From NCBI GenBank assembly GCA_025558095.1, contig JAIVFI010000003.1, forward strand, positions 682,001-746,000: a DNA stretch of 64,000 nt. The letters run 5' to 3'. Of this stretch, positions 1 through 64,000 are shown one piece after another; position 1 is the first letter of the stretch; every line of letters begins with the position of its first letter. The position numbers and the translations under genes were made by a program. Below the pieces are notes generated by a model. That model was not told the origin of the DNA, did no database searches, and saw only the letters and a program-made list of their open reading frames with translations. Origin of the DNA: Hyaloraphidium curvatum SAG 235-1 (taxonomy: Eukaryota > Fungi > Monoblepharomycota).

Positions 1-3000
1 CGGAGGCTGGCGGGCAACGGTCTGTGCCTTTGAGAATCCGTTGTCGCGCATCTGACAATCCAATCCCCGCAGGAGCGCAACGTGTGGCCGTGGGAGCAAA
101 GCCGGATGCGGAAAAGGCGATCTCGGAGGTCAAGGTCCAGGAAAACAGCGCCCACCTTGCCCCAGCGGATCCAACACCTGCACCGAAGCCCGCATTGACC
201 GATGCGAAAGCTCGGGACCAGACGGAGAAGGCACGGTTTGGAACTTTACCCGAGGCCCCGTCGACCTTTACCGAACGACCGCGGAGCGCCATTCCGGTTC
301 TGAGCCTCACTGTCCACGAAGGGAGCACCCGAGCGGGCGGGCGTGGGGTGGACGACAGCTTTGACCACCTTCATGGAACAAGCGTGAAGCCCGCACTGGC
401 GTCTTTCCGGGCTCCGCTCTGGTCCGTGCGCTTGCAGGCTTTTGAGAATCTCGCCAGCAGGCTCAAGGACTTGGGCACGGATGGGGATCTACCGGCGGCG
501 AAAACTGCGGACATCTTGGACACAGGCCTCGACGACACGCACACGAAGGTTGCCCTAGCGGCCATGGAATGCCTCAAGGCGTTCCTCGAGCGTCATCCTG
601 CCGATGCCAAGCTCTTGGATCTGGTCCTGGGCAAAGTCATCGGTTCGTTGCGGGCCAGTTCCGCGAGCCAGAGTCGCTCGTCAGCCACAAACGCTGCAAA
701 CGACGTGCTGGACATCCTGAAGCGCACCTGTGATGCGGACGTGCTTCTTGCGTCCTCTCTCAACATCTTGTCGAGCTCTGAATGGAGCAAGGTCTCGCGT
801 GTTCGGATGGGGGCGTTGGACCTTGCCGCCTCTCTCATTCAGGATCATCCCGCGTTGTTGCTACGTGCGCAAGGTAAGCTCCCCGATGCATTTCCGGACT
901 TCAGTGTTGACATTCTTGCTCAGTCATGCGCAGCGTCGTTCACAAACTTGCTGCATTCGTCCCTGACGTCGATGCAACTTCATCGCGCCGGCTTCGCTCG
1001 TTGCTCCTCACTCTCGAGGCTTCGTCTTCCGAAAGCTTTTTTGCTGCCGCCACGTCTCTGAAACCCAGCGAGCGAAAGCTTCTCCGGTCCATCCTGATCA
1101 AGGACATTACGGACTGGGATGCCAAGGAGAAGCACGCTTTCGCCAAGCTTCACGCGACAGATGCGGCACCGCAGGTTTGTTCATTCTGCTCGCAAGTGAG
1201 ATGCCCTCTAAGTCTATGTGCGACACAGGCATCCGAGAGCATTTTGTACCCCGAGACTACGTCTCTCGCAGCGCCTCCTTTGCCCAGAAGTCCGACCAAG
1301 GCCGACACGCAGGAAACCTTGGTGCTGTCTTCGGATCAGCGCAGCATTTCCGACGCAAAGCTCCTTGCCGACGAACCTTGCGTTCAGGAGACAGAAATCG
1401 ACCGGCCAGCAGCTTTGGAATCGGAGCACTCGTTCATCGTCGACATACCGGAGCAGCCGAGCGCCAACGTCATCTCCAACGTCTTCGAAGCCCGGCCCAG
1501 CCCACCAGCGGATGTTTCGCTCATCGCGTTCGACAAGTCGTTACACCTTGCGGCGAATGGCCTTCCGAGTCATGCAATGGATCAAGAGGATCAGGACAAC
1601 GACTTTAGCCGCGACCTGATTGCGTTTGACGTCTCGATTATTGCCCGCGTGGCGGTGCCGCTGCTCGAAGAGGAGCCTCCGAAGGATCTTTTCGAACTGG
1701 GCAGCCCCTTCACAGGCGATGTCGACTCTGGCAATCGCGAGCTCGCGAATGCCGGCTCTGCTCCAGAGGCGCCTCTGGATCATGAACTTCCAACCGCTGA
1801 GGATGTCAGAGACATTTCGGAAGGTAACGCTACATCGGCGGCGCTTACCGTCGCTGCGTCCGAGGGGGCATCGCTTGTTGCCACCGCCGATCCGGCGACG
1901 ACCATACCAGACAGAGAGCTAGACGCTATGGGGGTGGAGGGCGAGGATGTCGAACTTACCGAGAATGTGCCGGAAGCCCGTTTTCAGCACATTGACGACT
2001 CTTCCTTGGAGCCGGACCTGGATTCGCTGCCTCCGATGCACTATGAGGGCAAACCCTCCGTGGCTTCGAGCCCGGTCACTAGTCCTTTCTTGAACGACAG
2101 CGGCTTGGAAGCACCACTTTCAAGCGTGCTGCCTGAGCAGCAGGTGCACACTGCTGTGTCGGAAACAGAGTTTCCGGGCCCCAGCATGCAGGACCTGGGA
2201 GAGGATCCCTGCCTTGGGGACGCCGCTGTGCAGCTCGAGCTCACCGCTGTCGCGGAGAAGGACCGCGTCGACGTGCAAGCTCTTGAGGAACTGGTTGCTC
2301 AACTACAGGCTTCATTGGCTGAGCAAACGGAGATCACCGAGACGCTGCGCAAGGATCTTGATGACCGTGCGTCGGAGCACGAGCGAGCTCGCGAAGCCGC
2401 TTCGGAAGCCTTGGCTGCACTGGAGCAATTGCGTGAGCGTCACCAGGCGGACTTTGCTGCCGAGTTTTCCCGCCTCTCGGCGGAGCACAAGACCTTGGTT
2501 GACGACCTGCGCGCCGCATACGAGGCGCGAATCGCGGCTCTCTCGCAGCCTGTGGAGCCTGTCAGCGAGGTTCCGGAACTTCTTGCAACTGCTCTCCGAG
2601 AGCTGGAGATGGCCATGGCGTCGGCGGCGTCGGACAAGCAGCTTTTCGCCGCGCGCATCGCTCAACTAGAGGCCGAGGCCTCCATCCGCGATCAGTACCT
2701 TGCGGAGGTTGAAAAGCGGGCTGCGGTGGAGAAGACCGAACTGGAGGCCATCTGGCGGGTGCGCGTGGCCGAAGCCAACCAACGGAACACCGAGATGGCA
2801 GAGCTCCTGCAGGACGCGGAGACTGCATACGAACAGCTGCATAGGGCATACGCGGCCGCAGTTGCGATGCCCGAGGAAAGCATGGGAGTGAACGAAACAG
2901 AGGAGGCCGAGGATGAGGTCATTGGATCTCCGGATCACGCAATGGAGCTCCTGACTTGCGGCGACATTGCGGTCGGCGCGTTCTCGTACCTACTTACTAT

Positions 3001-3785
3001 ATCCCAGCCGATCGATTTGACCGGAGAAACCCTGGCTCTGATCTGCGATATGGCAAAGCGCGCGGAAACGGTGGGTAGCCGACGAGTGTCGTCCCCCGCT
3101 TTCGCAAATGACACCAACCACATAGGATGGCTTGACACTTTGCAAGTGCCTCTTGCTGCTCCAGGACTCGATCGCCATAAACCCTGCCGTCGTGGAAAAC
3201 AATGAGGAGATTGTGATCGACTCCATCGCGCTCGGCGCCTGTGCGGTGCCAGTGAGTACACGAGGCGGATCCCTTGGCCATTCTAACAAGAAACCTTGTG
3301 CAGTGCGTTGCATCCCAGTTTGTCCCCGACATCCGGCTCTGTCTGGAGCGGCTAGTCGAGACCACCGCGAACGCGATCGTTCCCCATCGCCTGTCGTATT
3401 CTGTCCACTACATTCTCAGCCTGGACTTCGCGTCCACGACTCCTTACGTTCAGAGCCTCTTCACGAAACTCGTGCTGCTTATGAAGGACACCGATGGAGA
3501 ACGCCTGGCCTCACGCATTGCTTCAATGATTATGCCGGTGGGTCGCTGCGGTAATCCTCGAACGACACGTCGCTGACCGACGTCAAGGCCTTGCGATCAT
3601 CCGACATTGAACTGAGGAAGACGGCGTTCGAGTCTCTGGGTCAGCTGCACACTCATGTTGGACAGACACTGCTGCGAGAGCTGGCGCAAGCGATGAGTGT
3701 GAAGCCCGATCCAATGCTTCGTCATCTGGTCCGTAAGCGACTTGGAGTTTCCGAGGAGGATTTGGCGCTAGATGAAACATTCTGA
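1..3785 (+). CDS. CLASP/Stu1-like TOG (HEAT-repeat) microtubule-associated protein, 5'-partial, multi-exon
   Basis: HEAT-like segments (WSVRLQAFENL, LDDTHTKVALAAMECL), an acidic linker, a coiled coil (~2250-2860) and a C-terminal TOG-like end (LRSSDIELRKTAFESLGQL). The ORF pieces join through GT-AG introns; stop TGA at 3783-3785. Confidence 0.6.
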
Positions 3786-3824
3786 TGGTATCTTGGTAAT
3801 CACGAGTGCAAAAGAGAAATCGAC

Positions 3825-6800
3825 TCAATCCCGGCCCCAACCGCGCATCAGCTTTCGATCTCGTCCGCCCTGCCGCTTCCTAGACTTTTGCTCCTCCTTC
3901 CGCGCATAGTCCCTCTTTGTCCTCGCTTGCGGAGCACTGTTCTCCGGCGCAGCGGGATCCTGCGCCGCCATCACCGGCTTGTTTTGCATCCGCGTGTCTT
4001 GGAACTGCTCAATGATCCTCTGCTTCTTCGGCTTTTGCATCCGTCAGTCCCGGTTACCAGCAAGCAAACCTAGCGCTCACATTGGCATCGAATGTCCTTT
4101 TCCAGCCAAGCAGCTGCTCGAAGGTGAGGCCAGTTGCTTTCGACAAAGCTTGTGCGGCCTCCGACTTCTTGTTGGCGAAAGCAGAAGGATCAGAGACGGC
4201 AGCCTCTACAAGAATAGCCTCGCGCGCCGCCTCCGGATCCAAAGCGGGTTCCTCGTCGCTGCTTTCGTCATCATCGTCATCAGTTTCAAGGCCTGTAGCG
4301 TATGCCTGAGCCGCACGAGGAGCCCCAGCCACGTCATAGGAATCGTCGAGCTCGTCGTCGTACTGCCAAAGAGGACGCGGTTTAGTCTTGGCGAAGAGCC
4401 CCATCAGCTCGTCGTTCCCACCATATCGTACTGTGGCGATTCGTCTTCGGCTTCCTCAATATCGGAGTACTGGGTATCCAGCAGCGCGGAACGCATTTCA
4501 TGAACAAACGACTTGTCCGCCAAGGCGTCGTCCGCCGATACGGGACTGAGCAGCCGTGAGCCATTTGTTGGTAGGTAGCTCGAACAACAGGCAACTTACG
4601 CGCGCTTGCCGGCAAAGACGCTCCCATCCAGCGTATCCTTGTCCGGAGGACCCCGCGTGAGGAAGTCGAACTCGTCGCCATCGAAAACGTTCCTTCGGCC
4701 ATCGAGCACCGTTTCCCGAGCAGCGATCTCGTACGGGGGAGGCTGCTCTGCAACATCCGCAGGCCGGGGAACAGGACTAGAACGCGGTGCTCTGGAGACG
4801 ACTGGGTCAGTGAGCCATTCAGCGCCCCAAAACGGCCTTGTTCACCTAGGCATACCCCGATCCAGCTGGGCGAGGTGCTGCGGCAAGTCGCCCTCCAAAA
4901 TGCTCATGATCACGCGTTCAGCATCGTCTTCAAATACGATCAGACAAGCTTCAATAAAGCCTTCCCCAAGCTCGGGGAACAAGTCCTTTATCTGCGCGAT
5001 CAAAGATGTTCTCTTGATGTAGTCCTCCGAAAAATGCAAAGGAGCCGATTCCTGCCCGCGCGGCGCACCGGATGCGGTCCACTCTGTCATCACTGCCTCA
5101 CTGCCCGAAGGCGGGCCTTTGGCCGAGGGATGCATGGGCGGCGCTGCCGGGACACGGCGATCGACTTCCTTGAGGTAGGAGTAGCTGCCTGCCAGGCGCC
5201 ATTTTGCAGCAGCGTTGCCGCTCATCGTCACTGCATCATGGAGCCATCTGACGAGCTGCTGAGCTTGGATGCAGAGGTCAACAGCGGAGCCGTCCTGTGC
5301 CCCATCCTCTGGATCCTGAAGCCAGCCGCCTTTCGCAAGGGCGGCCTGTAGCATCTCGCTCAAGTTGTAACGGATTTCAAGATCCAGCACCAGCGGAGCG
5401 TTGAAAGCATAGGAAGCAATGCCGGTAGGTGACGTTCCCGTGATTAAGGATCCGGCCAAGTCCACAAGCTCCGCGACGACAGCCATCATGGACGTCTTGT
5501 CCTCGCCGGATGCATTCACCACGGGATCCCAGAGAAGGCAGCGGAAAAGATTGAATGAAGCATCCAACAAGGCGATTTTGCAGGCGGCCACCGCTTGCTG
5601 AACCTCGCCTGCCCACGATGTCGAAAGAGGGATTGCCAGTTGGCCGGCGAGAGGCACATCCGCATGCGGGTAGGGGTAGGAATCCTCCAACGGAGGCACT
5701 TCATCGTCCGAATCGGGACTTGGCATCGAAGTCACATGGTCCCCGGCAGCGAGGCGGCGATGAAACCCCGAGCTCGGCGGCCCACGAAAACTCGTCCGAA
5801 GACCGAGAGCTGAAACCTCCTCCAGCATCGTGCTGAGGGTGGCATAGGCGTCGTCGATAATGGCCAAAAGATCCGGCAAAGGTCCGCTGAACAGGCGCGT
5901 CAACGCAAGAGGGAAAAACCGAGCAATCGAGGCCACCGTTCGTGCGGCGGAGCGAACAAAGCTCAGTAGGTTCGCGAGTGATCCGAGGGGGCCGTTCTCG
6001 AGTCCGAGCTCATCTGCTGTTTCGGGCAGGGATGTAGGCAGAGGTGGTTCCGGAATGCTGAGTTTGCCGAGTTTTCGGACGGTTCTAACCAGAGAGTTCC
6101 GCAGAAGGGCGCCCATGTCCTCCAGTCGAGCGCGAAACAGTCCATCCGTGTCCGCTTGTAGCACCCTGGCGACTAAATCTTTGCTCGCCGCGGGGTTCGT
6201 TGGACCATAGCTGGAGAACAGCACTAGTCAGCAACCTTCCCCGAACGCGAGCCGCGAGCACAAAACAAACATCTGGACGTACTCGACCATCGAACGGACC
6301 GGGAGGAACTCGTGAATGGAAATCTCCCCGAGCAAGCCACCCAGCCTTTGCACCATCTCCCAAACGAGTCGTGCCAGCTTTCGATCCTCTGCCGAGCTGG
6401 CGATGGCAAGCATCGTGGAGCGGGCGGCCTGATGGGACAGAAAGCAGCGATGGCCGGTTCCAGTAACTGCCGTGCACTGTCGGATTCGTGACTAACCTCG
6501 TTTGCCTTTTGTCGAGCGACGCTCGGCCCTGCTTCGTCGAGGTCCCAATCACAGCTCTCCACGATAGATCCAACTATGGAGAGGTACTGCCGCAGGAAAT
6601 CCTGGAAAGATAGCCCATGCTCGCTAGAGGCTTGTCCGAAGATGGATGTTCTCAGTTCGGCGGGGTCCCCGATGCGCAGGAGCTCCAACAAGGATCTGCA
6701 GTTGTGTGAGACGCTCCGTAGACGTAGTTCCGCAAGGTCCTTCAGCTCTTCGTCGGCAGTCGTGGGTGCATCGTTCCCCGCAGCAGTCGGTGGCACGTAC

Positions 6801-6973
6801 GGGAAGAGCTCGAGACGAGCCCCCGGATCCGTGGCCTTTGCCTCGACGGCATCACGCTCCGGTTGGCCCCAATCTTCCCCGTGCCGGGCGCTGCTTCGTT
6901 CTCCCTCGAACAATGCTGGCGCAGGCCGCGTCGCGTTCTTGCCCGACGTGTCATTGCTTCCGCGTCGCGACAT
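3825..6973 (-). CDS. ASCC2: ASCC2/Cue3-like CUE-domain ubiquitin-binding protein, multi-exon
   Basis: CUE domain (SLIAQIKDLFPELGEGFIEACL...AERVIMSILEGDLP), YDDELDDSYD motif and a basic C-terminus typical of ASCC2/Cue3. ATG at 6973 (MSRRGSND) is inferred. Confidence 0.85.
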
Positions 6974-7147
6974 GTCGGACGGCCCCAAGAGCAACTGTGC
7001 TTCTTCTCTAAAAGAAAGCGTCCTCCAAATGCCTCTTTCCGGACCCCGCGGTCCGGTTCCAGTGGGACATCGCGTGGTTTTGGTGGACGCGTCACCGTCG
7101 GCCTTATCACTCCAGCGAACGACCACCCCGGTTACACCGGAGCAAGG

Positions 7148-7723
7148 TTACACCGAAGCAAGTAGCTCGTACAGCGCCGAAGCCCTCTTGGCCGCGTCTG
7201 ACCGTCCTCCTCCGCCCATGGTGTACTCGCAGATCTTGACCTCCAAAAGCCGCCTCAGACGTATGGCGTCCTGATCCACCTCGTCCAGTACGGCAAGCCC
7301 CGATTCCGATCGCAGGGTTCTGAAGACGACCTTCGGAAAATCGGCCTTCTCGTCGGCGAGCACTCGACTGCGTTCTTCGAAGGGAGACGAGTTGCGCTGC
7401 GTCTGAACTCGTGTCAGAGGCAGCACAGCAGCGTGGGGAGATCGCGCCTACTGAAAACCGCGGCGCAGACGTGTAGAGGCGGTGAACGGACCCGGGATAA
7501 GCGGTCTCGAGCACCACATTGAGCTGGCGATCGGTTGCGAGCCGAACGATGTTGACCTCGACCCTGTTCTTCTCGAGCCTGTACGCGACGATCTTGGGGG
7601 CCTGCTGAAGAAGATTCATTGGTCATCACGGCCACCTCCGAAACGAAGAGTGGCGATGCCCACGTCCGCGTCGTAGATGACGGCGCCTTCGCGCAGAAGC
7701 AAAAGGAGGTTGTCGTCGCCCAT
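7148..7723 (-). CDS. Hypothetical ~155-aa protein, 3 exons
   Basis: Exons MGDDNLLLLLREGAVIYDAD | (Q)APKIVAYRLEKNRVEVNIVRL...APRFS | TQRNSSPFEERSRVL...LYELLASV* are joined in frame by two ~50-60 nt GT-AG introns. Confidence 0.55.
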
Positions 7724-7914
7724 CGCCGGCACCGGATTTGTTACGATGCAGCCGATATAATCTTATGCGAGCTCTCTGGCTTTATTCAATGCGAGCCAGC
7801 GGTACTGGTCCGATCGCACAGTTGGCGATCGAAAGAAAAGCGGGCCGGCCAGGGCGCCCCAGCCGGGCACCGGTCCCCACTTCGAATCTTTTTCACGTCC
7901 ACGGCCGGGCAAAG

Positions 7915-9629
7915 ATGCTCTCTCCAAGCATGGACGGCGGACAGACTCTGGACAGCTTGGAGAGCAGCCCGTTTCGGTCCGTGCAACGTCTCGCGTCGCT
8001 CAACCTCGGTGAAGGCGACCCTGCTGGACGCGACGAGTGCGAACCCAAGCCGCTGCTCCACGGTAGGAACGCGTCGCTGGCGCCGCCATCGCCCGCTGAT
8101 TTGCGCGCCAGTCGAGGTCTGCCTGAAGCCTTCGTCGACTCTGCGGTACGACGCCGTCAGGGACCACGTCGAGAAGCACCTGCGCATCCACCATCGCAGC
8201 CTGATTTCCAACAGCCCGCTGTCTCTGGATCTGCACGATACAGTCTTCCGGGAGGTCGAATTCGCGCGGACCTGCGAATCTACCGGGCAACGCTCCGAAG
8301 TGCACCAGCTGGACTCGGTGGAGCTCAAGGTGCACGTCTACCAGCTGAACGACGACCCTGTGGCAGAGGAAATCAACGAGGAGGAGCAGATCCAGACGAA
8401 CAGTCATCTTCTCTTGCCTTCACGTGAGCTCGAGGGACTCTGGGACAAGTGGGATTCGCGCTTCCATCACCTGCGGCGCGCGCTCACTCGGCCCCGGCAG
8501 CCTCATCTTCGACGACCGGTTACAATTGCAGCTTCTCGACTTTGTCTACACTACGTTGCTTTTTTCCGATCGCTTGGTGGACCCCAACATAGTCTCCTTC
8601 AACCGCGTCATTTTGCTTCACGGACCGTGGGTGTGGCGTGGCTTCTTGTGCGGCACAGGCCTCATTTCGGTCCCTGTACTAATGATGCGTTCTAAACGCC
8701 CCTGCTGCTTCTGTGAATCAGACCGGGCAGCGGAAAGACGTCTCTCTGCAAGGCGCTTGCGCAGAAGCTCTCTGTCCGCCTCTCGAGCCGATACGCCTAC
8801 GGAAAGCTCGTCGAGATCAACAGCCACTCCTTGTTCAGCAAGTGGTTCTCGGAGAGCGGGAAGCTGGTCCAAAAGCTGTTCCAATCCATCACCGAGCTTC
8901 TGGATGATGAGGAAAGCTTCGTCTGTGTCCTGATCGGTTCGTCTGCGGGTATGCCACGAGGCTGTCGGATGTTGACGTGATGCCACCCGACAGACGAAGT
9001 GGAGTCGTTGGCTGCTGCACGCAAAGCATCGGGTTCGGAACCCTCCGACGCCATCCGTGTAGTCAATGCGCTCCTCACACAAATCGATGCCATCAAGAGG
9101 CGCAAGAACGTCCTCATAATGTGCACATCTAACATCACGGAAGCCATTGGTGGGCAGTACAGCTCCTCCGTTCGTTTGTTTTTCACACGGACTTGCTTTG
9201 GCAGACCTTGCCTTTGTCGATCGGGCGGACATCAAGATGCACATCGGGAATCCGTCGACGGCGGCCGCGTACGCCATTCTTGCTTCCGCGATCCAGGAGC
9301 TCATTCGAACGAGGATCATCGGCGCCACGACGGCCTCGCAGCAGGAATCGCTGTACGCGCCGCCCAACAAACGGGACTCGGGGCTCCTCGAGTACCGCGA
9401 GCTGGAGGTGTTCCGCCACATGCTCGGATCGGACCATCCCAGCGCTCGCCTCTTTGCCATTGCGCAGAAATGCGAGGGCATGAGCGGCCGATCCCTGCGA
9501 AAGCTGCCTTTTCTTGCGCACGCATTCTACGTTCAGTCGGAGAGGTCCTCGCTGGACACGTATCTGAAGGCGCTGGATTTGGCCGTCTGCAACGAGCACC
9601 GTGCGCGGGGATTGATGGGAGCTTCCTAG
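7915..9629 (+). CDS. PCH2: Pachytene checkpoint AAA+ ATPase PCH2/TRIP13, multi-exon
   Basis: NRVILLHGP|[16 protein letters not shown] (Walker A), [22 protein letters not shown]|DEVESL (Walker B), [33 protein letters not shown]. Confidence 0.96.
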
Positions 9630-9634
9630 AGTCT

Positions 9635-11136
9635 CTACATGGCTGGCCTGTTTCCGGCCCTCTGAGTGTGTAAGACCGTCTTTGACATCACGGAGTCGAA
9701 CACCTGCTCGAGCTTCTCCATGGCAATCCGATCGCGGTCTTCCACCGACCACGTGGTTTGGGCCGACATCCTCCTGAGCCGGGCCATTTTCGACCCTATC
9801 TGGATGGCGAACATCTCCCGCTCCTTCTGCTCCGACATGAGGTACGATTGCTGGTCCATCTTCCCGCCGCCTTCCCTGTCCAGACGGAGCGATGCGATGA
9901 TGTCCATTAGTTTTGCCTCCCGGGCAAAGAATTCTTGATCGCCCATGCGTCCCCTGGAGCCGCGCTCGATCGCCCTCTGGACCCGTGAGATCTCCATTTT
10001 GTTCTGCTGCGTTTGCGACAGCTCCGCGCGCTGGCTTGCCAGGCTTCTCTGGCCGGCCTGTTCGATGCCTTGGATGAGGTCGTTGAGCTTGCTGTAGCGC
10101 GTGTCTTCGAAGCGGACCCTCTGGCCATCCATGCGACCGAACTGGAGCATACGGTTGATTGCCGCGGCCACCTGTGCCGAATCCATGATCCGCTGCTGGC
10201 GATCGGTGAGGAATACGCACTGGTTCTCGAGCTTGGGGACGATCTGAAGGACCCTGTCGATGGCGGTAATGACACCGCCGAGATCCACCGGCGGCGGCCC
10301 TTGCTCGGCACGATGGACAGGTTCGGCAGAAGCTGCTTCAGAGGCTGCATTTGCCAACGGAGCTCCAGATTCCACATCTTCATTGGCAACTTGTTTCGAT
10401 GGCTTGGCCAATCTGAAGTCATAGATAAGAGTCGAAATAGAAGCGCACGGGAGACGGCGCACCTCCTTTCGACTGTCGAGAGCACCAGCGAAATGCTCTT
10501 GTCCACTTCCGACCACAGTCTCTTCTTTTCGGGGCTCATTTGCTCAAAGTCAAGTGCTCGGATGTTTGCCCGCAGGGGCGTCATGGCCGCGTCTCCCAGC
10601 GACGCTTCCGGCGGGCCGTACTCCGAATCGTCCGACCCCTTGGCCGCGGCTTTGATGCTCATAAACTCGTTCAAGTCCAGTTTCCTGTCCTTGTGGACGA
10701 GCATGCTGACCAGGCGCTCTGCTTCCGCCTTGCCGCTTTGGCTGGCTTCCCGCACCTCGTGCGCAGATCCGGCGCACGACTCCAGAGCTTCGTAGAGCCC
10801 TTTGAGCAGGGTGGCTACGGCCAAAGTGAGCGACACGTCGTCGAATGCAAAGTCCGCTGCCGCCGTCGTCGGATTCTTCTTGAGGCCTCCTCGCTTCCGA
10901 GGCACATTGCTGCCCTGGCTGTCCGCATCGTCCTTTGTGCCCTTTCTTAGGTCAAGTGACGGGTCGTCCAGGGCCGTCAAAGCAACTGCTCCGGGTTGCG
11001 CCGAGAGCTTCTTCAGGAGACCTCCCAGCGCCTGGCAGCACTCCCGCTTCAAGTCCTCGCAGTTATGCAGCAAGCACTCGTCTGCCGCCTCGGGAGACAG
11101 ACAATCCTGGCTGCGAGCAGGCGGTCCGGTGTCCAT
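9635..11136 (-). CDS. Hypothetical protein with ~7 C-terminal ~30-aa repeats carrying [RK][ML]xxQ (GoLoco-like), 2 exons
   Basis: ORFs 9907..11262 and 9635..10516 join through a GT-AG intron at ~10410-10460. Repeats include [45 protein letters not shown]. Start ATG is inferred. Confidence 0.7.
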
Positions 11137-11388
11137 TTCTGCGCAACGTCGATGGACGGAAGTGGGAATTGGGCGGTGACGTGCGAGCGGGCGCCGCGCC
11201 CGCGCGTTCGGACCGCGGCGATCGACTCCTCTTGCACCAACCACCGCGGCCCAAAAGCCCAAGAAGAACGCGTTGGGCTGCCGAGCTCGGGCGTCCCTTC
11301 ATCGCCCTCACCGCATCACGCGGTCCGGCGCGGTGGACGCGTCAGGAGGCCGAGTTAACGGTTCACGTGGCGGACCCCATTCGAGGCA

Positions 11389-13157
11389 ATGGCATCACGC
11401 GGCGAGGGGTTTGGTGCCAGGCCGGGCGCGGCAGGCGATGCCCCCGGCACCGAGGCGCGGGATCCGGCGTATTTCGGGTGAGCACTGGGCTCCAATGGCG
11501 CGATGCGATGAACTGACCATCCCGCCATGCTCGCAGCTACTACGCGCAGCTGACCCACCAGCAAAACATGCTCCAAGACACCGTGCGGACGTCGACGTAT
11601 CACTCGGCGATCGTGTCCAACGCCCCGATGTTTGCCGATAAGGTGGTCATGGACGTTGGGGCCGGGTCTGGTACGAAGCCGCCGTCGTCGATCTCCCACT
11701 CTCGCTGACCCGTCGCCGGCCAGGTATCCTTTCCTACTTTGCCGTCCAAGCTGGAGCCCGGAAAGTGTGGGCCGTGGAAGCGAGCAACATGGCCGAGAAG
11801 ATGAAGCGCTTCCTGTCCCATGCTGGCAGCAAGGTTGAACGACTTTGCGCTGAACCTGATGCAACTGCTCACCTTTCCCGCTACCAGAATGTCTGGCTCC
11901 GGGATAAGATTCAGGTCATCCAAGGTACTTGAGCACGGTTGCGGTTTCTCGAGGAATCCTCACGCGTTCCACAGGCAAAATCGAGGACGAATCGATCCCG
12001 ATCCCGCCCCAATCCGTGGACATTATCATCTCGGAGCCGATCGGCGTCCTGCTGGTGCACGAACGCATGCTGGAAAGCTTTTTGTTCGCGCGGGATCGCT
12101 ATTTGAAGCCGACCGGGGCGGTGTTCCCAAGCGACGGCACCATATTTCTGGCTCCGGTATGTGCTACGTTGAGGGTATTGGGGATGTGCCGCTGACGTCT
12201 CGCCACGCAGTTCACGGACGCCAGCCTTTGGACGCAGACCATGGCCAAGGTACGCTTCTGGGACCAGAACAACTTTTACGGCGTCGACCTCTCGCCGCTG
12301 AGCAAGGAGGCCAAGGACGAAATCTTTGGGATGCCGGGTAAGGCTTCCCGTTCCCACGTTGCTTGCTTGCTTATCGGAGTGATTGGGCCCGCAGTCGTCG
12401 GGACCTTCGATCCCCGCACGCTCCTCTCCCCGCCGTCCTCTTTTGCAATCAACTTCCGGACAATCACGATACCCGAGCTGCAGGAGTTCACCGTCCCCAT
12501 CAATTGGACCCCGAACTTCACGGGCATCATTCACGGCATCGCCGGCTGGTTCGACATCGGCTTCGTCCCGCCGGCCGGCACCGCGAGCCCCGTCGCCTTC
12601 TCCCTCACCACTTCCCCGCACGCGGAACGGACCCACTGGCACCAAATCCGCCTTCTTCTCCGCGAGCCGCTGGCAGTAAACGCGCTGCAGACCGTGCGCG
12701 GGTGGCTCCACATGGCGGTCAACGACATGCGGTCGTACACGATGGAGGCGGAGCTAGTTCTTGGGGACGAGCCTCTGAGCGACCCGGCGCAACCTGCGCC
12801 GCCGCCGGGACGAGAGCGCACCTCCACGAGGCGAAGAGAAACGTGGCAGTTGCAGGACCAGGTGGGTGCCTTACGGTGAACGGCATGGCCGAGGATACTG
12901 AAGTGGCCTATGACCCGCAGACCTACTACTATGGATACGACCCTTCCCTCCCCAACAACCAGGACTACCAGCCAGAGTACTCCTGCTTGGTAGGTCCCGC
13001 TTTTGCGGCAAGCCGCGCTTTCCATGACCGTGCGCATCCCTGCCAGTATTCCCCCGAGATCGAAGCCGAGGGCGAGACCGCCGATCCGCTGGACGAACTC
13101 GTGCAATCTTCTGCCGGGGACGTTGACCTTGCCATGGAGCACGCCGCCGCCCACTAG
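11389..13157 (+). CDS. CARM1: Protein arginine methyltransferase, CARM1/PRMT4-type, multi-exon
   Basis: YFG|[30 protein letters not shown]|[37 protein letters not shown] (double-E loop), [18 protein letters not shown] loop. Confidence 0.9.
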
Positions 13158-13172
13158 ATACCCAGCACTTAG

Positions 13173-15067
13173 TTATTTCGCGCTTTGTCTCTCCTTCACG
13201 AGTAGTAATGGATCCGCGCCTGGGGAAACTCCGCCGCTACCTGCCCGATCCGCCCCCGGGGAACCTCCGCTGCTTCCTGCCTGTTCCGCCGCCAACCGCT
13301 GCCTCTCCTGCTCTGCCGCATGCTCCGCGCGGCGCCTCTCCGCATCCCAGATCATCTGCCACGTCTCGTTGGTCCGCAGCGCGTTCTCCCGCGCAATGAT
13401 CCAGGTAACTACTGGCATCGGCAGCAAATAAAAGACCCACTTGATTTGCTCCGGTTGCTCCACGAACCACCGCACAGGGGGCAGGGTCATCGCGGCCGCC
13501 CCCACGGCGCTTTTGGCCGCCACCGCGGCCGCATACCCCGCCCGCACGGCACCCGCCATCGCCCACGCGATCTGCTTGAGCAACCACAGGTGTGCAGCGA
13601 GGATCGGCACTCCCACGCCCCAGAACAGCGCCAGCAGAACGAGCACCACGGGCAGCGCCACCGCCGCGGCAGCCGCCAGCCCGTTCCATCGTTCCCACGC
13701 CGACCGGTCCCTCTTGGCGTCGGGGTCCCGCTCGGCGTACCAAACCGCGAGCTTCGCCATGCCCTCCCTGCTACCGAACGCGGGCTCGTAGCCGAGGTCC
13801 AGCCGCGCGCGGTCGGTGCGGAACCAGTGGTTCTGGCCCGACTTGACGACCTCGGCGCGGGTGAGGAAGGGGCCGCCGAGGCGGCCGCCGTGCAGGTTGC
13901 AGAAGAGCTCGTTGAGGTACCCGAAGCCAATCATGAAGGGCAGCGGGATGCAGACGAGAGAGGGGAACGGGTATTTGTAGAGTTCGAACTGTGGGGGCTG
14001 GTCAGTGAGACATGCCGGGCACAATCGCGCATGACACCCACGAAAGGCCGCAGGAGCTCAAACTGGTTGGTGGGCTCGTTGTCGCTGACAAAGTACTTGC
14101 GGCCCAGCACCCTGCGGTAGGGGTACGCGTCCGCCTCGCCGCGCAGGTCCGCCTCCAGCTCTTGGCCCAGCCGATCGGCCGCGAGCATCTCGCACATGGC
14201 GAGGTTGCGAACGTGCACCCAGTCAACACGGTTCTTTGGCGAGCCGAAGCTGAACACGACCAGGCCCGACTTGATCTTGCCCAGGATGCGGGGGAAGTGG
14301 CGCTCCTCGCCCTCACCATAGATGGCGCACGGGCGGACGGCGCAGGCGCGGAGCTTCTTCCCGGCGCCGTCGTCCCCGACGGCCTCCTTCAGGAACTCCT
14401 GCCCGCACGCCACCTCGAGCACGTAGGACTCAGCCGCTGTCTTGCTCTTGGAGTACTCCTCGGTGTGGCCCGCGATCGGGAAGTAGGGCATCATCTCGTC
14501 CGCGCCCTCGACGACCTGCCCACCGAAGCACACGTTGACCGACGAGGTGTAGACCAGCACGGGCACGCGGCCGCGTAGGCAGCCGCGGACGACGTTCTTT
14601 GTGCCGCCGAGGTTCACCGCCCAGATTCGCGGCGCGTTGAGCATGTCCAGGCCGCTCATGCCGTACGATGCCACGTGGAACACCGCTTGCGCCCCGGCGA
14701 GCGCCGCCTCGACGTCGTCCTCGTTCGTCACGTCCGTTTTGACAAAGGTCAGGCGGCCGTCAGCCTTGGCCCGCGCCGCCTCGTCGTCGCGGCCGTCCCA
14801 CGTGATCGGCTCGCGCAAATCCAGCAGTCTGACGGCACGGCAGCCTGCAACGGCCAGCAGATCCAGCGCCAGCGTTTTACCGACGATGCCGGCGCCGCCA
14901 GTAACCGCGGCGACCCTGCCGCGCAGCCATTCGAAGGTTTTGGGCGGGGCAGGTTTCGCCGCCTCCTCGGGCGTGTCGACCCAGAGCGGTGGCGCCTTTG
15001 CCCAGTCGGGCACGGCGTTGATCCCCGCTACAGGACGCTCAGCCGGGTCAAATGCGAGTGGATGCAT
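13173..15067 (-). CDS. 3-beta-hydroxysteroid dehydrogenase family extended SDR (SDR42E1/NSDHL-like) with C-terminal membrane segments
   Basis: VTGGAGIVG NAD-binding motif, VFHVASYGMSG, LVYTSSVNV, catalytic YSKSK, RPCAIYGEGEERHFPRI, LTRAEVVKSGQNHWF...ARLDLGYEP. One intron at ~13990-14030. Confidence 0.9.
13211..13281. repeat. Imperfect 36-bp tandem duplication in the 3' end of the 3-beta-HSD-like CDS
   Basis: gatccgcgcctggggaaactccgccgctacctgccc followed by gatccgcccccgggggaacctccgctgcttcctgcc; encodes AGSSGGSPGAD / AGSGGVSPGAD on the minus strand. Confidence 0.7.
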
Positions 15068-15176
15068 TGGCCGGAACGCCGGAAACTGAGCTTCTAGATG
15101 TGTGCTCTGTTTGGCCTCTCAGAATCAAGGAGCTGACCCTGCTATTGAGCCGCCGCCGTCCGCTCCACGCGTCGCC

Positions 15177-18100
15177 ATGCGCGTGCTGCGACGACTCCTC
15201 GCGGCTGCCGCGCTAATCGCGCTCGTCTGCGCGGCGCCGATTGCCGCGCGGTCGCCGCCGGTGCGGACGCGCCTGCGGACCGCGTGGCCCGCGCCGCACG
15301 TGCTGCTCGAGGCCCTGTGCGTCCGCCGCCGCACGCGCCGCACGCGCTGACACGTCACCGCCCGCCGCCCCGCAACAGCGAGTATGTCGCGTCGCAGAAC
15401 GCGTCGGCCTTCTTCCCCATGCTGGGCGCCGCCGTCGCCGCCACGCCGCTCCCCGCGGGCACCGAGGACTTGGCCGACCTCGCAGTCGCCATCGCCGAGG
15501 ACAACGCGCTGCTGGCGACGGGCGGCGCCGTCGCGCTGTTCCGCATGTCGCTGGCCCTGCACACGCACGCGCCCGCCGTGCAGGCATACTACCACCTGTA
15601 CGCGACGACCGTGGTGCCGGCCCTCAACGCGTCCAAAGCCGGCTTCGACGCGTCGTGCAGCTTCTGGGTCGCGTGGCAGGGCAGGCAGCACTGCTCGGTG
15701 GACGCGTTTCGGCAGGCGGCAAAGGGCAGGGCGAGGTGGGTACCGGCAACCGCGCCAATTCCCCGCTCATCCCTAATCGCGCCCCCGCAGCGCCTCTGCC
15801 GCCGACTCCATATACTCCTTCGACCACACGATACCGCCGGCGGCCGCCAAACCCGGAGTGGCGCCCGTCGTGGTCTACGCGGACGTGCTGGCGCCCGGCT
15901 TTGCCGAGTTTCACGCCGCGGCTGTGGCGGCTGCCGGCGACCTGGGTGCCACGTACGTGCTCCGGTACCGCCCTCCCGCGGACCACGCCGCCGGCGAGCC
16001 CCTGCTGCTGTCGGGCTACGGCGTGGAGCTATGGATCAAAAAGACCGACTACAAGGTCATTGACGACCGCAAGGTCGTCTTTCCCGGTGGGTGTTCGACT
16101 CCGCGCAAACGACCGCTCTCGAGTCTGAGCTTCCGCCGCTCTGCGCAGGCGGGGACTCGGAGGCGGACTTGGAGGCCGAGGGCGGCGAGCACGACGGGGC
16201 GACCGAGGAGGAGCTGGATCGGATCGACGAGGCGCCCGTCATCATGAAGCTGGAGGAGGACCAGATCGCCTTCCTCGGCCACCACGCCGCGGGCTACATT
16301 CTCACATCGCCGGACCCGCTGTGGTCGCTGGTCTATGTGTCGCAGAACTTCCCGCGGCTCGCGCACCTGCTCGTGGATCGGCCACCACCGGCCGACGCCT
16401 CTATGGAGATCCTGCAGACCCAGCAGGCGACCAAGGTCCAGCCCGGCTTCTCGGGCCTGTGGATCAACGGCCTGGACGTCGGGACGGACCAGACCAACCT
16501 GTTTGAGCTCCTGCGCTTCCTCCGCGCCGAGGCCCGCGTGATTGACCAGATCACATCCCTGGGCTTCGGCGCCCGCGGCGCGCTGGACCTGCTCAACACC
16601 AAGGTCGGCGGCGCCAAGTCGGGCGTGCCCTGGGGCGACTCGTACGACACGCGCGACCCCGCCGGCGCGGTGGTGTGGCTCAACGACCTGGAGAAGGACC
16701 GGCGGTACGCGTCCTGGCCGAAGAACCTGCGCGAGCTGCTCCGCCCGGGGTTCCCGAACCAGTTCAAGTTCCTGCGGCGGAACCTGTTCAGCCTCGTGGC
16801 GCTGACGGACCTGGCCAACCCGGACCACCTGGACGTGCTGGCCACGCTCTTCATCTGGATCGGGCGCGAGATCCCCATGCGGTTCGGGTTCGTACCCATC
16901 CTCAACGGCGGGCTCGAGTCCGAGTCGGCGCGCGGGGGGCTGTTTGCGCGATTCCTGGCGTCGACGTTCGGGCTCAAGGATGTCAGGGACTTTGCCCTCA
17001 AGGTAAGTCCAACCCCGCGGAACACGTTCACGGCCATAATGCCCCTTAACCAGATCCGGGAGAGGATCACGGACGACGTCACGCTGCCCAAGGGGGCGGT
17101 GAACGACGTCATCCGCGCCTACTTCGAGTCCCTCGCCGGGCGCCAGCCCAAGGCCGGTGTGGAATACGTGCCCGGCTCGGCCGACGAGGCGATCCTCTCC
17201 GCCTCCACCTCGTACGGCGACACCCTGCGCGCCTACGTGAGGCGGCTGGGCGTCTCGCCCAAGGACGGCGCGTGGTTCCTCAACGGGCGGCACGGCGAGA
17301 TCGGGGAGCAGTGGCAGGACGACGTGGTGGAGACCTACTTCCGCCAGCTGGAGCACCTACAGCGCAAGCTCTACCACGGCGAGATTGACGACTCCGTGGT
17401 GCCGTTGGACTACTTCTCGACCGTGCCGGGGGTGCTGCCGCGGAGGAACCCGTACATCTCCACGCCGACGGCGGCGAACCCGGCCAGGTTTGCCGAGCTA
17501 GACGCGCTGGATCTGGACGTCCCCTACTTGTCGGCCGGTAAATTTCGGTTCGCGGCTTGCCGGTTTCGGTCTTACTCATGCGGAATTTTCGGATCCACAG
17601 TCAAGGATGGAGACGTTTTTCCCGGCATCACAGTGTGGCTTGTCGCAGACTTTTCGAGCCAGGAATCCTGGTCTCTGCTGAGCAGTGCCCTGCACTACCT
17701 GGTGCGTCCCAACGCCCCTACGAGCGCACGGAAGCCGACCGTTCCTGCAGATCGAGGAGCCCAAGGTCAGCTGCAGACTTACGATAGTGCACGCCGTGGC
17801 CGGGCAGGCGCCGACGGCCGTGCCGGTCGTGCGGCTATTCCGGCACGCGGCGCAGCAGCAGACGGCGGGGCACGACGCCAAAGCGGCGCTGCGGGCGCTG
17901 CTGGATGCGATTCTGCTCTCGAACGTCAAGGGACAGCCCAAGAAGGAGTACTTTGTCCAGAACGCGCACCTGCTCGAGGGCCTGATGGAAGCGGACCAAG
18001 TTCCAGGACTGTTACAACCTCTGCAGGATGCCAACGGCGCCGAGCTGCGGTCGTCCCTCGGCCTCGGCGCGGGCCAGTCCGCCATCGTCGTAAACGGCAG

Positions 18101-20694
18101 GGTATGTGTGCTACACTCGGAAACCTACACCGGCGCTTATTCGGGCTCGCAGGTGTTTGGGCCTTTCCCGAGCGGTTTCGACCTCGACAAGGACGACTTT
18201 GATCTCGCCGTTTCCACGGTCTACATGACAGGGGTCCAGGGGATAATGGAAAAGGTGTCGTCGGTTCTCACGGAGGACAGCGACAATGCCAAGTGAGCCT
18301 CACCTTTTCGGATGCGATCTGCGTCGCATGTTCCTGACTTTGGACGGGCGCAGATCGGATGCGGTTCTTCGCCTCACCGCCATTCTCGGAAAGGGTGAAA
18401 GCGCCAAGGAGCTCGAATCCGGCTTCCAAAGCGCCGCTAAATCGCGGTTGGGGGTCGTCCCTGTCGCCGTACCCGGCACCCACAGGTGAGCTATCCGCCG
18501 AGGATTGCGAGTCGCGAGCCTGAACCCGCAGTGCAGCCAATTCTCCGTCGGCGACGAGGAGAACGCAATCTTCCACGTGTACGCCGTGCTCGATCCCCTC
18601 ACCAACATGGCGCAGCGGATCTCTGCCGTGCTCGAGGTCAGTGGAGGTCAGTTCCAGTCCGACGTGGCGCCTAACAGTTCACATCGGCCGCCAGTCTCTC
18701 CTCCAGCTCGACGGCCTTATCCACATCACCGTGCGGCTCAACCCTACCCGCGATCTCAAGGACTTGCCGATCAAGCGCTTCTATCGCTTCGTCGCACCCA
18801 AGGACCTCAACCCACAGGCTGCGACGGCCACCTTTGCCAAGCTCCCCGAGGACACGCTGCTCAGTTTGGATCTTGACGGTTGGTCTCTGTCCGCGGCGGC
18901 AGCGCCTGTCTGATGCGACCGTGCCCTTTCAGTTCCCAACGCGTGGCTTGCCATGCCGGTTTCTTCGGTTCACGACCTCGACAACATCAAGCTCGCGGAC
19001 CTGCCCCCGTCGGAGCGATCCAAGGGCATCGAATCCGTTTTCGAGCTCACCAAGGTCCTCGTGGAGGGCCATTGCATTGACTCCAAGTCCAGGCAGCCGC
19101 CTCGTGGCCTCCAGTTCATCCTGGGTTCCGCCAGCTACCCCAATATGGTCGACACTATCGTCATGGCGAACCTGGGTTACTTCCAGCTCAAAGCAGGGCC
19201 CGGTGTCTGGGAGCTCAGGCTGCGCGAAGGCCGTTCCAGGCGGTACTATGACGTCAACCTTGTCACGGAAGACGTGCGCGAGTTTTCTCGCTTCGCTGGC
19301 GACAAGATCCTCTCGGTGGCATCCGTGACGGTCCGAAGCTTCGAAGGTCTTACGCTGTTCGTGAAGGTAAGCCCTTTCGCGAAGCTCCCGCCCGAACCCG
19401 CTTACCCTCGGTGCTCGAACCTATCCAGGTTTCGAAGAAGCCTGGCATGGAGAAAGCGCAGCTCCTGGACGAGGATTTGGCATCCAAGGATGACGAAGGG
19501 GAAGGGAATACCGGGGGCGCGTTCGGCGCAGGACTGTGGGCCTCGATTAAGAAGGGGTAAGTCTTTCAGGGCTTGCAAGTGGCACCAACTAATGCTGTTG
19601 AGAAGTCTGGGGTTGGATCGAGGGGGTGATCGCGAGCCGTCCGACAGGGCAGCCTCCAACGAGACCACCATTAACGTCTTCTCCGTGGCATCCGGGCACT
19701 TGTACGAGCGCTTCATGTCGATCATGTTCATCGGTGTCATGCGGCACACCAAGAGCCCTGTCAAGTTCTGGCTCATCGAAAACTTCATGAGCCCCACATT
19801 CAAGGACTTCCTGCCGCATCTTGCAAAAGAGTACAACTTCCAGTACGAGCTTGTCACGTACAAGTGGCCGCATTGGCTCAGAGCCCAGACGGAGAAGCAG
19901 AGGACGATTTGGGGGTGCGATTAGCCGCCCTCGCTTCCTAGCCGCATGCTGACGCTCGCCCAGGTACAAGATTCTCTTCCTCGACGTCCTCTTCCCCCTG
20001 AGTCTCGATCGAGTCATTTTCGTGGACGCAGACCAGATTGTCCGCACGGACTTGAAGGAACTGATGGAGATGGACATCGGCGGGGCACCGTATGCGTACA
20101 CCCCCTTCTGCGACTCGCGCCAGGAAACCGAGGGATACCGATTCTGGAAGAACGGGTACTGGCTGAACCACCTCAACGGAAAACCGTACCACATCAGCGC
20201 CCTGTACCTGGTGGACCTGGCCCGCTTCAGGCAGATGGCCGCCGGCGATCGTCTTCGGGGCCAGTACCAAATGCTCAGCGCGGATCCAGAGTCTCTGGCA
20301 AACCTCGATCAGGACCTCCCAAACAATCTGGTACGGGAGCATGGAATGGTTGCCAAAACCAGTATTGACACGCCTTCTAGATCCACCAGGTTCCCATCTT
20401 CTCGCTTCCGCAGGAATGGCTCTGGTGTGAGACGTGGTGCGACGACGAATCGCTCAAGACGGCCAAGACCATTGACCTGGTACGCCGGCTGGACCACGTT
20501 CGCATTCGCTGCTAACCCCCTTGGTGCAGTGCAACAACCCCATGACCAAGGAACCGAAGCTGGATAGAGCTAAGCGCCAAATACCGGAGTGGTCGGTTTA
20601 CGACAACGAGGTTGCTGCAGTCGCGGCACGCGTTGCCGAAAGCCGGCGAAATGCTTCGCAAGCAGGAGGCGCACCACGAAGAGACGAGCTTTAG
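15177..20694 (+). CDS. UGGT: UDP-glucose:glycoprotein glucosyltransferase (GT24), multi-exon
   Basis: Signal peptide ([19 protein letters not shown]), [76 protein letters not shown] and a C-terminal ER-retention signal RDEL* (stop 20692-20694). Confidence 0.97.
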
Positions 20695-20751
20695 GCGCAG
20701 AAGACACGATACCCGCGCAACCTTTTATTGCCTCTGTCAGACTTGTACAGA

Positions 20752-23497
20752 CTACGCAGGACGCTTCGTGTACTGGGGAACTGGTCAGCACGATCGGGTC
20801 CGCGCAGAAAAAGAGCGGAGTTGCGCACCTTCAGCGGGTGAATAATGGTGCCAGACTTGACGATCACGTTCGGAACGATATTCCGCTGGTGCGCCGTGGC
20901 CGTGTTCCACTCCTTCCCCAACGGCATCCGGAGACTCGCCTCGTACTGCTCCTTTGTCTTGAAAGGGAAAGGGACGGCTTCCGTCGCATACTTCAGCGCC
21001 TTCTTCGGTTTCCGCTCGTTGATGATGACGTGCTTCAGCGCAGCGTCCTTGCGCGCGGGTTTAAGAGGCTTGACCTTTGGGTTGGTGACCGGCTTCTTCG
21101 GGCGAGCCTTGACGCCCTTTCCTCCCCACGAGCCCCAACCGGGCAGGACCCCTCCATCCTCGTCGGCGTCGCTCTCCGCGTCCAACTGGCGCTTCTCCTC
21201 CTCGAATTCGGCCGCCACGTCATCCGTCGCAAAGGCCAAGGCCATCAGCTCACGCTGCGTCATGGAACCGAGGTCCGCCACGGGCTGGAAACCATCCCCC
21301 GACTCCTCAGCTTCCGATCCATCGGCATCCAGGTCTTCGCGGGCATCCAAATCAGCGTCCTGAACAGCGTAGGCGGGCCCAGGCAGCTCTCGGTTCGGCT
21401 GTCCGCTTGCTGCAGGAGCCGCTTTCCGTTGGCGCTCGCCCTCGACTTTGGAAGTCTTCCCGTTTGGCAGAACGAGATCCATGGAAGCATCGATGATCCC
21501 GTGATCCTCGGTTTCGTCCTCTTCCGCCGCTTTCAGGGCCCGTTTCCGCTCGCGCGCTAGCCCATCGGCAGCCTTCTCCTGCCTGCCTCTGGCGGCGACA
21601 TCCTTGCCTGCTCTGCGCACAGACCGAGCAGCCGCGTCAAGCCAAGGGTTGGATCCGTCAGCGGTCCCTTTCGAGCCAGCAAAAGGGACCGCCACGGGAC
21701 CAGACATGCGAGTTGTGCTCCCCTTTCCGGCAGGTTTAAGAATCGCTGCGTCATCTGCATCCTCAGAGGCCCGCGCCACAGGCGCTTTGTTGCCGGCCTT
21801 GGCAAAGGACCGCCTGCCGCCGGAAAGCTCCTGCTCGCCAGCACCGTCCTCCTCCGCTTCCGATTCGAGAAGCTCATCTCTGACCGCATCCAGTTCTCTT
21901 CGGACGAGATCTTGTTGCTCCTTTGCCGCGCGCTGCATGAACTTGAGAGCCATCAGTCCCTTTTGAGGCACATTCTCGACAAGGTCCGACTCCAACGCGT
22001 CCAGTTCTTCCAGGGCCCTTGCACGAGCACGTTCTGTCCCTTCTTCGCCGTCAGATGCATCTTGAACGTCCCCAAGGTCCGATACCTCGTCGCTTTCGCG
22101 ATCAGAGTCCTCCTTCCCCTCGATCTTCCGCATCAAGGCCTCGTGCTTCCTGAGCTGATCCTCAACCTGTTCCCTTGTGCCTGGGCGACCGGTGGCAGCG
22201 CGGGCCCACTTGCTCGTGTTCTTGTGGCGCATCGTTGCGCGCTCTCTGGCCCGCTCCACCTCCGCCTTCTGGCGCTCTTCCGCGGCGCGCGCAGGATCGA
22301 GAAGCTCCAGCTCCCGGATACGGTTGGACGCGGCTTCCTTCTCCTTCTTGCGGATTTTTCGGTACGCTCGCGACTTGATCTTGGCCGCCTTCTTCATCTT
22401 CGCTTCCTGGAAGAACAGAAGGGAACGGAGCTTGGCCAGTTCCGCCCGCCTGGCCTTGACCTGCCGAATCGCCTTGTTTGTAACCCGACTGCGGAGCAGA
22501 GTAGGGTGCTCACCTCTTCCTCAGTGACAGCATTGAGCTCTAGCTCTTCGGCCTTGGCCAGCTCGTCTTCGCCGAGCCCAATGTCCTTTAGCGCCGCAGC
22601 CACTTCCTTCTCGAGGTCCGTCGCCGGCTTGAAATTGGACGTCAGCGCCGCACTCGTGTTGTTGTCCCTCGCGGGTTCGTTTAGAGGAAACTGCAGAACC
22701 TCTGCTTCGCGGTTCCGCTTCACGATTGGCGTCCACTTCGAGACTTCCTTCACTGCCAGCTCGCGGGCGGCCTGCCTATTCGCACGGTCCTTTGCCCTCG
22801 TGTGCAAAGGGGCCGGGAGAGGTCCTTCCTTGGCCTTGTGCTTCTCCAACTGCGCCGCCTGCTTCCGGAGAGCCGCCAGGCCCGGCAGGTGTCGGAGCGG
22901 TTCCAGCATCTCCGCCAGAGCGGGCGCCCGAGCGATAGGGAGGTTCGCGGGATCCTCCGGAAAAGGGAGCGTAACTTCGGCCTGCCTTTCACGCCGGCGC
23001 CGACCCTGCGAAGTCGGCAAGGAAGCGATGTAGGATGACAGGTCCTCGAGCCCGGCTTCCCCCTCCGACTCGTGTCCCTCCCCAGAAACAGAACCAGAGT
23101 CCACTGAGCGCAGCCCCTCCTCCGGTCCATCTTCGGCGTCTTCGGAGAACGCTTCCTCGTCGTCCGAGTCCGCCTCGCTGTCTTCTTCCGAGGCCCCCTC
23201 GGAAGCGTCCTTCCCTTCAAAGAACACCCCGAAGCGCTCCTCGTCGTCCTCGTCGAAGGCAGCGTCCTCGTCTATCTCCTCGTCGTCCTCCTGATCGATG
23301 GTCTGGGCCCCGTCTTCCTGCAGGTCGAGGCCCTCGAGATCCGCACGCTGCTGGAGCCTCCTCTCGGACCGTTCGTCGGCGTCCGCGTCCTCGTAAACGC
23401 CAACTGCCGACCGCCGCTTCGCGCCACGAGTCGGACGCGACGCATTCGGCCGCTTTCGCTTGCCGATGGTCGGCCGGCCCACGGTCTGCCGGGCCAT
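20752..23497 (-). CDS. UTP14: U3 snoRNA-associated protein 14 (SSU processome), multi-exon
   Basis: KEVSKWTPIVKRNREAEVLQFPL, KIKSRAYRKIRKK, ERATMRHKNTSKWAR, LPGWGSWGG, VPFPFKTKEQYEASLRMPLGKEWN. The last exon YTKRPA* follows a short intron. Confidence 0.95.
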
Positions 23498-23571
23498 CTT
23501 CTTTGCGGGACTTCTATGTCGATCAACAAGCCGTGACCGTAAACAAAGCGACGCCCACTCTCTCTTCCCCA
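23498..23571. promoter_or_regulatory. 74-bp bidirectional promoter between UTP14 and PWP2, containing a forkhead-type GTAAACA site
   Basis: Divergent ATGs at 23497 and 23572; CGTAAACAAA at 23538-23547. Confidence 0.6.
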
Positions 23572-29190
<5,619 letters not shown>

Positions 29191-29307
29191 GAATAAAGAC
29201 AGTGCTGCTGGCGAGAGAAAATGTCTCCCGGAAGCGGACGTGAGATCGGAAAGACTCAATTAAACCATACAAGACAAAGGGAGACCGTCGGCGATCCAGA
29301 TCTGGCC

Positions 29308-31465
29308 TCACGAGCCTACCCTATTCAGGGGCGGCATGGCCAACTGCGGCATGTCGCTCGGCTTCGGCGCGGCCGTCTCTGAAGCGGGCTTCACAGGCGC
29401 CTGCGAAGCAGCCGCCGAAGCGCTCGCTGCGTACTGCTGAACAGAAGCAGGTCCGTTAGGCAGTGGCGAAGACTGCGTCGCCGCCGGGGCCACCGATGCA
29501 GGGTTCAACGGTGATGCAGCCGACCGATGCTGCATCGAGACGGGCGAGCCGTCCCGCGGACCCTCTGGGGTCCCAGCTCGGACAGCTCCGGCCACGAGCG
29601 GCTTCATCCTCCACCGGCCGAATCCCCTCTCCTGGTTGGCCATGAATGCCGCGCCATTCCGAGCGTAAAACATGACCCTCTTCAGGCGCAAGGCTTCGTG
29701 GTACAGTTCCAAAGTCGGCCGATTCTGGAGCAACCCGCTCTTCACGTGCCGGAGGAAGTTGTAGAAGTCGCACGTGGAGACGAGGCGATCCCGGCATACA
29801 CCACATAGTGGCGACCAAAGGTCCTGGTCCGAGAGGCGAAACTGGAAACGGCAAGAACCGCCAGTCGGGGTGAAGTTGCCGCACGCCTGGCACTGGTTCG
29901 GCGGCCCGACACCAGGCAGTCCCGAGAGTCGTTCCCACACGCTCTTTTCCCGAATCTGCTGCCTTCCAGCAGCACCCGTCGACGATCCTCCGAGGCCCGC
30001 GTAAGAAATCGTGGCCGAAAGCAGGGATTCAGACGAAGATCGGGGGGGCGGAGCCTGCACCATCAGCGGTCCCGAGACGCCGGTGGCGGGGTTCGGAGAA
30101 TTGCCCGCCGACGCATTCGGCACCTCCTGCACGAAGATCTTGTTGTCCACGATGGCTTCAATGACCTTCTTAACCGAAACCTGCGGGTTGCCTCCGAAGC
30201 GCAGCGTAGGTTCGATGTCGTCCTCGAGCGCCGTCTTCATGAAGGGCAGCTTTGCGATCGCGTTCAATCGAAGTCCGGACATGGCGGCAACAAACTCGAC
30301 AAACTCGGCCACCATGACGGGATCCAGCTGCAGGTCCTCCCCGTCGTTGACCGGGTGCAGCGTGCCGTCTTCACCAGCACCGACGCGCGAATCCATCGAC
30401 TTTCTCGACGGATCGTTCGTATCAGAGTAGAAGCTGTTGCGGCTTCCGGGTTCCATGCGGCCAAGGGTGGCAGCCACGGCCGCAGCGACAGCGGGGTTCC
30501 CGTTCCCGCTGTTGATCATGTCCGAGAGCGCCTCGTCCTGCTGCTCCCGCTCCGCCATGAACTCCTGCATTTTCTTCCTCAGCTCCCGGAGCTGCTGGCT
30601 CTCGGCCTCCAACCGAAGCTTCGTTTGCTGGAGCTCCTCCTCCAATATCTTCGAAGTCTTCTCCATCTGGAACGATTTCTGCGCCTCCTTGGCGACGAGG
30701 ACGTTCGCTTCTTCGAAAAGCTGGGACGTAAGCTGCTCGAGTTCGTCCTGAACGGCTTCCTTGGAATGCTGGAGCTCGGCACGCTGGGAAAACAGGGTGT
30801 CAGGAGACGCTCCGATGTCAACGGGGCCGCCGAACAGCCTCTCCGTCCGTCAAATAATAGTCAAATCCTCCCGAGCTCGCCGCAGCTATTGCCCATTTTA
30901 CCAGGCTCCGAATGCTCACTCTTTCAATCTCATCGACCAGCTTCTCCCCCATAATCTGCAGATCCCTCTGAGTCGCCAGCAACTCAGACTGCTTGTCCGC
31001 CAAAAGCCGCTCCAAATCCTCCGCACGCTTGCGGAGCGCGCCGACGGCGTGTGCTGCCGACGCATGGAGCCGCTTTTCCTCGTCGTGCAGGGAGGTGATC
31101 TGCTGCAGCTCCGTCTCCAGGCGAGCGCGATCCTCTGTTCGGACGCGGCGATCTCACGGTTCGTAACACGTTAGATGACGCAGACCGCCGTACTCACGCG
31201 TCAGGATGGAAATCTGGGCGCGGAGGGTATCGACATCCTGCGGCAGGCTGTGGGCGGCCTCGGCGCCCTCGGAACCGTCTCCGGATACGGCGAGCGAGAT
31301 GAGACGCTGCTTCAGCCTGTCAAGCTCGGATTGCGCCTCGGAATATGTATCCGCGGGCGGCGTGAGGGGAGATGGGGTCGGCGAGGGGTCCGACGGCACC
31401 GCGAGGGACGCCGCCGGGGCCGCCGCGCCACCGCCGGCAGGCGATGCCGCCGATAGGGTAGCCAT
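29308..31465 (-). CDS. SEC2: Sec2-like Rab guanine nucleotide exchange factor, multi-exon
   Basis: Coiled coil with ELEQLTSQLFEEANVLVAKE (Sec2 GEF motif), EDDIEPTLRF and the C-terminal CxxC...CxxCRDRLVSTCDFYNFLRHV domain of fungal Sec2. Confidence 0.9.
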
Positions 31466-31807
31466 GCGATCGCAAATCCGTCCGCCGGTGTCCGCGGATC
31501 TCAAGCTGGCATTGGGTCTATCGGAAGACGGAAGCTCGTGACGGCGCCGGCGCTCTCGGCCTGTGGCAATACGGGCCGAACGCTTCCCCCTCCTCCCGCT
31601 TCGCCACGGACCGGGACAGAGGTGGCTCGGAGGTAATACATACACTCAAATGCAAATGCTACAGGATCCTGCAATGCTCGGAGCTGCGATGCTGCAGTCC
31701 GCCAATCTTGGGGCCCCCTCTCCTCGCTCTGAATCGATCGAACAGCCCGCGTGCAGACCACGGTCGTGCCCGCAGGGCCGCCGACAAAGACGCCGCTCGA
31801 AGACAGA

Positions 31808-33133
31808 TCAGATGGTTTTCGCCATGTCCTTCTTCTTCTTCGTACGCGGGGGGGTGACGGGCCGGCCCGAGTTGATGCCTCCGTAGGCGTACTTTTGCTT
31901 CTTCTCCGCGGGTTTCAGGATCTGAAGTGCGCGTGGGAAAGGACGAGCATGAGAAGGCAGATAAGGATGCTTCGCCCGAAAAAGAACGCACCTGGAACGA
32001 GCACATGAGGGTTTCGTCCACGCTCATCATCGCTCCGGCATTGTCGAACTCTCCGCAGTAATTCGGCGCCGAGAAGAGCGTGACCAGCTGCCGTTTTGCA
32101 AAGAACTCGTAGCCGTCCTCCACGACTTGGTGCGCCCTGCAGATCAAGTCGAGGTCGTGCTTCTGCAGGAACCGGCTCACGACGTCCGGTCCGAACGTGA
32201 AGCTGACGCCGCGGTCGTTCTCGCTCCAGCCGGTGATGTCCTTATCCGGATCCGACCAGAGCAGGTCGCAAAGCAGGCCTGGCGGACGGTGATGTCGGGT
32301 CAGCCCCTCCCTGCACCGCGCGGACGGAGGGACCCACCAGTGTCGGGGACGTCCGTCGGGCGCATGACCTTCCGGATCTGGTCCATGTTCTGCAGGTCGG
32401 GGGAGAGCCCGCCGTGCATCGTGAAGATTTTCTCATCGATGATGGCGGCGATGGGCAGGCAGTTGAAGCAGTCCGTGAAGGTCTTCCAGAGCTTGATGTT
32501 GTATCTCCGCTTGCCTGCGCGCGAGCAAGGGTCAGCGCCGGACGGCGCAGCGGGGCATGGCAGCGCCGCGGACCCACATTCGTCGTAGAAGCCGTAGATG
32601 CGGTTGATGCTCGCGCACTCGTGGTTCCCGCGCAGAATGAAGAAGTTCTCGGGGTATTTGATTTTGTAGGCGAGGAGGAGGCAGATGGTCTCGAGCGACT
32701 GCTTGCCGCGGTCGACGTAGTCGCCGAGGAAGAGGTAGTTGGCCTCGGGCGGGAAGCCGCCGTACTCGAACAGCCGCAGCAGGTCGTAGTACTGGCCGTG
32801 GATGTCGCCTGCGGGGCGGCGGCGCCGGCACGCACGGCGGATCAGCGGCGGCGCGGGGCGGCGGCGGGCGTTCGCACCGCAAATCTTGATTGGGGCCTCG
32901 AGCTCGAGCAGGATGGGCTGGCCGATGAAGATGTCGCGCGACTTGGTGCACAGGTAGCGGATCTCGTGCTCGGCCAGCTGCACCTGCTTGCCGGGCCGCG
33001 AGCCGCGCACTGCGGGCGGGGCGGATGGCGGCGGCGGCGGTCAGCGGGGGCCGCGGCGGCGGCGCGCGCGCGCACCTTCGAGCAGCCGCTCGATGATGGA
33101 GTCGACGTCGACGTCCTGCGCGGTCGGCTCCAT
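31808..33133 (-). CDS. GLC7: Serine/threonine protein phosphatase PP1 catalytic subunit (Glc7/Dis2)
   Basis: [60 protein letters not shown] and C-terminal GRPVTPPR (CDK site). Confidence 0.98.
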
Positions 33134-33429
33134 GGCGGCGCGGGTCCGCGGGCCGCGGCGCAGGGGGCGGGGGAGGAGTGGGCCAACTGACGACCAGAGG
33201 GTCAAGGGACGCCGGGGGAGCCAGTCGAGAGGGACGGCGGCCGGCCCAACCAACGCAAAAAACAGCATCAATTCAAACGCTAAGAAGAAGATCGCCTTCG
33301 GGCCATGGACTGCTTGACCTTCTCACGCAGTCGCTGCTCTTCGGCCTCCGCGTCCGTCCCCTCCCGTCCCTTGCCGTCCCCATCCTGTGGGGGGCGGTCA
33401 GAAGCCGCCAGAAGCAGCAAGAAACATAG

Positions 33430-35219
33430 CTAGGCTACCCTGCGCGAAGATCGCGAGTCGGCCGACGAATCGCGAGCCCGCTTGCGGTCGCGCGGCGAGG
33501 ATGATCGGGACCGGCTCCTCGAGCGGCGGCGATCCCTCCCTTTCTCCCCATGCGTCTTCTGGTCGCGGCGTTCTTCCGCTCTCGATGTCGCGGAGGATTC
33601 GCTGCTGGATAGGCTGCGCCGGCGGGCGCCGCCGCCCTTCCCAGACTCCGAAGGCTTCTCCGGCCTCCTGTGGCCGCCAGCGGGGGAACCACGACTGCTC
33701 GAGCGATCCCGCTCCGCTTTTCGCCTGCCGCCCCTCTCCTTCGAATCCTCGCGTGGCCGGCGGCGCTCGTCCGAGCGGCTCCGTCGCCGCTCGCGGTCCC
33801 CCCTTTCGTACCGTCCGGACCCCTCGGCGTCCCGCGACCGGCCGCCGTAGCGGTCGCTCCCTCGATCGTCTCGGGAAGAACGCGAGTAGCGGACCTCTTC
33901 GCTGCGGCTTCGGTCCCTCCGCCGGCGGTCCCGGCTTCGGCTCCTCGAATGCCTCCGCCTGGCACGACGATGAAGTAGTGAGTTCAACCATTGACGATCT
34001 CTCGAAGCAGCTGAGCAGTACCTCCTCGAATCGTAGCCGCTCCGTCTCGGACTGCGCTCGCGGCTCGAGCTCCTGCTGCGGTGCCGGTACGAATCCCTCC
34101 GGCGATCCGACTCGCTGCTTGATGCCCTGCCGCGCCGCTGCATTTCCGGTTGCCGCGGCCTGCTTGCCTCGGGCCGCATTCGGCTTTCCCGATCCTGGGG
34201 TGCCCCGAATCAGCGACATCCCCTTCGGAGCGGCTTGTTTGACCCCACCGCCCTCTCCCGTTCCCTCGCTCGCTGCACCTGCATCTCCACGGCCCTGTCT
34301 CGGTCGCGGACTTCTCTTGCCTGCGCCGCCAGGCGCTGTTCATCGCGCTGGTGAGGGGGGTGAGTCACGGCTGTCGGGCGCAAATCGCCCCCACACACCT
34401 GCTCGGCCGCCATGTGCTGCTTCTTCTGCTCAATAAACTCCTTTGGCACGCCCTGAATTCCGTCCTGAGCACTCAGCAGTAGCTTCCAAAGCTCCTCCAC
34501 GAAAGGGCCGGCGGATTTCTCCAGGAACCCGGTCAGCTCGATCTGCATCTTCCGCGGGTCAGGACTCTGTTCAAGGAAAGCGGGATCAGCTTCATTCTCA
34601 TCGCCGAAGCCCGGAGTCGGTCCACCTCGTTTTCGAGCATGTTGAAGACAAATTCAATCACGACCTCGTCCTCGAAACCCAGCAGGTCCACGACCTTCCG
34701 CGTGATCCAGGGCTTGATGACCTTGAGCTGCACTTTGCTCATCTTGACCTGTCCGGAGAGTCCGGGAAAGGGGTGATATGAGCCGCCGCTCGTCCTCTGC
34801 GCGCCAGCTGTCTGGCTCAGGGAGGCCGGCCGAAGAGGGAGCTACGCCCTGCAGATGACCCTTGACGGTGCCTCCGCCATTAGTACGCCCCTGGCACGCT
34901 CTCCAGGCGGCTGTGATACCTGGCAGAGGCCCCTAGCCGGCCAGCAAGTTCCTCCCGTTCCCCGGTATCGCAGGCTTCGCGTGAACGACGCCATTTAGGA
35001 CCAGCTCCGCTCCACCTTTCCTCCGCTTCCCTTCACTGGATTCCATCCTACCTTTTGCGAGAAGACGGCTGGGAACTTCATGCTCTTGAGGAGCTTTTTC
35101 TGCAGCCCGGGAGCGACATGAGAGTCCGGCCGTCGCGATCGCGGGGACGGGGCCGGGCGCACCTCCTTGTCCGCGAATCGGCCATCTTGCTCGGCAGAAG
35201 CGCCCTTGAACGCGTCCAT
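33430..35219 (-). CDS. SRRM1: PWI-domain, RS-rich splicing coactivator (SRRM1/SRm160-like), multi-exon
   Basis: MDAFKGASAEQDGRFADK|KKLLKSMKF...|VKMSKVQLKVIKPWITRKVVDLLGFEDEVV, PDPRKMQIELTGFL, followed by a long RS/RD-rich C-terminus. Confidence 0.9.
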
Positions 35220-35316
35220 CGCCGTGCAGAGGAGGAGTGTGCGCTTCGACGGACGAGCGCGGCTCTCCGCCCTCGGCACTCATCACCCAGTTCCCCCCCC
35301 CTCCCCGTCGGCCACG

Positions 35317-36429
35317 ATGGGCAAGGCGAAAGCAGCGAAAAGGAGGCTCCTCCGGCGGAGCCAGTCCGACAGGGACCGGGAAGAGTCCTTCTTCGACAAG
35401 GGGAAGCAGCTCTCCAACCCACTGCGGGAGTACAGAGAGTTTCTCGGCGATGCGCGGAGCCGCGGCCTTCCGACCGGCGATGCGGCATTCCTCGGCCTTC
35501 CCCTCCTTCTGGTGGACCTCACCTCCCAGATCATTCTCGCGCTCATCAGCGGGGGCCAGCTGTCGCAGGGTGCCTTGGGCGCCCCCGAGCTGCCGGCCTC
35601 CCCGTCTTCGGATCCCACCGGAGCCATGACCTTCATCCGGAAGGTCCTACGCCGCGCCAAGATGGACGTCACGAGCCTCGTTTGTGCCATCCTCTTCACC
35701 CAACGCCTTCGCGACAAGGGGGCGACGCTCTCCGACGATCCCGGCGCCACCTTCCTCGCCGCGTTGATCGTCTCGGATAAATATCTGGCAGACGCCACCT
35801 ACACGAATGCGGACTGGGCCGAATTCAGCGAGCACCGGTACGAGTTGGAGGAACTCAATCGCCTGGAACGGGACCTGCTTGCCTCCCTGGACTACCGGCT
35901 CTCCATCACGGCCGAGGAGTACGACACGTTCCTGCACCAACTGGACACGCTGCTTTCGCTCCAGCAGATCAGCTGGGACTCGCTTTCGTACCGCGACCTT
36001 GTCACTCTCCTGCAGTACCCCACGGTGCTGGGTCGCCACATCCTTCTTCCGGCCCACATGCACGGCCTCCCCACCCTCGATGCCGTGATGCTGCTCCTCA
36101 AGACCCTCGGTGGCCTCGCTTCGACCTACCTTTCTGCCGTTCTGGTCACAGCTGCAGTGCTCAGTGCTTTCTCGCACAGCTCGCCGTCGCCTTCCGGGCC
36201 CATGAAAGAGCTGCTGCCGCTGATGCAGCTTTCCGATGCTGCCGCTATCATCCAAGAACCATACTTCGTGGCACTTCCGCCACAGTTCGGCCGTTACCAG
36301 AGCCGCATGCGCTCCAAGGTTGCCGTTGCACCGCTGGCGATGTCTTTACATCGCGCCTCGTGCAAGACGCATTTGCTTTGCCAATGGGACACAAATGGAA
36401 ATCGGACGAGGTTGCTGCATGTTGCCTAG
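35317..36429 (+). CDS. Pho80/Pcl-family cyclin with C-terminal hydrophobic segment (CNPPD1-like), apparently intronless
   Basis: Cyclin box (FIRKVLRRAKMDVTSLVCAILF...FLAALIVSDKYLADATYTNADWA...ELNRLERDLLASLDYRL), then SYRDLVTLL and a TM-like stretch LGGLASTYLSAVLVTAAVLSAF. Confidence 0.85.
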   Translation: MGKAKAAKRRLLRRSQSDRDREESFFDKGKQLSNPLREYREFLGDARSRGLPTGDAAFLGLPLLLVDLTSQIILALISGGQLSQGALGAPELPASPSSDPTGAMTFIRKVLRRAKMDVTSLVCAILFTQRLRDKGATLSDDPGATFLAALIVSDKYLADATYTNADWAEFSEHRYELEELNRLERDLLASLDYRLSITAEEYDTFLHQLDTLLSLQQISWDSLSYRDLVTLLQYPTVLGRHILLPAHMHGLPTLDAVMLLLKTLGGLASTYLSAVLVTAAVLSAFSHSSPSPSGPMKELLPLMQLSDAAAIIQEPYFVALPPQFGRYQSRMRSKVAVAPLAMSLHRASCKTHLLCQWDTNGNRTRLLHVA

Positions 36430-36477
36430 AAACTGTTGGCGTCTGCAATTTGAACTGTCTTTTGGCAAGCTTGTACT

Positions 36478-37665
36478 CTACAATGTCATCACGCTCGCGC
36501 CGTCAGAAGTTATCAGCACAGTGTGCTCGAATTGCGCGGATCGTCCACCGTCCTGTGACGCAACGGTCCATCCATCTGCCGTGATCGTGAGGCGGGGCCC
36601 GCTACCATGTGCGTATCGCGCTCACCCCCCCACTTTACCTCGGCATCGCTCCCTTGACAAAGCAGCGGTTCGATGGTGAACGTCATGCCCTCCTCCATGA
36701 CGCCATCATCTTCATTGTCTGATAGACTCTCTCAAGACACGGAAATTTGTGCAAAGCAACTAGGAATAGGACTCACAATGGTGATACACGAGGGGCAGCT
36801 CGTGAAAACTCCGGCCAATGCCGTGCCCACAATACGACTTGCTGACGGTGTATCCCTCTTTTCTGGCAAGGATCGATATTGTCTGCTACGTGTGAAGAAA
36901 CGAACAGCTTCGGGGCTAAAGACGAGGGTTTCGCACCTTGCCAATTAAACTAAAAGGCGTCCCAGGTCCGCACACCGCAATGGCTCGTCGCAGCGCTTCG
37001 TGAGTGACCTCCACGAGTCTGCGGCCCTCGGAATCTACGTCCCCGACCAGAAATGTCGCCGAAGTGTCGCCGTGAAAGCCGGAGTGGAACACTGTTACGT
37101 CCACGTTGATCAAGTCGCCGGACTCCAAGGGCCGGTCGTCCGGTATGCCGTGCACCATGACGTTCGACACGGAGGTGCATATTGAGTTCGGAAAGCCCAT
37201 GTACCCCAGCGGCGACGGATACCCTTTTCCGGCGATTATGGCGTCGTAAACGGCCGAATCTATCTCGTCCGTCGTGACCCCGGGTCTGATCATCTTCGAG
37301 GCCACCTGCAGAGCCTCGGCAGCCAAACGTGTCGCATTCCGCATGAGATCCACGTCCCGGGGGCTCTTAAGCTCCAAGGCGCCGCTCAACTCCGGGAGAC
37401 CGGTCCTGTTCCGCACGTAGTCTGGAACATCGATATGCACGGGGACCGGAGGGCGCGGGGTTGGCCTGAGCACCCTTCCCTTGGGCTCCACTACGAGCGG
37501 AAAGGCGCCGAAACGGCCCCGCGGGCTCGCGGGCGCTGTAGTTCGTCGTGGAAGGCGCACGGAGGCTCCGCTAGAGAACCTCGCCATCGAGCCCCGGATC
37601 CGCGGCGCAGGACCCAAAAATGCGCTTTGCAGTTCGCAAAAAAGTGTTCGATTCAAGCTCTGCAT
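36478..37665 (-). CDS. METAP1D: Methionine aminopeptidase type 1, mitochondrial (METAP1D-like), multi-exon
   Basis: Arg-rich presequence, YPSPLGYMGFPNSICTSV, HGIPD, NVDVTV, HGDTSATF, GHGIG, FTIEP, SAQFEHTVLIT; all metal ligands are present. Confidence 0.9.
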
Positions 37666-37814
37666 CGCTAATTCGGTGATTCGTGGCCCACGTCCGGGGA
37701 GCGTTTGTTTACGCGACGTCGGCGTGCCGGTGCCTCGAATCCTCGCCGCCTGTTTCCCCCCGTTCCTGCTGGGACCTCCCGAGCCGGGGCAGGCGTCTCG
37801 AAGCCAGAGCGAGG

Positions 37815-38765
37815 ATGCAACCTGCCAGACGCGGGGGCAACTGGCTGGGACTCCTCCTTTCCTTCGCCGCCGTTCAGCGCGCGGTGCATGTTTATGGAGC
37901 CGAATCGGTCTCCGTCACGACCTTCTTCGAAGGGGCCAGCTGTCGTAGCCCGATAAGTTCATCTGGACCAGCCGTGCCACTGCGAGGCACGGGCTTGAAC
38001 TGCTCCTCTCCGGAGCTCTCGCACAACGCCAGTCTGGGCAAATGCCTCGCCGCTCCTCTCCCGGGGCTGTCACGGACATCCACATGTGCGGCCGGGCCCC
38101 TCGTCGTGCCCCCGCAGGCCCGCAACAACACGATCTGGGCGACTGCCACCGTATTCGGCGACGCCGAATGCACACAACCGCTGTCGAACATCTCGTTCTC
38201 GCATTCCAACTCTCGCGGGAAGCATTGCGTTCCTCTGGGATCGCTCGCGGGAACGGGGCGGCAAACGCCGTACGCAACTTTTTTCTGCTACCCCGCACCG
38301 CATTACGAGCCGTTTCCACCGGGGTCGGGGATGGTGTTTTTGTACAACGACAGTTCCTGCCGGCACCTTGTCGCTGGGCAGGCCGGGCTGACCCTCCGCT
38401 ATTGGGACCTTTCCTCCCCGAATGACAGCGCGCCGCACTGCCAAGCGATCGATGGGCTCGGCGGTTTCAGCGGCTACTGCGGACTGGCTATGCGACGCGG
38501 CCGCCCGGACGGCGGAGGCGTCTTTCTCAACCCGGGCACTCTGATGGCAGCCAACACCACCGAGAACAATGGGACTTCCACTATGACCACTAGCACAACC
38601 CAATCTGCTACGACATCGACGGTTGCACGCCCCAGAGTGGCCTTTGCGACCTACGAGGTGCCTCGGACAACACCGGTCGAATCTGCCGGGGTGCAGCGTC
38701 GAGCTTCCTTCGGGTTGATAAATGCAATGCTTGTAGCGTCGTCGCTCGTTGGCTTTATCGCATAG
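37815..38765 (+). CDS. Putative secreted, Cys-rich, GPI-anchored surface protein
   Basis: N-terminal hydrophobic signal (WLGLLLSFAAV), repeated [FY]xxxxC motifs, a Thr/Ser-rich stalk, and SAG followed by a hydrophobic C-terminus (FGLINAMLVASSLVGFIA*). Confidence 0.7.
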   Translation: MQPARRGGNWLGLLLSFAAVQRAVHVYGAESVSVTTFFEGASCRSPISSSGPAVPLRGTGLNCSSPELSHNASLGKCLAAPLPGLSRTSTCAAGPLVVPPQARNNTIWATATVFGDAECTQPLSNISFSHSNSRGKHCVPLGSLAGTGRQTPYATFFCYPAPHYEPFPPGSGMVFLYNDSSCRHLVAGQAGLTLRYWDLSSPNDSAPHCQAIDGLGGFSGYCGLAMRRGRPDGGGVFLNPGTLMAANTTENNGTSTMTTSTTQSATTSTVARPRVAFATYEVPRTTPVESAGVQRRASFGLINAMLVASSLVGFIA

Positions 38766-38845
38766 ATCGATACTGTGCAGGAGTATAGGACGGGCGGAGC
38801 TCGGTCAAAGTGGACGGCCGTCCCACAACTCCCCATTCCCCCACG

Positions 38846-40493
38846 ATGGTGACCTGGCCGGCTCGGCTCGTGTCGTCGCGTCTTTCTCACCGTCTCATAT
38901 CCCGTCGCGGCCTCTCCACGGCGCGTCGTCTCAAACAGGGTATCCACGGGCTCTCGAAGGTCATTGGCGACCACGCCCCGAATGCCATCAAGACCAACGA
39001 AATCAAGAACTACTTCGGCCGCAAGGTCGCCATCGATGCGTCTATGTCGATTTATCAGTTCATGATTGCCGTGCGGGGTCAGGACGGGATGCAGCTGACC
39101 AACGAGGCGGGGGAGACGACGAGGTCGGCACGCCGACCCGAGGCCAGGATCTTTCGAAGCGCTGACTTTTCCGGTCTCCGAACACCATTTCCAGCCATCT
39201 GATGGGGATTTTCTACCGCACGATCCGCATGGTCGACAACGGCCTCAAACCGGCTTACGTGTTCGACGGCAAGCCGCCGACGCTCAAGAGCGGGGAGGTG
39301 CGGACGACTTTCGCCATTTGGCGTAAATGTCTTCTCATTGACTCCGTTCCAGCTCGCCAAGCGCGCGGAGAAGCGCGAGGAGGCGCAGAAGACGGCCGAT
39401 GCCGCTGCCGAAACCGGGGAGACCGAGAACTTTGACAAGTTCAGCAGGCGGACCGTGAAGGTCACCAAGCAGCACAACGACGAGTGCAAACGATTGCTCA
39501 AGCTGATGGGGATACCGTATGTCGAGGTGGGATTGCGCGATGGAAGTGGACGGACGTGGACCAAACTCAAAGGTCTCGCAGGCACCTTGCGAAGCCGAAG
39601 CCCAGTGTGCGGCCCTCTGCAAAGCTGGACACGTGTACGCGGCAGGATCTGAGGACATGGACACCTTGACGTTCGGGACGCCCGTTCTGCTGCGGCACCT
39701 CACGTTCAGCGAAGCGCGGAAGGAGCCCATCAACGAGCTGTACCTTGACCGGACGCTGGAGGGCCTGGGTTTCACCATGGACCAAGTGCGTGGCACGTTT
39801 TCCGCCCAATTTTGTCTCTTGGTGCTCACCACCCGGCGACACAGTTCATCGACATGTGCATTCTGCTCGGATGCGACTACTGCGACTCGATCAAGGGCAT
39901 TGGCCCGAAGCGCGCATTCGAGCTCGTTCAGGAGCATAAGAGCATCGAGAACATCCTCAAGAAGCTGGATCCGAAGAAATACCCCATTCCCGAGGACTGG
40001 CCGTACAAGGAGGCCAGGGAGCTCTTCCGGAACCCGGAGGTGCTGGACCCCTCCACAGTCGACGTTGGTGCCAAGCAGAGTTCCGCTCTTCGTTCATCAT
40101 TGACCTAAGGCCTTGCAGCTCAAGTGGACGGATCCTGACGAGGAGGGAATCGTCGATTTCCTCGTGAAGGAAAAGGGATTCAAGTGGGTAATGGAGGCGG
40201 CTTGGTGGAGTTCTGGCTCTTACGCCCGTACAGCGAGGATCGGATCCGAAAGGCGGTCAAGAACCTGGCCAGCAAGAGGGGTGTGGCTCAGCAGGGGAGG
40301 ATGGACAGCTTCTTCAAGCCCGTCCCCAAAGATCCGAGCGCGACCCCTCCGAAGCGCAAGGTGCGTCTTTGACGCTAGGGGTGCTCGAGAAACTCACCCC
40401 TTCCTCCAGGCTGAGGACCCGAAGGCTGGCGCGGCGAAGAAGGGCAAGGGTGCCGCAAAACCCGGGAAGGCCGGAGGCGCGAAGAAGAAGTGA
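38846..40493 (+). CDS. FEN1: Flap endonuclease 1 (Rad27), multi-exon
   Basis: M|[64 protein letters not shown] box QGRMDSFF. Confidence 0.98.
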
Positions 40494-40535
40494 TTTCATT
40501 TCGGACCGATACCCATGAGGCACCATGTACATTCT

Positions 40536-41026
40536 TCATTTTCCACCTTCATTGTTGCCATCTCCATCGCTGTGCAAAAGGTCCTTCCTCGCCAGGGCCG
40601 CGATCGTTTCTCCCATGGCAGCGTGCTGTTTCTGGAGGTCCGCGATTAACGAATCCATCGACGATTTCTCCTCCAAGCGCTCGATCTTCTTTGCGGCGTC
40701 GTGCAGAACGTCCGCGATGGCCTTGTACGGTCCTTTGGCCGCGGCTTTCGCGCCTCCCTCTTCGTCTTTGCCAAGTGCGACCTCTGCAGCAGTCTTTCCG
40801 ACCGTCTCCGCCGCCTGCGCGTTAAAGTCACTTTTTTGCCCTAGAGATGCGTCAAGAGAAGGAAGCGCACTTTGCTGGTAGCGGCCGTCGCTCCCGAAAC
40901 GGCGAGGCCGGTCAGAATGCTTCCGATGAGGCGTTTGGAGGGCTCTAGGCTATCGGTGGGACAGGCCGCGATGCGGGCGCTCCGCAGGGATCGACAGGCA
41001 CTGCGAGAGATGGTAGACGTGAGCAT
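40536..41026 (-). CDS. Hypothetical ~145-aa protein with mitochondrial-presequence-like N-terminus and coiled coil, 2 exons
   Basis: MLTSTISRSACRSLRSARIAA...LIGSILTGLAVSGATAATSK | AAETVGKT...AKKIERLEEK...EGGK*, joined by an in-frame GT-AG intron at ~40816-40870. Confidence 0.55.
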
Positions 41027-41108
41027 GTCTTCGCTTGACGAAGACACGTCAGCGCTTGTCGAATGGCGATCGATGCAGGCCAGCCGTGGTCGGACGCAAA
41101 CATACGAC

Positions 41109-42075
41109 ATGTCGCGCGATGACAGCCTCCTCGAGCTTCTAGACCTCATAGACAATTACCAAGATCTGCAGAAGCAATGTTTTGCGGACCTTGCTAAGGT
41201 GCGATGGCCTGTGCCCTGCCGGCAGGGCGCGATTCACCGGCCGCTCGGTTGCCAGGCCTATTTCGACCTAGCCAAGGCAAAATACATCATGGGACCCAGC
41301 AAGCTGTCTCATTTCAACTTTGATCAGCGCATGAAGGCGATTGCCAAAGTGTACGTCGCGTCGGGGCAGCCGTGGGAGCCGGAGGAACCAACAGTCGCAG
41401 CAGCTCCCCGGAGGCGAGCAAGTCGGCGGCAGACAACGAAACTGGCCTGGAAGAGGCGTTCTCGAAGCTGACTTTGGAAAGGATTTCAACCATCAAGTCA
41501 TCGCGGAGGTCAGAACCAGCACCCGGGGGCCCGGGGGCAACGGAGGAGGATGTGGCTGTTGTCGGGACTGCGCTCGAGGGCGAGGGGACAACGAACCTGC
41601 GGAGGCGTCGCAAGGGCCCCCCTCAGGATGAAGAGCAGCCGTCAGAGAAGGACTCCTCATCTTCTGGGGCGCGGGAAGGCGCAAGCGGAGGTTCCGAAGA
41701 TAAGGACGTAAACGGGGCCGCGGATGCCGCGTCGGACAGAAAGCCCGCAACGCGGGAAAACGTCGTCTCGGAGACCGTCACCGTGGATGAGGGCCTGCGA
41801 GATCCTATCAAGTGGTTCGGCATCCTCGTTCCTCCGGCTCTCCGATCGGCACAAAGCAACTTCCAGAAAGGTGGCGCGTGTCTTTCTTTGAACAACCACC
41901 CGTTCCTAATTCGTCGCGACAACCAGCGCTGGAGAAGCTCGTCGTTCTTGCCAACATGGCGCAGGAGCTGCGTGGTCTCGCGGACTCTTGCCAAGAAGGC
42001 GACGACAACGGTCGGCAACAGGAGCTCGAACGACTAGAAGCCAAGGGAACCCTGGCGAACGGCCATGAGAAATGA
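41109..42075 (+). CDS. VMA22: V-ATPase assembly factor Vma22/CCDC115, multi-exon
   Basis: LLELLDLIDNYQDLQ, AYFDLAKAKYIMG, and DPIKWFGILVPPALRSAQSNF (CCDC115 signature). Confidence 0.9.
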
Positions 42076-42090
42076 GAATTCCATTTCGTT

Positions 42091-43653
42091 CTATCTGTAG
42101 CCCATCTTCAACACGCCTGCGCAAGAGACGATCAGGATCAGAAGAATTAGCCAAGGGTTGGTCCGCACTCGGTTGAACTTGGTCGTTTTCTCGTTCACGA
42201 GCTTCGAAAGGATCCTGTCCAGCTTATCGACCATGGCACTGACCGAAAACCGTTTCACGACCCGCTCCCTGCCACGGTTCCCGAAGGACTCCCGTTCCTG
42301 CTCAGACATGTCCGCGAGCTGTTCCAAGGCGCCGGCAAACGCCTCTGGCGTCGGATCGCAGAGAAAACCCGTCTCTCCGTCCGCTACGCTCTCCACGGGA
42401 CCGCCCGAGTTCACGGCAACGACGGGCAGACGAGCGTACATGGCCTCCACGGGCACGATCCCAAAGTGCTCGTTCGACGGCGTGTAGAGAAGACACAGTG
42501 ACGACGAAAGAAGAAACGTTCGCTGTGCCTCGCTGAAGGAGAGCACGAAAAGGACGTCGGCCTCGGCCAGCTCCTTCTCATCCGGCGTTGGTCCGGCCTT
42601 TACAGTGCACGTCTTGAGCTCGAGCTTTCGGGCACGATCCTGCAGCTCAATGTGGTACTCGACGTTCTCGGCAACCCGGGTGTCGTAGCCGCCTGCAAGA
42701 TATGTTGGCATTAGCGATCCCAAGGGTCTGTGAGACTTGCCTGCCAACACGAGGCGGTAACCGCCGGCTCGATCTGGCGACTTGGCTCTGAAAGCCGCAA
42801 AAGCGTCGACCGCTATCTCGATGGCCTTCTTCCGCTCGAAGCGGTTGAAGGAGAGTATTGTCCGGCGAGTGCTCCGCAGCTTCCGAACCTCGCTGTCACC
42901 CAAGTCGACCGGCTTGTCATACGCTGACAAGGTTATGCCGGGATAGACGATCTCCGGTTCCTTCCGTATCCGAGGAAACTCTTGCCGGAAAATGCGCGAT
43001 GTGAACTTGCTGTTGACGGCAAAGGCGTCCGCCGAGCCAGTCGTGTGATCCTCGATCAGATCCATCGGGTAGCGATACAGGGCCTTCGAGACCGTTTCCC
43101 GCTTCGTCAGCAGCTTGTCCGGGAAATGACAGTAGAAAAACACCTGTGACGGGGTTCGAGATCACATCCCTGTAGGTGACAGGCCCGGTTCCGACCGACC
43201 ATCAATCCGGCCAGGCGCAGGATCGGAACCGAGGCCGAAACCTGGTCCACGAAAGCCACATCATAGGTCTCGCCCGCCAACCAGACAAACAGGGCCAGGT
43301 AGATGTTGCGCAGGATGGCACAGAGCACGTGGAATCGGCCAAAGAAGTGCCTCGGGAGAAAGTCCCCCAAGACACGCACGGCGAGCGTCCCTGGTCCAAC
43401 GCGTGAGGACACGTGTCATTTGCCGGCGCTCGGCGGTTCCAACCGTCCCGCGTCTCCTCAAAGCAGTGGCTCGGGTCATGGTGGGAAGTGTAGACGCGAA
43501 CGTCGTGACCCTTGTGCTGGAGCCCCACTGCCGCGTCCACGACGAGCCGCTCCGCGCCTCCTGAGCGAGGGATAACTGATGAATATGACGAGGATCGATA
43601 CACAAGATCCACGCACCGATTCCGAGGTCTGGGTGGACGAAGAGGATTCTCAT
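42091..43653 (-). CDS. ALG2: Alpha-1,3/1,6-mannosyltransferase ALG2, multi-exon
   Basis: [12 protein letters not shown]|[61 protein letters not shown]-terminal TM segment. Confidence 0.97.
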
Positions 43654-43750
43654 CTTTGCCACGAGCCGCTTTGGTCGCGCCAAGGCAGGTCGCGCGTTCT
43701 GTCTCCCCTTGCCCCAACCGTCACCCCATTTCTGTCACTCTTTACGTACG

Positions 43751-44777
43751 ATGGATAAGGTTCTCGCCGCCGGACGAGTTGCCGTGATTACTGGCGCGGG
43801 TAGGTGGCCGTCGACCTCAGTAGCCGTCACGTCTAATGACCCGTGTCACCCAACCGACCTCTGATGCTGCAGCTTCGGGAATCGGACGCGCTGCCGCCCT
43901 CACGTTCGTTCAGAAGTATGGAATGAAGGTCGCGATTGCGGATATTGAAGCGAAGGAGCTGGCGGAGACCGCGGAAGCCATTCGGAAATTGGCCAAGAGC
44001 CCCTCCGACGTGCTGGACGTGCCGACGGACGTCAGCGACCCCGGTTCGATCGCTGCCCTGCATGCTGCGACCGAGAAGGCCTTCGGGAAGGACGTGGCCC
44101 TTCTGTTCAATAACGCTGGCACTGGCATCGGCGGTGGCGTCCTCGCCCCCCGCGACCGTTTCACCAAAGTCATCGACATCAATGGCTGGGGTGTTATCAA
44201 TGGCACCCGCGAGTATCTCCCCGGAATGCTCGAGCAGTCGACGCCCGCCATGATTATCAACACGGGCTCGAAACAGGGCATCACAACGCCTCCTGGCAAC
44301 CTATCGTACAACATCTCAAAGGCCATGGTCAAGGTGTTCACGGAGGGCTTGGCCCACGAGCTGCGCAACAGCGATAAGAACAAGAACATCACGGCTCATC
44401 TTCTGGTCCCCGGCTGGGTCGCCACGGGTATCAGCGTCAAGACCGCGAAAGCGATGGGCACAATCCAGTCTGCCGCCGAGTACAAGGGCTCTTGGGAGGA
44501 GAACCCCGCTCCGGGCGCGTGGACTCCGCAGGTGCGTGAACACTGAGGCGCAAAGTTGACGAGAGTCTAAATGGATACACAGCAAACGGTCGACTACATG
44601 CTGGAACGCCTCGCAGCGGGCGACTTTTACATCATCTGCCCCGACAACGAGACGACGCTCGAGACGGACAAGAAGCGGATCACTTGGGCAGCGCAAGACA
44701 TCACCGAAAACCGGCCTCCGTTGTCGAGGTGGCACCCCGATTGGGCGCCTCGATTCACCGAGTTCATGAAGATGTAG
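43751..44777 (+). CDS. Classical short-chain dehydrogenase/reductase, 3 exons
   Basis: VAVITGA|ASGIG (TGxxxGIG), LLFNNAG, INTGSKQGITTPPG, catalytic YNISK, DFYIICPDNET. Confidence 0.9.
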
Positions 44778-44962
44778 AGCGTGCTTCGCTCCTCTTTCCA
44801 AGATATCCAGGGGCTTGAACTGCGCGTGCCGCGCCATCTCGGTATACGCGACGCCATAGTACGGTCGACGTGGGCGCAGTCGCGCCCGGCAATCGTCGCA
44901 CCGCCTCACACGTCGCAAGATCTCTCTGGTCACACGCCGTCATCGTGGTGACCGTTTCCCAG

Positions 44963-45651
44963 TTACCGAGCCGCGGCGATCGCCCCGGCGGCCTCGACGA
45001 TCGTGGCCACGATCGTCGGGACCTCGGCCATGGCCCCGACGCCAATGTCCCCGCAGGCGAGCTTCTTGGAGACGGGCGGGATGATCCTGTAGCCCAGTTC
45101 CGCAGTGCAAACGTCCAGGTGCTTGGCAGTAAAGCGATGCTCCCACATGGCCGTGTTCATCGCCGGACAGATGTAGACGGGCTTCGCGTCCGACGGCGGC
45201 CAGGCACGCAACGTGCAGGTCTGCCCCGGCAACGTAAACGCCGATTCGAATGGCGAGCCGTTCTACCCACCAATAGATTATCACACATTCCGCCGGCGAT
45301 CTTGGCGAGCGTGTTGGCGTCCAGCGGAGCTATCACGAGCATGTCCGCCCAGTTCCGAAGCTCGATGTGAAGCACCGGGTCCGACACCTTGGACCACGAG
45401 GACCACTCCTCCGCGTCCGTGGCGACCTCGACTCCCAGGTTCGTCTTGACATGCAGTGCGTCGAAAAAGTGCAGCGACCTTTGCGTCGCCACGATCTTGA
45501 GCTCGGCCTCCGGCTGCCACCGAATCAGTGCCGTCTCTTCCGAGTACCGCACTTGTCCCACCAGCTCCGCCCGCAAGCGCTCCACCAGCAGCGGGATCTT
45601 GATCGATGCCACACTTCCCGTACAGCCAATCAATATCCGCGGACCGGCCAT
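44963..45651 (-). CDS. PPCDC: Phosphopantothenoylcysteine decarboxylase (HAL3/CAB3/PPCDC flavoprotein), multi-exon
   Basis: ILIGCTGSVASIK, VLHIELRNWAD, APLDANTLAKIAGGMCDNLL, PAMNTAMW, KKLACGDIGVGAMAE. Confidence 0.95.
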
Positions 45652-45874
45652 GGTGTAGGAAAACTCCGTGGGGTTCTGAGACGGCTATTTGAGGCCGGCG
45701 GCGGTGGAGGCCGCGCTTGGGCGCGAGGCGGCGGCCACAGCGGCCGCCGCGGCCTGCTCCGGACGCCGTGCATGACTCGGGATCCGCACAAGATCGTCAT
45801 CATTAGATACGACAGCTATACAGTTGCCATGCTTATGGTTTCATGCAGTCATGCAGACGCTCTGTCAAAAGGTA

Positions 45875-48404
45875 TTAGGACGAAGGTGTTGGTGGGGCCG
45901 CCAGTGCGGGCTGGCCGGGTTGTCCCGCTTGCGGGCTGTCCTGGTGTTCCACGCCTTGCCTGATGAGGGAAAACACCTGCGGATGCGATTGGTGGTTGAT
46001 CGGAAGGGAGGATGCAGCGACGTACCCTCAACAGCTTCTTCCTCGCGCCCATCGCCGACACGCCGCGGGCTTCCAGCTCTTCCTCGGTCAGCTTGATCAT
46101 TTCCTTCCAACTGATGTTCTCGAAAAGAGAGGTGTACTTGTGCAGGCGCAGCGATCGCAGCCAGGACGGAATGTCTGTCGCATCCGGATGAGGTCAACCA
46201 AAGGATGCACAAACCAGGAGCCACCGCTACCCACCCTGCAGCTGGTCCACCTCGATGTGCTCATTGGGCCTGAACCTCGTGCCTCCGGTGCCCGACGGGA
46301 AGAGGTTCTCCCCCTCGAACGCCCCGTCGTCGCTGGGGTCGCCGAGGTTGCTCCGCGTGCTCGACCCGCGGGCCGGGCTCGACGTCGACGGCGGCCTCCA
46401 CACCGGAGAGCTCGGCACCGACGTGGGCCTCGGCGACGTCGAAGGCGGGGGAAAGGGCCCCGCAGGGAAGGGCAGCCCGCCGGAGTCTCCGGCAATCTCG
46501 CCAACGCCGGGCCTGTTTGCCCAGTCCACGTTACCAGGGAATCCGTCGCTCTCGCCCTGGGACCCGATGACGCCGCCGTACCCGCTCATGCCCCCGACGT
46601 TGCCGTAGCCGTACCCGTTGCCGCCCTTTGCCGTGCGCTCGCGGAGCCCGCCAATGAGGCGTTCGCGGAGGTTGTAGACCCCGCTTCCCCACATGCCCTC
46701 GTCGAAGCCGCCGCGGGGTGCCGGCGCGCCGTCGATCGGGGAGCCGCGCTTGAAGTAGGGTGCGGAAGGAGACCCGGCCTCGGACTGCGATTCGAGCAGA
46801 GGATCGAGCGCCTTGACGGGGTATGGAGCCTGGACCATGACGTCGGCCTGGTTTCGCATGCGCGAGGGGTTGGCCGAAGGTCCTGGGGCGTAGAGCGAGA
46901 CGGTAGAATGGCGGCGGTTGCCGGTGGAGGGAAAGTCGTCGAAAAGGTTCGAGGAGAGGATCTGCTGCGCCGCGAGCGCCGACGACGTTTCGTGGAAACT
47001 CGCCGGGCGGTCCTGGAAGGGCCGCGGGGCCGCAAAACCCGTCGATTCGTGGAAGGAAAGGGGGCGGTTGAGCGACGACTCGTGGAATGAGAGCGGCCGC
47101 GTCGAAGTCTCGTGGAACGAAGGAGGGCGCGACGATCCGTTGCCCGACGGGATCGGATCGTGAATGCTGGGCGGCCGGTTGACCTCGTGGTACGACGATG
47201 GCCGCTCGTGGTAGCTCGGGGGGCGCTCGTGGATCGACGACGGCCGTCCCGGCGGATTCACGGGTCCCGGACCTGCAAAAGCGAGCCAGCGTAAGAACGA
47301 TCTCCCCCAACACCCCGTTTGATGACGAACCTGGAGCCGAATCCAGGTTGGCGAGGTACCGGTAGTATTGCTCCTCGACGTTCGGGGCCGAGTGCCGGTC
47401 AAAGAGGCGCTGCCGGTAGCGGTTGCTCCCGATGGCCCCCGGCCCGCGCTCGGCGCCCTGGCCGGGCATTCCCCGCATCCCGCCGTCCTTTTCGTGCTCC
47501 TTGAGCAGCTTCTGCAGCACCATCATCAGGAACCGCAGCTGGACGTAGTTGGCGTGCTGCAGCAGCGAGTGCAGCGCCGCGATGCGCTCGGCGTCCGAGA
47601 GCACGGTGAACCACTGCTCGATGGCGCGCAGTTCCTCGCGGAAGTTGTCGTCGCGCTTGGCGCGGGACATGGCCTCCAGGGTCCTGCAGAGGGGGACGGG
47701 GACGGCGGCGTCAGGGGGTCCCGGGCGCGCCGCGGAGCGCAAGCAAAGCTCACCTCTCGTAGTGACCAAGCTCGTCGAACCATCTGCACATCATGTGGAG
47801 CAGGGGCGGGGCGGGAGGAATGTTGTCAGTCGGGAAAAGAGATGGGGGACGGTCCCCCTCCGGGGGAGGGGGATGGGCCGCAGACCCAGCGCTCGGCCGA
47901 ACGAATCGCCGAGGGGCAAGCGCATGGAATGCCAACAAGGCACGAATCGGCGCGGAAGCCCCGTCGAGGGCCCTCCCGGGCCGCGGAGGGCGTCGCCGTG
48001 TCCGACGTGGCCTGCCGATCCGCGGTCCGCCCTGCACACGCCGCCAAACCCGCAGACGCCCTCCGAGAACGCCGAGCACTCGCATCGCAGCAGAATGCGG
48101 CGACATGCCGCACCGGAAGAGCCCCGCGAGCCCCGGACGCCCCAGACGCGAACGGCCGCGCGAACGCCAGCTGTCGCCCTCCCGCCGCCTGCGCGCCTCA
48201 CCTGTCCAGCGCCTCCGCCTCGTAGCTCGCGAACGCCTCCGACACGGGCCGTCCGTGCGCGCCCGCGCCCATCGGCAGCCCGCCGACGCCGCTGTTCGGG
48301 CGCGAGGGCGGCGTCGCCCCGCCCAGCATGCCGCGCGCCGCGCCCGCGCGCAGGTCCTCCAGCCCCGCAACTGACAGCGGCCGCGTGCGCTCCGCCGCCG
48401 CCAT
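45875..48404 (-). CDS. VTS1: Vts1/Smaug-family SAM-domain RNA-binding protein, multi-exon
   Basis: EALDR|WFDELGHYER|TLEAM...FREELRAIEQWFTVLSDAERIAALHSLL and the SAM domain DIPSWLRSLRLHKY...LEARGVSAMGARKKLL. Confidence 0.92.
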
Positions 48405-48613
48405 CGCACCCGGCCTCCGGCGCCGCCGGACGGGGTTGGGCGGACGGCGAGGCGAAGCAACGGCAAGACCAATTTGGATTCGCGCACACGACGCCGAACG
48501 ATCTCACGGATCAAACCCCGCCAGCGCGCACAGGAGATGGTATCACGCATCTATGGAATAAGAAGCCACGGCTGCCCTGTATCTAGCGCTCCCCTCCGTC
48601 CCGTGCTGCAGCC

Positions 48614-50346
48614 TCACTCGGGCCGGCCGATCACCTCGACCTTGAACCCGATCTTCCTCAGCTTGGCGCTGTCCAGGATCAGGCGCCCGTCGAACACGAA
48701 CGCGGGCTTGTTCATGCTCTTGTAGATCCTGCGGGGCGCCGCGGACGCGTCAGCTCGGCCTCCACCCCCCGCCGCGAGGGAAACCCACTTCTCGTAGTCG
48801 AGCTCCTTGAACTCGTCCCACTCGGTCACCACCACCAGCGCGTCCGCGCCCTCGCACGCCTCGTACGCCGACCCGCAGATGGTCACGCGCCGCTTGACCT
48901 CGTCCAGGCCCGAGCTGACGCCGGGCTCGCTGAGGTCCATCATGATCTGCGCGTGCTCGACCTTGGGGTCGTACAGCCGGATGTTGGCCGTCTCCTGCAT
49001 GAGGTATTTGATCAGGGTGATGGCCGCCGACTCGCGGGTGTCGCCCGTGTTCTTCTTGAAGGCGAAGCCGAGCACGGCGATCTGGTTCGGCGGGGAGCAG
49101 GGATCAGACCGGTGACGACGGCCCTCACGGGCAAGAGGGGCCCACCTTCTTGTTGGTAACGGTGTGGAACAGCGCGTCGACGATCCGGCCGACGAAGCGC
49201 TTCTTCTGGTACTCGTTGATGATGACGACCTGGCGCCAGTACTCGGCCACCTCCTTGAGGTGGAGCGACTCGCAGAGCCAGACCAGGTTGAGGATGTCCT
49301 TCTGGAAGCAGGAACCGCCGAACCCTGGCGACAGAAAAGCAGGTGAGCGGGTCGTCGGGGCGGCGGGTGCGGCGGGGAGAGGCCCACCGACGGAGGCCTT
49401 GAGGAACTTGGGCCCAATACGCGAGTCCCGGCCACAGGCGAACGCGACCTCGTCGACATCCGCACCCGTGGCCTCGCACAGCGCGCTGAGCGAGTTGATG
49501 CTGCTGATCCGCTGGGCCAGGAGCGCGTTGGCGGCCTGCCCAAGAGGGGAGAGATCAGTGGCCCGTCCGGGCGACCCGGGGGTGTTTTGGTGCCACCCAC
49601 CAGCTTGGAGAGCTCCGAGGACCACAGGTTCATCGTGATGATGCGGTCCTGCGGCACCCAGTTGGCGTAGACGTCCGCGAGGGCCTTCTGGGCCTTGATG
49701 CCCTCGGGCGTCTGCAGCGAGCCAATGAGCACGCGGTCCGGCGCGAACAGGTCCTGTATCGCTGTGCCCTCCGCCAGGAACTCGGGGTTGGAGAGGATGT
49801 CGAACCGCAGGCCGTCGCGCGAGTTGGCCTCGAGGATGGTGCGCATGGCGTCGGCGGTGCGGCAGGGCACGGTCGACTTTTCCACGACGATCTTGGACGA
49901 GGTGGCGACCTGGGCAATGCGGCGCGTGGCGGCCTCGATGTAGGTGAGGTCCGCCGCGGAGCCGCTGCCCAGGCCGGCCTTCTTTGTGGGGGTGTTTACC
50001 GAAACGAAGATGAGGTCGGCCTCGATGATGCCGCCGTCGACGTCGGTGGAGAAGAAGAGGTTGCGGCCGCGGCAGGCCTTGACGACGTCGTCCAGCCCGG
50101 GCTCGTAGATGGGCAGCACGTCCGAGTTCCAGGCCTCGATGCGGGCCGGGTTCACGTCGACGATGGTGACCTTTATCCGCGGGCACTTGTAAGCAATGAC
50201 GGCGCAGGTCGGGCCGCCTGGGTCAGGGCGTCAGCGTGCGGGCGGCGAGCGGCGAGGCGGGGGCACGCACCGACGTAGCCAGCGCCGATACAGCAAATCT
50301 TGAAGTCGTAGTGGTCGCCGTTGACGGCGGGGCCGGCGGCAGCCAT
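48614..50346 (-). CDS. UGDH: UDP-glucose 6-dehydrogenase, multi-exon
   Basis: [11 protein letters not shown]|[36 protein letters not shown]|[34 protein letters not shown]. Confidence 0.98.
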
Positions 50347-50532
50347 TGCGGGCGGCGGGCGGCGGGGAGAGCGGGGCGGCGGGGCAGAGGCAGGATCCGG
50401 GGCCGGAATGGGGCGGCAGAGGGGCGGCGAGAGGGGAGTCCCGTGTGTTTGTGCTGCGGCCGGGCGCGCGCGAGGTGGGATCGCGTCAGCCACGCGAACC
50501 AAAGCGGGGCCCGGGTCCCGCCGCCTATCGCG

Positions 50533-50542
50533 AGCCAATCAG
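50533..50542 (+). promoter_or_regulatory. CCAAT box (NF-Y/Hap complex) in the UGDH/VPS9-domain divergent spacer
   Basis: AGCCAATCAG matches the extended NF-Y consensus and lies between divergent starts at 50346 and 50562. Confidence 0.4.
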
Positions 50543-50561
50543 ACGATGCCGCGGTAGCGCG

Positions 50562-52149
50562 ATGCGGCACCCGCTCGACACCGACGACTCGGACGGCGGC
50601 GATGCGCCGGCGGGCCCGGCACGCGCACCCCCGCCCGCCGCGCCCCCCGCATTGCCGTCGCCCCCGCGGACGTCCCTCGCGGCCCCGCCGCCCGCGACCA
50701 GCCCGCCGCGGCAGCCGCCACGCGCGCCGGTGGTCCAGATGGTCGCCGCGGAGGAGATCGATGACGTGGAGGACGCTGGCACGGGGGAGCCCGGGGACCC
50801 ACGCGCCCCGTCCCCAAACGCGTCCGCACAGAACGCGTCGCCGCCCTCGAGGCCGCCCGACGCCGCGCAGCTCACCGCAGCGACCATCGCCCTCTCGCGG
50901 GACCTGTACAAGCTGGGCCTGGCGTACCTGCGCCGCGACCCCGCGGTCGACCCCGTCGAGCTGGGCCTGGCCGGCATCTTCGACCGCTTCCCCGAGATCG
51001 CCGAGGACCCGTGCTTCCACGACTTTGTCGACCTCGCGCGCCGCCCAGAGGCCGCGGGCCTGGTGCGCTCGATAAACGACTTTGTCGCAAACGACCTCCC
51101 GCTGGCCCCGCGGCACCCGCTGGCACCCGTGCGCGCGGGCGCAAAGATCCAGCGCGCCATGGAGGCATGGGAGGCCGACCCGCTGTTTGCCGACGACGCC
51201 GGCGCGTCGGCATTGCAGGGCCTGGAGTCGTACCTCTTTGCCCGGCTGGCTCCGCACCAGACCCTACCCACCGCAGAAGACCGCGCGCGCGACGGCGCGC
51301 TGCACTTCCGCGCGGCCCTGCTGAACGCCGCGGGCCTGTCGCTGGCGGACCTGGGGATGCCGGAGGACCACGCGGAGGCGGTGCAGAAGATGGTCAAGTA
51401 CGGCGGGTTCGAGCTGCTCAAGATCGACATGATCGGCACGCCGCGGCTGCGGGTGCGTGCCATCGTCAACTTCCACAAGGCGGCCATCGGTGGGGCGTCG
51501 TTCCGGCCGACGAGTTTCCCGCTGACCGGCCCGGTTCCGCAGACCTCATCTCGGCCTTCCTCGCCGAGGGCGGCGGCTCCCTCCCCAGCCCGCGCACCAG
51601 CCGCGCCGTGGCCGAGTCGCTTCCCCTCGGCGGCGACGTCGTGCTGCCGGCGCTCATCTGGGTCATCCTTAGGTGGGCCGATCGTCAGCCGATGCGGTGC
51701 CGAGAGCCGACAGCTGCCGACAGGGTCAACCCGCCGCACCTCCCCTCCAACCTCGCCATGCTGCAGCGCTTCCGCTACGCGGGCTTCCTGACGGGCGAGG
51801 AGGGCTTCGCCTTCACCAACCTCGTGCGTTTGCCCGCTCCTGCCCCCGATCTCCGCTGACGGTCCCGCAGAGCGCCGCCATCACCTTCCTCGAAACCGCG
51901 GACCTCACCCTCTTTGGCGTCGCCCCGCAGCTCGCGGAGCGGTATCCCCCCCGCGCGGACCCCGCGGCGCCGCCGTCGCCGCCGCCGCCTCCGCCCGCAC
52001 CTGCCCCCGAGGAGCCCCGGGGGGAGGCGACGGAGGGATCGGGGCCGCCGCCGCCGCCGGCGCTGCCGTTCGAGCCGATGCAGCGGGACACGGCGTCAAC
52101 GAGGGGCAACTCGTGGGCTAGCAGCCTCTTGGGCTCCATTAATCGGTAG
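50562..52149 (+). CDS. VPS9-domain (Rab5-family GEF) protein, multi-exon
   Basis: GLESYLFARL, LGGDVVLPALIWVILR|VNPPHLPSNL...GEEGFAFTNL|SAAITFLE; Pro-rich termini. Confidence 0.8.
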
Positions 52150-52241
52150 TAGCGAAAGATTGGGCGGGCGCGCGCCAAAACAGATTGACGCCTCCTCGCG
52201 CAAAAGCCGTTCCACGACCGCCCGCGGACACGCATCGCGCC

Positions 52242-53825
52242 ATGCGGAGCGCCGGAGCGCGGTCCTTTGCGCGGCTGGCGCGGCCGCCGGGGCCACAGCG
52301 CGGTCCTGCGAGGACACTGGGAACCGGGGCGGCGCGGGCGCCCTCCGTTGCAGGCGTGCCGCCGGGGAGCGTGCCGAGCCGCCCCGCGTCGTCAGCGGCC
52401 GCGGTGCCGCGTGATGTGCCGCCGCGTGATGTGCCCGCGTGGCCCGGCGTCGGGCAGGGCGCGGCCGCACAGGGGCACACGAGCGGGGCCGGCTGGGGCG
52501 ACGCCGTCGCGCGCGCAGAGGCCGTGGTGCACCCCGCCGGCGGCTCGGTCATCGACCCCGCGCGGCTGCTCGGCGCGGACCTCGCGGTCATCGCCGCGCA
52601 GATCCGCCGGCTGCTGGGCTCGGGCCACCCGGTGCTCAACACCGTGTCGGCGTACTACTTCAACGCGCAGGGCAAGCACGTGCGGCCGCTGATCGTGCTG
52701 CTCATGTCCATGGCGACGAGCGTGGCGCCCAAGGCACGCCGCGCCCAGCCGCTGGACGAGGACGCGATCGACCGCCCGCTGGCGCCCGGCCGCGTGCGCT
52801 ACCCCCCGCCCGCACCCGACGCCCCCGACGCCTCGCCGCTGCTGCTCGCGGACGCCGCAGCGGACCCCGCCCGCCCGCACATCCTGCCCGCGCAGAAGCG
52901 CCTGGCCGAGATCACGGAGATGATCCACACCGCCTCGCTGCTGCACGACGACGTGATCGACGAGTCGCCCACCCGCCGCGCCCAGCCGTCGGCCAACGCC
53001 GCGTTCGGCAACAAGATGGCCGTGCTGGCCGGGGACTTTTTGCTGGCGCGCGCGTCGGTCGCGCTGGCCCGGCTGCGCGACGTCGAGGTCGTGGAGCTGC
53101 TGGCGACCGTCATCTCCAACCTCGTCGAGGGCGAGTTCATGCAGCTGCGCAACTCGCAGGCCGCCGACGCCGAGGGCCGCGCGATGGACCGCTTCGAGTA
53201 CTACCTGGAAAAGACGTACCTCAAGACGGCCAGCCTGATCGCAAAGAGCTGCAGGGCCGCGGCCGTGCTGGGCGGGTGCACCGCCGAGGTCGTCGAACAG
53301 GCGTACGAGTACGGGCGGAGCGCGGGCTTGGCCTTTCAGGTACACCCCCATCCTGCTCTTCGGTTGCCTCCCCCGCTGGGCTGACGGGCTCCATCCCCGC
53401 CCCCCCCCCCCTCCCCCTTGGCAGATCGTCGACGACATGCTCGACTTTGTCTCGACCTCCGAGGCCCTGGGCAAGCCCAAGGGCGCGGACCTGAACCTGG
53501 GTCTGGCCACGGCGCCGGTGCTCTACGCGGCGGAGGAGTTTCCTCAGCTGAACGAGCTGATCGAGCGCAAGTTCTCGCACGAAGGCGACGTCGACACGGT
53601 GGGCGCGCCGTATCTGCCGCCATCAGAGCTGCCCTGACCACGCCCGACGCCCGCACATGCCAGGCATTCGAGCTCGTGCACCGCAGCCGGGGGATCGAGC
53701 GCACGCGGGCGCTGGCCGAGGAGCACTGCCGGCGCGCCGTGGATGCCGTGCGCATCCTGCCGCCGTCCGAGGCGCGCGAGGCCATGATCCAATTGACCAA
53801 CACCATCTTGACGCGGAGGAAGTAG
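52242..53825 (+). CDS. COQ1: Polyprenyl diphosphate synthase for ubiquinone (Coq1/Dps1), multi-exon
   Basis: GKHVRPLIVLL, EMIHTASLLHDDVID (FARM), GNKMAVLAGDFLL, YLKTASLIAKSCR, AFQ|IVDDMLDF (SARM), LATAPVL; Arg-rich presequence. Confidence 0.96.
53394..53417 (+). repeat. Poly-C tract in a COQ1 intron
   Basis: A near-pure C run between the CTGAC branch point and the CAG acceptor. Confidence 0.8.
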
Positions 53826-54113
53826 GGCAGGCGGATCTTTGTCTCTTGATAGATCTTGGTGCGACGATCACGTGCAATAATGGCCGCCTGCCCGCGACCG
53901 GGGGTCAGCAATCAACTCCGACCTCCAATTCGCTTTTGCCCCCCGGGCCACAGCTCCCGGCCCGGCAGCCGGCAAAAGGGGATTTGCAGCCTCGGGGCCC
54001 GGCCGCCTCCCCCGCCCCGGTGCCCGGGTGGTTTGCGTGCCGGGGGAGCCAGGGTTGCCTTGTTTGCCCGCCGACCCCCGGCATCGAGCATCGCGGCATG
54101 CCCCTTCCCGCCC

Positions 54114-56340
54114 ATGCCTGACGGCGCGATGGCGATGCCAGCTGCGCCGCTGAAGCCGGGCGTGCCCCGCGGGGCGGACGCCGACGAGCGGCTCGACGCG
54201 CGGATCCGCCGGCTCGAGCTGTCGCTGTCGCTGGACAGAATGCTCCCCGCGCTGCCGTCGGCGCGCGTGCACTCCGACCGCCGCGCGCCCGACCGGTGGG
54301 CGACAATCGACGACGACGACGAAGAGGGCGGGCCGGCTGGCCGGGACTCCGACCGCCCGCGCTCGTGGTGGACCGCACTCGTCGGCGGCGGCCGGCTGGC
54401 AAAGGACAGGCCCGCGGCAAACGGCTGCCTCGCATCGGGTGGCAGTCCGAAGAGGCAGGCACGGCCCGGCGAGCGCTCGCCGCCCGCCGGCACCCCCGGC
54501 GCCGATCCCCCGGGGGCCGTGCACCGCTCCGGCTCGGCGCAGCTGCCGCCGTCGCGCAAATGGGCCGGCGACCCGCACAGCCCGCAGATGCCCGCCATCC
54601 TCGTCAACTCGCGCGGCTCCTCGGCCACGGACTTTTCCTCGGGCCGCGCGTCCTACGCCTCCCTGCCCAGCTCGCCGCGCACTGGCACGCTCTCCAACGC
54701 CGCCCTGCAGGCGTTCCGCGGAGACGAGATAAAGAGCCTGTCGGGCCTGACCTTGTTCGGCGACTCGGAGGGCGAGCTCGCCGCCCTGCAGCGCAACCTC
54801 CCCCCGTCCTCCTCGGGCTCCGACCCGCAGCCCTCGGCTGCCCAGCACTCCAAGGGCACCGCCAACGGCAAGGCCCTGCCGCCCAAGCTGGTGCTCAACA
54901 GCGACCTCTCGAGCGGCAAGCTGGCCGCGATAAAGGAGTCGGCTGCCGATGCCGAGGACCGGGAGCGCAACAGCCGGCACCGCGAGGTGGTCGAGCTGCA
55001 GAACGGGACCAGGCCGCTGCCGCCCGAGTTTGTGTCGCAGTACCGCATCGGGGAGCTGCTCGGCGACGGGGCGTTCGGGTTCGTCATGACGGCGACTTGC
55101 CTCAAGACGGGCAAGGAGGTGGGCTGCGGAGCTCTTGTGCAACGCGCTTTTGCTGACGACGATGTGCAGGTCGCGGTCAAGTTCATCCTGCGGGAAAAGA
55201 TCGCCAGCGAGCTGTGGACCGTCGATCCGCGCTTCGGCAGGCTGCCGATGGAGGTGCACGTGCTCAGCAGCCTGGACCACCCCAACATCGTCAAGTACCT
55301 GGGCCATTTTTCCGACGCCGATCGCTTCATCATGGTCACGGAGCTGCACGGGACCCAGTGGCACGCCGACAACCACGAGCTCAACTCGAACCGCAACCCC
55401 GGGCTGCTCAAGGAGACGCCGACGAGCCCGCACCTCGAGGGGTCCGCCGCCGCCGAGTGCTCCCCGCTGCATCGGTTGACCCCGGAGCAGGAGAGGAAGA
55501 TCAAGCGGAGGGTGCCATGCGACCTCTTCCAGTGCATCGACGCACGTGGGTCACCCTGCGCATATGGCAGCCGATCGCGCTCCCTGACTGGCGGACCGCC
55601 GCAGATTCTCGGCTCCTGGATAGCACGTGTCGGTACATCTTTGCCCAGATCGCCCTGGCGGTGCACTACATGCACTCCAAGGGCTTCATCCACCGCGATC
55701 TCAAGGACGAGGTGGGTTGCCTGCCTTGCACAAACTTTAAAGTCTCACCGCAGGGCCCCGCAGAACGTCGTGGTGGACGCGGACTACAACGTCAAGCTGA
55801 TCGACTTTGGCTCCGCGGCCCGCATTCCTCGCACGCCGGACGAGTACTTCACCTACTCCAAGTTCAACGGGACTCTGCACTTTGCCGCGCCGGAAATCTG
55901 CCGGCGGCAGCCGTACCGCGGACCGGAGGCGGAGGTCTGGTAGGTTGCCGCAACCCTGGCTCTGCGAAGCGACAGCCGACGAGTCTCGCAGGTCGCTGGG
56001 TGTGCTGCTCTTCATCATGGTCTTTGCCGAGAGCCCGTTTGCGACGCGGGACGATACCATCAAGGGCCAGTTCCGCTTCCCGCGGTCGGACGTCGATCCA
56101 GGTGAGCTCGTGCATCTGAGGCGTCCGCGTCCCGCCGCTGATACCGCGATCGTTCCGCAGCCTGCGCCGACCTGATCCGCAGGATGCTGACCTACGACGA
56201 GAAGGCCCGGATTACCATTGACGAGGTGGGTCTGCCGCGTCTGCGTTGCACGAGAGACCTGACGGGTCGACGCGCAGATACTTGAGCACGAATGGCTGAA
56301 AACTGACATTGTTTCGTTGCGGAGGAGCGGGAGGCAGTGA
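54114..56340 (+). CDS. Ser/Thr protein kinase, PASK/PIM-like catalytic domain with low-complexity N-terminus
   Basis: LGDGAFGFV, VAVKFI, PMEVHVL, HPNIVKY, ELHG...DLFQCID, HRDLKDE|NVVVD, LIDFGSAA, GTLHFAAPE, PYRGPEAEVW. The start codon is uncertain. Confidence 0.88.
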
Positions 56341-56521
56341 TACCACGGTGATAAGGAGAGAGCTAGCTGCTGAAAATGGTCATCGTTATGTATGTGCTTT
56401 GTGTCAAGAGCTGGGTTGCTGCGAGGGAGGAGCCTGCTGGTGATATGAGCCGGACGACCCTGGCTGCCCCGACCGGACCTCTCCCTGCTGATTCCACCGA
56501 GATTGCGTGCACGATTTCGCG

Positions 56522-58644
56522 ATGCTTCGGCAAACAGGCGCAGGTACCGCTCCTCCTTTACTCTGCGGCGCATCGCGCCCCTAGGCCCCACCCTGACGCG
56601 CCGCCACGCGCCTAGATATGACCCAGGCCACCTCCTTCGTTTTCGAACAAGCGCAGAGGGGTTGGCATTCAAACGGCGGTAAAGCGGACCGCCGGACGTA
56701 TCCGGCCTACATGCGGCGAGGTTGGCTGCCCCGCGGTCTCGGGAACGCGCCACCGCTCATGGGCGCTGCAGAGTCGCCGCAGGTGACCAAGACCAAGATC
56801 GTGGCCACCATCGGACCGGCGTCGTCATCGTTGGACGCGATCGCCCAGTTTGTCGAGGACGGTGTCAACGTCTTCAGGCTGAACCTGAGCCACTGCACCC
56901 ACGAAGTACGGTCCGCCTGGCGTCTGGCGTGGCCGGGGGGCTGACCCCGGAACCCGGCGCAGTTCGCCCGCAAGGTCATTGAGGATCTGCGGTACTACCT
57001 TTCCTCGACCAAGACCGTGGCGGAAGTGGGCGTCTGGATCGACATCAACGGGCCCAAGGTCCGCTCGGGGCCTCTCAGGGACGGGAAGCCGGTGCAGCTC
57101 AAGGCGGGGCAGGACTTCTACGTCGTCAACGACGAAAACACCATCGGGGATGAGACCAGGATCGTGACGACGTACACCAAGAAGCTGCTGGAGATTGGGG
57201 ACAAGATTGGTGGGCTGAACCTGCCTGTGCCGCTTCTTTTGCTCAGCGTCCGCCACCGCGACAGTCATCGACGACGGCATGATCTCGCTCACCGTCCAAG
57301 AGCGCGTGCCGGAGGGAGTGCGCTGCACGGTCGACAACAACGGTGGGGCAGTTTGTTGACTGCCCCTGGGTTCCGGCTGACCCGGTTTGGACTGCAAGGC
57401 GAGCTTGGGGAGTTCAAGGGCATCAACTTCCCGTCCCACGTCCTCGAGGACCTGCCAGCCGTGTCGGAGAAGGATGCCGAGGACCTCAAGTTTGCGCTGG
57501 ACATGGAATGCGACTTCATCAGCGTGTCCTGCATTCGGAACCTGCACGACGTCGAGGAGGTTCGGATGCTGATCGGAAACTCGCGGATAAAGGTCCTTTC
57601 CAAGATCGAAGTGCGTTGGTGGCGGAAACCTGCCCGGGAGTGGTTCTGATCGTGGCTCGGATGCCAGAACGAGCGCAGCTTGGAGAATTTCGAGGCCATC
57701 CTGAGGATCAGCGACGGCATTGTCATTGACCGCGGCTATCTCGGAGCGGAGGTGGACGTCGAGTTCGTCACGACGGCACAGAAGAGGATCATCGCCAGCG
57801 TAGGTGGTTCGCCGGCGAGGTGGTTGCCGGAACTCACGCGCGGAGCGCAGGCAAACGTTTCGGGCAAGCCCGTCTTTGTCAGTAATCAAATGCTCGAGTC
57901 GATGCGGGAGCATCCGCGGCCGAACCGGTCGGAGTCTTCGGATATTGCCAACGCCGTGCTGGACGGGGCGGACGGTTTGGTCCTCAGCGCCGAGACGGCG
58001 GTCGGAAAGTACATCCACGAGAGCGTGCGGATCATGCGGCGGATAGCATGGCACGCCGAGCGCGGCATCAACTACGTAGACTGGCAGGGGAAGCTCATGC
58101 GGACGATCCCGAAGCCGATCGGGGTCTCGGAGAGCATCGCCTCCTCGGCTGTCTTGTGCGCCCGCCAAGTGAACGCCGCGCTCATCATGTGCATCACGGA
58201 GTTTGGCGGGACCGCGCGGCTGATCGCCAAGTACCGGCCAAACATTCCCGTCATCGTCGCGACGCTGGTGCGCCAGACGGCGAGACAGATGGCGTCGTCC
58301 TTTGGGGTCGTCCCGTACTACCACCCCGGCGAACCCGCCAGCATCGTTTACGAGTCGCTCAAGTTCGCCGTGGACCTCGGTTTGTGCCATCCAGGTAGGT
58401 TGTCCGGCGCAAACAGGGGAAGCGAGGCTGATCGGCGGGTCTCCAGGGCAAATCGTCGTAATTACGTCCGGTCAGCACATTGGCTTCGTCGAAGGTACTA
58501 GGAGCGCGTCCGTCACGCCCTACAGGAGCTGATGCCCGCCCTCCAGGGACGACGACGAAGATGCAGGTTCTGACCATTCCAGAGGGCCTTGCCCAGAGCC
58601 CGAATGGAGAACCCAACGGCCATGGCAACGACGGCTCGGACTAA
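56522..58644 (+). CDS. Pyruvate kinase-like protein with divergent active site, multi-exon
   Basis: [91 protein letters not shown] and C domains are all present. Confidence 0.9.
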
Positions 58645-58711
58645 TTCACTCTGGATGTGCTGCTCTGACCCTGAATCCTGGTCATTAAACAATAGATGGC
58701 GCCGCTTGATG

Positions 58712-59301
58712 TCATTGAGGTCCCTTGTTGTGGACATCGTTCTGCCCCTCCCGATTCCTAGCAATCTCGATGGCAAAGAACTGCAACCTCGTTGCAAATG
58801 TGGTGTTGTCCGGGTCATACTCGCCGGCCGCGTTCAAACGCAGCAGGGTGCCGAAGTTGTAGTCCTGAACGCGGTCCTTGTAGCTTTCTATGAATGGCCG
58901 CCACAGCTCTTTCGCCGCAGGAGACTTCAAGTCCTCCTCGTCCAGAACGGCCACGTTGAGATCCGGGAAGGTAGTTCGGAAATCTGGGCCGAGATCGGTC
59001 ACGACAGCGGAGGGTGAGTGGCACTCCCGCACGCACTAGTATAGATGTCGTCGTCCAGACTGCTGAACGTCAGGTACAGGTCATCGGGCCGGGAACAAGC
59101 ACCCACGGAGTCAGCTTCAGCTTCGCGGCCGGCAGACTTGAGAGGAGCTTCATGTATGTCTCCGCGTGTCGAAATGCCTTCTCCGCCCTATCGCACGAGT
59201 CCATCACCGCCACCGGGCCGCTCCGGAACTGCTTCGCACCATTGGCGCTCGATATCGGGGTTGTTCTCGACCGTTTCGGGGTCTATGCTCGAGAGAGACA
59301 T
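58712..59301 (-). CDS. PBDC1: PBDC1/DUF757 (polysaccharide biosynthesis domain-containing) protein, 4 exons
   Basis: NNPDIERQW|AEKAFRHAETYMKLL, DDDIY, FRTTFPDL, LKSPAAKELWRPF, VQDYNFGTLLRL, RLQFFAIEIARNREG. Confidence 0.93.
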
Positions 59302-59465
59302 CGCGTTGAATTGGCGTCTCAGAGGCCGAATTTCCGGCGCTGGACTTGTTGTTTCCGAATTTGATGCACGCTGGTTTTGTCTCGTGCGGGCAAAGGAGGG
59401 CTAGCGGTACGGCTTTCAGCTATTGGACGAACTCTTGGCGTGGGGTCCGGGGACGCAGCCGGTTC

Positions 59466-62400
59466 ATGTCACTCCCGGGCGAGTTGAACGCCCTTCTTGC
59501 GGACCTTTCGAATCCCCCGACGTGCACGCCTGCGCTTCTGGAGCGGATCAGGACATTGCTTAAAGGCCACGGAAAAGAAGATGCCAAGGCCTCTGGTCCC
59601 TCCGGCAGGGTACCGAAGAAGGATGCAGCCAAGGGCCGCCCGAAGGCCCCGAAGGAGGTCGCTCCCTTTGCCATGCGGCTGCTCAACCTGGCAGGAAAGA
59701 GACCAGGGGCGAGTCCGGCTGGCGAAGGGACCGAGACCAAACCCGACCCCTCGCTGGCGGTGGTCCTCGAGGCCGCCGCGGTTGCGGCCGATTTCCTGGC
59801 CCAACACGAAAAGTCGGTCGGCGTGCCAGCATTCAGCATCGAAAGGGCCCTTCTCATGGTGGCCACCAAGGCTTTGGAAGGAGATCTACCAGTCGTCGCT
59901 CACCGCACTCTGCGGACTTTGTGCCAACGGCTCGAGCGGCATGTTTCCGGAAACACGGCGACATCCGACATGGACGCTCTGACGGCGAAGCTAAAGGCGA
60001 CGTCTATTTCGTCGAAAGCAAAGGAGGCTACAAAAGCACGCACGACTGCGCCGGGCGTGTCGAAGCCAGGCAAGCCGTCTCGAGATGTGGCAGACAAAGC
60101 GCCGGCGATGGAGTTCAAGCTTTCCGCCCCAACCGGGCTGATCGCTTCCGATGTTGCGACCCTTGTTCTCGGGTACTACGTGGCTGTCGTTCGCCTCTTG
60201 ATTGTGACGCGTACCGAAGCTTTGCGAACAGTGGCCTATGAGGCCCTTGCGTGGAGCGTCCATCTGAGTGCTTTGGATCCTCAGGCGGGCCCGAAGTATA
60301 CGGACACCCTCTTTCGGACACTGTACCACGCGGACACGGACATTGCAACTTCGCCGGCTGCGTTGCAGAAGCGGGAGCTTGCTCTCGCTTTCGCGGTCGA
60401 GAATCCATCCCTGCAGGGGAGCTTCAACGAGCTCGTCTACAAAGCTTCAGCTGCCACTTTCCAGTCCTTGGTGTCGGGCAAGAAGAGCGACCCCGGCCTC
60501 GTCGGAGCGCTTCTCGCTTTCTTCCGATCCATGTTTGCCCTCTTGTGTGCGAAGCTGCCGGAACCCGAGTACTCCAGCGCTCTGGCTTCCTGGACGGACC
60601 AATACCTTTACCTTCTCCGCAAAGAAGGCCACATGCAAGAGGCAGAGCCTGTGTCGCGGATGGTGTTGGAGGCCGTGAAGCGGACCTTGATCGGGGTGCA
60701 GAATCCCAACGTTCAAGTTGCGGGTCTTTCCCACGAGCTGGATGCTATCTCCGATTGTTTCGAGGAGGCAGATAACCCGAACGTCTCGGTTGGAATCGCC
60801 ATGGAGCTTCACCAACGGTTCCGCCAGCCGCTTCCCGGGGATGCCGACGCAACCTTGACCGAGTCGACCATTCGAAAGTATTTCCGTTCGGCCGACAGAT
60901 TCCGCAGAGTTGGAGCAGCAGCCATTGCGCAATCGAGCAAAGATCCACGACGGAAGGAGGCGCTGGCGGCGGCGGCCGAAACGGCCTTGAAGCTCTGCCT
61001 GCCCCTTGTGGAGTGGTTCACAACGCTGCCCGTTTCGAAGGGCATCGACAGCCCCCAGCTGGAGCTCTTGCTTTTCTCCACTCGACTTGCCGCGGTACAA
61101 GGCGCTGCCGAGTCGGAGTCGCCATCGTCAGCCACCGGTCTGCGCCGAGCATGGGAGCTTGCTAAGAAACGGGGCGCCGTTGACCAGTATCCCAGTTTGT
61201 CAACGGCCATGCACGTGCTTGCGACTGCTGCGTACAAGGAGCGCCGCTATCGCGAAGCGGCCGCACTCATGAAGGACTCTTGCGCCATTCTGCGCGAAGC
61301 GGTGGACAAGGTGGCCGTGCAAACTAGCGACGGCGAGCAGGAGGCGCTTGAAATGCACGTGCTACTTGCCAAACGGATGGAAATGTTCGCCACGTGCATG
61401 CATCTATCTGGGGATCGCAAGGTCGGTCTGCTTGCTGAGCCACCTGTCTTGGCCTAACCCTCGGACGTAACAGGATGCTCTTGACATTCTCAGCGCCGGA
61501 GCTCGAGAATATGTCGAGCACTTGTCCCTGCTGTCTTCGGACCAGTCAGTCTCGCAGGACAACACTCTGGGTGATATCTTCGAACGCTACTGCAAGTGGT
61601 CTCTTCGCGACGAGGTCGTGGACTCGGGCTACGTTCCGCTTGCCCGTATGATGGTCAAAGAAGCACACGGATTGGATGGTCGATTGTATTGTTCGCTCTT
61701 GGAAAGGGAGTTGGCGCTCCTCCAGGTCTCGTTTCCCTCGTCGGTAGCCGCACAGGTCCTGGTCATTGACGAGCTGTTTCCGGTTTGCACATGCACTCGG
61801 CGACGCAGCGAGTAAGTCCACTGCACCGCAACCAAGCGCACGGCTCTGAAATAAACCCACAAAGGTTGCTGCTCGCCCGGACGAGGATCCTGCGGAGGAG
61901 CGATCCCAACGCAGCTTTCACTTCCGTGCAGCAGGCTCTGGACCTCTTGAAGTCCATGGCCGAGACCGAGGACCATATAGAGCTTCTTGCTGCGGCGTAT
62001 CTTCTCAAGGGCTCCATTGTTTGCGAGACCCAAGGCTACGATCCGCAACCTTTCCGCGTGGCTGCATGCCTTTGGGACAGGCTCTTGCCGGAGCCAGTGG
62101 ATCGAAACAGCCTCCAGGACGAGAACCGGGGCAAGAACTCGGATCCGAAGGCGATCGTTCGCGCAGCGCAAGCTCGAAAGGCGGTGAAAAGCGGGGGCAA
62201 AGACAAAGCGTCTCAAGCGAAGCCGGTTGTGCGCCAGGAAGAAAAGCCTCTACCGGCTCGGATCGAAAACGTTGAGCAGGCTTTTGCTGACGCACGTGGG
62301 AGCTAACTCGCCTTCCATGTCTCCACGGTGCTAAGCTTGCTGTGCTTTGCAGGGTATGCCGCGGACTTCTTGGGGACGCAGAATCAACTGCCGGACCGCA

Positions 62401-64000
62401 TTCGCCTCCTTCGCATTTGTCTCCGAATCAATCTGTTCCGCTCTCCGGATAAATCGCTCGTTGCTGGTAAATTATCGCACTCCGTTGACCCCGTATCCTA
62501 CTAATGCTTCGCTTGGTGCCTCCAGAGTCTGTTGCTTTGGAATGCGCGGTTGGGCACTCGTATCTCATGCTCGGGTACACGAAGCAAGCCGGATTAGCCT
62601 ATAACCGAGCAAAGCTCCACGTTGAATCAAATAAGACGGGCGACCCTTTTGTGGACGTGCACTTCTACCTCGGCTACAGCTACTACCTCAGCTGCTTGGG
62701 GAACCTCGACAAGAGGTGAGCTTACGCACTCCGCGGCATTGCCGACGCTCCATGTGCCCTGTTCTTACATTCTGCTCAGCAAAACAATGTTCGACCGCGC
62801 GGCTGCCGTTGCACGGGACTCTCAAGTGTTCGAGGATCTAGAGAGCACGGGGGCCAAGGCGAAGAGGATGAAGCTCCGACGTCTTCTATCTAGCGCTCTA
62901 TACGTGCAGACTTCTCTGCTGTTCGCGCAGGTAAGTCTAAACCCGTGGAAAGCTCAGGCCGAGTATTCATTCGCTGGTGCAGGGACGGATGGCTCCAGCG
63001 CTAAAGAGCACTATCAAGTCCGCGCAGCTGCTCATTGAGCTCGCCGTGAAGGAAGCAAGGCAAGGCTCACAGACCAAGTCTGTGCTGGATTTGAAGTCGA
63101 ACTCTGGCAACGCCGCCCTGGTTGCAAGTATTCGCCACGCCAACTACGAGACCATCATGGTACGCATGCCGCTGGCAGCCACTGATTGCTGGCTCTAAAA
63201 TGAGCTTATCGCAGGAGCTGCTTGGATGCTTGGAAAACCTGGGACAGATGCTCCTCATCCGCGGTTCTCCGGGCGAGGCGGAAGTTTACTTCCGTCGTGG
63301 CCTAGACATCGCGCAAGCGCTAGGCTCCACCTCTCTCTCCGAAAAGTTTGCCTTATGTCTCGCAGAAGCCGATTACCGGCGCCTGCGGCTCGAGGATGCG
63401 GAATCACACCTAAACTCGTTGAGACAGGACGTGGACGTGGTCAGTGCGGCGACTCGTGCCCCCCACTTGAGCTCATTCCAGCTTGTACAGCCGCCCGCGG
63501 ATTTGACGAAGGATGTCGCTTTCCGACACATGCGCCATGGGGATCTCTGCTTCCGCAAGGGCAGTTTGGACTTGGCAGAAGCAGAGTTCGACAAGTCTCG
63601 TGCTGTGCTCGAAATGGTCGCTGCACCGGCTTTTGTGGCAGCACTGGAAAACGCGCCTCCGCCGTGGGATCGGTTTGCTGCTTTCATTCTCGTAGGGTGC
63701 TCATAGGTCGCTCCAGGATCGCTGCAACGCCACGGGAAACTTCTCTGTTGCAATATGCCGTAAAGGCCAGCTCCGTTGGTCGCAAAGTGGCGGAAAGTGG
63801 GTTTGCCGTTGCCATGGATCGTGCGAATCTTACCGGGGTGCCAGATGCGGGCAAGGGTGACAGCTTTCTTCTCTCGTACGTGAAGACGGAGCTGCTGGCC
63901 AGGATCGGTTGGTGGCATCTTGTTCCACGTTGCTTGCCCCTAGCTTACGTGCTGGCAGGGTCTACGGTGATGAAGCAAGGCAAGCTTCGCGAAGCGGAGA
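59466..64000 (+). CDS. Large helical-repeat protein, probably the N-terminal region of separase (Esp1/Cut1), 3'-partial
   Basis: More than 1300 aa of TPR-like helical sequence across many GT-AG introns. The segment LLIRGSPGEAEVYFRRGLDIAQALGS resembles fungal separases. The protease domain is not in this window. Confidence 0.6.

Follow-up and report, generated by a model that had tools for sequence, protein, structure and literature searches.

A second, chytrid-wide lineage of pyruvate kinase homologues with an exchanged metal and acceptor pocket, identified from the Hyaloraphidium curvatum genome

Pyruvate kinase (PK) is among the best-studied enzymes. Glu272 and Asp296 (human PKM2 numbering, used throughout) are the protein ligands of its enzyme-bound Mg2+, with Asp296 ligating the metal directly, and Thr328 contacts the PEP carboxylate and participates in proton transfer. 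To our knowledge, both Asp296 and Thr328 are regarded as invariant. Mg2+ is poorly coordinated by tyrosine, and yeast PK mutants at the position equivalent to Thr328 keep partial activity.

Oxalate is recognised by Arg294, Gly295 and Asp296, and Arg342 touches the neighbouring subunit across the A-A' interface (PMC4383751). The engineered PKM2 mutant '4A' (R73A/K270A/D296A/T328A) is inactive and glycolysis-defective (PMC6626593). Lysine at position 117/118 gives K+-independence, eukaryotic PKs being described with Glu at this position, and the signature of the mostly bacterial, K+-independent Lys117 cluster of Oria-Hernandez and Ramirez-Silva is K117 with co-evolving L113/Q114/(L,I,V)120 (PMC8835810). 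In Drosophila, extra PK-family genes exist beside the ubiquitous canonical PK, and many divergent carbohydrate-enzyme paralogues are predicted to be inactive through active-site losses, with a third of those surveyed predicted to be pseudoenzymes (PMC11836677).

The gene described here lies in a 64,000-nt stretch of the Hyaloraphidium curvatum genome, referred to below as the window. Relative to the canonical K+-dependent enzyme (human PKM2 and PKLR, yeast Cdc19, and the canonical PK on H. curvatum contig C21), its product has the same three-domain fold, Pfam domains and eukaryote-type cluster and the same 13 catalytic residues between Arg73 and Glu364, but carries ten exchanges that are fixed in its clade. 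Like the Lys117 cluster it has Lys at 117/118, and position 113/114 holds a hydrophobic side chain (Ile, Val, Leu or Met across the clade; Ile114 in H. curvatum), in partial agreement with the L113/Q114/K117 logic (PMC8835810). It departs from that signature in having Asn for Gln at 114/115 and Ser or Thr for Leu, Ile or Val at 120/121 (Ser121 in H. curvatum); moreover, it falls outside the Lys117-type group in our tree, and the Lys117-type genes of the same genome, on contigs C35, C15 and C16, keep both Asp296 and Thr328. Two of the positions mutated in PKM2 '4A' are also changed in the variant, which, unlike that mutant, keeps Arg73 and Lys270, has Tyr and Asn at 296 and 328, and gains an Asp at 293. 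The nearest concept is provided by the divergent Drosophila PK paralogues (PMC11836677), although, compared by description, these copies are young, lineage-specific, mostly testis-restricted and characterised by simple losses, whereas the variant lineage is old and phylum-wide and carries a fixed set of replacements. Full-text literature searches did not return a published description of the variant clade.

The gene occupies positions 56522-58644 on the + strand and consists of nine exons encoding a 556-aa product with no internal stop; all eight introns are of the GT..AG type, 51-72 nt long, with CTRAY-like branch points (Table 1). The NCBI entry P0176 ('pyruvate kinase [Hyaloraphidium curvatum]', 501 aa) is identical to residues 56-556 of the nine-exon model, so that seven of the eight introns are independently confirmed. 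This public model begins at ATG 56759, downstream of an R-x-[HY]-P-A motif that also occurs near the N-terminus of other orthologues. The N-terminus starting from the 22-nt exon is identical to the annotated Gonapodya prolifera orthologue at seven of the first 12 residues, with a local score reached by only one of 5000 shuffles, which argues that the 556-aa form is probably the correct model, in preference to the public 501-aa one. In the Gonapodya orthologue, too, the first exon is very short and ends at a phase-1 intron, which is offset from that of H. curvatum by one codon.

Table 1 Exons and active-site codons of the PK-variant gene (positions within the window, human PKM2 residue numbering)
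Feature	Position	Strand	Content
Exon 1 (putative)	56522..56543	+	ATG plus 22 nt, then phase-1 intron; missing from public model
Exon 2	56616..56905	+	N-terminal peptide, conserved R-x-[HY]-P-A motif, PK barrel start, RLNLSHC
Arg73 codon	56876-78	+	Exon 2, within RLNLSHC
Exon 3	56963..57209	+	DINGPKVR loop and part of lid (B) domain
Asp113 codon	57041-43	+	Exon 3, DINGPKVR loop
Asn115 codon	57047-49	+	Exon 3, DINGPKVR loop
Lys118 codon	57056-58	+	Exon 3, DINGPKVR loop
Exon 4	57265..57342	+	Lid (B) domain; identical to P0176
Exon 5	57399..57610	+	KGINFP (Lys207), SVSC (Ser243 and Cys at Phe244 position), SKIE
Cys codon at Phe244 position	57530-32	+	Exon 5
Lys270 codon	57602-04	+	Exon 5
Glu272 codon	57608-10	+	Exon 5
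Exon 6	57668..57799	+	IVIDRGYLG
Asp codon at Ala293 position	57728-30	+	Exon 6
Tyr codon at Asp296 position	57737-39	+	Exon 6
Exon 7	57851..58394	+	SNQMLESM, Arg342, LSAET (Ser362, Glu364), most of C domain
Asn codon at Thr328 position	57884-86	+	Exon 7, SNQMLESM
Exon 8	58447..58494	+	C domain
Exon 9	58547..58644	+	C-domain end, acidic/Gly tail, stop TAA 58642-44

When the gene was compared with Pfam exon by exon, the PK barrel PF00224 (profile positions 2 to 328) was followed by PK_C PF02887; six of the seven exon pieces matched one of these two families, one of the six slightly below the cut-off. Together with the GT..AG introns and the match to P0176, this bears out the clean spliced frame and full PK architecture that a first-pass annotation of the window had claimed. 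Full-length P0176 scored 414 bits against the NCBIfam equivalog model TIGR01064 (cut-off 306.4), 177 bits lower than a canonical chytrid PK (591 bits). A score above the 'pyruvate kinase' equivalog cut-off accounts for the uniform database name of the variant proteins, all members of the clade being labelled 'pyruvate kinase' in the public records. An AlphaFold2 model built with a 51-sequence alignment predicted the three-domain A/B/C fold with the lid domain intact (pLDDT 90.9, pTM 0.89), the last 13 residues, in the acidic/Gly tail, being of low confidence (pLDDT < 50). Its best Foldseek matches were human PKLR and PKM2 (TM 0.88, 37-38% identity); a protein atlas look-up returned generic bacterial PK clusters only.

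At homologous positions, the variant reads DRGYLG for ARGDLG, SNQM for ATQM, DINGPK for DTKGPE and SC for SF. The alignments are gap-free, both for DRGYLG against ARGDLG of the solved E. coli, yeast and human PKs and for SNQMLESM against ATQMLESM of the Cryptosporidium, Toxoplasma, yeast and human enzymes. The distinctive residues in H. curvatum are C79, N115, K118, C244, D293, Y296 and N328. The first-pass annotation had read these motif changes, and the Asp, Tyr and Asn codons of exons 6 and 7, correctly; F244C, M291V, V292I, C358G and M360V, fixed in the clade, extend its list of changed residues, and the full exchanged package comprises K115N, E118K, F244C, M291V, V292I, A293D, D296Y, T328N, C358G and M360V. 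Unchanged are R73, N75, D113, R120, K207, S243, K270, E272, R294, G295, R342, S362 and E364. The residues that in canonical PK contact phosphate and nucleotide or serve as the catalytic lysine (R73, R120, K207 and K270) are all present in the variant, and are kept in 98-100% of the clade; of the two protein Mg2+ ligands, E272 is kept and D296 is Tyr, while Thr328 is Asn. Judged by its sequence, the protein cannot be a textbook PK.

In an exhaustive HMMER search with exon 7 alone, the best matches (52-66% identity) stood apart as a group, ordinary PKs following far below, and every readable member of this group had DRGYLG and xNQ. Word searches with one variant and with an eight-sequence profile returned ~ 58 named variant proteins, all from Chytridiomycota and covering many orders of Chytridiomycetes as well as Monoblepharidomycetes and Caulochytrium. 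Variant bit scores in these searches were at least 587, while canonical PKs of all kinds scored from 508 down. A search with a canonical chytrid PK returned canonical PKs from species that carry the variant, and at least 22 chytrid species have both. The variant clade also took in an incomplete protein of Rozella allomycis and several environmental sequences; one of the latter lies on a contig of 1585 nt whose 1488-nt ORF is uninterrupted, as would fit an mRNA. Other PK homologues with degraded active-site signatures were present among the distant matches.

Across 54 full-length chytrid orthologues, N115, K118, C244, D293 and Y296 were conserved in 100%, G358 in 98%, N328 in 96% (the others having Ser), I292 in 92%, V360 in 88% and V291 in 87%. 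Conservation of the retained residues was 100% for N75, D113, K207, S243, K270, R294, G295, R342, S362 and E364 and 98% for R73, R120 and E272; Ser77 was conserved in 82%. The strict conservation of both replaced and retained residues argues for a site in use. The canonical sequences for comparison were picked by motifs, and their 100% at motif positions is thus by construction; in an unfiltered collection of ~ 330 PK-family sequences, A293/D296/T328 was found in 200 and D/Y/N in 71, with Asp296 and Thr328 missing only in the variant clade, a few oddities and fragments.

In a tree of 55 rows (IQ-TREE, LG+C20+F+G4, SH-aLRT support), 26 variant sequences formed one clade (SH-aLRT 99) and the chytrid canonical PKs a separate one (98). 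The first-pass annotation had proposed searching for the DRGYLG/SNQM variant among proteins and placing it in a PK phylogeny; on both counts, the variant is, as far as sequences can tell, a chytrid-wide orthologous lineage and not the peculiarity of a single gene. Each copy tracks the species tree: the window gene paired with the variant of Gonapodya (support 100) and the C21 gene with the canonical PK of Gonapodya (98). Three intron positions and phases were common to the H. curvatum and Gonapodya variants. The variant branched among eukaryote Glu118-type PKs and the K118-type genes on C35, C15 and C16 elsewhere; in the best tree the variant and chytrid canonical clades were sisters, weakly (67.9). 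The tree and the species distribution indicate that the duplication occurred no later than the chytrid radiation. A transcript from Pigoraptor (Holozoa), with N115/K118 and M293/Y296/D328, joined the base of the variant clade on a long branch and is tentatively assigned to it; its Met293 and Asp328 mean that Asp293 is not universal. If the Rozella and Pigoraptor sequences are true members, the duplication would date to the base of Fungi or earlier, and the lineage would have been lost in the fungal groups absent among the matches.

Over the 22 two-copy species, mean pairwise identity was 64% for the variant and 79% for canonical PK, the variant evolving 1.7 times faster while still being strongly constrained; within one species, the two share 39-46% identity. 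Against the Gonapodya orthologue dN was 0.19 and pS 0.80, the latter reflecting saturated synonymous sites, which limits the reading of dN/dS to 'omega well below 1'.

A six-frame Pfam scan over the 31.9-Mb H. curvatum assembly identified four further PK loci, all with Asp296 and Thr328, the window gene alone being without both. The PK on C21 is canonical throughout, with Glu118 and the motifs RMNFSHG, DTKGPEIR, SKIEN, MVARG/DLG (interrupted by an intron), ATQMLESM and LSGETAKG. The C35 and C15 genes have many introns, carry Lys118 and keep ARGDLG and ATQM; the C16 gene has no introns and is bacterial-like. The claim that glycolytic PK in H. curvatum is a different gene from the variant is supported by the canonical Glu118/Asp296/Thr328 gene on C21 and the three additional loci, and the possibility that the variant is the sole PK, named at the outset as one that would count against a special role, is ruled out.

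In the explanation that we favour, to which we give about an even chance on the sequence comparisons, the protein would still transfer phosphoryl groups, independently of K+, in a pocket rebuilt on its metal and acceptor sides. The gene is the H. curvatum member of an old second eukaryote-type PK lineage maintained beside the canonical PK. The exchanged half of the site is the one that holds the monovalent cation, the enzyme-bound Mg2+ and, of PEP or pyruvate, the carboxylate/C3 side; the unchanged half handles phosphate and nucleotide, so that phosphoryl transfer may well be retained. The charge of K+ would come from Lys118, as it does in PKs that need no K+. Asp293, located at the C-terminal end of the barrel strand beside Glu272, could replace Asp296 as the second metal ligand, and the acceptor pocket would be given a new shape by Tyr296, Asn328 and Cys244, so that substrate, metal preference or kinetics would differ from those of glycolytic PK. 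The exchanges F244C, M291V, C358G and M360V reduce the size of side chains beneath the site, as would be expected for fitting a Tyr ring. The near-unchanged state of the rest of the catalytic apparatus (98-100%; Ser77 82%) favours a site that is still in use, and the variant probably does something other than ordinary glycolysis.

The AlphaFold model is compatible with this arrangement. Asp293 (residue 249) directly follows barrel strand 245-248, on the catalytic face of the barrel and adjoining the strand with K270 and E272, while Tyr296 (residue 252) is in the first turn of helix 250-256; E272, N328, S243/C244 and S362 are each positioned where a neighbouring strand ends or just past that point. 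On this geometry Asp293 could plausibly have taken over as metal ligand. A more far-reaching proposal, which we regard as possible but clearly less probable than the general one, is a new activity on the PK scaffold: the metal ligand would have migrated from 296, in a helix turn, to 293, at a strand end, and the pocket would have been reshaped to accept something that is neither pyruvate nor PEP (for example, another 2-oxo, 2-hydroxy or enol-phosphate acid), in a lineage retained from the base of Fungi onwards but no longer present in Dikarya.

Several observations stand against this explanation. The conserved phosphate and nucleotide residues would equally fit a non-catalytic ligand sensor. 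The Asp296 ligand of Mg2+, which also belongs to the oxalate-recognising trio, is lost with Tyr as a poor substitute, and a PKM2 mutant with D296A and T328A among its changes is dead. Asp293, moreover, is missing from the Pigoraptor relative.

The strongest competitor, a pseudoenzyme, is a minority reading in our assessment. The protein would perform no phosphoryl transfer but would bind nucleotide or a phosphorylated metabolite, serving as a sensor, scaffold or regulatory subunit, possibly in mixed tetramers with canonical PK. None of our results points to the regulatory-subunit role specifically, and docking through the common interface would be expected of any homologous PKs, whatever their biology. 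A pseudoenzyme has lost one or more of the residues that the parent reaction requires, and here D296Y and T328N remove one of the two protein Mg2+ ligands together with Thr328, both positions being part of the engineered dead PKM2 (PMC6626593). Precedent comes from the Drosophila PK-family paralogues and the predicted pseudoenzymes surveyed with them (PMC11836677), and from the degraded PK homologues among our distant matches; the complete conservation of the interface residue Arg342 (54 orthologues; PMC4383751) also fits this reading. Against it stand replaced residues that are themselves fixed at 96-100% across the phylum, the retention, though not decisive either way, of K270, E272, S362 and E364 and of the lid-domain residues R120 and K207, and a coordinated repacking, in which F244C, C358G, M360V and M291V give room around Tyr296, in place of scattered loss.

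That the variant is an ordinary isozyme, converting PEP and ADP to pyruvate and ATP with near-normal kinetics, K+-independently and with an unusual metal site, appears improbable. The TIGR01064 score above the cut-off, the 'pyruvate kinase' label in all public records, the intact contacts to PEP-phosphate and ADP and the partial activity of yeast Thr328-equivalent mutants would all agree with it. Against it are the presence of Asp296 and Thr328 in 200 of the ~ 330 PK-family sequences and their restricted pattern of absence, the change of the pocket residues Phe244 and Met360 as well, and the 177-bit deficit relative to a canonical chytrid PK. A decaying duplicate or an assembly or sequencing artefact, both raised by the first-pass annotation as ways in which its reading might fail, is a negligible prospect, given an intact spliced frame identical to the public model, the same residues in more than 50 independently sequenced species (which rules out sequencing errors), a signature fixed at 96-100% in the 54 orthologues, a low dN with saturated dS, a rate only 1.7-fold that of canonical PK and a high-confidence fold prediction.

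A whole fungal phylum, whose members include Batrachochytrium, pathogenic to amphibians, and Spizellomyces, used as a laboratory model, has long kept a second PK with a ten-residue swap and its remaining catalytic machinery untouched. Since every record reads 'pyruvate kinase', two equivalent isozymes enter the metabolic reconstructions of chytrids, although only one of the pair is probably a PK and the other has a different role. As a natural experiment in active-site plasticity, the clade offers a candidate metal-ligand migration on a TIM barrel, and early-diverging fungi gain from it a protein that can be assayed as a possible new enzyme or metabolite sensor.

The protein kinase gene upstream of the variant was considered as a functional link and rejected, being conserved beside it only within Monoblepharidomycetes and absent in Spizellomyces, Batrachochytrium and Polychytrium; with this limited distribution, gene context suggests no candidate substrate. 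Within Monoblepharidomycetes only, the upstream kinase and a downstream PBDC1 gene are syntenic, the kinase being in tandem with the variant both in Gonapodya and on the contig encoding P0200, a closer relative of the window protein (81% identity).

P0176, the public NCBI protein model of the variant pyruvate kinase (PK) gene, seems to lack part of its N-terminus through omission of window positions 56522–56758, since the upstream exon and in-frame stretch located there match the Gonapodya orthologue at its N-terminus and carry the R-x-[HY]-P-A motif of the chytrid variant PK clade. Further into the gene, the open reading frame at 57680–58501 continues uninterrupted across intron 6 (coordinates of this and other features are listed in the table below); if retained, this intron would keep the frame and separate the DRGYLG helix from the SNQM strand by 17 additional residues.

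Features of the variant PK gene, its neighbours and related loci
Feature	Location	Strand	Remarks
Protein kinase gene	window 54954–56234	+	directly 5' of variant PK, same strand
Variant PK intron 6	window 57800–57850	+	51 nt, in frame, without stop codons
PBDC1-domain ORF	window 58712–59032	-	just 3' of variant PK; Pfam E = 5.6e-37
PP1-type phosphatase gene	L013:985–2464	-	STPPase_N + Metallophos; Batrachochytrium dendrobatidis
PP1-type phosphatase gene	L014:1–824	-	STPPase_N + Metallophos; Polychytrium aggregatum
Clade member, environmental run	L015:96–1583		1585-nt contig, uninterrupted 1488-nt ORF
Lys118-type PK paralogue, DLCGPKIR	C35:~349–350k (L003)		H. curvatum
Lys118-type PK paralogue, DMCGPKVR	C15:~730–731k (L010)		H. 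curvatum
Lys118-type PK paralogue, DLAGPKIR	C16:~182k (L001)		H. curvatum

The genomic orthologues examined span 2.1–3.5 kb and contain introns, whereas the ORF of the environmental contig L015 is uninterrupted; this contig is probably derived from mRNA. If so, the variant PK would be transcribed in some chytrid.

Both neighbours of the gene in the window recur in related genomes. Kinase-domain exons of the upstream gene were collinear with the gene 5' of the Gonapodya orthologue (L011:796–3749; 50–68% identity), and the orthologue from a relative with 81% identity (P0200) is likewise preceded by a Pkinase gene, while the position and strand of the PBDC1 ORF match those on the same P0200 contig. 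The kinase–variant PK tandem was not found at the loci of the three chytrids compared (Spizellomyces, Batrachochytrium and Polychytrium). In B. dendrobatidis and P. aggregatum, the region a few kb 5' of the variant PK holds a PP1-type phosphatase gene in opposite orientation, an arrangement which probably represents residual synteny.

The three Lys118-type paralogues in the H. curvatum assembly clustered with each other in the tree, apart from eukaryote-type PKs; the C16 gene was intronless, bacterial-like and highly divergent (branch length 5.1). Elsewhere in public assemblies, seven PK homologues (P0027, P0045, P0058, P0080, P0099, P0108 and P0143) were degraded or altered in other ways at positions 293/296/328 (human PKM2 numbering), with signatures such as AET, AKT, AGN and SKP. 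Judging by this variety of sequence signatures, PK paralogues with divergent active sites seem to have arisen repeatedly.
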